Both the position numbers and the translations under genes were made by a program. A stretch of 64,000 bases of DNA, taken from the NCBI GenBank assembly GCA_030390025.1, contig CM059432.1:24430001-24494000 (forward strand). Direction: 5' to 3'. A model generated the notes under the pieces. That model saw only the letters and a list, made by a program, of their open reading frames with translations, was not told the origin of the DNA and ran no database searches. Of the stretch, positions 1-64,000 are shown in pieces (position 1 is the first letter of the stretch; each line of letters starts with the position of its first letter). Source of the DNA: Squalus acanthias. Taxonomy: Eukaryota.

Positions 1-195
1 GAGCCCGGAGGTTTTCCGAGGAAGCTTTGGAGGCATTGGTTTTAGTGGTAGAGAGAAGGTGGATGGTCCTGTATCAACAAGTCTGCTGGATTATGTGGAG
101 GGAGGTGTCACACCATGTCATGGGCAGCACCTGTCGTCCCCAGGTCCCACACCCAGTGGAGGAGGAAGTTTAACGAGCTCACACAGGTAGTCAGG
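1..195 (+). pseudogene. Myb/SANT-like exon 1 of Harbinger A (frameshifted)
   Basis: Translates as ARRFSEEALEALV...MWREV...VVPRSHTQWRRKFNELTQVVR followed by a GT donor; homologous to 32197-32433. Confidence 0.85.
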
Positions 196-561
196 GTGAA
201 TGAAGGCTTCAACAAATGCTACATACCACCATCTGTATCACAAGCTTCACACACTGCTCAATGTACCACACCCCCAGAACTCACCCACCAACAATCTCTA
301 CCTAACAACACTCACACCCACATCTCACATCTTGCACACAATGACAGCTAATCAACTATGGCAGGCACAAGGGTCTTTAGTTATTAGAATTCATGTGATA
401 TGTGTGATATGTTTATAGATAAATTTATTAATGGTGTTTGGAATAATTTGTGGTCTCTCTCATTTCATCTTTTTGCCCAGGAGGATGCTGTGATACACCA
501 TGAGACAGAGATTGTATGATGGGAATGTGGTGAGCTATGGGGAAGTGAGGTTTCATTCATG

Positions 562-1756
562 TCAGTCGGAGTCTGATGAGTCGGTCAAGGACAGCCCGTC
601 CAGAAGGCCAATTGTCTTGCTGCCTCTGCCCTCCCTCCTGATCCTCCTCCTCATCCTCGTCCTCCTCCTCCTCATCCTCCTCCTCCTCTTCATCCTCCTC
701 CTCCTAGTTCTTTTCCTCCTCCCCCTCTCCCTCATCCTCCTGAGGTCATCCCGCAATCCCTGGTGGCAAGGGCTGCGCCCTCATGATGGCCAAGTTGTGG
801 AGCTTGCAGCAGACCACCATGAAATGGGTTACCCGCTCTGGCGAGTACTGGAGGGCTCCTCCTGAGCGGTCAAGGCAGCAGAACTGTTGCTTCAGTAGGC
901 CGATGGTCTGCTCGGTGATGTTCCTGGTGGCAGCATGGCTCTCATTATATGAGTGCTGAGCAAGAGTGTTGGGGCGCGAAGGGGAGTCTCTGAGCTTGAT
1001 GTGGTGGCTGAAAGAGTGCTGGCACACCAGTCTGCCGCAGGATGAAGGCATCGTGGCTGCTGCCAGGATAACGGGCATTGACGGTGAGGATTCGCTGTGT
1101 GTGGTCGCACTCCAACTGCACATGAAGTGAGTGGTAGCCTTTGCGGTTACCGAAGATCTCAGGATTGTTATATGGTGCCCACAAAGCCATGTGGGTACAG
1201 TCAATGGCGCCCTACACCATGGGGAATCACGCTATCCTGGCAAAGCCACGTGCACGCTCATCCTGCTTCTCTCTGGTGCTGGGGAAGCCAATGTAGTCCC
1301 TTCTACTGTAGAGAGCCTCACTGACATCCTGGATGTAGCGATGGATGGCGAACTGCGAGCTGTTAGCTATGTCTCCTGTGCAGGCTGGAAGGATCTGCTG
1401 GCAAAGAAATTGAGGACGACGGTGACCTTGACTGCCACTGGGAGAGCCGTGGTCACCCTGGTCTGAGGCTGGAGGTCTGGTTGCAGGAGGTGGCAGAGTT
1501 CTGTGACTACCTCCTTGGTGAAGCGAAGCCTTCTAATACACTACTCCTCGTTTAATTGAAGGTAGGACACGTACTCTCGGAATACCCTGGGAGGGTAAGG
1601 CCTTCTGTTGAGAGCCCGGATAACCCTCCTCCTCCCTCTGTGCACAGGTTCCCGTCTTTCTTGCTGCCTCCGCTTCCTCCACCATTGATCCTGGAGGGCA
1701 AGGTTGACTGCCAGCACAGCCCCATTAAACTTAGCAAGTGTTGCAGTTTGAATCAT
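562..1756 (-). pseudogene. Harbinger (HARBI1-like) DDE transposase, multiple lesions
   Basis: Motifs spread over several frames: YPPRVFRE, NRKGYHSL, YPGSSHDAFIL, EQTIGLLK, LHNLAI; acidic tail. Confidence 0.9.
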
Positions 1757-1790
1757 TCCAGAACTAATTATGCAGCTTTGTACTTGCCAA

Positions 1791-2056
1791 AAATGTGTGG
1801 GTTAGGTTGATTTGGCTATGATAAATTGACCCTTAGAGTTAGGGGGGATTAAATATGTGGGGTTATTGGGATATGTTAGGGGGAATTAAATACGTGGGGT
1901 TACGGGGGTAGGGTGGGATATGTGTACTGTGGGGATTAAAGCAGGGACAGGGTACTGGATTTGGATGATCAGCCATGATCGTATTGAATGGCGGAGCAGG
2001 CTCGACGGGCCGAATGGCCTACTCCTGCTCCTAGATCCTAGATTCTATGTTTCTAG
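1791..2056 (+). mobile_element. V-SINE (HE1-like) 3' portion with CR1-derived tail
   Basis: The gtgggttaggttgatt-ggctatg-taaattg core is followed by a tail nearly identical to the CR1 3' UTR at 18668-18789. Family name recalled. Confidence 0.6.
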
Positions 2057-2495
2057 AACACTCCTGATACCAAATAACCTTGAAATTACTAAAGAAAACT
2101 GTTGCCGTAGCAGGAACTAACACACAGCCACTCAAACTTCACAAACCTGTCAGGTGCGATTGATTGGTGATGATCACTTTAAATAGTATCGTTGGAGCCA
2201 GCTTCCTGCTGCTGCACACCACCTGAAGCTGTCGTTGTGAACTCCAGCCAGTAAATCCATTGGCTATAAGGAAGTTGGGAAATCAGGCGTCCAGTGTGCG
2301 TTGCACACTCACTGACGTCAAGGTCTCCATGATGGTGAGGTCCCTGGTGAGCGAGTTTACTGGCAGCGCTACCGGTAAGACCAATTTGGCGTGCGGCGCT
2401 GGAACTGGCATCAGCTGTCGTTACAGCTGTCAATGTTGTTTTAGCACCGTCTTGTGGCGATAACGTGTGGCGCAAACCACACAAATTTTTCCCCC

Positions 2496-3530
2496 TCATA
2501 TCTGCTGCCTGGAAAGTGTGCAGTCATCTGCATGATCTTGTGTTGTTGGTTACTGATCACCCACACATATTGATGGAATGGAAGCCCTTGCAGTTTATGA
2601 AGTCATTGGGATTATGTGGATGAGTTTGTATCGTGATATGGGTGCCATCAATCGCTCTCTGAATTTTGGGAATCCTATGATGCAAAAAAAAATTGCAGTG
2701 CCCTGTAAATCTGCTGCTGAGTTTCCAAAGGGGAAATGAAAAAGTTGTTTACCCTGATAATCAATGCATTAGTTATGAGGGAGAGGTTGGAAAAGTTAGG
2801 ACCGTTCTCCTTGGAACCGAGATGCTTAAGAGGTGACCTAGTATAGGTTTTCAAGGTGATGCGAGGTTTTGATAGAGTAGATAGAGAAAAACTATTCCCT
2901 CTGCAGAGTGGGTCAACAACCAGAGGTCACAGGTTTAAAATCATTAACAGATGATCTAGAGGGGAGATGAGGAGAATTTTTTTCACCCAAAGAGCTGTCG
3001 GGATCTGGAACACTCCACCTGAAAAGGTGGTGGAAGCTGATTCCATCAATAACTTTAAAAAGGGAGTTGGACGGGTAATTGAGGATGAGAAACTTACAGA
3101 GTTACGGACAAAAAGCAGGGGTGTGGGACTAAACACAATTGCTCTTGCCAAGGCCTGAATGACCTCCTTCTGTGCTGTAAGTTTCTATGATTCTATGATT
3201 AGTGACCTGCTTGATGCATTTGTGTATTACGGATCGACTGATGTTGCTGATGTCCCAGTGGTAGCCTGGAATGAACCAGAAGCATAATAGGTTAGAGCTG
3301 TGATGACCTTGACATTCGTCTGGTACAGATTGTCTTCAGGTCAGATTCGTTCAGACAGCACAACTTTGTCACTGCGCCCTGGTAAAGCTGAGAATGCAAA
3401 GGCAGTTTTTCTTCGACATTCCCAGGTTGGCATGCTTGGGTCTGTACTCATAACTACATGGGTAAAGGTGGTTAAGGGCAGTCTGGGTATGGTGCAAGCA
3501 AACATGCCTCACATTCCTCCTTGAAGAGAA
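2496..3530 (-). pseudogene. Older Harbinger transposase remnant B, split by a CR1
   Basis: Manual translation: VKVITALTYYASGSFQ...IHKCIKQVT / GFPKIQRAIDGTHI...NCKGFHSIN...FPGS. Confidence 0.8.
2774..3199 (+). mobile_element. CR1 LINE 3' fragment
   Basis: RRIFFTQRAVGIWN motif, (TTCTATGA)n tail, attagt repeated at both junctions. Confidence 0.85.
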
Positions 3531-4399
3531 ATTTATTTCAAGCATCCCTGACAACTTTTAATGATGGCTATACTGCGTTGGAATGCAAGTTGAGGGCGGA
3601 GAGTGTGGAGGAGCATGTGTAACAGACTTTACCCTGATAAAAGAAGCATTGTGGCCAGGGACAGGTCTGGAGTTGCTATGCAACAGTGGAACTGACCAGC
3701 ACTGTCTTGAAATAAGACCCTCATTAATCTGCAACAAGTGACAAGCATGATGAAGTAACCCCATTAAACTTTGAACCAATCATGAACAACAGCGAGAAAA
3801 GCCATACTGGAATGAGCCAATGACTGAGACATACACGTGAACACCACATGAAGAGTCGGAGCACAAAGAAGTATAAGAACTGACACAAGACCTGGGGGAA
3901 ACATTTGTCCCATTAGTGCCTCCCGTTAGCACCAGTAGATAGCGCTAATGGAGCGCTACACCAGTATCGCCAGGGCAAGGCGAATCCAATGCCGCACGCC
4001 AAATCTGCCCCCCCCCCCCCGTACCACCGCTGGTAAGAGGTATCACCGGGAACATCAACGCCAGGTAGATCATGATGTCAGTGCGAGTGCAATGTTCACT
4101 AACTGCTTGATTTGCAAAATTGATTCTTACCACTTATCTCACCGCCTGGAGTAAACACCAACTGAGAGAGCTGGCGTGCAGCACCAGGAAGCCGGCTCCA
4201 GGGACATTATTTAAAGGGATCATTAGTAATCACTCACAGCTATCAGGTTAGTGCAGTTTTAGTGTTTTTTTGTTAGTTTAACCACTGCAACAGTTTCATT
4301 CAGTAATTTCAAAGTTTTTTGTATCAGGAGTCTTCCGGCAACTAAAAAGTAGCTAGATTTATTTTTCAAAAATTCAAACTGCTACACTTGGTAACATTA

Positions 4400-4750
4400 A
4401 TGGGGGCTGAACTGGCATGCCACCTCACCCTCCAGGATCTACGGCAGAGGGAGCATAGGCAGCGAGAAATACGGGAACATGTGCACAGAGGGGTATTCCG
4501 AGAGCACTACTCCTACCTTCAATTAAGTGAGGAACAGTGTTCTGATGAAAGGTCATCGACCTGAAACGTCAACTCTCTTTCTCTCTCTACGGATGCTGCC
4601 TGGCCTGCTGAGTTTTTCCAGCGTTTTCTGTTGTTATTTCGGATTTCCAGCATCTGCAGTATTTTGCTATCGTAACAGTGTATTAGATGGCTCCGCTTCA
4701 CCAAGGAGTTGGCCACCTCCTCCAAACAGACCTCCAGCCTCACACCAGGA
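4400..4750 (+). pseudogene. Harbinger C transposase N-terminal remnant
   Basis: REHYSYLQLSEEQC / IRWLRFTKE, split by the 4541-4673 insert. Confidence 0.75.
4541..4673 (+). ncRNA. Penelope-type short insert with minimal hammerhead ribozyme core
   Basis: gtt-CTGATGA-a-AGGTC-atc-GACCT-GAAAC-GTC-aac; 8-bp TSD aacagtgt at 4533-4540 and 4674-4681. Confidence 0.7.
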
Positions 4751-4915
4751 TGACTTAAACCCCAGATCCCCTTTGCTCACCACATCCCCAACATTCCATC
4801 GCTCTCTCAGGCCATATCACAGCGCAAAGCTGAGATGAGAAACACCACAAAAGAATGGTAAGTGAAGTAATACATTTTTCAAAAAGTAGTGGACACATAT
4901 TTACACCAAAAATAT

Positions 4916-6790
4916 TTACTTTTCACCCTTGTGCAATCCCTTAGTGCCTGTCATTACTGTGCCTTTTCCTGCTCTAGTGCTCCTATGAAGTGTTGGCCCA
5001 GTGGCTGCAGCAGGGCTGGCGGAAGGCTGCTGAGTGTCAATGCAGGAGATTTCAGATGGCCTTGCAGGACGTCCTTGATCAGCTCTGGACCTGGAAAGCC
5101 CGGCTGTAGACTGCACCACCTCAGCATGGGCAGCAGCAGTCTGGGCTGGCTGGATGACAGGCAGCGACAAGGGCAATGGCGGAGTGGCAGTGGTGGAAGC
5201 AGGAATACTGTCATCCTGAGAGAGGACAGCAGCTTTCTGCTCCACTGACCCACTGCCACTCCCCCGGGGCAGCACCTCAGCATCCCCAGCAATCTGTTGG
5301 AGCACAGATTGCTGGCCTGCTGCAACACCGTGAAAGCCCTGGTTGACGGTGGTAGGCCGAGCCACGATGGCAGCAGTCAAAGCTTGTGTGGCATCAAGCT
5401 GAGCCTGCATGAGAGCAGTTTCAGATTGGATGCCATCAAGCATAGACTGCATTACAGCACTAAGATGTTGCATCACTTCTGCCTGTGCTGCAATGGAAGC
5501 TGCCAAATCGCCTGCGGCATCAGGTCTGGGTCACCACGATCTCTCTGGGAGTCTACCATCCTTTGCAGACTGGAAATGATGGGCTCCATGGTGTGCGCAG
5601 AGCCTTGTGCAATGTTGGAGGTGGACTCCTCCACGCTCATTACCATTGCCGAGAGGCTCTCGGGCACCCTTGCCATTGCACCTATTATCTCCGTGTGCAT
5701 GCCCATCACCCTTCTTGTAAACGCCTCCCCATCGAGGTCCTCATCTGTGTCCAGTACAGTAGAACTCGCGCGCGAACTCACCCTCCGGGGAGCTGGCCCC
5801 CGAGCTACCCTTTCCCCCTGGACTTGCTGCAGCCCACTCATCCCTGGTGCCTCACCCTGTGCAGATTCCACTACTATACTAGCCTCTAAAGAATGTGTAG
5901 TGCCAGTATCTGAGCGGGTGAGAGGTGCAGTGATGCGGTGTGTTTTCCTCCTCCTCTTCTCCTGCCTCGCTCTCTATGGTGCCCTCATTGAAATGCTGCT
6001 CAGCTGCTTGCTGATTATCTGAAAGCATAAAAGCACAAGAGTTGGGTTAAAGTGAGGGGAGGGGGCAGGAAGGGAGAAATGCATGCATACAGAATGATTA
6101 GCTGGAACGCTTGTGTGGTGAGGGGGAAGTGGGATGTGAGAAGAGGGAGTAGGGGGTCAAAGTTGCCGGTGGCCACGGCGCTCACCACCTGGTACCCAAT
6201 GATTTGCAGCACTCGATTTTCCAGCGCAGACAGTGGTTGGGTGTCGGCCTGTGCACTCCTGCTCCCTCCTGTCTGTTGTGTGTCACCTTGGCCTGCAAGA
6301 GAAAGGAAAGTGTGTGACTGAGTGTGGAGCAAAGTGTTTGGGTGATGTGTCTGCCATAGTTGAATAGCTGTCATTGTATGCAAGGTGTAAGATGTAGGTG
6401 TGAGTGTTGGTCAGTAGAGATTGTTGGTGGGTGAGTGCTGGGGGTGTGGTGCTTTGGGCAGTGTGTGAAGATTGTGGTATAGATGGTGATTTGTAGCATT
6501 TGTTGAAGCATTCACTAACCCTCACCACCCGAGTGATGTCGTTAAATTTCTTCTGCACCGTGTGTGGGTCCTGGGGACCACATTGCTGCCCGAGATGTGC
6601 TGCGCTACCTCCCTCCACATGGTGCGGAAGACTTGTGGCGAAGGCCTCCTGCCACTTGCTGGGTAGAGCACTGCCCTCTCTCTCTCCATAGCGAAAACCT
6701 GCAGGCTCTCTTCCTGGGGCATGGACCTGCCATGAGCACACCTGGTTCAGTCCTCCAGGTCCTTCTCCTTGTTCTGCTTCTGCTTGCTGA
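4916..6790 (-). pseudogene. 3-exon Myb/SANT-like gene of Harbinger C (frameshifted)
   Basis: KKFNDITRVVR with donor after 6520; acceptors before 6292 and 6018. ORFs 5473-5871 and 4916-5506 are clearly homologous to 33129-34016. Confidence 0.88.
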
Positions 6791-7892
6791 GGCAGCTGCA
6801 CAGCCAGCAATGCTGAGAATGAGTTGCTGCAGCATCAATGAACCTCCCCTTTAAGTAGTGAAAAAAGCCTGTGGCAATGATGAGTTGCGATTAGACTGCA
6901 CCCGATATTAGTCCACCCTTTAAGTGTAATGCCAATGAGCTTAGGTTTTAAGACTTCATTTAGGACTCCAATCATTTTATTGAGCAGTGGAGCACGAATT
7001 TTTCGTGGAGTCTAAAGCAATTGCGTCTGGCGCTAATTCTCCAACTTTTCTACTGACACTGCCCATTCTTTGGCTATAACGAATTTCTAGCCCCTAGTTT
7101 TTTACTGCAGTCGATGAGGACAAAGGTGTCCTGGTCTAAAGAAGAGAAGACATCTAAAGAATTCAATGGACTTCGGGTGATCAGTGTTTTAGCCAACCGG
7201 GCACTTGAAGACTCCAGGACAGGTCTAGTTGTGTTTCTTATTTAATCCATGTGTTAGTGGTTAAATAAAAGATCTCTGTGAGAGAAATAGTGCATGCGTG
7301 TGTTTCTGTTAATTTGGATTCAGATCTATGAACCCTACTCTGACACCTAATGTGGGAGGTGTGAAAGTGGTAAACAATTCTTACATCCTTTCATCCCCTT
7401 GTTCCTCTTCCAAATAACACAACTAGAGAAGAATATCTATATCCAGATTTGTAACTGTAGCAAACAAAGTCTCGCTGCCAATAATCTGGGACAAGAACCT
7501 TCAAAAATAAATACGTTGACAAGCAAAAAACTCTAAATTCAGCTTTCATGAATCTAAAGTTAAAATCCACTTCTCCAAATGAAATTACGGCTGACCACAT
7601 GCCCTTAAAATACTGATTTCTCTGCCCAGAGTATGTCAGACCCTCAGAGACCATTTTATATGAGCAAACTAAACACACAGCAAATTCCTAGTGAGAAAAC
7701 CAGGGAATCATTCCTATGCTGATTTGCAATTTATTAGCATTAAGAATGTTATCAAACCCTTCTTTCCAAGATTCCCTGCCCAAAGCACCACATCCCCAGC
7801 ACTCACCCACCAACAATTCATTTTGACTCCTCTGTTGCTAAGACAGCACTAGGACTACTTCCAGATTGCTTTGTAAAGGCCACCAAGAAAAA

Positions 7893-7995
7893 GACAAAAA
7901 ACCTGAATTTATATAGAGCCTTTCACGACCACCAGACGTCCACAGCACTTTACAGCCAATGAAGTACTTTTGAAGTGCAGTCACTGCTGTAATTA
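7893..7995 (-). mobile_element. DeuSINE 3' tail fragment
   Basis: Reverse complement of the tail at 21640-21740. Confidence 0.7.
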
Positions 7996-8053
7996 TAATA
8001 TTAAAATGAATAAAAGCAAACTAATGTGGATGCTGGAAATCTGGAATAAAAGA

Positions 8054-8937
8054 TTCTTCTTCTTCTTAGGCAGTCCCTCGGAACCGAGGATGACTTGCTT
8101 CCACACTAAAAATGAGTTCTCAGGTGACTGGTGAGTCCAATGCGGGACCTACAGTCTCTATCACAGGTGGGGCAGACGGTGGTTGAAGGGGCGGGTGGGT
8201 GGGGTGCTTGGGTTGACGTGCGCTCCTTCCGCTGTTTGCGCTTTGCTTCCACTTGCTCCTGGCGAAGAGACTCGAGGTGTTCGACGCCTTCCCAGTTGCT
8301 TCTCCTCCACTTTGTGCGGTCTTGGGCCAGGGATTTCCAGGTGTCGGTGGGGATGTTGCACTTTTTCAAGGAGGCTTTGAGGGTGTCCTTGAAGCATTTC
8401 CTCTGGGGCTCTCTTGCCATGTCGGAGCTCCGAGTAGAGCGCTTGTTTTGGGAGTCTCGTATCGGGCATGCGGACGATATGGCCCATCCATCGGAGCTGA
8501 TCGAGCGTGGCCTGAGCAAGAACACTGACGTTGGTGCACCTATCCTGCCAATGGATTTGCAGGATCTTGCGGAGGCAGCGTTGGTGGTACCTCTCCAGTG
8601 CTTTGAGGCTCCCGAGGTATGGAAAGTAGTCCACATTGTCCAAGGCCTTGTCATGGATTTTGATAATCGAGGAGCAGTGCTGTGTGGCGGGGGCAGGTTG
8701 GTAGAGGACCTTTGTCTTACCCATGTTTAGTGTAAGGCCCATGCTCTCGTATGCTTCGGTGAAGGTGTTGACGATGGTTTGGAGTTCGACCTCAGAGTGT
8801 GTGCAAACGCAAGCGTCGTCTGCATACTGTAATTCGATGACAGAGGATGGTACGACCTTGGATCTGGACTGGAGACAACAGAGGTTGAACAGTTTCCCGT
8901 TTGTTCTGTAGATGAGCTCCACTCCAGCGGGGAGCTT
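8054..8937 (-). mobile_element. RTE-clade LINE 3' fragment with internal deletions
   Basis: LQYADD, QLRWMGHIVRM, C-terminal CPTC...SRIGLTSHLRTH, (GAA)n tail. Confidence 0.9.
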
Positions 8938-9185
8938 AAAATGAAGCTCTCCCCCATTTTGGGCAAGAATACTTTACTTGGGCCTATAAAGGCTACCTGG
9001 TTAATCATACTTTACACACAACAGGTGGAAATCCAGCGAGACTGAGTTTCACCTGATTTTTGCAGTCAATGATTACCTAATGTACTCTGGTGCCATTAGC
9101 TATAGTGACCGAGAAATTTGCCCTGTAATATTTGTCACAAAATAGGTAAATAAAGTAGTAAATGATCCTTTGGTGTAAAAAGAAT

Positions 9186-9907
9186 GGGGGAACAATTAGG
9201 TCGCACCCACTTTGCGGCGCTAACTACTTTTAGCGCCTAGCGCCCCACGCCCAAAATTCACCGGCAGCGCCCCTCTTGGGGTGCAGCGAGTGAATATCAC
9301 GCCGCTACGTGCCACAGCGCCACGCTCTGCATTATGTCACGCCGCAGTACTGCAGGCCTTCCGCCTCTTATTAAAGGGGAGGGGCCTTGCGCAGCGCGAC
9401 CCGGGGCCCAGCTGGGCCACCAGGGATTGGAGTGCTGGCAAAAGAGCCCGGCACTCAAGAGAAGTGCCGGGCTCATGGAGCGCAGTTGGCGCTCCGCGGG
9501 GGGGGGCTTCACAGGATGCTGGGGACGGCAACGGGGGCAGATGCTGGCAGGCGGCCAGCAACAAAAATGGCCGCCCGGCACCTCCCCTTTAATTTGCGCC
9601 GCCCCGGCCGCAGGTAGGCCCCCCTGACCCTGTTGGACATAGCGTCTGGCGGCAAGTCAGGGGGCGCTACCGAAGATCGCGACCGGGGCGCGAGCGGGGC
9701 GCTGCGCACGGTGATGATGTCATCGCCAGCCGCTCATCGCCGGCAGCGCAGCACCGCAGGGCGCTAATGGTTACCGCCGCCGCTATCCTCCCGCTGAATT
9801 CGCAGGAGGCGTTGGCGGCACCGCGCCCAGGCGCTAGTTGCTTTGCGCCCCATTAGCGCCCTCTTAGGGCACTAACGGGAGACGCAAATCAACCACATTT
9901 TTAGGCC
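9186..9907. mobile_element. Non-autonomous Harbinger (MITE), GGCGC-motif family
   Basis: AAT TSD at 9183-9185 and 9908-9910; both ends homologous to the ends of the 31837-35982 element; CpG-rich. Confidence 0.85.
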
Positions 9908-10854
9908 AATATGTTTTATGCTGTCAGAGAAAGGACAAACGTAAGTCAAAGTTTCCCTTTGCTCAGTTCTCAAGTCTGAAGAGGAAGTGCTAATAGGAGG
10001 CTACCGTGTCTCTAAACAGAGGAGCGTGAGCAGGATATTCAGAAGGGAGGGTCGAACCTGGACGACCTGTGCCCTCTTGACCAGAAATATCAGGCCAGGG
10101 AACACAGGGAAAAATAGAGAACAAGGAAAGTTACCCAATAGCCAATTAAAAACTACATTTCATTCAAAGAATGCATTTTATATTAAAATACAATTTTTGA
10201 CAGAAAACAAAGTAAATCCAATATTGTGCTGAATATACATATATGATAATTATGGTGAGGGAATAATTTATACAATACAGGGTAGAACCCAGAAGAATGA
10301 GCTGTTAAACTGATCTTTCACATGAAGAAGTGCTGTGGCCACAGTCCAAGACATTTATCCAGCTCGTAGAAGCCATTTTGTGTAAAGGACCCTCGGGCAC
10401 TGCTATAAATCTTGCTGTTCTGCTTAATGAGTTTTGGGCATTGCTATCTCCATCTTGCAGTCACGAATGATTGCTGACATTTTCAGGTAGTGATATGTAT
10501 TTATATAATGATTAAGTATGAGATTTGGTGAATATTTTTTGTGATAAAGTGAATTTAACAGTCAATGTTGTAATTGAAAATGAGTTGAAGGGAAAATTGT
10601 GTTACATGAGATGTTGGAAAATGTTTTGAAAAACTTATGTTAATTTATGCATAATCGAATGTCAGTTCCAGCAAAACTAAAAGAAAAACAACTTTAATGC
10701 TGAAAGATCATTAAATAGTATTTCTAATAATTTTGTTCACATTCTTAAAAAGTGTGAAAGCTGCAGAGTACTTTTTGCAATAGCCTGGAAGGGCAAAACA
10801 CAAATAGAAAATGACTAAATTTACTTACAACAAAGGGATAAATTGTCCAAGATT

Positions 10855-11431
10855 AGAATCATAGAATGATACAGCACAGAAAGAGAACAATAGGCCCATT
10901 GTGCCTCTGGAGCTCATTGAGCTATCCAATTAGTCCAATTCCCCTGCCCTTTCCCCATTGGCCCTGCAATGTTTTCTCCTTCAAGTATTTATTCAATTCC
11001 CTTTTGAAAGTTACTGTTGAATCTGCCTCCACCACCCTTTCAGGCAGTGCATTCCAGATCATAACAACTCGCTGCATTAGAAAAAAAATCTCACCTCGAG
11101 TTCTTTTGCCGATTACCTTAAATCTGCTTACTGACCCTTCTGTCACTGGAAACAGTTTCTTATGTACGCTATAAAAACCCTTCATGATTTTGAATACCTC
11201 TATTAAATTTCCCCTTAACCCTCTCCGCTCTAAGGAGAACAACCCTAGCTTCTCCAGTCTCTCCACATAACTGAAGTTCCGCATCCCTGGTACCATTCTA
11301 GTTAATCTCTTCTGCACCCACTCCAAGGCCTTCAGAAAGTATGGTACCCAGAATTCAACAGAATACTCCAGCTGAGGCCTAACTAATGATTTATAACAGT
11401 TTATCATAACTTCCTTGCTTTTGTACTCTAT
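10855..11431 (-). mobile_element. CR1 LINE 3' fragment; continues at 15704-15777 beyond Harbinger E
   Basis: YKSLVRPQLEY...VWNALPERVVEA-type ORF (10922-11407) and CR1 tail. Confidence 0.9.
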
Positions 11432-11710
11432 GGGCTGGATTTTGATACTGGGGTGGGCGGGGGTCGTGTAATCCGCATTTCGTGTTAGCCACCCATTTCT
11501 AAATCGATGTGCGATAATGATGCTATTTTAACCTAATTGGCCAATTGAGTTCCAACGTGTGGGAACCCATGGCCAGTGAGTTTTTCCAGTCTGAAAGTCG
11601 CCTTCAATGACGTCATCATTGCTGCTGCATTTAAGGTCTGCAACAAGCCTTGCTTCCTCTGCAGACTGCCAAGCTTTTGCCCTTGCATGTTAGAGGCACC
11701 TGCAGGATGA

Positions 11711-13667
11711 ATGGCCAGCCAGAGACCTAGGTCTGCACCTCGCTTTGATGACATTGCCCTGCAGGCTTTAGTAGAGGGAGCAAGAGCAAACAGAGCTCTT
11801 CCCTTCTTCAGGGAGGAAGAAGCCTTCCCAGCAAACCAAGGCTGTGTGGATCCAGGTGGCGGAGGAGGTCAACTCTTTGACAATAACCCACAGAACCTGG
11901 GTTCAGTGCAGGAAGAGGCTTCATGACCTTCTGCGCACTGGAAAAGTGAGTATGAATTTCCCATCACCCTCAATCTGATCCCCATTGCCTCTCCTCACCA
12001 GCACTCAGCTTTAGCAATCTCTTCCTCCACATCCCACTTGACACTGACATCCATGCACCCTTACCCATTCCCTCTCTCTCTATGGTCACATTCACCTAAC
12101 TATTCGACTATGCAGCCCTCACACTCCCTATCACTGTGATGTAATTACAACTTACAACACACAGGGAGGGCCCTTGGTCTTGCCACCTCACTCCATCTTT
12201 GTCTCCTTCTAAGCATCTATGCTATGGATTCTCTACACTCACTCCTTCATTCTCATTCATCTCCACTTGTCTCCCTCATTGCAGGAAAAGAGAGCTCACA
12301 ATAAGAGGCAAAGAGCGAGGACAGGAGGAGGGCCACCCTCAGTAGCCCAGCTCACCACCTGGGAGGAGGCGGTCCTGGAGACAGTGGGAGTGGAGGAAGA
12401 TTCCCAAGTAGGGGACGGACAGATAGGCGCATCACAGCAAGCTGGTGACAGAATAGTTTTCCATCTCTCTCAATGACATTGCATGAGTCGCTGATAATGA
12501 TTCTGAAGCTCTAACAGATGGACTTATGATCATCTGCAATATGCAATGTGCATGTAACCTTGGCCTCACTTCTCTGACTCTTTCCTTTACTCTCCCCCAG
12601 GACCATCGCAAGCACCCGTCCCCACTATCCAGGAGGAAGAGCATGAGCCTCAAGACTCCTCAGAGGAAGCTGCAACCTCTGAGGGCGCAGCGTCAGCAGG
12701 AATCAGCGCACCTAGCACCAGCGCAGACACTCACACCTCGGAGGGAACATCGCGAGATAGAGTAGTGTTGTCACCTGGTGTATCACAGCTCACAAGTGAG
12801 CATCAGCAGATAGTGGAGACAGGGACAGCAGTGGAGAGTCCTAGTCGGAGGGCGCAGGACTCTCCCAGCTCAGCTCAGTTGCATGTCGACCCTCTGCCTC
12901 TGGGTCCATCCATAAGATCAGCGGTGCTGGAACTCCAGGAACAGGTGCAGGAGTCTCTGGCAGGTTTTGTCTCCAGGGTCGCTGCGAGTGTGGAGTGAAT
13001 GGAGGAGTCCATTGCGAACATGAGCAGAGCCTTTGTGGAGTCATTGGCGCATGAACGCATCACCACGGAAAGGATGGCAACCTCCGTGGAAAGGATGGCT
13101 ATGGTAGAGGAGAGGATGGCTACGGCCATGGAGGAGCTAAGTCGCCAGAGTGTAGAAAACATGGTCATTGTTCAGAATAGACTGGCATCTCTTGAGGAGC
13201 GATGGTCAGCTACTGCGCATAGAAACCAGACCTTCATTGAAGTCCTCTGGATTAGGACTTCCAGTGCAGAAACGGGTCCTCATGGCCCCCCTGAAGTGCA
13301 GCAAGGTGCTGTCAAGCCACTTGCTAGCTCTGAAGTGGGGCTGACCCATGAGAGGGATGTTGGTGGCAGACAACAAGGAAGTGGGGGCTCCTCTCCAAGC
13401 GCTCAAACAACCATGCCACTGTAAAGCCCTCGGTCAGAGCCCCACCAGAGTTCTCACCCAACTGAGATGGGCGTCTCATCCCCTGCACAGCCGCAGGAGC
13501 AGCAGACTGTTGGTGAGCCCTCACAGGTTCGCAACCCCAGAGGATGCCCGCCAAAGGTGTCGAGACAGGAGCAGCAAGAAAGTGAGCAAGGGGCCTCCAC
13601 ATCTGCTGAAGCCACAGGGGAAGCACCACGTAGGAGCATGCATAAGAGAAAGATAGTGCACAAATAG
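11711..13667 (+). pseudogene. Myb/SANT-like gene of E; exons 11711-11945, 12285-12444, 12601-13667
   Basis: APRFDD...WIQVAEEVNS...RTWVQCRKRLHDL|GT, then AG|EKRAHNKRQRARTGGGP. Frameshift in exon 1, TGA at 12996, and a further frameshift near 13420. Confidence 0.9.
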
Positions 13668-13924
13668 TCACAAGGGTAGTCACTTGGGTGAATTTTGATG
13701 TTTTATGTTAAAAAGCCATCAGATGATTACTGTAAATAAAAAATCTGATGGCTACTGCTGTAGTTGTGGCGTGTGTCATTTTGCGAATGGGACTTCCACA
13801 TTGAGGGCTTAGGATTACTTGCAATTGTCAGTATGGTGTTAAAATTGCTAGGAATCCGCTGGTTCTTGGCCATTGTCGATGCTCAGGTAAGAAGCTGCAA
13901 GGCAGAAGTGCTTGATTGGCTAGG

Positions 13925-15175
13925 CTAAGCAAATCTGGCCAAGATGAGTGTGTTTCTTGCATCCCGGGCAGCAATGTTCTCGAGTACTGCTGCCGCTGGT
14001 TGATGGACCTCTGCAAGATGTTCGTTTTCGCTCTCCTCCTCCTCCTCCTCCTCCTCCTCATCTGAGGATGATATGTGACGAGCCACTTGGTCCTCAGGAA
14101 TCTGCAAGCCACGACGCTGTGCCATGTTGTGAAGTGCACAGCAAAGCACAATGATTCTGGAGACCCTGGCTGCTGAGTACTGCAGGGCTCCACCTGATCT
14201 ATCCAGGCATCTGAAGCGCATCTTTAGCAAACCGATGGTTTGCTCGATTATGGCTCTGGTGGACATGTGGCTGGAGTTGTAGCTCTCCTCAGCTTCGTTG
14301 GATGGGCTCCTTAACAGCGTCATTAGTCACGTCTTCAGGGGATAGCCCTTGTCTCCAAGTAACCATCCGTTAAGTTGGTCTGGCGGACTAAATAGCGGAG
14401 GCACACTAGACTGGTGCAGTATGAAGGAGTCATGGCAACTGCCAGGGTACTTGGCACAGACATGCAAAATTTCTTTCTTGTGGTCACACACCAGCTGAAC
14501 GTTAAGGGAGTGGAAGCCCTTGCGGTTGACAAAAATACCTGGATTGCGATGGAGTGCCTTAAGGGCCATATGTGTGCAGTCAACGACGCCCTGCACCCTT
14601 GGAAAGCCTGCCAGATTAGCTAATCCATCCGCATGCGCCGTGACACTTGCTTGATCCTTGGTGAAATGGATGTGAGTGTGCACGATGGCTAAGAGGGCAT
14701 CGGTTACCTGCATGATACAAGTGTGTGCGGCCGCCTGGGAGATGCCGCTGATGTCTGCTGCTGATCCCTGGAATGACCCTGAGGCAAAAAAGTTGAGTGC
14801 GATGGTGACTTTGACGGCCACTGGTAAGGGTTGTCCACCTGGTCCTCTGGGCTCCAGGTCTTGTTGCAGCATTGCGCAGATGTCACCCACTACCTCTCGC
14901 AAAAGTCGGAGCTGCCTTTGGCACTGCTGCTCAGACATGTTGAGGTAGCTGACCCTGTGTCTGTAGACCCTGTTTGGGGGGTATCTCCTGCGCTGACGGG
15001 CTTCCATGCGCTGGCCCCTTCTGGCCTGTGCAGCTTCAGGTGTGTGAACAGCAGCTTGGCGCTCCTGTTGTTGCTGCTGCTGTTGGTGCTGCTGTTGTTC
15101 ATGGTTCTGCTGGTGCCGCGGCTGGTCTTCGTCCTCATCTGATGTCCAGAAGGGAAGGAAATAAATGGCTCCCAT
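13925..15175 (-). pseudogene. Harbinger E transposase, 416 codons, one in-frame stop
   Basis: ORFs 14327-15175 and 13925-14323 are in the same frame; TGA replaces the conserved Trp in (W)LMT. Motifs VDCTH, SCHDS, GDKGY, IEQTIG are present. Confidence 0.95.
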
Positions 15176-16157
15176 GCTTCTGGTATATGCCTCAGTTGAG
15201 GAAGCGCTCAGTCAAGGTGGCGAGAGGGGTTTCCCAGGAGGTCACACTGGAGATGGGTGTCAGGCTCCAAACTTCCACAGGTGGTAATGCCTTCTAAAAG
15301 TTACCCCAGACCTGAGACAGCAAAGTCCTGCCACTTGCAAATGATGGCTGATCAAATCTCCTATTTAATGGTTGAGCTGTAGCTGATAGTCAGCAATCCA
15401 ATTGTGCTACCACCAGGTTTCACCGTCGTGTTTAAGAACAGGCGTGCTTCATGTGGGAAAAGGGTTAAAATCACAAAGGCCTATCAAAATGGCATTATAG
15501 AGGCAATTAAGTGCTTGGTAAGGGCCTTAACGGCCTATCCAGCCTCTTGGAGGCGGGACGGAGACGGGACCATTCGACACAATTTAATGAAAATTGCTTG
15601 GAGGCGGGATGGAGGCGGGGTTGGGCCCGCCCACCAGTTTTTGCAATTTTAACCACCCACACGCCTCCAATCCCGCCTCAACGGCCTGATGAAAATCCAG
15701 CCCTCTGCCTCTGTTTATGAAGCCCAGGAACTCATATGCTTTTTAACAGCCTTCTCAATTTGTCTTGTCACCTTCAAACAAAATACAGAGAAGGCCGCAA
15801 CAGAATGAAAATCACCTCATGCTTTCCTAAAGATTTGGTAACATGTAATATTGATTCGGTTGCTGGTCCATATTGAGTTAGCTGATCACCATGAGAATGG
15901 TACAGTTGGCCTCAGTGGCCTTGAGCTAGGGAGAGGAGTAGAAAAAATGTTAGCTTTCCTGTTCTTTGTCACTGTTTAGTGTCCTTTGTTGGAATTGTGT
16001 TTGTGATGGATGTTGTTAGTGGATTTATTTCCATCAAGTGACGACAATGTGAGATTCACAGTCTGGGTACACGTATTAGCTTTACTCAGTGGTAGAACTC
16101 TCACCTCTGAGTTAGAAGAATGTAGGTTCAAAAATGATTGTAGGATTTGAGCACATT

Positions 16158-16448
16158 GGGGTGGAGTTTCTGCTTTGAGCGCAATCGGCAATCCGGGCGT
16201 AAATTGCACTCAAAATAGCGCTGGTTTTCTGAATTGATTTTATGTTTCAAGTTTCACTTCTCACAGCACAGTAGATAACCAATGCATTATAGCATTAGAG
16301 TTCCAACACAATGTTTTTTTAAACCAGTGTAAAAGATCGCGGATAGTCGATTTGCGCTGGACGGAATTTGCGCTTGAAATTCTTTGATCTTTTATGCTGG
16401 TTTGGACGATTTGGGGCGAATGTCGCAATGTAGCAGAAACTCTAGGAC
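16158..16448. mobile_element. Short Harbinger-like MITE
   Basis: Terminal inverted match GAGTTTCTGCT; TSD ATT/ATA; host SINE is contiguous across it; internal segment recurs near 27085-27140. Confidence 0.7.
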
Positions 16449-16782
16449 ATAATCTAGAATTGCATTTCAGTGTAGTACTGAGGGAGTTCTGCATTGTCAG
16501 AAGTGCTGTCTTTCAGATGAGACCTTGATTAGAAGCCCCATCTGCCTGTTCATGTGGACTTAAAAGATCCCATGATACAATTCAAAGTGTACTCTTGGAA
16601 GCCTGGCTATCATTTATTCCCCAACCAGCACCATCAAAACAGATCTTCTCATTATTCATCAAATTTTCTGTTTCTGGGACACTGCTGTGCAAAAACAGGT
16701 TGCTGTGTTTATCTACATAACAAAAGTGACTAAATTTCATACGTAAATCATTGGCTGTGCAGGGCTTTGGGATATCCTAAGA

Positions 16783-18789
16783 ATGAGGACATATAAATTG
16801 GCCAGAAAAAGCAGCAAACCTGAGGATTGGGAGCAGTTTAGGATTCAGCAAAGGAGGACAAAGGGATTAATTAAGAGGGGGAAAATAGAATATGAGAGTA
16901 AGCTTGCAGGATACATAAAAACTGACTGTAAAAGCTTCTATAGATATGTGAAGAGAAAAAGATTGGTGAAGTCAAGCTTAGGTCCCTTGCAGTCAGAATC
17001 AGGGGAAATTTATAATGGGGAACAAAGAAATGGCGGACCAATTAAATACATCCTTTGGCTCTGTCTTCACAAAGGAGGACACAAATAAACTCCCAGAAAT
17101 GTCGGGGAACATAGGGTCTAATGAGAGGGAGGAACTGAATGAAATCAGTATTTGTAGGGAAATGGTGTTAGGGAAATTGATGGGATTGAAGGCCGATAAA
17201 TCCCCAGGGCCTGATAATCTACATCCTAGGGTACTTAAGGAAGTGGCCCTAGAAATAATAGATACATTGCTGGTCATCTTCAAAAATTCTATAGACTCTG
17301 GAACAGTTCCCATGGATTGGAGGGTAGCTAATGTAACCCCACTATTTAAAAAAGGTGGTAGAGAGAAAACGGGGAATTATAGACTGGTTAGCTTGACATC
17401 GGTAGTGGGGAAAATGCTAGAGTCCATTATAAAAGATGTAATAGCAGTGCACTTGGAAAACAGTGACAGGATCAGACAAAGTCAACATGGATTTACAAAA
17501 GGTAAATCATGCTTGACTAATCTACTGGAATTTTTTGAGGATGTAACTGGTAGAATAGATAAGGGAGAACCAGTGGATGTGGTGTATTTGGACTTTCAGA
17601 AGGCTTTCGATAAGGTCCCGCATAAGAGATTAGCGTGCAAAGTTAAAGCACATGGGATTGGGGGTAAGGTACTGACTTGGATAGAGAACTAGTTGGCAGA
17701 CAGGAAGCAAAGAGTTGGAATAAACAGGTCTTTTTCCGAGTGGCAGGCAGTGACTAGTGGGGTACCACAGGGATCGGTGCTAGGACCCCAGTTATTCACA
17801 ATATATATTAATGATCTAGACGAGGGAACTAGATGTAATATCTCCAAGTTTGCAGATGACACAAAGCTGGGTGGGCATGTGTGCTGTGAGGAGGATGCAG
17901 AGAAACTCCAGTATGATTTGGACAGGTTGGGTGATTGGGCAGATGCATGGCAGATGCAGTATAATGTGGATAAATGCGAGGTTATCCACTTTGGTGCCAA
18001 AAACAGGAAGACAGATTATTATCTGAACGGCAATAGATTGGGAAAAGGGGAAGTGCAACGAGACCTGGGTGTCCTTGTGCACCAGTTGATGAAGGTAAGC
18101 ATGCAGGTGCAGCAGGCAGTTAAGAAGGCAAATGGTATGTTGGCCTTCATAGCGAGAGGATTCGAGTACAGGAGCAAGGATGTCTTGCTGCAGTTGTACA
18201 GGGCATTGGTGAGACCACACCTTGAGTATTGTGCGCAGTTTTGGTAGCCTTATCTGAGGAAGAATGCTGTTGCCATGGAGGGAGTGCAGCGAAGATTCAC
18301 CAGACTGATACCTGGGATGGCAGGAATGACATATGAAGAGTGATTGGGTCGATTAGGCTTATATTCGCTAGAGTTTAGAAGAATGAGAGGGGATCTCATT
18401 GAAACTTATAAAATTCTAACAGGACTAGACAGACTAGATGCAGGAAGGCTGTTCCCGATGGCGGGTGAGTCCAGATCCAGGGGTCACAGTCTAAGGATAA
18501 GGGATAAGCCATTTAGGACTGAGATGAGGAGGAATTTCTTCACCCAGAAAGTGGTGAACCTGTGGAATTCTCTACCACAGAAGGTAGTTGAGGCCAATTT
18601 ATTAAATATATTCAAGAAGGAGTTAAATACATTTCTTTAGGCTAAGGGGATCAAGGGATATGGGGAGAAAGCAGGGACAGGGTACTGAATTTGAATGATC
18701 AGCCATGGTCGCATTGAATGGCGGAGCAGGCTCGAGGGGCCGAATGGTCTACTCCTGCTCCTATCTTCTATGTTTCTATGTTTCTATGT
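16783..18789 (+). mobile_element. CR1 LINE, 5'-truncated, RT domain with stops
   Basis: YLDFQKAFDKV, GVPQGSVLGP, FADD, (TTCTATGT)n tail. Confidence 0.95.
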
Positions 18790-18857
18790 ATGTGAATAGC
18801 ACTAAATAAATGCAAGTTCTTTCTTTGCTTTAGACTAGTAGATGAAGAATGATTTCT

Positions 18858-18998
18858 TGTTTGGGGTACTAGAAGGCTACTTATTTAGAGAACTAAAAGG
18901 CTACTTATTTGGGGTACCGAAGGACACTTGTTTGGGGTACTGGAAGGTTTCTTGTTTGGGGTACTGAAGGACACTTGTTTGGGGTACCAAAAGGCTGC
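18858..18998. repeat. Minisatellite, about 6 units of 23-24 bp
   Basis: Units such as ttgtttggggtactgaaggacac in direct tandem. Confidence 0.8.
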
Positions 18999-19299
18999 CA
19001 TTTCAGTTGTTATCTCTCCTAAAGGGAAACCTTGCTTTTCTCCTCTCAATCTAGTCTTAATGATTTTGTCAAATAACCTGGCTCTACAGCTCCATTCTGT
19101 TCAACCATTATGAGCAAAATCCAATTTATTGTTGCCATGTCCATTGGATTCTCCACTGTCTGTATTTCAACAAGACTCCAGTCCTATTATCTTCAAGACA
19201 AGTAGCTCTGAATCTCCCTTACCTCAATACATCTTTCAATCTCCTAGGAAATGTGGTAGCATTGATTCTATCCCTAAGAAGAGTGATCTCTCTTATCCA

Positions 19300-20700
19300 C
19301 CAACTATTGCCCTTACAACTAGTTTCTAAAATTATGGAAGCTGCTGTTAACTCTTTAATTATCAATTACTTAATTCATAATGATCAGTGTACTTTTTAGG
19401 ATGAAAATTCTACTTTTTGCCAATGTTTCATGGCTCTGGGATGCTGGTCACTTTGGTGTTAATTTGTCATTGCCTTGGACATCTTCAAAGCCTGACAGCA
19501 TCTGGCATTGTGCATCACTAAACAAATTACAATCATGTGATTTTTTGACCAAAACTACATTTGTGGCTATCCAGTTTCCTCTCAAATCATTTTATCTGTA
19601 TTGTAGTTCATAGCTCATCATCTGAAACATTTTCCAATAACTGCAGGGGTCTCCCAGGGCTATCCTCTCTCTGTTCCTTCACCATGTCAATAACTTCCTC
19701 CACTCTTAATCCATCGACTTTAAGATAACACATAGCCTCCATTCCACCTGCAGTGCAATGGCTGAATTGTTATGTTTTAATCTCCTTCATTCTCTTCGAT
19801 GTGGCAAAAGTAATTTTGTTTCTTTCACATTTTAAGGCAAGATGGCATCAAAGTTCCTTCGGTCACATTCGTAGTGGTTCTCAGCACTGACTCCACTAGA
19901 CTTTGAGGTCAGTGAAGCATACCTCATTAACTTGGGGCAAGCGGGTGCAAGCATCACTTTGGAGACATCTGTAGTGTAAGCCTACCCATGCCCATGGGAA
20001 CGCCATTCTTCACCAACAACAGGGAGGGAGGGTTTCCCAGCCTCCCCCACAAACCCTGATCATGGCCACGGTGCCTGAGCAAGGAGTCCAAGCTGCTTGC
20101 CATGGTGGGGTCTACATGCACCCTTCTGGAGTCCGGTACGCCTCCAAGCTGATTTACCTAATTTTCTTGTATTTATCTTCAGCTGATATTCTTGGCCTCA
20201 CTATCTCTTCTGATTCCAAATGAAATTCCTGCATCTCCTCCATTCGTAAACTTGCCTTTCATTCTAGACCTCTTCTTTTCTCCTCAAAAGCTCTTAACTC
20301 TGTTAAGCCCAAGTCTCTCCAATACTTAAATGCTGCTTCCATATCTGAGGAGAGTCTTCCAGCTTCTCTCTAACAATCTTGCACAGGTGCAAGATAAAGC
20401 TTGCCATCTGAAACATCTTGTTGATATCTCCAATCCCAAACTTTCTTTCTGTCACAACTAATCTTAGTTTTACTCTTTTTTAATACTGTCATTGCTCCTT
20501 TAAAATGTTCAACTTGTTCCTCTTAAGTTTCGAATACACCACCCTACACATTCCTCCTGCTGCATGCTTACTGCATTGGAATCGAGATTCATCACAGTCT
20601 CCAGCTCTAAATCGTTCTTTCCCCATATGCTGTTCAGTTTTTCCTTCTTCCTAAAGCCTACAGAGTTTGACACCCAAGTGTGCCTTTACCTTCCTGATTC
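19300..20700 (+). mobile_element. Highly decayed LINE RT remnant
   Basis: Traces of motifs: DI.KA.DSIWH.SLNKLQS near 19480-19540 and GVSQG near 19646. Confidence 0.45.
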
Positions 20701-21274
20701 TGCTATCCTCTTTTCAACCTTGGTGGTTGCCTGCAATATGCACCCTGACCCTTCACATAGGTTTCTCTATAAAATAATGGTTCTAAATTCAGTGACCTAA
20801 AAGGCTACAAAAAAATTGGTACTGTATTGTTGCATTGTTGCTGGGTACTGAAACCAAAGAAAATAAAGGACCGTTTTCTAACTTACTGCACCATCCAGTT
20901 CCCCAATTCACCGACATGATTTTGCACCCCTGCATTGAGCATCAAAATGCTATTTCAGTTCAGCATATAGGAGTGTTCCATGTAATGCAACGGGGGAGGA
21001 TTGTAGCACAATTCATATTTTAAGCCACTGAATAACCCTACCACATATGCTGAATATAATTGCGAGTGAGAGTCAATTTGCACATTCCTCTGCCAATGGA
21101 AACGTTGAAACAGGACAAAATCTTATGAACTGGGCTATAGGCCGGCTTGATGTTCTGCTGTGTGTGGCAGCCACTGGTGTGCAATCATTAATAACATAAA
21201 GCCACCCACGCTCAAATATTAAATAAACAGAACAGGAGCAAGCTGGCAGTGTGCCTTTTCTTTCTGATCTCTCT

Positions 21275-22058
21275 CTATGAGGGGTTTCGACAGAGTAAAT
21301 AGGGAGAAACTGTTTCCACTGGTTGTGGGTTCAAGTTCCACTCCAGAAACATGAGTGCAATACTCTAGGCTGACACTCCAGTGCAGTGCTGAGGGAGTGC
21401 TGCACTGTCGGATGTGCCGTCTTTCGGATGAGACGTTAAACCGAGGCCCCGTCTGCTCTCTCAGGTGGATGTAAAAGATCCCATGGCACTATTTCGAAGA
21501 AGAGCAGGGGAGTTAGCCCAGGCGTCCTGGCTAATATTTATCCCTCAATCAACATCACTAAAACAGATTATCTGGTCATTATCACATTGCTGTTTGTGGG
21601 AGCTTGCTGTGCACAAATTGGCTGCCGCTTTTCCTACATTACAACAGTGACTACGCTTCAAAAGTACTTCATTGGCTGTAAAGCACTTTGGGACGTCCTG
21701 AGGTCGTGTAAGGCGCTATATAAATGCAAGTTTTTTCTTTCTATTTGGCAGGAAGGTCGGTAACCAAAGAACACAGATTTAAGATAATTGGCAAAAGAAC
21801 CAGGGGTTTGGGCTGGGAAGGGGGTGAGATGAGGAGAAATGTGTTGTTATGATCTGGAATGCACTGCTTGAAAGGGTGGTGGAAGCAGATTCAATAGTAA
21901 CTTTCAAAAGGGAATTGGATCTATATTTGAAAAGAAACTTTTGTCGGGCTATGGGGAAAGAGCGGGGGAGTGGGACTAATTGAATAGGTCTTTCAAAGAG
22001 CCGGCACAGGCACAATGGACCAAATGACCTAATTCTGAACTGTATGATTCTGTTTCTA
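21275..22058 (+). mobile_element. CR1 3' fragment interrupted by a DeuSINE
   Basis: CR1 sequence on both sides of 21321-21742; homologous to 10855-11140. Confidence 0.8.
21321..21742 (+). mobile_element. DeuSINE (SacSINE1-like), well preserved
   Basis: B box ggttcaagt; core gccgtctttcggatgagacgttaaaccgagg; L2-type tail ggcgctatataaatgcaag. Confidence 0.85.
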
Positions 22059-22816
22059 ACTTCTAAAAGTAAAGGTCTGTGCAAAACATTTTGTTGCTTT
22101 TTAAAAAAAAACACTGCTGCCCTCAACATCAACCAAGCTGTATTTCCGAATCTATTGACCCTCTCTTCTCCATGATGTGACTTTCACTTCTGGCTTGCTC
22201 AACTCACAGGGACTGTCAACTGCTCGATTTTTTTTTTTTTAATTGGATACACTTAATAAAAAATAATAGTCAGGAGGAGAGTATTTATCGGTTCTCACCT
22301 TGAATTTCCCTGCAGTTTTATTGACAAAGTTACCTTGCTTAATCAAAATAAGACAGATGGTGAAAATAAAAACGTGTCCATTTGTTTGTAACAGGTGTTC
22401 TGCTTTTTTTTAAAGGGATGCTATCATACTGTAAAATTGTGTTCTTAGACAAAGACTCCAAAAGGTCAAATTGAAGGGATCTCATTGACTTTGACATAAT
22501 TTTCTTTATAATCTCTCTCTTACGGGCTACATCTTTTTAAACACAACAATACTGCAAAATCTTTTCAGTTACTATTGCCACACTCAGTTCTTTTGATTGG
22601 CAGTTGGCAAAAGAGCCTCATTTGGCTAGGCCATACGTTTAGGATGGAAGACTCCATTCTACCATGCCAAGCAATGCAATGATATTTGATTGGAAAAGAG
22701 AAACTTGGACAGTGAAGAAAAACACAGAAAAACAATTTAAAGAAGCACCCCTTATAAGCGACCATTGCCTACTAAGAGGCACAGTAGGCAGTCAAAACCA
22801 CGGTACAGTGGAATAT

Positions 22817-23857
22817 TTCTTCTTCTTAGGCAGTCCCTTGGAACCGAGGATGACTTGCTTCCACACTAAAAATGAGTTCTCAGGTGATCGATGAGTCCAA
22901 TGCGGGACCTACAGTCACTGTCACAGGTGGGGCAGACGGTGGTTGAAGGGGCGGGTGGGTGGGGTGCTTGGGTTGACGTGCACTCCTTCCGCTGTTTGCG
23001 CTTAGCTTCCGCTTGCTCCCGGCGAAGAGACTCGAGGTGTTCAGTGCCTTCCTGGATGCTTCTCCTCCACTTTGTGCAGTCTTGGACCAGGGATTCCCAG
23101 GTGTCGGTGGGGATGTTGCACTTTTTCAAGGAGGCTTTGAGGGTGTCCTTGAAGCGTTTCCTCTGCCCACCTGGGGCTCTCTTGCCGTGTCGGAGCTCCG
23201 AGTAGAGCACTTGTTTTGGGAGTCTCGTATCGGGCATGCGGATGATGTGGCCCGTCCATCGGAACTGATCGAGCGTGGTCAAAGCTTCGATGCTAGGGAT
23301 GTTGGCCTGAGCAGAACACTGACGTTGGTGCGCCAATGGATTTGCAGGATCTTGCGGGGGCAGCGTTGGTGGTACCTCTCCAGTGCTTTGAGGTGCCTGC
23401 TGTACATGGTCCATGTCTCTGAAGCATACAGGAGGGTGGGTATCACTACTGCTCTGTAGATCATGAGCTTGGTGCTGGGTTTGAGGTCCTGGTCTTCAAA
23501 CACTCTCTTCCTCACGTGACCGAAGGCTGCGCTGGCACACTGAAGGCAGGTGTTGGACTTCGTCATCAATGTCTGCCCTTGTTGACAGTAGGCTCCCGAG
23601 GTATGGAAAGTGGTCCACGTTGTCCAAGACCTCGTCATGGATTTTGATAATCGAGGAGCAGTACTGTGTGGCAGGGGCAGGTTGGTAGAGGACTTTTGTC
23701 TTACGGATGTTTAGTGCAAGGCCCATGCTCTCGAATGCTTCGGTGAAGGTGTTGACGATGGTTTGGAATTCGACCTCAGAGTGTGCGCAGACGCAAGCGT
23801 CGTCTGCATACTGTAATTCAATGACAGAGGATGGGAGGACCTTGGATCTGGACTAGA
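22817..23857 (-). mobile_element. RTE-clade LINE 3' fragment
   Basis: Closely matches 8054-8937; LLYASETWT, QFRWTGHIIRM, (GAA)n tail. Confidence 0.9.
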
Positions 23858-23973
23858 CTAGAATAGACTGGTTTTGGATCTATTCACCAATTCTGTGCTC
23901 TCAGTGCAGTGATATGATCAAAATATAGGGCTGCAATATTGTAGGTGCGGATTCTCCGACTCACACTCTCTTC

Positions 23974-24130
23974 AGTGGTAATTTTAACTGTGGATGAAGG
24001 TGTAAAATGGACGATATCGAATTGGCTGCTCATTACACACCCTGCCCGATTTTGGCTTTCATTGATTTCAATGGCCAGCTAATTTTAAATTGCCCATTTT
24101 ACACAATTGCCCAAAGTTAACATTATCCCT
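23974..24130. mobile_element. Mini-MITE
   Basis: Imperfect 16-bp TIR (AGTGGTAATTTTAACT vs AGGGATAATGTTAACT); TTC on both sides. Confidence 0.55.
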
Positions 24131-24152
24131 TTCAGCTGAGACTCCTCACTGG

Positions 24153-25777
24153 GGCAGTGCATTTATCATCGGTGTTGGGATGGTGGAGGGAGAGCTGGTT
24201 TCCGGGTTCCAGTCACGATCCCGGCTGTAGCCGCTCTGTCCAAAGGATTTTCCCTTGATTGGCCTTGTTAAGCCCTGCGGGCTTCCCGGCCAATTAGCAG
24301 GAAGTGAGTCTGATGACACGTCATCAGCCGGTTTCCTTAAAGGGACCACGGCCACATTGAGTTTGACAGTTGTTTTTTCAGTATTTGACAGTGTTGAGGT
24401 GCTGCAAACACTGACAAGCACTGCACAAAGGTGGACGCTTGCACCCAGGCTCTCAAATGACTCCCTCCATATGCTTATAAGAACATAAGAAATAGGAGCA
24501 GGAGTAGGCCATTTGGCCCCTAGAACCTGCTCCGCCATTCAATAAGATCATGGCTGATCTGATCTTGGCCTCAATTCCACTTCCCTGCCCGCTCCCCATA
24601 ACCCTTGACTCCCTTATCGTTCAAAAATCTGTCTATCTCCACCTTAAATATATTCAATGACCCAGCCTCCACAGCTCTCTGGGGTAGAGAATTCCACAGA
24701 TTCACGACCCTCTGAGAAGAAATTCCTCCTCATCTCCGTTTTAAATGGGCGACCCCTTATTCTGAAACTATGCCCCCTAGTTCTAGATTCCCCCACGAGG
24801 GGAAACATCCTCTCAACATCTACCTGTCAAGCCCCCTCAGCATCTTATATGTTTCAATAAGATCACCTCTCATTCTTCTAAACTCCAATGAGTATAGGCC
24901 CAACCTGCTCAACCTTTCCTCATAAGACAACCCCTTCAGCTCAGGAATCAACCTAGTGAACCTTCTCTGAACTGCCTCCAATGCAGGTAAATCCCTCCTT
25001 AAATTATGGAGACCAAAGCCACGCAGGGAGGTTCTCTTCCCTTCCAAGGATGGAAGAGACCTCCCCAGGACACCAACGCAGCCTGTTGCACATTGCTCAG
25101 GAGGGCAAAAGCAGGGATGTTGTCAGGGGTCGCTGGCTGCAGTGGCGCCAACCTTTCAATAATCTCAGTGGATCACGATTCAGAGGACCAAGGTATGATT
25201 TTTTCAAGGGCACCGATGTTGCTGCAATAGATGGCAGCTGCAGGTGAGATGACAGAAGCGATCTGTCAATGGTGAGAGAGGTTGTTCCAATGAGGTGGCA
25301 CTGGACATACAGTTGGCTTTAAACACTGTAAGCTAAAGGAATATCTATATGTATTACAAATGAAGTAACCAACATTTTCTGCGCTCTGAAACTGACCATC
25401 TGCAACATGACATCCTTTATATCACTTCTGCAGCTGCCCGCTTATCAGAAAAATCAGAGCAGACTCAAATCGTGCCAGGGTGAGCTGGCGTGTTTGCCGA
25501 GCAGCGGGTAACCCGTGGGGGAGAACGTAAAATGGGAAGGAAGCCTCAAAATAGTATTAAATTGGCTGTTAACAAGCCATTTAATGAGCTCAATTGTATC
25601 CCCCGCTGCTTGGTGTCAGGTGAGTTCTCCGCTTAAAGACCCGACACCTGGGAGACTCGCGTGTAGGCAGGTGGACAGCGGGTGGACAGCGGGTTTCCTA
25701 CCCGCTGTCAATCTTTGCTATTTTGACAGCGGACCCGCCTCCAAACCCGCCCTCTGAGCGCCGGCAAATTCACGGCC
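24153..25777. mobile_element. Harbinger deletion derivative H with Myb exon 1 remnant, interrupted by CR1
   Basis: Ends GGCAGTGCATTT and AAATTCACGGCC; APRLSNDSLHML / REVLFPSKGWKRPPQ; homologous to 40540-40937 and the left end of 61792. Confidence 0.8.
24478..25003 (-). mobile_element. CR1 3' fragment
   Basis: (TTCTTATG)n tail; RLGLYSLEFRRMRGDLIE. Confidence 0.9.
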
Positions 25778-25996
25778 TAGGAGTGTGAGATCAGTGAATT
25801 TATCCTTTAGTGATAAGGCAGCTATGCAGAGACTACATAGTCCCTTTACAATAAAAATGTTATAAAGTATTCTTCTAGCTCCCCACTGCCACAAAAATAT
25901 TCAATCTCCTCTCTGTCAAACAAACTAAAGTAATATTTAAAAAAAAGTTTTGATCAATTTTCTGCTGTCTTTTGCTCAATCAATACAACACATAAT

Positions 25997-26540
25997 CCAA
26001 CAACAACAACTTGTATTTATATAGCGCCTTTAACATAGTAAAACATCCCACTACACTTCACAGGAGCATTATAAAACAAAATTTGACACCGAGCCACATA
26101 AGGAGATATTAGAGCAGATAGGTTTCAAGGAGCGTCTTAAAGGAGGAAAGAGAGGTAGAGAGGCGGAGAGGTTTCGGGTTGGAATTCCAGAGCTTAGAGT
26201 CTTGGCAGATGAAGGCACGGCCACCAATGGTGGAGCAATTAAAATCAGGGATGGTCAAGAGGCCAGAATTAGAGGAGCGCAGATATCTCGGGGGGGTTGT
26301 GGGGCTGGAGGAGATTACAAAGATAGGAAGGGGCGAGGCCAAGGAGGGATTTGAAAACAAGGATGAGAATTTTAAAATGAAGACGTTGCTTAACCAGGTC
26401 AGCATGCACAGGGGTGATGGGTGAACGGGACTTGGTGCAAGTTAGGACACAGGCAGCAAACTTTTGGATGACCTCATGTTTATGGAGGGTAGAAAATGGG
26501 AGGCTGGTCAGGAGTGCGTTGGAATAGTCAAGTCTAGAGC
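25997..26540 (-). mobile_element. L2-type LINE 3' fragment
   Basis: SRLDYSNALL...SRSPITPV; tail ggcgctatataaatacaagttgttg. Confidence 0.85.
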
Positions 26541-26599
26541 TACCTGGGGGGGGGGGGGGGGTGGGTGGAGTATAGTCAATAACCTTTCCAGTTCTGGAG

Positions 26600-26985
26600 C
26601 TATTCAATTATTGTGTGTAAGAGTAGCTCAGCCAGTGACTTTATCCTTCCATGGTTTTGCAACACTGTACCTTTGTGACCTCTTCCATCCCTGTATTCCA
26701 CCTTGCATCCGTGCTCTTCTGGTCCTGCTTCATTGTGAGAACCTAGCCCCCCTTCCTCCTTTCTGCAATTGGTGGCAGAGCCTTCAGCCATTGTGCTCCT
26801 GGCCTTTGGAATTCCCTTTCTGAATCCCTCCAATTTGCTATGTCTCTCCCATCTTTCAAAATAAAATGTCACCATACCCTCAATCATCTTATTTCACCTT
26901 TGTTTGGTGTCTAGTTCTCCTTTGTGCAGTGTCGTCAGATGTTTCAGAATGCTAAAGACAGTATATAAGTACAAGTCGCTATATT
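26600..26985 (+). mobile_element. Degenerate L2-type 3' fragment
   Basis: ggtggcagagccttcagcc...tggaattccct segment and tail tatataagtacaagt. Confidence 0.55.
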
Positions 26986-27179
26986 TCCCTCATTCCTTGT
27001 GTGAAAGCATTTGGTCTACTTATTGTCTCCCCCATAATGGCATAGCCAACGTCAGGGTTTGCTGTGCGGGCAACTGATGAACAGAGTCTCACTTCTCACA
27101 GCACAGTAGTTAACTAACGCATTACAGCGTTTGAGTTCAAGCTTTCTTTTTCCCCTACTGCCGGAGAAAACAGTTCTAA

Positions 27180-27310
27180 GGGGGCAAATTTTAACCTAAT
27201 GCAGCAGGCGGGAAACGGGCGGGTTTGGGTTGGCCACCTATTTTACACCCAGCCAATCTTACTCTTCATTAACCCAAACCCAACCGAAAAGTTAAGTTGA
27301 AATTACGCCC
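27180..27310. mobile_element. Mini-MITE
   Basis: GGGGGCAAATTTTAAC ... GTTGAAATTACGCCC with TAA on both sides. Confidence 0.55.
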
Positions 27311-27348
27311 TAAATATCGGTCCGTGTCTTTCTGAGATCTAGTATTCA

Positions 27349-28748
27349 CAGACCGGTAAACCTGACATTGGTAGTGGGGAAAATGCTAGAGTCCATTATA
27401 AAAGATGAAATAGCTGAGCACTTGGAAAACAGTGACAGGATCGGACAAAGTCAACATGGATTTACAAAAGGCAAATCATGCTTGACTAATCTACTGGAAT
27501 TTTTTGAGGATGTAACTGGTAAAATAGATAAGGGAGAACCAGTGGATGTGGTGTATTTGGACTTCCAAAAGGCTTTTGATAAGGTCCCGCATAAGAGATT
27601 AGCATGTAAAGTTAAGGCACATGGGATTGGGGGCAAGGTATTGACTTGGATAGAGAACTGGTTGGCAGACAGAAAGCAAAGAGTTGGAATAAACGGGTCT
27701 TTTTCCGAGTGGCAGGCAGTGACTAGTGGGGTACCGCAGGGATCGGTCCTTGGACCCCAGCTATTCACAATATATATTAATGATCTAGACAAGGGAACTA
27801 GATGTAATATCTCCAAGTTTGCAGACGACACAAAGCTGGGTGGGCATGTGTGCTGTGAGGAGGATGCCGAGAAACTCCAGTATGATTTGGACAGGTTGGG
27901 TGATTGGGCAGAAGCATGGCAGATGCAATATAACGTGGATAAATGCAAGGTTATCAACTTTGGTGTCAAAAACAGGAAGGTAGATTATTATCTGAATGGT
28001 AATAGATTGGGAGAAGGTGAAGTGCAACGAGACCTGGGTGTCCTTGTGCACCAGTTGCTGAAGGTAAGCATGCAAGTGCAGCAGGCGGTTAAGAAGGCAA
28101 ATGGTATGTTGGCCTTCATAGCGAGAGGGTTTGAGTATAGGAACAAGGATGTCTTGCTGCAGTTGTACAGGGCCTTGGTGAGACCACACCTTGAGTACTG
28201 TGTGCAATTTTGGTCGCCTTATCTGAGGAAGGATGTTCTTGCCATGGAAGGAGTTCAGCGAAGATTCACAAGGCTGATACCTCGGATGGCAGGAATGACG
28301 TATGAGGAGAGATTGGGTCGATTGGGCTTATACTCGCTGGAGTTTAGAAGAATGAGAGGGGATCTCATTGAAACTTAAAAAATTCTGACAGGACAGGACA
28401 AACTAGATGCAGGAAGGATGTTCCCGATGGTCGGGGAGTCCAGAACCAGGGGTCACAGTCTTAGGATAAGGGGTAAGCCATTTAGGACAGAAATGAGGAG
28501 GAATTTCTTCACCCAGAGAGTGGTGAACCTGTGGAATTCTCTGCCACAGAAGGCAGTAGAGGCCAATTCATTAAATAGATTCAAGAAGGAGTTGGATATA
28601 TTTCTTAAGGCTAAAGGGATCAAGGGATATGGGGAGAAAGCAGGGACAGGGTACTGAATTTGGATGATCAGCCATGATCGCATTGAATGGCGGAACAGGC
28701 TAGAGGGGCCGAATGGCCTACTTCTGCTCCTATCTTCTATGATTCTAT
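27349..28748 (+). mobile_element. CR1 LINE, 5'-truncated; 336-aa open RT segment
   Basis: ORF 27368-28378 carries all RT motifs; same subfamily as 16783-18789. Confidence 0.95.
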
Positions 28749-29369
28749 AATTGGTGTTTGTTCCTGGTAACTTAGAAAAAATAAACTCAAACAGCCTGTC
28801 TGGTCTGTGAGCGATATTTACCCCACTTTAGCTGCCACCAATTGTTAGTTTCTCTCAACATTTTTAACTTGGGAAATAATCAATTTACATGAGCTTTTCT
28901 GAAACTTCTATGAACTAAATCAAGCAACCTCCTGCATGATGTGAATAGATAAGTAATCCAGAGGGCCAATAACAGCTAGCACCGGAGATTATGTGACAGT
29001 CCACCATGTACTACTATCCAATTAGAGAGGTGGTAAATATTACACTGTCAGCCTGTTACAGTCAGGCTAAAAATAATATCCTAGTTTATTTAAAAGTGAG
29101 ATCATTAAATAATAACAATTCTTGTCCTACATAAACAGTTCCAAACATAATAAAGTCCAAAATCTTTGAGTTTTTTTCCAGAAATGTTTTAACCACAGCC
29201 ACTCTTCACTGTCTCACATTGAATAGGCAATGTCCTCAAGAAAGCCCCCAACACTTAACAAACTTTATTGGACTTCCAAAGATAGATTTCAACAGCCAAG
29301 AGCAAAGGTGTCCTTTTTTAATAGTCAGACAGTCAGGACAATTAATAATTTCTACCACTCCAGATGTGA

Positions 29370-29745
29370 TTTTTAAAAAATCTCATGCTATGTGGGCACT
29401 GGTATTTATTGCCCATCCCTCGTTGCCCTGAGAAGATGGTGGTGGGCCTACTTATTCAACCATAGTGGTCTGATACAACTGAGTAGCTAGGCTACTTCAG
29501 AGGGCAGTTGCGAGTTAACCATCTTGATGTGGGACTGGAGTCACATATGGGCCAGACCGGGTAACAACGGCAGGTTTCCTTCCCTATACGACATTAGTGA
29601 CACAGTTGGGTTTTTATAACAATCCGAAAGCTTCATGGTCACTTTATTTTCTTACTCTTACCAGTTTTCTATTTCCAGATTTGTTTTAAAACTGAATTGA
29701 AATTCGGGATTATTAGTCCAGGCCTCTGGATCACGAGTCCAGTAT
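29370..29745 (-). mobile_element. SINE sharing its tail with the LINE at 30389-30722
   Basis: Reverse strand ends caccaccatcttctcagggcaacgagggatgggcaataaat...cccacat; non-coding body. Confidence 0.65.
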
Positions 29746-30388
29746 GGCAGTCTCTTGGTTGCATATTGAATTATAAGCCTAGATTTTCCATTGTTGGTGT
29801 AGCAGTAGTTGATAACAAAAAATAGGCAACAGAAAACTCTGCCCACTTTGCATTGTAGCATAGCTTCTAAGGGATGTGAACTGGCAGTGTGGGATGAGCT
29901 GGTCTCAAACAGGTGAGCACTTCAGTTAAATATTAACATATAGGTGGGGACATCCTGCACATCATTTCCTACTATTCTGACGTACAGAGATCAAATGAAA
30001 ATCATGATGACATGAAATGGCCATCTAAAGTTGTTAGTCAGCAGTAAGTACATGGAAGAATATGGAAAGGATGTAATCATTTTAAGGTAAATATATTTCA
30101 GTCAATTCTTAGCAATTTTTCTTTGTTGTTTTTCAACACAAACTTAGGTTCTCTCAAGCCTTTAGATCAATTGTTAATTGTAAATTTGTTCACAATAAGA
30201 ACCCCCCAATCTGAAATGTTTGAAAAAAGAAGAGGACCAATGAAGAGGTGCCAGACAGGTACCCACCTACCACTAGCACAACTTCATCTACAGAGAGAGG
30301 CAAACATATCTCATCTGGAGGCCAGTACACCTCAGCTCAATTAGCAGCTGGAAGGAGACCAAATAGCAGGAGGCGCAATTAAACCATC

Positions 30389-30722
30389 TACAGGATGCAC
30401 TGCAGCAACTCGCCAAGGCTTCTTCGGCAGCGCCTCCCAAACCCGCGACCTCTACCACCGAGAAGGACAAGGCGCATGAGAACACCATCATCTCCAAGTT
30501 CCCCTCCGAGTCACACACCATCCTGACTTAGAAGTATATCGCCGATCCTTCATCGTCACTGGGTCAAAATCCTGGAACTCCCTCCCTAACAGCACTGTGG
30601 GAGTACCTTCACCACATGGACTGCAGCGGTTCAAGAAGGCGGCTCATCACCACCTTCTCAAGGGCAATTAGGGATGGGCAATAAATGTTGGCATCACCCA
30701 CATCCCAGGAATGAATAAAAAA
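30389..30722 (+). mobile_element. Non-LTR retrotransposon 3' end, distinct from the dominant CR1
   Basis: WNSLPNSTVGVPSPHGLQRFKKAAHHHLLKGN* followed by a short UTR and A tail. Confidence 0.75.
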
Positions 30723-30815
30723 GTTTTTTGCACGAATCCTTACCTTCCCAACAGAGTTTATAGGGCCAGGACAACATACCTGCAGTTCGCTCAGGAGCAG
30801 TGCATAATGAGGCAT

Positions 30816-31438
30816 GGGGGGAAATTTAATCCCAAAAAATGGGTGGGTTGGGGTCGGGTGGGAGGTTAAAGTATAAAATTGTGAATCCCGACCCCAAACC
30901 GCCTCCAACCCACCCAATTCCAGATGGGATGGGGGCGGGCAGCCAACCCGCTCCAAGGAGGTAGGTTGGCACTTTAAATATTATAATGAAGCTGGAAGCC
31001 TCTGATTTAACCTGCTGTGTGATTTAATCTGATTTAACCCCCGGCCCCCTGAGCTCCCCCATCATCAGCATCCCCCCCCCACCATAAAACCACCACCAGG
31101 TTCGGACCCCCCGGGATTTGGGTTCGGACTCCCCTGGGGATCGGTCACCCCCCCACCCCCGGGTCAGGAATTAAACCCCCCCCGAGGATCGCCCCCCCTT
31201 CCCCCGGGGTCAGGGTTCACACCTACCTGTGGTTGCAGCCTCCTATCCAGCGTTACCCGCCCGACTGGAAACCAGTCTGTCAATCAGGCTGACTTCCGGT
31301 GAGGAACGTGTCCGTGACCTCACACGCACGCTGTGGAGTTAAAACTCCACAGTGTGTGGGAAAACCCGGAGTTCTGGGTTTCCCACACTCTACCGGGCTC
31401 CCCCAATCCGGGCGGGTCAAAAACGTACAATTCCGGCC
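30816..31438. mobile_element. Harbinger-like MITE with C-rich centre
   Basis: GGGGGGAAATT ... AATTCCGGCC ends; GGCGGG motifs; interrupts transposase J. Confidence 0.7.
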
Positions 31439-32196
31439 TTTGTGTCTCTAGTGAGGCTTTCATAGAATTGTGTCACCTCCTGCAACAAGAACTGCAATCA
31501 ACTACCACAGCTAGCACAACACTGCCTGTTGCAGTGATTTTCACTGCAGCCTTCAACTTCTTTGCCACTGGCTCTTTCCAGGCTGCCGCAGGGCATTTCA
31601 GTAACATCAATCAGTCTGCAGTTCATGCGTGCATTAAGCAGGTAACTGATGCCATGTCTTCTCGAGCTAACACTTTCAGCACTTCCCCCATGAACAACAG
31701 AAAGCAGCGGGTTAGGGCACTGGGGCTTGAGCAGATTGCAGAATTCGGCCAAGTCCAGGACCTCATTGTCTGCATCCACATCACCCTACACTTTCCTTCA
31801 GATGACCCCACTGCCTTCATGAATTATAGAGTCATAGGGGTAAAAATTAGGTCGCGCCCCATTTGGGGCGCAAATATCGTCTGGACGCAAATATTAGCGC
31901 CTGGCGCTAATTATCGGCACTGACTGGAAACTTCACTTTTACCGCCCCGGGAGGTGAGTGGAAAGCTAAATCAGGCGTTGCACACCTGTCTTAAGGCGCA
32001 AAGGCCAAGGAGTGAGGCGCTAACTCAGCGCGCGAGCGCAGCGCAGCTGCTGCCAGTTAGCGAGGGAACACAGACACACTGGCGCCGGCCACTTCTTAAA
32101 GCGGGGGGGGGCCAACTTGCTCCCCAGCCACACGCTGCTCATTGCAGCCTTGAATCTCAGCCTGGAGAGACCTGTGAATCCATTTTGCTGCCAAGC

Positions 32197-34016
32197 ATGG
32201 AGAGGGTGAGAGAACGTGCTCATCGCTTCACCGAGCGGGCCTTGGATGCTCTGGTTGGCGCGGTGGAGCGCAGACGATGTATGCTCTTCCCTGAGAGTGG
32301 CAGGAGGCCTTTGCCACGCGAGTTCAGAAGAGTGTGGAGGGAGGTGGCTCAGAGCGTCTCCTCCAGGAGCATGGTGCCCAGGACCCATACACAATGCCGC
32401 AAAAAGTTCAACGACCTCACTCGGGTCGTCAGGGTGAGTGGCTTTTTCTCAATACCTCTCCATCCCTCCATCTCAACCTCACTCTATGGCCAGAGGGTCT
32501 TAAAACCCCAATGCACAACACTCATCCAACACCTATGGCCCTTTCATGAAACACACACACACATTCCACACTTTGCATACAGTAAGGGCTATTCACCTAT
32601 GGGAGGCACATCAGGCAAGACCATGGCTGCATACAGTAAGGGCTATTCACCTATGGGAGGCACATCAGGCAAGACCATGGCTGTATATTTACTCAGATGC
32701 TGTCCTTTTTCTTACAGGCCAAGCTGGCGCATAATCGGAGACAGCAGCAACGGACAGGTGGAGGGCGGCCTCAGCTGCAACCCCTCAGCGATCTTGAGGA
32801 GCGCGTCCACAGGATTGTGGCAAGCCGGGTGATCGGTCCCGTCGCCACTGGAGACGCCGACCCCGTTCTGGACAGCAATGGTAAGGTCATCACCTTTTTG
32901 TCCTCTGTCCTTCCACTTGTCCCTCACAACACCAGCCTTTGACACTTTCAATCCACCTTGCTAACTCGCTGCACTTATTCCTCCCTTACTGCCACCCTGT
33001 CCTCACGCTAAAGCCACTCTTGTACCTCCCTGCTTTCAGATGGTGATTCACCAGCTGAGGAGACGGGCCCTGAAGCTGCCAGTGGGAGTGAAGCTGCAGC
33101 CGAGGAGGAAGAGGAAGCCGGAGCATCAGTGCCACCCTCTCCCGAGGAAGCCCATGCCCACACTGGGAACACGCCTTCCCTGGAGGGAAGCAGGGGGGAA
33201 GGGTCTGATGAGGGTGAAGCTCCAGGACCCAGCGGGCTGCAGCAACGCCATGGAGGTAGGGAAGAACGGGGGCCTTCTCCCCAGAGGGAGAGTATGCCAG
33301 ACACTCCTACTGCAATGGACGCAGAGGAGGAGCGGCTGATCGCAGAAATGAACACCCAGGCGGTGGGCATGCACACTGAGCTCATGGGTGCAGTGGGAAG
33401 GGTGCCCGAATGCATTGAGTCACTGGCAAGGAGTGTGGAGCACTTCGCTGTAGCACAGGCGGATGCCACACTAACGCTTAGTGCTGCAATTCAGTCACTG
33501 GCTGCCGTGATCCCATCTCTGACTGCTCTCATGCAGACTCAGATTGAGGCCACGCGAGCACAGACTGCTGCCAACCTCGATGGTTCGTGCACATGTCCCC
33601 GGGGCTGTCACCGCGCCGCAGCAGGCCAGCAATCTGTTCTCCGGCAGATTGCTCCGGATGCTGAAGTGCTGCCCCGTGGGAGTGCCAGTGTGTCGGGCGA
33701 GCAGGGAGTTGCTGTCCTCTCTCACGATGACAGCATTCCTGCTGCCAACACTGTCACTTCTCCACTGCACTTGCCACCGCCTGTAGGACAGACTGCTGCC
33801 GCCCATGCAGAGTTGGTGCAGTCTGCAGCCGGGCCCTCCAGGCCCAGAACTGGTCGAGGCCGTCCTTCAGGGGCATCTGCAGTGTCAGGGTCTGACGAGC
33901 AGCAGCCTTCCACCAGCCTTGCTGCAGCCACTGAGGTCCCATTACAGAGGAGCAGTAGGGTTAGAAGGGGGGAAGTGCGCAAGGGAAGGAGATCACCCTC
34001 GAAGGGCAAAAAGTAG
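32197..34016 (+). CDS. Myb/SANT-like DNA-binding protein, join(32197-32433, 32718-32880, 33040-34016), 458 aa
   Basis: GT-AG introns with compatible phases (0, 1); 237+163+977=1377 nt with no internal stop. Sequence RAHRFTE...WREVA...RTHTQCRKKFNDL, RTGGG motif, basic C-terminus. Confidence 0.9.
32574..32681. repeat. Perfect 2 x 54-bp tandem duplication in Myb intron 1
   Basis: tgcatacagtaagggc...aagaccatggc repeated. Confidence 0.95.
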
Positions 34017-34292
34017 GAGGTGTGACAAAATGCTGGTCATTTTTTTATTAAAGGTCGAGGTTCATGGTCCAACTTTTGTTTAGTGTTTTGGACATTATCT
34101 CCAGGTTGTGAGAACCAGTTATGTTATTGACTGTTTTTTTGTGTTTATTTCTATGAGTTTGTCATGAGGAATTGACACACACAGAGTTTGTAAAATAAAT
34201 AAGTTTCTGTATTCAAAATATACATGGTTGGTGGTTGGAATTATTGGTGCCTTGGTCGGCTTAGGGGTTGCGTGCTGGGTTCATTAATGTTG

Positions 34293-35471
34293 TTAGCAAT
34301 GGCAGGGGCCCGAGAAGCGGCTTGCTATTAGCCGTTGACGGACGGCCCTTGCAGTTTGACCATTGTGGGCCGCCCTCCCGCCTTGGTGCTGCTGATGATC
34401 ATCGTCCTCGTCCTCTTCCTCCTCTTCCTCCTCCTCCTCTGGTGGTGCTCCAAGGCCTGGTGGCATTGGCTGGGTCCTGAGGATTGCCATGTTATGCAAC
34501 ATGCAGCACACGACTACGAAGTTCGATACTCGCTCAGGCGAGTACTGCAGGGCTCCTCCGGAATGGTCCAGACAGCGGAACCGTTGCTTCAGCACGCCGA
34601 TTGTGCGCTCAATAATGTTCCTGGTAGCTTGATGGCTCTCATTGTACCGCAGCTCAGCAGGGGTGTTGGGCGTACGGAGCGGTGTCATCAGCCAGGTGCT
34701 CAATGCATACCCCTTGTCCCCGAGAAGCCAACCAACTGGCTGATGCGGTGCCTCGAAAAGTTCTGCCACAGTAGTCTGGCGCAGGATAAAAGCATCGTGG
34801 CAGCTGCCAGGATAGTGGGCATTGACAGCGAGTATCAGCTGTCTGTGGTCACAGACCAACTGGACATTCAAGGAATGGAACCCCTTTCTGTTCCTGAATT
34901 CCTCGGCATTCTCATGCGGAGCACGCAAAGCCACATGCGTGCAGTCAATGGCGCCCTGCACCATGGGGAAGCCCGCTACCCTCGCAAAGCCCAGAGCGCG
35001 GTCACGCTGCTTGTCTGGGGTCATGGGGAAAGAGATGAACTCTCGTCTCCTTCTGAAGAGGGCATTTGTGACCTGCCGGATGCAGCAATGCACCGCGAAC
35101 TGGGAGATATTGGCGAGGTCCCCAGCAGCAGCTTGAAATGAGCCAGTAGCGTAAAAGTTCAAAGCCACTGTGACCTTCACTGCCACCGACAGAGACGTCC
35201 TGGACCTCAGTTGAGGCTGCAGATCTGGCTGCAGCAGGTGGCAGAGCTCAGTGACCACCTCCTTGCTGAATCGCAGCCTTCACAAACACAGCTCCTCGGA
35301 CATATGGATGTAGGAGAGCTGTTCACGATATACCCTGGGAGGGTAAGCTCTCCTGTACATACGCCTGATGGCCCTCCTCCGTCTGGCCATCATTGCCACT
35401 CTCTCTCTGCGTCTCTGTATCCTCCGATTCAGCTGGAGCAGGACGACGCCCCCAATCAGTGCAGCCCCCAT
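34293..35471 (-). pseudogene. Harbinger L transposase, 392 codons, single premature TGA at 35280-35282
   Basis: ATG at 35471; frame continues ELCL*RLRFSKEVVTEL. Catalytic motifs GAIDCTH, SCHDA, LGDKGY and IERTIG are intact. Confidence 0.95.
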
Positions 35472-36376
35472 ATTCTCTTTGCAAGCAAAGTTATGAAGGA
35501 CAGCAACTAAAGTACCAGCGAAGTTAGGATCAATAGGCAAAAGTTCCTCACAAAGCGTTGAGTCAATGTAGAAGTCTCTCTTTCTCTCTCTCCGAATCTC
35601 TCTCTCTCTCTCAGAACGAGTGGTGCAAAAATGTCGACCACAGAAAAAGACAGGAAGAGGCCCCCTTTAAATAGCGCCCCCCCCAGCCCCACAGCGATTG
35701 ATAGCGTTCCAGTCTTCCGGTCGTTGGAAGCGCCAGGCGGTAAGGCAGGGGGCGCCACTCAATTTCCGCTCCGGGGCGCCACAAGGGCGTTGCACCATGG
35801 AATGACGTCACAATCTGCGCGCGCAGGTGGTCGCAGCGGTAAGTTTTAGCGCCGCCGCACAATCTCTAGTTAAGTTCCCGAGCGGCGCAAACATCGCTGC
35901 GCCCGGGCGTTAGCGGCTTTGCGCCCCATTAGCGCCCTCTTAAGGCGCTAACGGGAGGCGCAACCAACTGAATTTTTACCCCATAGAGTTATACAGCACA
36001 GAAAGAGGCCCTTCGGCCCATCATGTCCGCACCGGCCATCAAGCCCTGTCTATTCTAATCGCATTTTCCAGCACTTGGTCCGTAGCCTTGTATGCTATGG
36101 CGTTTCAAGTGCTCATCTAAATGCTTCTTGAATGTTGTGAGGGTTCCTGCCTCTACCACCCTTTCAGGCAGTGAGTTCCAGATTCCAACCACCCTCTGGG
36201 TGAAAAAGTTTTTCCTCAGCCCAGGTAACATCCTGGTGAATCTCCTCTGCACCCTCTCCAATGCAATCACATCCTTCCTATAGTGTGGCGACCAGAACTG
36301 CACACAGTATTCCAGCTGTGGCCTAACTAGCATTTTGTACAGCTCCAACATAACCTCCCTGCTCTTATATTCTATG

Positions 36377-36496
36377 ATGTGGAGATGCCGGTGTTGGACT
36401 GGGGTGGACAAATGTGAGAAGTCGCACAACACCAGGTTATAGTCCAACAGCTTTATTTGAAATCACAAGCTTTTGGAGTGCTGCTCCTTCGTCAGG
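36377..36496 (-). mobile_element. Penelope-type short insert with degenerate hammerhead core
   Basis: Reverse strand CTGACGA-a-GGAG-cagca-CTCC-AAAAGCTT...AATAAA; 12-bp TSD ttatattctatg at 36365-36376 and 36497-36508. Confidence 0.7.
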
Positions 36497-38139
36497 TTAT
36501 ATTCTATGCCTCGGCTAATGATGGCAAGTATCCTATATGCCTTTTTAACCACCTTATCTAAATGTCCTGCTGCCTTCAGGGATCTATGTACATGCACACC
36601 AAGGTCCCTCTGATCCTCTGTCCTTCCTAGGGTCCTACCATTCATTGTGTATTCCCTTGCCTTGTTAGTCCTCCCAAAATGCATCACCTCACACTTTTCA
36701 GGGTTAAATTCCATTTGCCACTGTTCTGCCCACCTGACCAACCCGTCTATATCGTCCTGTAGCCTGAGGCTTCCCTCCTCGCTATTTACCAACCCACCAA
36801 TTTTCGTGTAATCTGCGAACTTACTGATCATACCTCCTACATTCATATCTAACTCATTAATGTACACTACAAACAGCAAAGGACCCAGCACCGTTCCCTG
36901 CGGTACACCACTGGACACAGGCTTCCAGTCACAAAAACAACCTTCGACCATCACCCTCTGCCTCCTGCCACTAAGCCAATTTTGGATCCAATGTGCCAAG
37001 TTGCCCTGGATCCCATGGGCTCTTACCTTCTTGACCAGTCTCCCATGCGGGACTTTGTCAAAAGCCTTACTGACGTCCATGTAGACCACATCAACTGCAT
37101 TACCTCATCCACACACCTAGTCACCCCCTCAAAAAATTCAATCAAATTGGTCAGACATGATCGCCCCCTGACAAAGCCATGCTGACTATCCTTGATTAAT
37201 CCTTGCCTCTCCAAGTGGAGACTAATTCTGTCCCTCAGAATTTTTTCCAATGATTTCCCTACCACTGATGTTAGGCTCTCTGGCCTGTAATTCCCTGGTT
37301 TATCCCTACTACCCTTCTTGAATAATGGTACTACGTTAGCTGTCCTCCAGTCCTCTGGCACCTCCCCTGTGGCCAGAGAGGTTCTGAAAATTTGTGTCAG
37401 AGCCCCTGCAATCTCCTCCCTTGCCTCACACAGCAGCCTGGGATACATCTCGTCTGTCCCTGGGGATTTATCCACTTTTAAGCCCTCTAAAACCACTAGT
37501 ACCTCCTCCCTCTCAATACTAATTTGTTCAAGTATATCACAATCCCCCTGTCTAATTTCTATGCCTACATCGTCCTTCTCCATAGTGAACACAGATGCAA
37601 AATATTCATTTAAAACCCCACCTACATCTTCTGGCTCTACGCACAGATTGCCACTTTGGTCCCTAATGGGCCCTACTCTTTCCCTGGTTATCCTCTTGCC
37701 CTTAATATACTTATAAAACACCTTGGGATGTTCCTTTATTTTGCCCGCCAGTGTTATTTCATATATCCTCTTTGCTCTCCTAATTTCTTTAAGTACCCCC
37801 CTGCACTTTCTATACTCCTCTTGGGCTTCCACTGTTTTTAGTCCTTTGTATCCGCCAAAAAACTCCCTTTTTTTTCCTAATCCATTGCAAGGGCTTCCAC
37901 CGTAAACATGTACAACTTGTGCGATCATCAACACTGCAATATGCAGGTCACTTTCCTGGCAGCTGCCCTGATTGCTTTTATATTACACCAACCCTTCATT
38001 GTTTTTCCACACACCCCCCACCATCCCCCCGCCCCCATTAACTCTTTGCCTATGCACAGCAATGGTAGTGTAGGTCATGTTGGTCATGCTGATTGTGTGA
38101 GCGTGTGAGTGAGAGAATTAAATCGAAAGAGAAAAGGAA

Positions 38140-39400
38140 GGGAAGCTGCCTAAACACCCTGCTGTGCATGGCCTCTAGCCTGACCAACTCTGATATTGTG
38201 AGCACTCTATCTGCCAATAATGTAGACAGCGGCCTCTTAGGAACATCAGAAAAAGCCTAGGCTATTCATCCCCTCAAGCCTGCTCTGCCATTCAATTAGA
38301 CCATGCTTGAACTCCATTTACCCAGTGGACCCAACTTCCTCAGCCCTTTGGGGGAGAGAGTTCCAGATTTCCACTACCCTTTATGTGAAAACGTGCTTCT
38401 TGATTTCATTCCTAAATGGCCTCACTCTAATTTTAAGACAATTCTCCCTTATTCATATTCCCCACCAGAGGAAATAGTTTCCCTGTATATATCCTTTTGA
38501 ATTCCTTTATTATTTTAAAGGCCTTGATTAGATCAACCCTCAACCTTCTAAACTCCTGGGATTACAAACCAAGTTTATGCAACCTGTCCTCATAATTTAA
38601 CCCCATTAAACCCTGATCTCATTCTGGGGTATCTGTTCTGTACAGGCCAATATATCACTCCTGCGGTGCAGTGCACAAACCTAACTGCAGTACTCCAGAT
38701 GGGGTCTGACCAAGGCTCTATAAAACTGAAGTATCACTTCCTCACTTTTGTATTCCAACCACCTTGAGATAAAGGCCAACAGTCTATTAGCCTTTGGTCT
38801 TCCATTGGTGCCAGTATCTGTAGGGTGGTAGGACTTTCTGCTGTTCTGGTGCTCTCATGTTGAGTGCTGATTTCTCCTGCAAGAAATGTGGAAATGGATT
38901 AATATGTATCCAGCTTAAGGAGTTTCAAGATGTATGAAGCAGCTTAGCATATTTTGCTTGATGACAGAAAGAAGTAGCAAGTGTGGCCAAGAGGGCGAAG
39001 TAGCTGTGAAGGCAGTGGCAAGTTTGAGGATGTGAGTGCAAGCAGAAAGGAGGTACAGTGAAGATTTCCATGTTGACTTCAGGACAGCCATGGTAAGTAG
39101 GGAAGGGAAGGATTGATAGTGCTGAGGCTAAAGTAGAGTCCTGCAGGATTGTGCAGAGTACCAGAGATGTGAAGGGGAGTCTTACGTTAACAGTCCTGGT
39201 CAGGTCATTAAACTTTTTCCTGCAGTGCAGCCAGGTCCTAGGGAAACAATGCTGGTGATTGACATTTTCTACCACCTCTCTCCATGCTTGTTGACTAATT
39301 AGTCTTGGCACCCATTGCCCATCAAAGCGAAGAGGACCTTCTTCCTGCTGCTCACTTGGTCAATCAGCACCTCCACAAATCTCTAGTTATTAATATTTTC
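38140..39400 (-). pseudogene. Myb/SANT-like remnant of old Harbinger J
   Basis: AWREVVENVN...RTWLHCRKKFNDLTR|GT; exon 2 acceptor near 38878; exon 2 split by CR1. Confidence 0.8.
38236..38795 (-). mobile_element. Older CR1 3' fragment
   Basis: Homologous to other CR1 3' ends (LVRPHLEYC region and UTR). Confidence 0.8.
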
Positions 39401-39410
39401 CAGTGATATT

Positions 39411-40937
39411 GGGCTCGATTTTAATAGCCCTGAGGAGGCGGGTTTAGAGGCGGGTCAGCAGAGAAAATCAGAAAAAATGGCTTCAGACTACCAACCCGCC
39501 TCCATCCCGCCCCCACCCGATTTTCATGAGTGTCAGGTCAACCGCTCCCAAACTGACCCGACTAGAACCGGTGGGACAGGGAGTTAAGACGGGCTGTTAA
39601 CTGCCTTGCTAATCCTATTTTTATAGTGGTTTCCCATTTTCGTGCTTCTGGCTCCTGTTTCTCATCTTGTCAGAAACACGCCAGCTGTAAGGAGATGAGT
39701 TGCTGGAGGACATGATTTGTAGTCATTGGTGCAGCACTTTAAAAGCACCCCTGTAACATGGCTGACATTCAAATGCAACAACTTTGTTTTTGGAGGTTTG
39801 GGGTAAGATTTTGCAAATCTGCTGACCTTGTGACTGTTCAAGCTGACACCCATCTGCATTGTTACCTGATTGGAATAATTTCAGGTCACTTTCAGGCTTC
39901 TTGCCTCAACTGAAATCTATAGCAACTTTATGGGAACCATTTACATCTTCTCATCCTGGTCGTCAGATTCGGAGGAAGAGCAGCCGTGGCAGCACCACAA
40001 CCAGCCACAACAGCAGCACCAGCACCAGGAGTGCCAACCTCCTCCTCACCCACTTGATGCTGCACTCTACACAGGGCATCAGCCCCTGATAAAATTGCTG
40101 CCCGGGAGGCCAGCAATGGCATCACCATGGCCAGATTTTCGTCACTTGATGCTGTAAACCCTGGTTGCCACATGATGCGCCAGGTTGACACCATCCCACA
40201 CCAGCACCGTGAAGCTTCCTTTTAATGTCCAAGCCATTCCATGCACACACATCACTATAGCGGGGGTGGGGGGGGAGTTATGACTGAACAATCACTGTAA
40301 CTCAGTAAGACACTTCTCAATGTGCACTCAGATCTGTCCAATAAGGGGCACTTTTGGAAAAAGATATTACACTGTATGACAACACATTACCAAAAACTTC
40401 ACATGGACATTGGCTAAACCTCTCAAGTGCCTACCCTTGTGTCTTGTTAGTTGGTATGCTTGCAGTAGGATGAGGGTGAGTGTGAGGGGTGGCTAGTGAG
40501 ATGGGGAAGTGATAAAGCAGATAGAGAGGGTTGGGTGGAGGTGCAAGGTAACTTGGTCTCCTGGGGAGGTCTCTTCCGCCCTTGGAATGGAAGAGAACCT
40601 CCCTGCATGCTGTGACTCCCTCCATAAGCATATAAGCATATAGAGGGAGTCATTGGAGAGCCTGGGTGAAAATGTTCACCTTTGTGCAGTGATTGTCAGT
40701 GTTTTCAGCACCTCAATGCTGTCAAACACTGACAGATCAACTGTCAAAATAAAATTGTGCATGGTCTCTTTAAGAAAACCAGCAGATGACGCGTCATCAA
40801 ATGACGTCATCAGACCCGCTTCCAAGGCCAATCAAGGGAAAATCACGTCTGCAGAACAGAGGCAGCTGGGGGCGGGACCGGAACCTGGAAACCAGCTGAC
40901 CCGCCCCCATCCCGCCTCCAGAATTAAATTCGCGGCC
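39411..40937. mobile_element. Harbinger deletion derivative M retaining the 5' ends of both genes
   Basis: Ends GGGCTCGATTT and AAATTCGCGGCC; TSD ATT/CTT. MGTIYIFSSWSSDSEEEQP (39930, +) resembles the E transposase start; MEGVTACREVLF (-) is the Myb start. Confidence 0.8.
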
Positions 40938-41909
40938 CTTGTCTCCAAGCTCAGTTTGCTGTTTGAGTGCTAGCACCTCCATGTACTCTGGGAATATAGT
41001 TGATAGATCTACCGATGAGACCTCCTTTCTTAAACAATAAGCACCGTGTAAAACTGTTCAGTGTTATTTTCTCCAATTCCTTCTGTGTTCTCAAGGCACT
41101 GACAGAAGTTTTGAATTATTGAGTTGAGTTTTGACTGTCTGTTGAAGTGAATTTAGATTTTTAGATGACCCTCTGTGATACTTAGTTGAATATTTCTAAG
41201 TTGATTATAATACAATATAATTATTTCCCTTGGATTTCTAGGTGCTTTTCAGAAATCATGCAGGGAGTTAAAAGAAAAATCTGTTGCATAGTATGTCTTC
41301 CTGTTCTGAAACCAACTCAGTCTTTTGCCATCTGCTCCTTTCTGCAAAGATTGAGCTGGCTTCTTATTTCCAGCATGATCCTGCTAGAGTGACAGATGAG
41401 GTCAGTGGTACTTTAGTTCTCACATTTAGTGATAGCTTCCTTGCTGTGTATAACAACACTCGTCCAAACCTTAGGGACATTGCCAGTGTTCCATGTCTCT
41501 CTACAGATGGTGTTCATGCTCCCTACTGGCATGCTTCTGTTGTGTTTGAACAGTAGATTGGGCTTTTCATCTACAGTGGGTGCTTGTCTACTCACAGTAG
41601 TGACAAAGTTGTCAATCAGTTAATGGAGGTCCCCTCCTGTATCCCCTCACTGGAAGCGAGTGATTTGCTTTATACCCACAAATGTGTACTTCAACTCTGA
41701 AAAGGGATACAAGTAGAATTTCCATGTAATTTCAGCAGAAACCCATCAGAAATGGCTTAAAGGCCATTTACACCATTTCGTAGAAAACATGGAAGTTATA
41801 ACACGGAAACAAGCCATGGGAACTGACCAGTCCACATCGGCCTTCACGCTCCACATCAGCACGTAGTTTTAATCACATCTGCCTACCCTGCTCCCATGTC
41901 CCTTAAGAA

Positions 41910-42336
41910 ACCTAGAAACCCCTTTTCCTACCTCAGCTCATCTGCTGCTGAAATCCTCATCCATGCCTTTGTTACCTCGAGACTTGAGTACTCCAATGGT
42001 CTCCTGGGCGGCCTCCCATCTTCCACCAGTCCTACAACCCTTTGAGATCTCTGTGCTTCTCCAATTCTGACCACTTGTGCATCCCTGATTTTACGTGATC
42101 CACCATTGGCGGCGTGTCTTCAGCTGTCTAGGCCCTAAGCTCGGAATTCCCTCCCTAAGCCTCTCCTCCTCTCTACCTCTCTCTCCTCCTTTAGGATGCT
42201 CCTTAAAACCTACCTGTTAGCTGTCCTAATAATTCCTAATGTGCTCGGTGTCAAATTTTGTTTGACAACGCTCCTGTGAAGCGCCTTGGGACGCTTTACA
42301 ACGTTAAAGGCGCTATATAAATGCAAGTTGTTGTTG
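41910..42336 (+). mobile_element. L2-type LINE 3' fragment
   Basis: AEILIHAFVTSRLEYSNGLL; tail aaaggcgctatataaatgcaagttgttgttg. Confidence 0.85.
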
Positions 42337-44334
42337 AGTCCATGCCTACAGGGGAGGAGTGGAGAAAATGGGTGGGATGGGAGCAAGAAGGCTGTACAAT
42401 CTGAATTTTATAGCGCAGATTATGTCTAGAAGTTCGGACTGTTACACCTCAATCATTCTCTTTCAGCAGCTGATCATTCTGCTATGCATTCCCGGTGGTT
42501 CCTACTTTTATTTCAGATTTCTGGTGTTTGTGTTTTTTGCTTTTTATTTATAGAACCTGACTGTTTGTCCCCTGTTGATGCTGTATTATGATTTTTCATG
42601 GTTCAGTCTGAGTCTGTTTGTTCATCCTTAATTGAGACTCAAACCACGACTACAAGCCAGACACTGCCATTCAGTATCACTGGGTCCTTTATCAATATTG
42701 TATTAAAAAGAAAGAAAACATATCCCTCCATCCTGGAAAGATACAATTCAGAAAAAAAGTTAAATAAAAGTAACATGGTTTTCAGTGTTCTTCTCATTTG
42801 TTGGTGATATTACCTGACTACAGGGAGCAAGGTTATTAGTGAGCATTTATTAAGAGTAATATGGGCAATCTGCAATGGGATTGCACACAATGAAACAGCC
42901 AAGATTTCATTCCGTTATATAAATTAAGGACTAAAAATGACCGAATGCCACTGCAGGAAGGCAAGTGAACAGTAAATGAGAGAAGGGGTTGCAGTAAATT
43001 TTTTAGCGTTGATCTTTACTATGATTAAAATGTCCTTTGCAAATTCTGCAATATTTTGACACAATATTCACCTTCCAGCTGAATTTTCCCTCTTTTTGAT
43101 AGGCTTTACAGTTCAATTGGAGCAGCATTAAAATGTGTTACATAATGTGTCCCTGGAATATAATCCTTTCTCTTTTATTATTCAAGCGATTTGGTTGACA
43201 TTTTAATACCTGTATATTCATTATTGAAATATCCCCAAGGGCTTGTTGGGGAGAGCAAATCTTGACCGTTATCAATTTCTGCTGGCATTAGCAACATTAA
43301 TACCTGAAGCCTTTGAACTGGCTGATACATAAAGGGCAGAATGCAGGCTGGGATGGGTTACATATGGGATAACAAATAACATAGTGCCAGAAACACTCCA
43401 TTTATGTTACAGGACTGCTTTTGCGATACTAGTTTGGTCTCAATGCTTTGAAAATTGACTCGTTTACATTGTGGGGTGGAATTCAGAGCCCCAGACAGTA
43501 CTGGGAGACAATGGCGCAAATACAAGTTGCAATGAGACTTTACCTTTCTGCCCATGAACCATCCCCGATGCTGAAGGTTGCGGGGTGTGGCGGGGGGTGG
43601 GGGGGGGGTGGCGGTGGGGGCAGGAAGGAAATGCATTGTGAAAAAACCAGATTGCTTTCCCTTTACAGGCAAACTGAGATCTCAGCGCACAAAGTAATCT
43701 CAGAACGCAGCATCCATTGCAGAGGATTCTCTGAAAGTCACAGCTTGGAGTGATTCTTGGTTCCTCTGGCAGCAGTAATTCTGTCTTGTTTATAGTAGAC
43801 CATGGCGATAGAAGTCGAGGCAGTGATAGAATGAAGGTATAAGATGATACATAGGTTGGAACATGTTACATATAGCACATAATCTTGGGTGAGCCACAAA
43901 GTATTAAAGGGTCAAGATGATGTTTGTCAACCACAGAAGCGTGAGCTTTTTGTCAATATCCCCTTAACCCTGAGGTGTGTTATTGCTTTGAAATACTGTA
44001 CTGCTTATGTTATGCTTTATAACATCTCGAGGTTTTATCTTTTCTCGGCATCAAAATGAACAGGGATAAGCCCTCGGTGGAAATAAGCCCATAATTGCCT
44101 GATCAAAGAGATCTTTCAAACAGACAGAATCATGTGATTCAGATCAATCTAATACAGTGCCACGTGAGCACTGGATACCCTCCAGCACCTTGCTGAGTGA
44201 TTCTTGATAATGAGTATCGGCAGGCCATGGGGGACTTTCCCCATTTGACATCCAACAAGTGCTTTCAGCAGAGGTCATAAGTTAGCAATCAGGAGTGGGA
44301 ACAATGACTATTTCTTCCATCGTTAATCCAGAGT

Positions 44335-44690
44335 GCAAACATAAATTACAAACATACAAAAAGGGACAGGAAAAGGCCAACTATTCCGTCCACTCTGTCC
44401 CACCTATGATGCAGCCTATATGTACCATCAACCCTGCCCTCCCTCACAATCTCCTGAGAGAGGCAAAAATATCAAGGAAAAAAATCCTGGGAAATTCTTC
44501 TCCGATCCCTAAAGACTATGAAGGAAGCTCTAGGAGGTTATAGTAATAATAATTACATAGAAATAATTACAACTACCCTTCATCTACCTTCTATTATTTG
44601 AGAGGTTCTCGACTCTCAGGACGTCATCCAGCTCTCTTTTGAAGAATTGTGGTGAATCCATGTTTGCTGTATGTTTTGTAACACCCTTCT
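44335..44690 (-). mobile_element. Old CR1-like 3' end
   Basis: FKRELDDVL on the reverse strand and a tail-like repeat near 44335-44375. Confidence 0.45.
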
Positions 44691-44987
44691 GCCGTTCTGG
44701 CTGGGAACAGCTAACTCAACTGCACAGAGCGGGATTAAACGGAGTGGACTTGAACAGAGTGCTTTGGTTGGGAATTTGGAAAGAGTGGGAATTTGGAGAA
44801 GAGAGGGAAGGAGTTGTTGCTTTTTGCCTACACTACTTGTAGTGCTTTGTGTTACAGGTAGATATTTAATTTCAGTACCCTTAACTTAATCTAGATCAAG
44901 TACGTAGTCAGGAAACTACACTGTAAACTAAGTTACCTAATTACAAATTTAATGAAATTGAATTAAATAAATCAAGGTCATATAGGG

Positions 44988-46144
44988 ATGGAAGTGCAGG
45001 CAGTGTGCTGCAACTGCAGCATGTGGGAGTTTGTGGAGAGCATTGTGATCCTGGACAACCACGTTTGCAGTAAGTGCCTGCATCTTGAGGAATTTCAGCT
45101 CAGAGTTTTTTGAGCTGGAGTCTGAGGTGCAGACATTGCGGGGCATCAGGGATGGGGAGAGTTACCTAAACACTTTGATCCAGCAGGCAGTAACACCCCT
45201 TAGGTTAGGTAGTGGTACAGGTCTGGTTAGTGGTCAGGGACAGGAGGGTGTGACTGCAACTCAGGCAGGTAAGGGGACCCCAGGTGCAGTGCTGGAGGAG
45301 CCTTGGCCTTTGCCCTTGTCCAACAGGTATGAGGTTCTTGTTGCCTGTGTGGATGAGGGAAAAGCCTGTAGGATGGATGAGCAGGCTAACCATGGCACCA
45401 TGGTGCAGGAGGCCATTCAAGTGGGGAAAGAAAGAAAGAAAGAAAGAAAGACTTGCATTTATATAGAGCCTTTCATGACCACAGGACGTCTCAAAGCGCT
45501 TTACAGCCAATGAAGTACTATTTAAAGTGGAGTCACTGTCGTAATGTGGGAAACGCGGCAGCCAATTTGCGCACAGCAAGGTCCCACACACAGCAATGTG
45601 ATAATGACCAGATAATCTGTTTTTGTTATGTTGGTTGAGGGATAAATATTGGCCAGGACACCGGGGATATGTAGTTGTGGTAGGGGACAGTATAGTAAGG
45701 GGGATAGATACTGTTCTCTGCAGCCGTGACCGAGAGTTCTGAAGGTTGTGTTGCCTGCCCGGTGCCAAGGTTAAAGACATCTCCTCGCGGCTGGAGAAGA
45801 ACTTGGAGTAGGAGGGGTAGGATCCAGTTGTCATGGTCCACGTAGGAACCAACGACATAGGTAGAACTAAGAATGAGGTACTGTTGAGGGAGTTTGAGGA
45901 GCTAGGATCCAAATTAAAAAGCAGAACCTCAAAGGTAATAATATCTGGATTCTTACCTGAGCCACACGCAAATTGGCATAGGGACAAACAGATTAGAGGT
46001 TTAAATGCATGGCTCAAAGAGTGGTGTGGGAGGAAGGGGTTTCGGTTCATAGGGCACTGGAACCATTACTGGAGAAAGAGGGAGCTGTTCCGTTGGGACG
46101 GGCTCCACTTAAACCGAACTGGGACCAGTGTCCTGGCTAACTGA
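44988..46144 (+). pseudogene. CR1 ORF1: Cys zinc finger, coiled coil, SGNH/GDSL esterase-like domain
   Basis: CCNCSMWE...CSKC; VVVGDSIVR; CLPGAK; VHVGTNDI; DGLHLN. Confidence 0.85.
45428..45667 (-). mobile_element. DeuSINE 3' half inserted in CR1 ORF1
   Basis: Reverse complement of 21520-21742 with an (AAAG)n tail. Confidence 0.9.
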
Positions 46145-46359
46145 GTAATGATGGCAGTAGACAGGACTTGAAACTAATGAAAGGGGGGCGGGAGGATTCA
46201 GGAAAGAGTAAATTTAAAAGCAGTGAGAGAAATGTCAAGGCTCTAGAGCAAAGTAGAGTTTTGGGTAAAAATAAACAGAGTGGGTCAGGAAGGGACAGAG
46301 AGCGTAACAAAGGTAATAAGGCATCAGTGACTAAGGTGACATCAGGGAAAAAGAGAAAT

Positions 46360-49190
46360 AAGTCAAAGCTAAAGACACTATATCTGAATGCGCAAAGCAT
46401 TCACAACAAAATAGATGAATTAATAGCGCAGATAGAAATTAACAGGTTTGATCTAATAGCCATAACGGAGACATGGTTGCAAAGTGACCAAGGTTGGGAA
46501 CTAAATATTCCAAGATACATAATTTTTAGAAGGGATAGGGAAAATAGAAAAGGAGGAGGGGTAGCCCTGATAATAAAGGATGGGATAAAGACAGTAGAGA
46601 GAAAGGATCTTAGCTCTGAAAATAAAGAAGTAGAATCAGTTTGGGTGGAGCTAAGAAACAGCAAGGGGCAGAAACATTGTTGGAAGTTGTTTATAGGCCC
46701 CCAAACAATAGTTGTAATTTAGGGCAGAGTATAAATGAGAAAATTAGAGGCGCATGTAACAAGGGTAATGCAGTAATCCTGGGGGACTTTAATCTATATA
46801 TAGATTGGGCAAACCAAATTTGCAGTAATAGTGCAGAGGACGAATTCATGGAATGTATACAAGATAGTTTCTAGATCAGTATGCTGAGGAACCAACAAGG
46901 GAACAGGCTATTTTAGATCTAGTATTGTGCAATGAGAAATGGTTAATTAATAACCTTGTAGTGAAGGGGCCTTTAGGGAAGAGTGACCATAATATGATGG
47001 AATTTTAAATTGAGTTTGAAAGTGACTTTGTTAAATCTGAAACTAGGGTCTTAAATCTAAACAAAGCAAATTACGTTTGTCTGAGGGGCGAGTTGGCTAA
47101 GGTAGATTGGGAAACTACATTAAAAGGTATGACAGTGGACGAGCAATGGCTTGCATTTAAAGAATTAATACATAATTTACAACAAATATACATTCCTTTA
47201 AGGCACAAAAACCCCACAGGAAAAGTGGACCAACCGTGGCTAACAAGAGAAGTTAAAGATAGAATTAGCTCAAAGGAAGAGGCTTATAATGCTGCCAAAA
47301 AGAATAGTAAGCCTGAGGATTGGGAGGATTTTAGAATTCAGCAAAGGAGGACCAAGAAATTGATAAAGAAAGGGAAAATAAAATATGAGAGCAAACTAGT
47401 GAGAGACATAAAAACAGACTGTAAAAGCTTCTATAGGTATATAAAAGGAAAAGATTAGCAAAAGTAAATGTGGGTCCCTAACAGGCTGAGACAGAAGAAA
47501 TTATAATGGGGAATAAGAAAATGGCAGAGAAATTAAACAAATACCTGTGTCTGTCTTCATGGAAGAAGACGCAAAAAACTTCCCGGAGATAATGGACACC
47601 CAAGGGTCTAACGAGAATGAGGAACTGAAAGATATTAGTATTAGTAAAGAAGTAGTACTAGCGAAATTAATGGACTGAAAGCCGATAAATCCCCTGGAGC
47701 TGATGGCCTACATCCTAGGGTTTTGAAAGAGTTGGCTATAGAGATAATGGATGCATTAGTTGTCATATTCCAAAATTCCATAGATTCTAGAACGGTTCCC
47801 ATGGATTGGAAGGAAGCAAATGTAACCCCACTATTTAAGAAAGGAGGGAGAGAAAACGGGGAACTACAGACCAGTTAGCCTGACATCAGTGGTAGGGAAA
47901 ATGCTAGAATCTATTATTAAGGACGTGGTAACAGGGCACTTAGAAAATAATAATAGGATTGGGCAGAGTCAACACGGATTTGTGAAAGGGAAATTGTGTT
48001 TGACGAATCTCTTAGAGTTTTTTGAGGTTGTAACTAGCAGTATAGATAAGGGGGAACCAGTGGATGTGGTGTATTTGGATTTTCAGAAGGCATTCGATAA
48101 GGTGCCACACAAGAGGTTATTAAACAAACTTAGGGCTCATGGGATTGGGGGTAATATAGAGATAATGGATGCATTGGTTGTCATGGATTGAGAATTGGTT
48201 AACAGACTGAAAACAGAGAGTAGGAATAGACGGGTCATTTTCGTGTTGGCAGGCTGTAACTAGTGGGGTACCGCAAGGATCAGTGCTTGGGCCTCAGCTA
48301 TTCACAATCTACATCAATGATTTGGATGTGGGGACCAAATGTAATATATCCAAGTTTGCTGATGATAAAAAGCTGGGTGGGAATGTAAGCTGTGAGGAGG
48401 ATGCAAGGAGGCTTCAAGGGGATATAGACGGGCTAAGTGAATGGGCAAGAACATGGCAAATGGAATATAATGTGGAGAAATGTGAAGTTATCCACTTTGG
48501 TAAGAAAAACAGAAAAGCAGAATATTTTTTAAACGGTGAGAGATTGGGAAATGTTGGTGTTCAGAGGGACCTGGGTGTCCTTGTACATGAATCACTGAAA
48601 GTTAACATGCAGGTACAGCAAGCAATTAGGAAAGCAAATGGTATGTTGGCCTTTATTACAAGAGGATTTGATATAGGAGTAAAGATGTCTTATTGCAATT
48701 AAATAGGGCCCTGGCGAGACCACACCTGGAGTATTGTGTACAGTTTTGGTCTCCTTACCTAAGGAAGGATAAACTTGCCATAGAGGGAGTGCAACGAAGG
48801 TTCACCAGACTGGTTCCTGGGATGGGGGTATTGTGCTATGAAGAGAGATTGAGTAGACTAGGCCTATATTCTCTAGAGTTTAGAAGAATGAGAGGTGATC
48901 TCATTGAAACATACACAATTCTTACAGGACATGACAGGGTAGATGCAGGGAGGATGTTTCCCCTGGCTGGGGAGTCTAGAACCAGGGGTCACAGTCTCAG
49001 AATAAGGGGTCGGCCATTTAGGACTGAGATGAGGAGAAATCTCTTCACTCAGAGGGTGGTGAATCTTTGGAATTCTCTACCCCAGAGGGCTGTGGAGGTT
49101 CAGTCGTTGAGTACATTCAAGACAGAGATCGATAGTTTTTTGAATATTAAGGGAATCAAGTGATATGGGGATAGTGCAGGAAAGTGGAGA
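46360..49190 (+). pseudogene. CR1 ORF2 (APE endonuclease + reverse transcriptase), many lesions
   Basis: LYLNAQSI, AITETWL, YRPPN, LGDFN, SDH, LDFQKAFD, FADD. Confidence 0.92.
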
Positions 49191-49805
49191 TGAGGTAGAA
49201 GATCAGCCATGATCTTATTGAATGGCAGAGCAGGCTCGATGGGCCGAATGGCCTACTCCTGCTCCTATTTCTTAAGTTCTTAACACAGACTAAACATTGA
49301 ATCTGGAACCTTCCTGGTCTGGAACATTATTTTTCCCCACAGCACATGTGCAGCACTAAAGGGAGTGGTTTAAATTTTGTACCAGGTCTGGTACACCAGT
49401 GTCCAGAGCTACTTTACAATGTTTGGCCTCACCGCCAGCATACTCTTCAGGGATGAGGTTTGTAAATATTACTTAATAAATCACGGCTTAAATTGTACCA
49501 AATGGATTTAGCTCCATTATATTCACTGTATCCCTCTCAGAGCCTTTAGACATACTGATAATTCATGACTGTGTGCAATCTTGGCCTGAAGTTCACTCTA
49601 ATTCAACACAGAGGTCCAGAACTGCCTGTGTGTGTTTTTTTAAATTACCTTTATATGACCTGTATATCTGGCGCATTTAGAAAACTAACTCAAGTCCCAA
49701 AGATCATCCCTTGAGGTGGTCTGTCATATTTCAGGAATTTTTCTACTTTTTCTCCAGAAAGGAATTGGAAAAAGAGTTACTTTCAATGGTGTGTGTAAAA
49801 GCATA

Positions 49806-50698
49806 GGGGGAGAAATTCAGTATCGCCCCATTTGGGGCGCAATTATTGGCCGGGTGCAAAGATTAGCGCCTGGCGCTAATTATTGCCACCGACTGCAAAC
49901 TTGACTTTTATCGCCCCTGGAGGTGATTGGAGCGCTAAATCAGGCGCTTCACACCTGTCTTAAGGCGCAAAGGCCGAGGAGCGAGGCGCTACCTCAGAGC
50001 GCTGGCGAAGCTTATGTAATGTCAGTCAACAATGGAACACACACACAATGACACGGGCCAATTTTTAAAGGGGATGGTTAATCTTGCTTTCCATCCACAT
50101 CCTGCTCATTGCAGCCTTGAATCTCGGCCTGGAGAGACCTGCACATCAAATCTGCTGGAAAGATCAATGGAGAGTACCAGGCAAAGAGCTCAGAGTGCAG
50201 CCCCCACAATCTCTTCTAAATCGATACAAGGAATGGTAAATCAAAATGAACCTGCAAAGTGCTGCTCAGTACCCAAAACTCCTTCACACAACGTTGAATC
50301 TCTCCAGAAGTCTCTCCCTCTCTCTCTCAGAATGCGTAGTTCAAAAATGGCACCAACAATAAAAGGCAGGAAGCGGTCACCTTTAAATAGCGCTCCCCCT
50401 TTCCCTTCATGACTGCAGAACGCTCCCCTCAACCTGTCGTTGCTAGCGTCAGGCGGTAAGGCAGGGGGCGCCACTCAATATCCGCTCCGGGGCGATACTG
50501 GGGCGTTGCGCACTCGACTGACGTCACGATCTGCCGGCGCAGGAGATCGTGGCGGTAGTGTTTAGCACCGCTGCAAAATGTCTAGTTAATTTCGCGAGCG
50601 GCGCAAACTTCGCCGTGCCTGGGCGCTAGATGCTTTGCGCCCCATTAGCGCCCTCTTAAGGCGCTAACGGGAGGCGCAACCAACTGAATTTTTCCCCC
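49806..50698. mobile_element. Non-autonomous Harbinger N, deletion derivative of the L family
   Basis: 15-bp TIR with 1 mismatch; ATA TSD. Left part matches 31837-32220 and right part matches 35458-35982. Confidence 0.92.
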
Positions 50699-50786
50699 AT
50701 AGTGTATTACCGCAAGTAAAATAAAAGGGTGGGGTGGGTGCCTGAGCTAGTAGGTAGGTAAGATGCACATGATCTAGCCTGGATGT

Positions 50787-50860
50787 TCATAGAGTCAAAA
50801 CATCTTACAGCACAGAAGGAGGCCATTTGGCCCATTGTGCCTGTGTTGAATCTTTGAACG
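50787..50860 (-). mobile_element. CR1 tail fragment
   Basis: atagagtc...tacagcacagaaggaggccatt. Confidence 0.6.
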
Positions 50861-51425
50861 AGCATACTCATAGACTGTAAATAATAAATGGCTTGTATCC
50901 ATAATTGGTAAACACCTCATACCCATTATGTAACAAGTTTTTCAATCTCTCTCTGACTGTGAAGAGTCAGGAATAAAGTAGAATGTCACATCTAGAAAAC
51001 AATCTAGTTTTTGCAACACAAGTTGCAGCTGAGGCATAACCCACCCACCCCCAACCCCGCGATCCCTGCCCCCATAAAGGTGGACTCAAAAAGTGATAAT
51101 GCTGTGGTGTTGGGCTGTTTACACCAAACAAGTTGACCCACAAAAGTGGGGTAGCATACCATGTTTATTATTTTCATGTTATTACACTTATTTCAATTTA
51201 ATTAAATGAATCCGATCATAACTATTGCTCTGTGTGTTTATCTTACTATGGGATGCGGCAACTTCATGGCAGGCTTTAATTGCTATACCCCTTAGGACCA
51301 GTTATCATACAATTAGATATAGGGCAAGGTGAGTCAACACCTTTAAAAATTAAATGCTCAGATTCCTCATGGGAGTGACTGACACCACTGAAGCTGAATT
51401 TTTAACATCTTCAATTGGAACTATT

Positions 51426-52183
51426 GGCCCGTATTTTCCGATCCGAGGCTTCCTGCGTGCGGAGGCCTCCGATCTGGAAAAAATCTACAGACTTACCTGA
51501 GGGCTCCCAAGGTGCGTACACTTCCATTCCTGGGCCTCTCCAATGCAAAATGCGCAGGGCCCATGTATCCCAGAGGCGCATGCAGTTCGCAAGTGTCACT
51601 GGGATCACGTGGGCTATGGGGAGCCAATAGGAGAAGGGAATCTCCCTTCATACACTTGACAGAAAGAACTGTCAAATATATGAATGGAGATCACCCCAAA
51701 AACACTGTAAAACATTAAATATATATTTTTTTTAAATCACATTTTTAAAATGAATTGAAATTACAATAAATTAAATATTTTAAACAAAAATTTAATTTTT
51801 TGAAAAAAATAATTAAAGTTTTATACGGGGCTAAAAATAAACTTACCTTTTTTTAAAGTATTTTAAAATGATAAATGAGTGAAAAATGTTTTAAAAACTT
51901 TTTTCAACTCTTATGTTGGCAAAAGCAGGCCTTACGCCTGCTTTTACCAGGCGTAAGATTTCTAAGGGTTTTCTGCGGGCGGAGGTTCTCCAGAAAGCGG
52001 AACTATCCGCCCGCAGAGGCCCTTCTCCAGGGCAGGTGTCCGATCTGTCAAGAGCATTCTTGACAGATCGGAAATGCCGGTTTTCAGCGCATGCGCTTGG
52101 CATGCCTGAAACCGGCATTTCCGATGTCCCTACGGGTGGGTACAAAGCGCGTACACACCCGTAGGGATCGGAATATCCGGCCC
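51426..52183. mobile_element. Harbinger-like MITE with AT-rich centre
   Basis: 19-bp TIR with 3 mismatches (GGCCCGTATTTTCCGATCC); ATT TSD. Confidence 0.85.
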
Positions 52184-53103
52184 ATTATGTGAAACAAGTC
52201 AATCAGTTAAGGATGAACAAATGCAAGGTTAGATAGATACTCTTGGGTTTTTCTTGATTTAACTTTGAAAGGGAGCAGGAAGTATCTTTAAAGAATCTTT
52301 TCTCAGGGGAGGAAATGGGTTGGATAGAATCCATTGAACAGTTGTACGTGGAAATGCTTGATGGAGACCAATAATCTTTTCTAATTCCATGCATTCTTAT
52401 GTTCTTAAACTCAGCATGTGGGATGCCTACAATACAGCTGCATGTAGAAAACCACTTTCCCAAAAGGATTTTGAAAGAGAAAATCTGTTTTATATTTATA
52501 CAGTTTGCAGAGAAGAAATAATGCTTAAAAATATTCTAACTTGATGTCCCACAAAGTGGTTTTTAGCAGATCATTAAACTTTAGTGAATATTACATGCAT
52601 ACTAATTCATTTTGCACGTGTCCTTCTGAATAATTAATATAGGTATTAAACAGAATCTCTGCAGCCAGATATAATTTCTGCAAATGTATTGTTCTTGAGT
52701 GACACATATTTGTAAAAGGTTAGCAAATGGCTATTGCAAAAAATTACTGAATATTTGCTAAAAATTGGGAACACTTACCTATCCGTACCAGCTTTATGAA
52801 TAGAGATTAGAAATGTACAATGACTACTACAGGAATATTCTTCCGTACACTATTGCACAGCTATTTGTTCTTACCAATCGACTGGTTTCAAAATCCAAGC
52901 TTAGCATCTTCTTGGCTTCTTGGGCTGGATTTTCCTTTGAATTACACCTGCTTTCCGGCAGTTTGGGGACGGTAAAATGGGGCAGTAATGCCGACTGCTT
53001 CAAAACCACTGGTCTAATATTGCACAAGAATTATTTTAACACAAAATATTGCCAGTCTCCTTTAAATCTCATCGAAGACCTGTCCAACTGTACTACTGTA
53101 ATT

Positions 53104-53761
53104 AAGAACATAAGAACATAAGAAATAGGAGCAGGAGTAGGCCATTCGGCCCTTCAAGCCTGTCCACCATTCAATAAGATCCTGGCTGATCTTCTACCTC
53201 ATCTCCACTTTCCTGCACTATCCCCATATTCCTTGATTTCCTTAATATTCAAAAACCTATCGATCTCTGCCTTGAATATACTCAACGACGAAGCCTCCAC
53301 AGCCTTCTGGGGTAGAGAATTCCAAAGATTCACCACCCTCTGAGTGAAGAAATTTCTCTTCATCCCAGTCCTAAATGGCCGATCCCTTATTCTGAGACTG
53401 TGACCCCTGGTTCTAGACTCCCCAGCCAGGGGAAACATCCTCCCTGCATCTACCCTGTCAAGCCCTGTAAGAATTTTGTATGTTTCAATGAGAACACCTC
53501 TCATTCTTCTAACTCTAGAGAATATAGGCCGAGTCTACTCAATCTCTCTTCATAGGACAAGCCTTCCATCCCAGGAACCAGTCTGGTGAACCTTTGTTGC
53601 ACTCCCTCTATGGCAAGTATATCCTTCCTTAGGTAAGGAGACCAAAACTGTACACAATACTCCAGGTGTGGTCTCGCCAGGGCCCTATATAATTGCAGTA
53701 AGATGTCTTTACACTTATAGTCAAATCCTCTTGCAATAAAGGTCAACATACCATTTGCTAC
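53104..53761 (-). mobile_element. CR1 3' fragment
   Basis: ORFs 53199-53504 and 53501-53794; tail at 53104. Confidence 0.92.
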
Positions 53762-55884
53762 CATGGTGAAAGATTGGGGAATGCAGATGCTCAAAGGGAC
53801 CTGGGTGTCCTTCTACATGAGTCACTGAAAGTGAATGTGCAGGTGCAGCAAGCCATTAGGAAGGCAAATGGTAAGCTGGCCTTCATTACAAGAGGATTTG
53901 AATACAGGAGTAATGAAGTCTTACTCCAATTATATAGGGTCTTGGTGAGACCACACCTGGAGTACTATGTACAATTTTGGTCTCCTTACCTAAGGAAGGA
54001 TATACTTGCCATAGAGGGTGTAGGGGGTGTTGTGGTAGGGTCAACTTCACCTCTGACTCAGTGAGCGGTTCGAATCACTCCCACATCCCTGGTTCTAGAC
54101 CTTGGACTTATTTGGGGGTGGTGAACAAAGGTGCAGTAGACAACAGGTTTTGATGAAAGAATTTCGATCTTTATTCAAGAAAGTAAAACACAACACAAAC
54201 ACTCTTAACACTCTAAAGGTGGGGAACACTTCGGTACACGCGAGGGAAATAACATTAGAAGAATACTTCACCCCTCCCAATCCCACTTCACTAGCTAGGT
54301 TGGACTCTGGAGAACCAGGGATAATGCTCACCAAACGAATCCTTGACAGTTGAGAGTTAGGGTTTAGAGTCTTTTGAGTAAAAGGTTTCGTAAGGCCCTT
54401 GTTGCCGCGAGGTCTCCGATGGTCACTGAGGCGGTCGCTCTGGTCTCTTCTTGCGTGTCGGCCTACTTCTGGAGCTGTTGGCTTTCTTTGTTGAACTGCT
54501 TTCTGTTTAAACTGTCTTCTTCCGAGCTGTGGAACTGCCTTCTTGCAGAACTGTGGAAACTGCCTTCTGCCTGCTTGTTGAACTTGAACTGTTTTACTGG
54601 AGAACTGGAGAACTCCCTTCTTATTGAACTGTCTTCTTTAACTGCCCAACTTGCTTCTCCTGAACTCTATAATTCCAGCACTGACTTCTGCTGAAAAACA
54701 AGCTTTCAAATTGAACTCCAAAACTGCAGAACTGCCTTCTGTTGAACTTGAACTGTTGTTACTACTGAAATGCTTGATGGGCCTTCAATTATACTAAATT
54801 GAAGTGGCCTTATCAAAACCAAATCAAATCCCAGTCATTGTAAGACCTCGTTAACAGTAACGACTTTACTAGCGTGTTAACTGGTTTTGTAAATGTGTGA
54901 AGTGGTTTCAGGATACTCCATCCTGTCGATCTGTTGTTTAATCGGAGTTTGAATTGTCCTCATGTTTTGGGTTTCTTGACTGGGCCTAGGACTTCGATCG
55001 AATATTTGCTTTATGCATGTCTTTAATGGGTTCTGTAATCGGTTTGATGGGACCTGTTGTTTTGGGTGGGACTGTCTCCTCCTAGGGTCTATTGTCAAAA
55101 TGTTAATGCTTGCTGGGGTTTGAGTGAGGTCATCCCGATTCCCCAGACAATGCAGTTTAACTGCAATACCCAAAACTGCTTTTGCAGAGGTCGACTCCAA
55201 CTTCCTTCACAGCCTTTTCTCCCTTCACAGGCCCAGACATGCTTTTAAAATGTCAAAACTTGGTTTTTGGTCTTAAATTCCTTATGTTAGGCCCAAATGC
55301 ATTTTTATCACTCTAAGGTAGTTCCAAAGTCCTTTTTCCTTAGGTTTTGGGGATCTGTAAATTTTGGAAACCTTACAGGGAGTGCAATGAAGGTTCACGA
55401 GATTGATTCCTGGTATGGCGGGACTGTCGTATGAGAAGAGATTAAGTAAACTAAGCCTGTATTCTCTTGAATTCAGAAGAATGAGAGGGGATCTCATCGA
55501 AGCATACAAAATTATTACAGGGCTTGATAGGGTGGATGCTGGGTAAATGTTTCCCTTGGCTGGGGAGTCTAGAACCAGGGGCCACAGCCTCAGGATAAAG
55601 GGAGGCCATTCAGGACTGAGATGAGAAGAAATTTCCTCACACAGAGGGTGGTGAATTTTTGGAATTCTCTACCCCAGAGGGCGGTTGAGGCTCAGTCATT
55701 GGGTATATTCAAAACAGAACTCGATAGATTTCTGACAAGTAAGGGCATCAAGGGATATGGCGATAGGGCCGGTGAATGGAGTTGAGGCAGAAGATCAGCC
55801 ATGATCTCATTGAATGGCAGAGCAGGCTCAAAGGGCCAAATGGCCTACTCCTGCTCCTATTTCTTATGTTCTTATGTTCTTATG
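53762..55884 (+). mobile_element. CR1 3' fragment interrupted by a solo LTR
   Basis: KDILAIEG / VQ.RFTRLIPG continues across 54019-55377; tail at 55884. Confidence 0.9.
54019..55377 (-). mobile_element. Probable solo LTR (1359 bp)
   Basis: TGTAGGG...CCTTACA termini; GGG (or AGGG) duplicated; reverse-strand AATAAA near 54170; internal gaactg repeats; no convincing coding content. Confidence 0.75.
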
Positions 55885-56129
55885 CTTTCCTAACTGTAAT
55901 TAATTGGGGTTAAGTAGGTGTATCTAATTCTTGTGACCTATTTTCTGCAATTTCTGCCCAAATTATTACCACTGTTATTTAACTGCATTGAAGAAGCAAT
56001 TTTATTTTCTACAACTGAAAGTTGGCATTTCTTTACCTTCAAATTGATCTGTTTAGTACTTTGGAGGATCTATCAGGACTTTTGCTATTATTTTAGACAG
56101 ATCTGCAATCAGTACAGTTTTGGACTGGG

Positions 56130-56590
56130 AATCTCCCTGTTCCTATGCTATGATAAAGAGGAGGATGAGGAGAATGAAATAGTTTGGAGTGAGACATCAC
56201 AGAAGACATTTGTTCCTGACGCACACATACCACTCACCAGGGTCTACTGAATAAGAATGTCTTACTTAGACTTTTCCAAATGTTAGTGCCTCAGAAACTA
56301 CATTTCTCCTGAGGCTACTGGGGTGATATGTCAACTGTTGGCTGAAAACCCAAAGCCCACTTCCCTCAATAGAACATCATTGTCTGTATGTGTCAAAGTC
56401 AATACTGATTTGAATTTCTTTGTCACTGTATTCTTCAAGACAGCTTCTGGTGACCTTTGCCACAATAGTTAGGCAGCAACTCACCAGTGCATCAAGAAGG
56501 TGATTGAAGTACTATTGAGAGGCCCATGCACTTCATATCCTTCTTGATGGAACCAGAGAAACAATGGCAGAGAAACAAGCCAAGAAGGTA
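56130..56590 (+). pseudogene. Old Harbinger transposase N-terminal remnant
   Basis: RVY.IRMSYLDF...ICQLL...LSVCVKVNTDLNFF...THQCIKKV. Confidence 0.7.
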
Positions 56591-56604
56591 TAAAATTATG
56601 CCTT

Positions 56605-57062
56605 GGTGTCAACCCTGGCTCAGTAGGTAGCACTCTTGCCTTTGAATCAGAAGGTTGTAGGTTCAAGTGCCACTTCAGCCACTTGAACACATAATCCCAG
56701 CTGACACTTCAGTGCAGTACTGAGGGAGTGCTGCGCTGTCGGAGGTTCCGTCTTTCAGATGAGATGTTAAACCGAGGTCTTGCCTGTCCTCTGAGGTGCA
56801 CGTAAAAGATCCCATGGCGCTATTTTGAAGAAGAGCAGGGGATTTCTCCAAGGTGTCCTGGTCAATATTTATCCCTCAACTAACATCACAAAAACAGGTT
56901 ATTTGGTGCTGATCATATTACTGTTTGTGGAACCTTGCTGTGCGTAAATTGGCTGCTACGTTTCTTACATTACAAAAGTGTTTCATTGGCTGTAAAGTGC
57001 TCTGGGACATCCTGAGGTTGTGAAAGGTGCTATATAAATGCGTGTCTCTCTTTCTTTCTTTC
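56605..57062 (+). mobile_element. Full-length DeuSINE
   Basis: A box tggctcagtagg, B box ggttcaagtgc, Deu core, L2-type tail. Confidence 0.88.
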
Positions 57063-57884
57063 CTTTTGGCTGGCTATGTGAGTTGACAGAGTGGTTGTGA
57101 GTTCAGATAGCATTTGAGTGTTTGCAGAAATTGCTGTTTGCATCATTGAGTTTCCCTGCTACGCAGGTGATGACAGAGAAAGACTCTGAGAGATAAGATG
57201 AGCAAAGGCTATATCTGTGGTAGAGGATTTGGATTTGATAACAGTGCCTTGGCTTACCTTGGCTAGCTACTCTGAGAGGACATTGAGGTTTTCCTTACAT
57301 TCTGCAGCAGTTCTTGGAATAGTGAATTTTGAACTGACAGCTTATGCAACCTTCCTTCATACAACCCCTTTCAAGGGGCTTACTGGCTTCAGTGCCCAAC
57401 ACTTGATCCTTTCTTGTTCTGACTTCATCCAACAACGCCTTCCTGAATGCAACAGATAACCTTCCTGTTGCCGAACCCACTTCCCCCAACACTAATGCTC
57501 ATTCAGACACCGTGCACTCTCTGCTGCTCAAAAAACGATGAACCCCTTCACTCTGCTTTCAAAGGCTATATCAGGACTGAATTCCATTCCCCCTTAGCAA
57601 TTGTAACTCTATATTGAGCAGTGCTACTGCTCCAAACCCACTCTACACAGCAAATGATGGCCCTGAGAGGAAAGCTAAGTGGGTTATTAGCAGAGGGTAG
57701 GCGCAGTCCTGCTCTGCTGTTATCCTGTGAACAGGAGGAGAATCCAGCCTATATTGTGTTATGATCATAATGTTGAATGTGTTGGTAATGGTACTTTAAG
57801 AATGTTCTGTGATCATTACATTCTGACTAGATGTTAGTTTGGTATTCTAATGGTTTTGCTTAAATAAACACTAAATAAATTAAA

Positions 57885-58362
57885 GGAACAAGGAGACGGG
57901 TTCACGTACATAAATCTTTGATGGCGGCAGGACAAGTTGATAAGGCTGTTACAAAGCATATGGGATCTGGAACTTTATAAACAGAGGCATAAGTCAAGGA
58001 TGTTATGCCAAACCTGTATAAATCATTGGTTAGGCCTCAGCTGGAGTATTGTGTCCAATTCTTTAGGAAGGATGTCAAGGCCTTGGAGAAAGTGCAATGG
58101 AGATTTATTAGAATGGTATCAGGGATGAGGGACTTCAGTTATGTGGAAAGGCGAGAGAAGCTGGGATTGTGCTCCTTAGAGCAGCGAAGGTTAAGAGTAT
58201 ATTTAATAGAGGTGTTCAATATTATGAAGGGGTTTGATAGAGTTCATAGGGAGAAACTGTTTCCGCTGGCAGGAGGGTCAGTAACCAGATGACACAGATC
58301 TAAAATAATTGACAAAAGAACCGGGGGGAGATAAGAAGACATTTTTTACACAGTGAGTTGTT
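57885..58362 (+). mobile_element. CR1 fragment, cut off at its 3' end
   Basis: LYKSLVRPQLEYCVQF ORF 58005-58292. Confidence 0.85.
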
Positions 58363-58373
58363 ATAGAGTCATA

Positions 58374-58686
58374 GGGCTCGATTTTTTCATTGGGGCGGGC
58401 TGGGGTCGTGTCATCCGCTTTTCGTGTTAGCCACCCGACTCCAATTGGATGTGGGAGAATTATTTGATTTTCCCCAAATTGGGCAATTGAGTTCCAACAT
58501 GTGGGAACCCATGACCCAATTATTTTTTTCAGACTGAAAATCGCCTCTAATGATGTCATCATTGCTGCTGCATTTAAGGTCTGCAAAGATTGGGAACCTT
58601 TTGGCCTTTGCTGTGAGAGGGACCTGGAGGCAAAATGAGCAGCAGGAGACCTAAGTCTGCTCCCAGATTTTTTTTTCACCACCACC

Positions 58687-58719
<33 letters not shown>

Positions 58720-59146
58720 GCTACTACTACTCCAGGCTCCAAACTTCCACAACAATGGTTATGACTGCTAAAGTTCCCCCAGAATGATGATTGATCAAAT
58801 CTCCTTTTTAATGTTGGAGCTGCAGCTGATAGTCAGCAATCCAAGTGAGCTACTGCCAGGTTTCACCGTCGTGTTTCAGAGGAGGCGTGCATCACGTCGG
58901 AAAAGTGTTAAAATCAGAAAGGCCTCTCAAAATGGGATTATAGAGGCAATTAAGTGGTTGTTAAGGGCCTTAAGGGCCTATCCCACCTCTTGGAGGCGGG
59001 ACGGAGACGAGATCAGAAACCACGCATTTGGAAAAATTGCTCGGAGGTGGGATGGAGGTGGGGTTGGGCCCGCCCGCCATTTTTTGCAATTTTAACACCC
59101 CACACGGCTCCATTCCCGCCTCCTCGGGCCTGGCAAAATCGAGCCC
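58374..59146. mobile_element. Non-autonomous Harbinger Q, deletion derivative of the E family
   Basis: TIR GGGCTCGATTTT. Left part matches 11432-11745 and right part matches 15262-15703. Confidence 0.92.
58668..58731. repeat. T run + (ACC)n(ACT)n microsatellite
   Basis: Read directly; lies at the internal deletion junction of Q. Confidence 0.95.
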
Positions 59147-59154
59147 TATGACTC

Positions 59155-59835
59155 AAGTATCCCATATGCTTTTTTAACCACCATATCTACCTGTCCTGCT
59201 GCTTTTAGGGATCTATGTACATGCACACCAAGGTCCCTCTGATCCTCTGTCCTTCCTGGGTCCTACCATTCATTGTGTATTCCCTTGCCTTGTTAGTCCT
59301 CCCAAAATGCATCACCTCACACTTTTCAGGGTTAAATTCCATTTGCCACTGTTCTGCCCATCTGACCAACCCATCTATATCGTCCTGTAGCCTGAGGCTT
59401 CCCTCCTCGCTATTTAGCACTCCACCAATTTTCGTGTCATCTGCGAACTTACTGATCATACCTCCTACATTCATATCTAAATCATGAATGTACACTACAA
59501 ACAGCAAAGGACCCAGCACCGATCCCTGCGATACACCACTGGTCACAGGCTTCCAGTCACAAAAACAACCTTCGACCATCACCCTCTGCCTCCTGCCACT
59601 AAGCCAATTTTGGATCCAATGTGCCAAATTATCCTGGATCCCATGGGCTCTTACCTTCTTGACCAGTCTCCCATGCGGAACTTTGTCAAAAGCCTTACTG
59701 AAGTCCATGTAGACTACATCAACTGCACTACCCTCATCCACACACCTAGTCACCCCCTCGAAAATTCAATCAAATTGGTTAGACATGATCTCCCCCTGAC
59801 AAAGCCATGCTGACTATCCTTGATTAATCCTTGTT
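59155..59835 (-). mobile_element. CR1 RT fragment, same subfamily as 36510-37210
   Basis: ORF 59205-59753 is nearly identical to 36463-37089. Confidence 0.92.
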
Positions 59836-61499
59836 TCTAGTAAGAAAGAGGTTAACAGTTGACTAACCCTTTGATGAGGGGTTTTAGGATCACTCGCGAT
59901 TCATTGGCCTTATTTCTACTGTGATCTTTTGAGTGCAAATTTGTGATCTAAGATGATAATTTTCTATGTCCTTTGTTGGAAATATAGTTAACAAATTTGT
60001 AACTATAATCATGTAGAACCACCAGAAGAATTGGGAAAATAAGCATGCTTTATTTCTCTGAGTAAAGCGATAGAGCTACGAGTAGAAAACTATATGAATT
60101 GGTGCTGACAAAGATGATCATGTCGCTTGACAAGTATTGAACTGAGGGAGGAACAATAGCAGAGGAGTTAAAAAGGAGTGACGGAATGTTAGTAATTGCC
60201 TGAATCTTATAGACTGAGACGGGAGAATTGATGGGGAGTTTCTGTATGGGGCTTGACTTTTAATTGTGTCTGGAAAAGCTTTGGTTTCTCCCTGCTTCCT
60301 CACTGTGCTGAAATTAAGATTCATCGCAGTGCCTCCTACTCTAACTCATTCTTTCCCAGGACCTTATATCTGTAGAATTTCTTGCCTCACTTCCTCTTAT
60401 AATTTCAGGGCTTAGAAACCTCAAGTTTGGCATCACCTAACCATTTCATGTATCTCATCTTCAGTCCTGCTTTAGTTAACCTTGGCGGTGTCCTGCGAAA
60501 TTGATTTCCACCTAGATTTCTCAATTAAAAAAAAAATCACTGAAAAAACCCAAGTAAATAATCTTCCTCCTGATGTGAACTTGCATTTCTTTATTTGTTT
60601 ACTGACCAAATTATAACTGATAACAGCAATTCAACTGCTGTTGTTTTATTCACTGAGCAAACTAGGCAATTGATGACATTGCTTGGGCAAAGTCAATGTC
60701 ATTCTTCATTCACTGGCTAAGTACATATCCAATTGGCAGCAGCAGTTGAGATAAAGTTGTTGTACTTTGTCACTCATTGATTGACAAGGCAGCATATTAC
60801 AGTTGATAGCAGTGGTATGATATAGTCACTTCATTTCTTCATTCAGTGACGCACTAGGTAGTGTGCTACAGTAGTCAAGAGCCTAATAAGATGACAAGTT
60901 ACTGTAGAAACCAGATGGCATCCTATTTTTTTAGGTCTGTAACAATTTCCTGTAGATCTGAAATCGATTTTTTATAGAACAAGTACAGAATATAATGAGA
61001 AAAGAAATGCAACTGTACACAATCTAGACTTTTGAATTGTTCAACATTTACAAGTTCTGTGATAAAATGCTGTCACAAGATAATTGATCATTGGCAATAC
61101 AATATATATTTCTTTTAAAATTATTTAGATATTTATATAGATTTTACTTGGGCTATTTTAATTACATTAGACTGTGTGTCAATATCATGAAAGAGTCATT
61201 GTGAATTAGTTTTTCTATTTTTACAATATAATAGAATGATTTCCTTCATATCACATGTAAAATTGTTTGTCAATTGCTAATGATGAACCTTATAATAGAC
61301 CAATAATGAAATTCATTAGACAGTGATTGTGTAGCACAATGGAATAGAACACCGACTTTGTATCTCTGGATCTGAATTAGAATCCAGCTCAGAATGATGA
61401 GATGAAAAGGCTTCATATACAGCCATTGCATACTGGAAAATCGTGCTCTGGTCGTGATTTTTTGATATGTGCTGGATGTGAAATTTACCCTAATGTCTC

Positions 61500-61770
61500 T
61501 GCCTTGAGTATCCCCTGTCCCTTTGCACAACAATGGCAGCTTTCCCCTAGGCTCTGGAATTCCCTCGGCAAACCTCTCTGCCCCTCCACGTCCCTCTTCT
61601 CCTTTAGGGCCTTCCTTAAAACTCTCCTCTTTGACCAAACATTTGGTCACCCCTCTTAATATCTCCTCTTTGACTTGGTGCCCATGTTTTGATTAAGCCT
61701 CTGCGAAGTGCCTTGAGATGTTTATCCTATAATATAGGCGATATATAAATGGAAGTTGTTGTTGCTGTTG
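61500..61770 (+). mobile_element. L2-type 3' fragment
   Basis: ctctggaattccctc...taggcgatatataaatggaagttgttgtt. Confidence 0.75.
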
Positions 61771-61791
61771 TCATTATCTCACTGACTTTAT

Positions 61792-62562
61792 GGGCTGGAT
61801 TTTACTCACCGAGACGCGTTTGGGGCGGGACTGCTGCCTTCCAGGTTCTAGTCCCGCCTCCAGCGACATCTGATGAACAGACGCTATTTTGCCCCGATTG
61901 GCCTTGTTAAGCCCACCCTGCGGGCTTGCCAGCCAATTAAGGGAAAGCCGGTGTCAGATAACGTCAGTTGATGATACTTCATCTGCCGGTTTTCTTAAAG
62001 GCATATGCACCACACTTGTTTGACAGATGATTTGACAGTGTTTGATGGCAGCTGCAGCTGAGATTGCAGAATGCCATCTGTCACTTCTCCCGATGAGATG
62101 AGGCTACACAAACATTTCACAGCTTGTCACCTGCAGAAACATCTAACCACATTAAAAATTACTTTCACAACATATCCTTACCTCTGATACTAACCAGTGT
62201 CCCATTGCATCCTTCACACCACTTCTGCAGCTGTCATCCAAACACCAACATAACACAGGCCCACAGCACGCCTCACTTACCCTGGTGGGGTTCCCCGACG
62301 TTGGGAAGCCCGCAGCAGCAGTCAAAAAATTGGAAAAAGCCTCTTAACTGCCTGTTAACTACCTGCTAACAGGCAGTTAAGTGGCTATAATCCTCTTCCC
62401 GCCGCTAGGAGTCGGGTCCCTGCGCAAATCGGGGACCCGACTTCTGGGAAGATTGGTTGGAGGCGGGTTGGGAGCGGGTTTGGGAACCGCTCCCATTTTT
62501 TGGGACTTTCTCAGCAGTCCCGCCTCCAAACCCACCTCCTCAGGGCTGGTAAAATCCAGCCC
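61792..62562. mobile_element. Non-autonomous Harbinger R, GGCGGG-motif group
   Basis: Perfect 14-bp TIR GGGCTGGATTTTAC; TAT TSD. Confidence 0.9.
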
Positions 62563-62782
62563 TATCTCTCTTACTATCTAGACAGTATTAGAGTCCCATG
62601 TTGGGGCTGGTCTAATCCCTTTGATTGTGGGCAAAGTTCCATAGTACAAAACTGCCCAGAATTTGGTACTAATTGGCAGTAATGCACTCTTACACAAAGC
62701 AGCTAGAAGAATATTCAAAGTAGAAATGTCATACTGGTACAGTAGGATAACCTCCTGTGCTGTGCAGAGGAAGTTAATATGT

Positions 62783-63822
62783 CATAGGAATATAAGAACA
62801 TTAAGAACAGAAGTAAGCCATTCAGCCCCTCGAGCCTGCTCTGCCATTCAATTATATCATTGGCTGATCTGCACCTCAACTCCGTTTTTCCACCTTTGCT
62901 CCATATCCCTTGATACCCTACTAACAAAAATCTACATATCTCAGTCTTGAAAGCTCCAATTGTCCCAGCATCCATAGCCTTTTGGGGGTGAGAGTTCCAG
63001 ATTTCTACTGCCTTTTGTGTGAACAAGTGCTTCCTGAGTTTGCTCCTGAATGGCCAAGCTCTAATTTTAAGATTATGGGGGAAAAAATTTGGTATCGACC
63101 ATTTTGGGTCGCTAACATCGCCTGGGCGTTAACTTTAGCGCCCGGCGCTAATTAGCGCCGGCGACCACGAAATTGAGTTTTAGCGCCCCTAAGAGGGAAG
63201 TGGAGTACTAAATCAAGCAGTCCACTTCATTCCTGGAGCGCAACAGGCAGCAGGCGGAAGTTGTGCAGCGCTGCAGCATTAGAAGGCTCCTTCCCACCCT
63301 TAAAGGGAAGGGCCACCGCTGCAGGCTCTGCAAGGAAAAAACTTACCTGCTCCCCAATGGCAGCTGCGATCCGGCCCAATCAGCCCGATGCACTGCAGCA
63401 GAGTGCCGGGCTGATCGATGGCTGGCGACGAAAAAAAAAGCACAAAGAGAATTTCAGAATTTTTTTTACCCTATCTCGGCCACCTCGCCTTTAAGTATCA
63501 CCCCTGAAGCGCCCGACCTCCCGATCAACGCCTCCTGCAGCTGGCGTTGTCATTGCCCGGCGCGGAAATGAACTTCGGGTCCGTGGCGCTACCTGATGAT
63601 GTCACGATCTCCGGGCGCAGGAGATCGTGGCACTAGGGGTTACCGCCGCTGCAAACCGCCAGGTGAATTTCACGGGCAGCAGTTAAAATCGCCGTGCCCG
63701 GGCAGTCAGTCCTTAGTGCCCCATTATCGCCCCCTGGAGGCGCTAATGGGAGGCTCTAAGGCACTGAATTTCTAGCCCTAATAGTCTCCTTGTCCTTCAT
63801 TCCCCCACCAGAGGAAATAATT
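62783..63822 (-). mobile_element. CR1 3' fragment split by MITE S
   Basis: FTQKAVEIWNS ORF and tail; resumes at about 63780. Confidence 0.8.
63077..63778. mobile_element. Non-autonomous Harbinger S, GGCGC-motif family
   Basis: Ends GGGGGAAAAAATT and AATTTCTAGCCC; subtermini homologous to L and N; TSD TAT/TAA. Confidence 0.85.
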
Positions 63823-64000
63823 TCAATAAAACATTTTGTTAATGTCTTATTAAGGAAGTGCAGCTTTACGCTATCTAACTGATGACTTTGCCTGGAAGTG
63901 TTTTACAGATAGGAAATGGGGAAACAGATGGTTTGGGGTTGGGAAAAATAAGAACATTAGAAAATCCAGAGTCAACGTCTGACTATTCTATCAAGAGTGA

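Follow-up and report, generated by a model that had tools for sequence, protein, structure and literature searches.

Harbinger3_DR, reconstructed from zebrafish (Sinzelle et al. 2008), encodes a DDE transposase together with one protein of Myb-like type (PMC3016246, PMC2836001), and for this element as for rice Ping/Pong both proteins are described as necessary for transposition (PMC2836001, PMC9179366). In the accessible text of the papers examined it is the only vertebrate Harbinger shown to transpose after reconstruction. Ping/Pong are naturally active plant elements whose short derivatives, mPing among them, are moved in trans (PMC2836001). Harbinger-Snek of sea kraits is a very high-copy vertebrate two-gene element with many near-complete copies and deletion derivatives (PMC8437027). 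The NuwaII group of the PHIS superfamily is characterised, in the part of Han et al. 2015 available (PMC4482050), by DDE_Tnp_4 and Myb ORFs, a length of ~4-5 kb, GG-starting short terminal inverted repeats (TIRs; 13-46 bp) and a target-site duplication (TSD) 3 bp long, of core TNA flanked by C and G. As far as their accessible text goes, neither sharks nor the elephant shark yielded Harbinger-type elements in two surveys, Han et al. 2015 giving PHIS elements as absent from sharks, and one urged that more species be examined (PMC4482050, PMC9179366); in the available part of a 2025 shark genome paper, Tourist/Harbinger are the commonest DNA transposons there (PMC12498223). In the literature searched, which excluded Repbase and Dfam, no individual Harbinger family of sharks was described.

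The locus described here lies in a 64,000-nucleotide stretch of Squalus acanthias DNA (the window; Table 1). It is very probably a full-length, non-autonomous copy of an abundant and likely young two-gene Harbinger-type (PHIS) transposon, inserted in the tail repeat of a CR1 element and carrying a premature stop together with loss of the native one.

Structure and classification of the element

The element spans 4,146 bp (31837..35982) and contains two convergent genes. Its TIRs are perfect over 12 bp, as had been claimed, with 12 of 12 bases paired with the reverse complement and mismatches beyond, and ATA stands on both sides; at the given positions the chance probability is 6e-8 for the 12-bp TIR and 0.016 for the 3-bp TSD. 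The GCGC-core words at the element ends are possible binding sites of the Myb protein.

Table 1. Features of the element and its surroundings, in positions of the window
Feature	Position	Strand	Evidence
First part of an older, decayed Harbinger transposase, interrupted immediately ahead of its KGFH motif	31369..31827	+	60/60 query proteins match
Left TSD, ATA	31834..31836	.	sequence
Left TIR, GGGGTAAAAATT	31837..31848	+	sequence
Left subterminal region, in which GCGC-core words recur, plus Myb gene leader	31849..32196	+	
Myb/SANT exon 1, 79 codons, Myb domain	32197..32433	+	PF13873, E 6e-9
54-bp tandem duplication within Myb intron 1	32574..32687	.	
Myb/SANT exon 2, AKLAHNRR..RTGGG motif common to relatives	32718..32880	+	predicted splice
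Myb/SANT exon 3 up to TAG; acidic middle, basic C-terminus	33040..34016	+	
Transposase read-through tail, 6 residues, from native stop loss	34293..34310	-	
Codon 387, TCG in element, TAG stop in sisters (second lesion)	34311..34313	-	
DDE_Tnp_4 (HARBI1-type) transposase, 386 codons	34314..35471	-	PF13359, E 5.7e-40
Premature TGA, codon 64; CGA (Arg) in sisters	35280..35282	-	
Transposase leader, (CT)n tract and right subterminal region, in which GCGC-core words recur	35472..35970	-	
Right TIR	35971..35982	-	
Right TSD, ATA	35983..35985	.	sequence
5'-truncated CR1 LINE, element inserted in its 3' tail repeat	35986..37882	-	RVT_1, E 7e-21
Older decayed Harbinger transposase, resuming at KGFH motif	37883..38024	+	14/60 query proteins match, best E 7e-7
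893-bp non-autonomous deletion derivative, related subfamily, ATA TSD	49806..50698	+	

Measured against the description of the PHIS / Harbinger superfamily (PMC4482050, in the part available), the element has a PF13359 transposase with its catalytic motifs, interrupted here by one nonsense codon; a second gene with a PF13873 Myb/SANT domain, in a 458-aa frame after putative splicing; a G-starting 12-bp TIR, an ATA TSD and a fitting length; and dispersal in multiple copies, with the derivative at 49806-50698. It is not an autonomous element, having a nonsense codon at 64 and having lost its native stop at codon 387.

Assignment to a subgroup is less exact. The published consensus TSDs are TWA, CWG and C-TNA-G (PMC4482050, in the accessible text), and ATA fits none of them exactly: ATA (TAT on the other strand), present at both sites in the window, is neither the TWA of PIF/Harbinger as Han et al. 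2015 narrowly define it nor the CWG of the NuwaI group and Harbinger3_DR. With NuwaII the element has in common its DDE_Tnp_4 and Myb ORFs, the GG start of its short TIRs and its approximate length, and C and G surround the 3 bp at two of two sites, a small sample, but the core is one base off TNA and the TIR of 12 bp lies outside the NuwaII range; this comparison was made by features. The likeness to Harbinger3_DR, by description only, consists in two proteins, a 3-bp TSD and a palindromic target, whereas the core duplication differs and the host is a cartilaginous fish. The element's C-ATA-G lies in A-rich/T-rich surroundings. By eye its flanks (AGAGTC-ATA-GAGTTA) match Harbinger3_DR AAACACCWGGTCTTT at 6 of 12 positions, and those of the short derivative (AAAAGC-ATA-GTGTAT) at 8 of 12.

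This 893-bp derivative had been put forward as the substrate for an excision and integration assay. It exists and has an ATA TSD, but it reaches just 80-82% identity with the element's ends (its last 60 nt at 59/60). It is a member of a related subfamily, which would make the ends of the element itself the better test substrate. Movement in trans of this 80%-identical short element, after the manner of mPing, is hypothetical.

The insertion site is itself nested. A few CR1 tail bases lie to the left of the element (~31826-31836), with the bulk of the CR1 to its right, and the two parts of the older Harbinger transposase lie outside both. The order is the old Harbinger, then the CR1 into it, then the element.

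Two lesions in the transposase gene

The open frame on the minus strand (35471-34293) has 392 codons including read-through, with a single TGA at codon 64. The motifs GAID, GD-GY and ER-IG were all located, and the catalytic core is in frame apart from one base. On the pattern of the family, D176, D252 and E288 are the likely catalytic triad.

Sister alleles were read from the contigs of four runs (X1, X13, X7 and X9) out of 22 listed, which span the whole element in all four; X19 and X20, with a word share of 0.05, lay outside this comparison. At 35282 the sisters carry G: in X1 this base makes up 169,987 of a depth of 174,001, and in X13, X7 and X9 ~100%. Across the 4/4 runs, 98-100% of sister depth encodes Arg at codon 64. 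The TGA is therefore due to CpG decay of this copy (CGA to TGA), as the original prediction proposed. That prediction had relied on two copies within the window, IRRLRF near 1530 and QRQL near 14930; these do read Arg, but they represent distant families (57-69% amino acid identity) and were rejected as proof of the ancestral codon. In aligned homologs codon 64 is Arg in 51 of 95 and Gln in 17.

At 34312 another letter makes up 98.6-100% of sister depth in each of the four runs, which places a stop at codon 387. The element has therefore lost its native stop, and the transposase is a protein of 386 residues, not the 392 that had been claimed; the catalytic motifs and the TGA of that claim stand, its single lesion does not. 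Among homologs matching the end motif R..L[IV]...F, 12 of 18 terminate no more than 2 residues from it, and in the predicted structural model the last helix finishes at residue 386 (pLDDT 89).

There are 107 differences in total; for nine of the 40 displayed, 84% or more of the depth has a different reading in every one of the four runs, and these nine include the stop loss and Q436 in the Myb protein, where the sisters have R. The list of lesions, covering 40 of the 107, is incomplete. Position 32134, in the left subterminal region or leader, is unlike nearly all sisters, and 35543 and 35545 are unlike every sister contig. About 1.5% of sites differ from the pooled majority and perhaps 0.4% from the nearest sisters (X1 holds 0.88 of sampled words); no frameshifting indel at a share of 40% or more was seen in either gene in the sister contigs. 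Sixteen transposase positions that depart from the residue held by at least 60% of 120 distant homologs were considered as lesions and rejected, being mostly conservative changes; only V165 is also among the displayed sister differences.

That the copy is functional, its stop being an artefact of sequencing or assembly or one bypassed by read-through, is very improbable. A single base is concerned and the rest of the catalytic core is in frame, but the change is a textbook CpG transition, ~2% of X1 depth is likewise non-G there (5% has the other allele at the CpG site 33946), and the stop loss is a second, independent lesion accompanied by other copy-specific changes. The element is an ordinary broken copy, not special among many sisters. 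The description of it as one base from intact is thus not borne out, and for reactivation it would be better to start from the family majority, or from the sequence of an open sister, than from this copy.

The Myb/SANT gene

Both Myb introns are GT-AG and the frame left by their predicted removal is open over 458 amino acids (456 if another acceptor, at 32724, is used), which agrees with the open spliced Myb/SANT gene first described. Exon 1 found 75 matches, the best at 60% identity (P0139), and exon 3 alone none at E<=1e-5 among 8,000 candidates. Alignments run across the exon 1/2 junction in 63 of 70 matching proteins, and the whole spliced protein aligned to P0139 over residues 5-455 at 37% identity. 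Of seven top relatives looked up, six were shark clusters and one a ray cluster. No splice joint at either intron occurs among the 15 of 47 joints listed for the four runs' contigs, and an X13 contig, from a run that is RNA only by guess, continues unspliced over the exon 1/intron 1 border.

The Q436 change is a CpG loss at 33946; two of three near-private Myb coding changes are silent, among the 40 differences displayed. These silent changes and the 458 open codons would suit co-option of the Myb gene by the host (a NAIF1/MSANTD-like domestication) with a decaying transposase. This is extremely improbable, however: TIRs and TSD are intact, sister copies exist in great number, and at such divergence a frame can be expected to stay open by chance.

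Relatives of the two proteins

At E<=1e-20 the transposase has 411 relatives; the top-ranking named ones are shark and ray proteins, and the best 120 include none identical over full length. The nearest (P0001, 66%; P0002, 61%) are 'HARBI1-like' shark/ray gene models. These 'Putative nuclease HARBI1' models and the Myb-related ones, from Pristiophorus japonicus, Heptranchias perlo and other sharks and rays, are the nearest proteins for both genes, but they belong to other families, carry gene and not transposon annotations, and none is near-identical. A search aimed at shorter transposase fragments gave 16 matches among 144 candidates, the best at 60% and none near-identical. No solved structure was related by sequence at E<=0.01, and the fold search returned nothing at E<=0.001, only weak DDE integrase/transposase hits (best E 0.013); its result was not used as evidence.

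Abundance, age and activity of the family

In X1, 38,243 contigs were placed on the element, with a median internal depth of 5.6e5 compared to 34 for a single flank contig; copies number in the thousands, as an order of magnitude only, and summed contig depth was rejected as an exact copy number. The element ends are 2.4-4.5 times deeper than the interior. Since the family, which is likely young, is very abundant and little diverged, open copies are probably present elsewhere in the genome; a rough model, with nonsense and indel rates assumed, puts the share of copies with both genes open at 5-46%. This is in line with the intact copies first offered as a possibility. The accompanying claim of recent activity holds by sequence divergence only: at 7e-10 mutations per generation (CI 1.4-14.1e-10), determined in another shark (PMC10587355), a divergence of 0.4-1.6% amounts to ~6-23 million generations.

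Whether open master copies elsewhere still transpose today, this copy being a recent casualty, is a question to which we give a tentative answer, on the unlikely side. The small share of X1 depth with decay at 35282 and 33946, the X1 word share with its ~0.4% divergence and the modelled fraction of open copies all favour such activity; but even this divergence represents millions of generations, the best 120 transposase matches hold no identical full-length protein, and neither a spliced transcript nor a whole-element empty-site joint is among the joints listed. Moreover, CpG decay is underestimated because contigs drop rare variants. An active family is compatible with the present copy being broken, as it concerns the family.

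Proposed mechanism and significance

On the model of Harbinger3_DR and Ping/Pong, the Myb/SANT protein would attach to the element ends and to the transposase, carrying the latter into the nucleus, and the DDE transposase would excise the element and place it in a target that is loosely palindromic, here C-ATA-G, leaving a 3-bp duplication. This copy cannot make its own transposase, but because its ends look intact it may be movable in trans, and it could supply Myb protein if expressed.

The element provides the full anatomy of one shark Harbinger family, including the true transposase C-terminus and the apparent C-ATA-G target variant. Since Harbinger3_DR is the sole reconstructed vertebrate case with transposition shown in the papers examined, a second family could help to dissect the two-protein mechanism and target choice. 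The gain is modest and incremental; confirmed horizontal transfer would matter more.

Occurrence in other organisms

Harbinger-Snek, to which the family is alike in abundance and in its deletion derivatives, has intact copies that were counted (269 and 1), is covered by RNA and has a documented transfer (PMC8437027, in the part available). Seven coded organisms hold 0.54-0.88 of the element's sampled words. In X9 (organism D), eight long contigs differ at 27 of 2,333 bases (98.8% identity) with a median depth of ~40, yet depth is 0 at the CR1 site 36023 and the element's right end is crossed by no contig; in X1, X13 and X7 that CR1 site has 2.5-11 times the depth of the element site 35282. The element without its neighbouring CR1 suggests either horizontal transfer or trace foreign DNA.

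Movement of the family between the shark lineage and unrelated animals is nevertheless unlikely. Precedents are the sea krait Harbinger (PMC8437027) and a salmonid-carp case at 96-98% identity (PMC9179366), both as given in the accessible text; the available main text of Zhang et al. 2020 (PMC7070016) mentions neither Harbinger nor sharks or cartilaginous fish. However, X9 is two-allelic at 34527, 34707 and 35125, as are the runs of organisms A and B, its depth profile tracks theirs (Spearman 0.52-0.55 for 27 bins and 0.24-0.43 for the 22 internal ones) and the breakpoints of its contigs coincide with those of X13, and these shared alleles, depths and breaks fit trace cartilaginous-fish DNA or a low-coverage relative. 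X22 has a word share of 0.00 although it has the same organism code and study as the holders X10 and X12, and searches for relatives of the transposase, for shorter transposase fragments and with Myb exon 1 found no near-identical named protein from a non-shark. The comparison covers one of organisms C-G, which are known by code, with a CR1 control only 78 bases long.

It is more doubtful still that a young, high-copy shark Harbinger with a C-ATA-G target recently crossed, at ~99% identity, into at least one unrelated animal among C-G and still has open copies. Were this so, cartilaginous fish would be a hub of Harbinger transfer, and the family a broad-host, sequence-preferring vertebrate transposon ready to test.

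Structure of the element

The original prediction described a Harbinger element with a perfect 12-bp terminal inverted repeat, an ATA duplication, an open Myb gene and 392 transposase codons with one TGA, and this anatomy proved accurate (see table). Splicing of the + strand gene gives an open protein of 458 amino acids whose first exon encodes a Myb/SANT domain (PF13873, E 6e-9); the transposase frame, convergent with it, contains a DDE_Tnp_4 domain (E 6e-40).

Coordinates of the Harbinger copy, the older transposase around it and the short derivative
Feature	Position	Strand	Details
Harbinger element	31837-35982		4,146 bp
Terminal inverted repeat			12-bp, perfect, GGGGTAAAAATT
Target-site duplication	flanking both element ends		ATA
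Myb/SANT gene (predicted exons)	32197-32433, 32718-32880, 33040-34016	+	GT-AG introns
Transposase frame	35471-34293	-	392 codons, single TGA at codon 64
Older transposase, left part	ends near 31827		60/60 query proteins match
Older transposase, right part	restarts near 37883		14/60 query proteins match
Short element	49806-50698		893 bp, non-autonomous

The three-exon structure of the Myb gene is predicted from sequence, and is backed by homology because alignments of 63 of the 70 matched Myb relatives (75 searched) span the exon 1/2 junction and one relative, P0139, aligns to the spliced protein over residues 5-455. No RNA support for this splice model was found among 15 of the 47 joints in the run contigs covering 31660-36060 (4 of the 22 listed runs). 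Intron 1 holds a 54-bp tandem duplication (32574-32687); contigs of both X13 and X9, runs of different organisms, end at 32603, which suggests that the duplication is a family trait.

Differences from sister copies

Sister alleles over 31660-36060 were taken from all contigs of 4 of the 22 listed sequencing runs (X1, X13 and X7 from organisms A and B, X9 from organism D). On the coding strand the sister codon is CGA (Arg): G stands at 35282 in 97.7% of X1 depth and in about 100% of that in X13, X7 and X9. The stop at codon 64 is therefore a CpG transition of the examined copy, as had been proposed. Arg is found in 51 and Gln in 17 of the 95 homologues with a residue at this codon. A second lesion, which the original prediction could not see, lies at 34312: the sisters read T (98.6-100% of depth, four runs), making codon 387 TAG, and so the family transposase is 386 amino acids long and ends in RQRLIASRF, with a six-residue read-through tail on the frame of the examined copy. 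Two observations support this length: of 18 homologues with the end motif, 12 stop within 2 residues of it, and in the predicted transposase model the final helix ends at 386.

Among 40 listed of the 107 differences over this interval, nine have the other letter in at least 84% of the depth in each of the four runs. Four are non-coding and two silent; the remaining three are Myb Q436 (R in sisters), the nonsense codon and the stop loss. Differences at subfamily level, again among these 40 of 107, are M29, F43 and T404 in Myb and I18, A116 and V165 in the transposase, and the two indels listed at a share of at least 40% both lie upstream of the Myb gene. The claim that the element is one base from intact is too strong given the loss of the native stop and the Myb change; judged by its sequence, this copy lies near the family form, yet more than one base away. 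Within the transposase leader (35472-35670), positions 35543 and 35545 are unlike every sister contig, where the sister form resembles a - strand splice donor; these changes may be a third, regulatory lesion of the examined copy.

Abundance and age

Each run differs from the element at 60-70 places in 4,401 bases (1.4-1.6%, pooling private and subfamily differences), and X1 contains 0.88 of the sampled sequence words, about 0.4% divergence per base. In X1 the element's internal depth is some 5,000-17,000-fold that of the one flank contig; this ratio is no copy number and points only to thousands of copies as an order of magnitude. At the rate of 7e-10 per base per generation reported in the epaulette shark study (CI 1.4-14.1e-10; PMC10587355), 0.4-1.6% would correspond to about 6-23 million generations, fewer if most of the divergence comes from CpG sites and subfamily differences; in sequence terms the family is young. 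In a rough model, under assumed rates of nonsense and indel mutation, both genes stay open in 5-46% of copies; open copies elsewhere are therefore probable, and a one-stop copy is unremarkable. The element itself is real and well-preserved.

Classification, likely mechanism and insertion site

Every defining feature of the two-gene PHIS/Harbinger superfamily that was tested is present. In PMC4482050, narrow-sense PIF/Harbinger has a TWA target and NuwaI a CWG target, whereas the element has ATA, and its C|ATA|G is one base off the C|TNA|G of NuwaII; it thus fits none of these groups exactly. Among named proteins, the closest are shark and ray models annotated as "putative nuclease HARBI1" (best 66%, from Pristiophorus japonicus), and all 7 Myb relatives looked up fall in shark or ray clusters, which makes a shark the likely host. 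Older surveys give such elements as absent from sharks (PMC4482050, PMC9179366), but in a 2025 shark genome paper Tourist/Harbinger elements are the most common DNA transposons (PMC12498223). Searches of papers (main texts for PMC9179366 and PMC7070016), without the repeat libraries Repbase and Dfam, turned up no account of a particular shark Harbinger family. Sequence and fold searches found no solved structure of a relative.

PMC2836001 and PMC9179366 describe a mechanism needing two proteins, Myb and transposase, for Harbinger3_DR and Ping/Pong. By analogy, the Myb protein would attach to the element ends and to the transposase and import the transposase into the nucleus; excision and insertion would fall to the DDE enzyme. 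Words with a GCGC core are repeated at both element ends and may be candidate Myb binding sites. Both the element and the short element lie in a C|ATA|G target, and by eye their flanks match the Harbinger3_DR consensus AAACACCWGGTCTTT (PMC3016246) at 6/12 and 8/12 positions, respectively. Its own transposase is not encodable by the examined copy, and mobilisation could occur in trans. The short element, proposed earlier as a transposition substrate, is 79.5% and 81.5% identical to the element over its two ends (59/60 over the last 60 bases); it is an internal deletion derivative of a related subfamily, and as a substrate for these proteins would be plausible, not ideal.

A CR1 LINE truncated at its 5' end (- strand, RVT_1) carries the element in its short tail repeat, which supplies a C|ATA|G-type site, and this CR1 itself interrupts an older Harbinger transposase, now decayed, precisely at the N-x-KGFH motif. 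Since the CR1 splits the older transposase and its tail holds the element, the order was old Harbinger, CR1, element. A short ATT overlap is seen at the two CR1 junctions of this three-layer nest (31369-38024). Two CR1 pieces (36525-37205 and 59154-59833) are 95.5% identical over 682 bases; the hosting CR1 subfamily is itself fairly young.

Possible presence in other organisms

Words of the element occur in seven coded organisms (share 0.54-0.88), five of which (C-G; runs X8-X15) have 0.57-0.62. X9 covers the element at a median depth of about 40, and its eight long contigs are 98.8% identical to it (27 differences in 2,333 bases). Cover at the neighbouring CR1 site is zero in X9 but 2.5-11 times the element-site depth in X1, X13 and X7 (organisms A and B). 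An element at about 99% identity without its neighbouring CR1 is consistent with horizontal transfer of the family into a distant host, but the CR1 control spans just 78 bases, and we consider transfer unlikely: two-allelic sites and contig breakpoints are common to X9 and the A/B runs, their depth profiles correlate (Spearman 0.52-0.55, weaker inside the element), a third sample of organism E has none of the words, and searches with the transposase (best 120 of 411), for shorter transposase fragments and with Myb exon 1 found no near-identical non-shark protein. Trace DNA of another cartilaginous fish would explain the X9 signal too, as would an X9 organism that is a relative with different CR1 subfamilies.

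Other Harbinger-type material

Transposase queries match ten blocks in the window, the element included, and two of them overlap Myb genes as a result of one fused query model; several more Harbinger-type ends are present. A related element at 3894-7093 has both ends and a decayed - strand Myb gene (about 6700-4920, 42-54% amino acid identity in parts), with a transposase-like block (3198-3557) just beyond its left end. Two-gene Harbingers from other families lie, in decayed form, at about 1-2495 and about 11778-15037; their transposases are 57-69% identical and hold several stops, and in both the Myb and transposase genes are convergent. Two short elements with related ends (9186-9903 and 63077-63778) have apparent AAT and TAT/TAA duplications; the duplicated core varies across the window (ATA, AAT, TAT/TAA, possible CTG/CTA), with A-rich flanks recurring on the left and T-rich ones on the right. 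Two Myb relatives, the Pristiophorus japonicus gene models P0137 and P0138, have two or three tandem Harbinger-type Myb/SANT modules; they may represent fused models or a domesticated gene with internal duplication.
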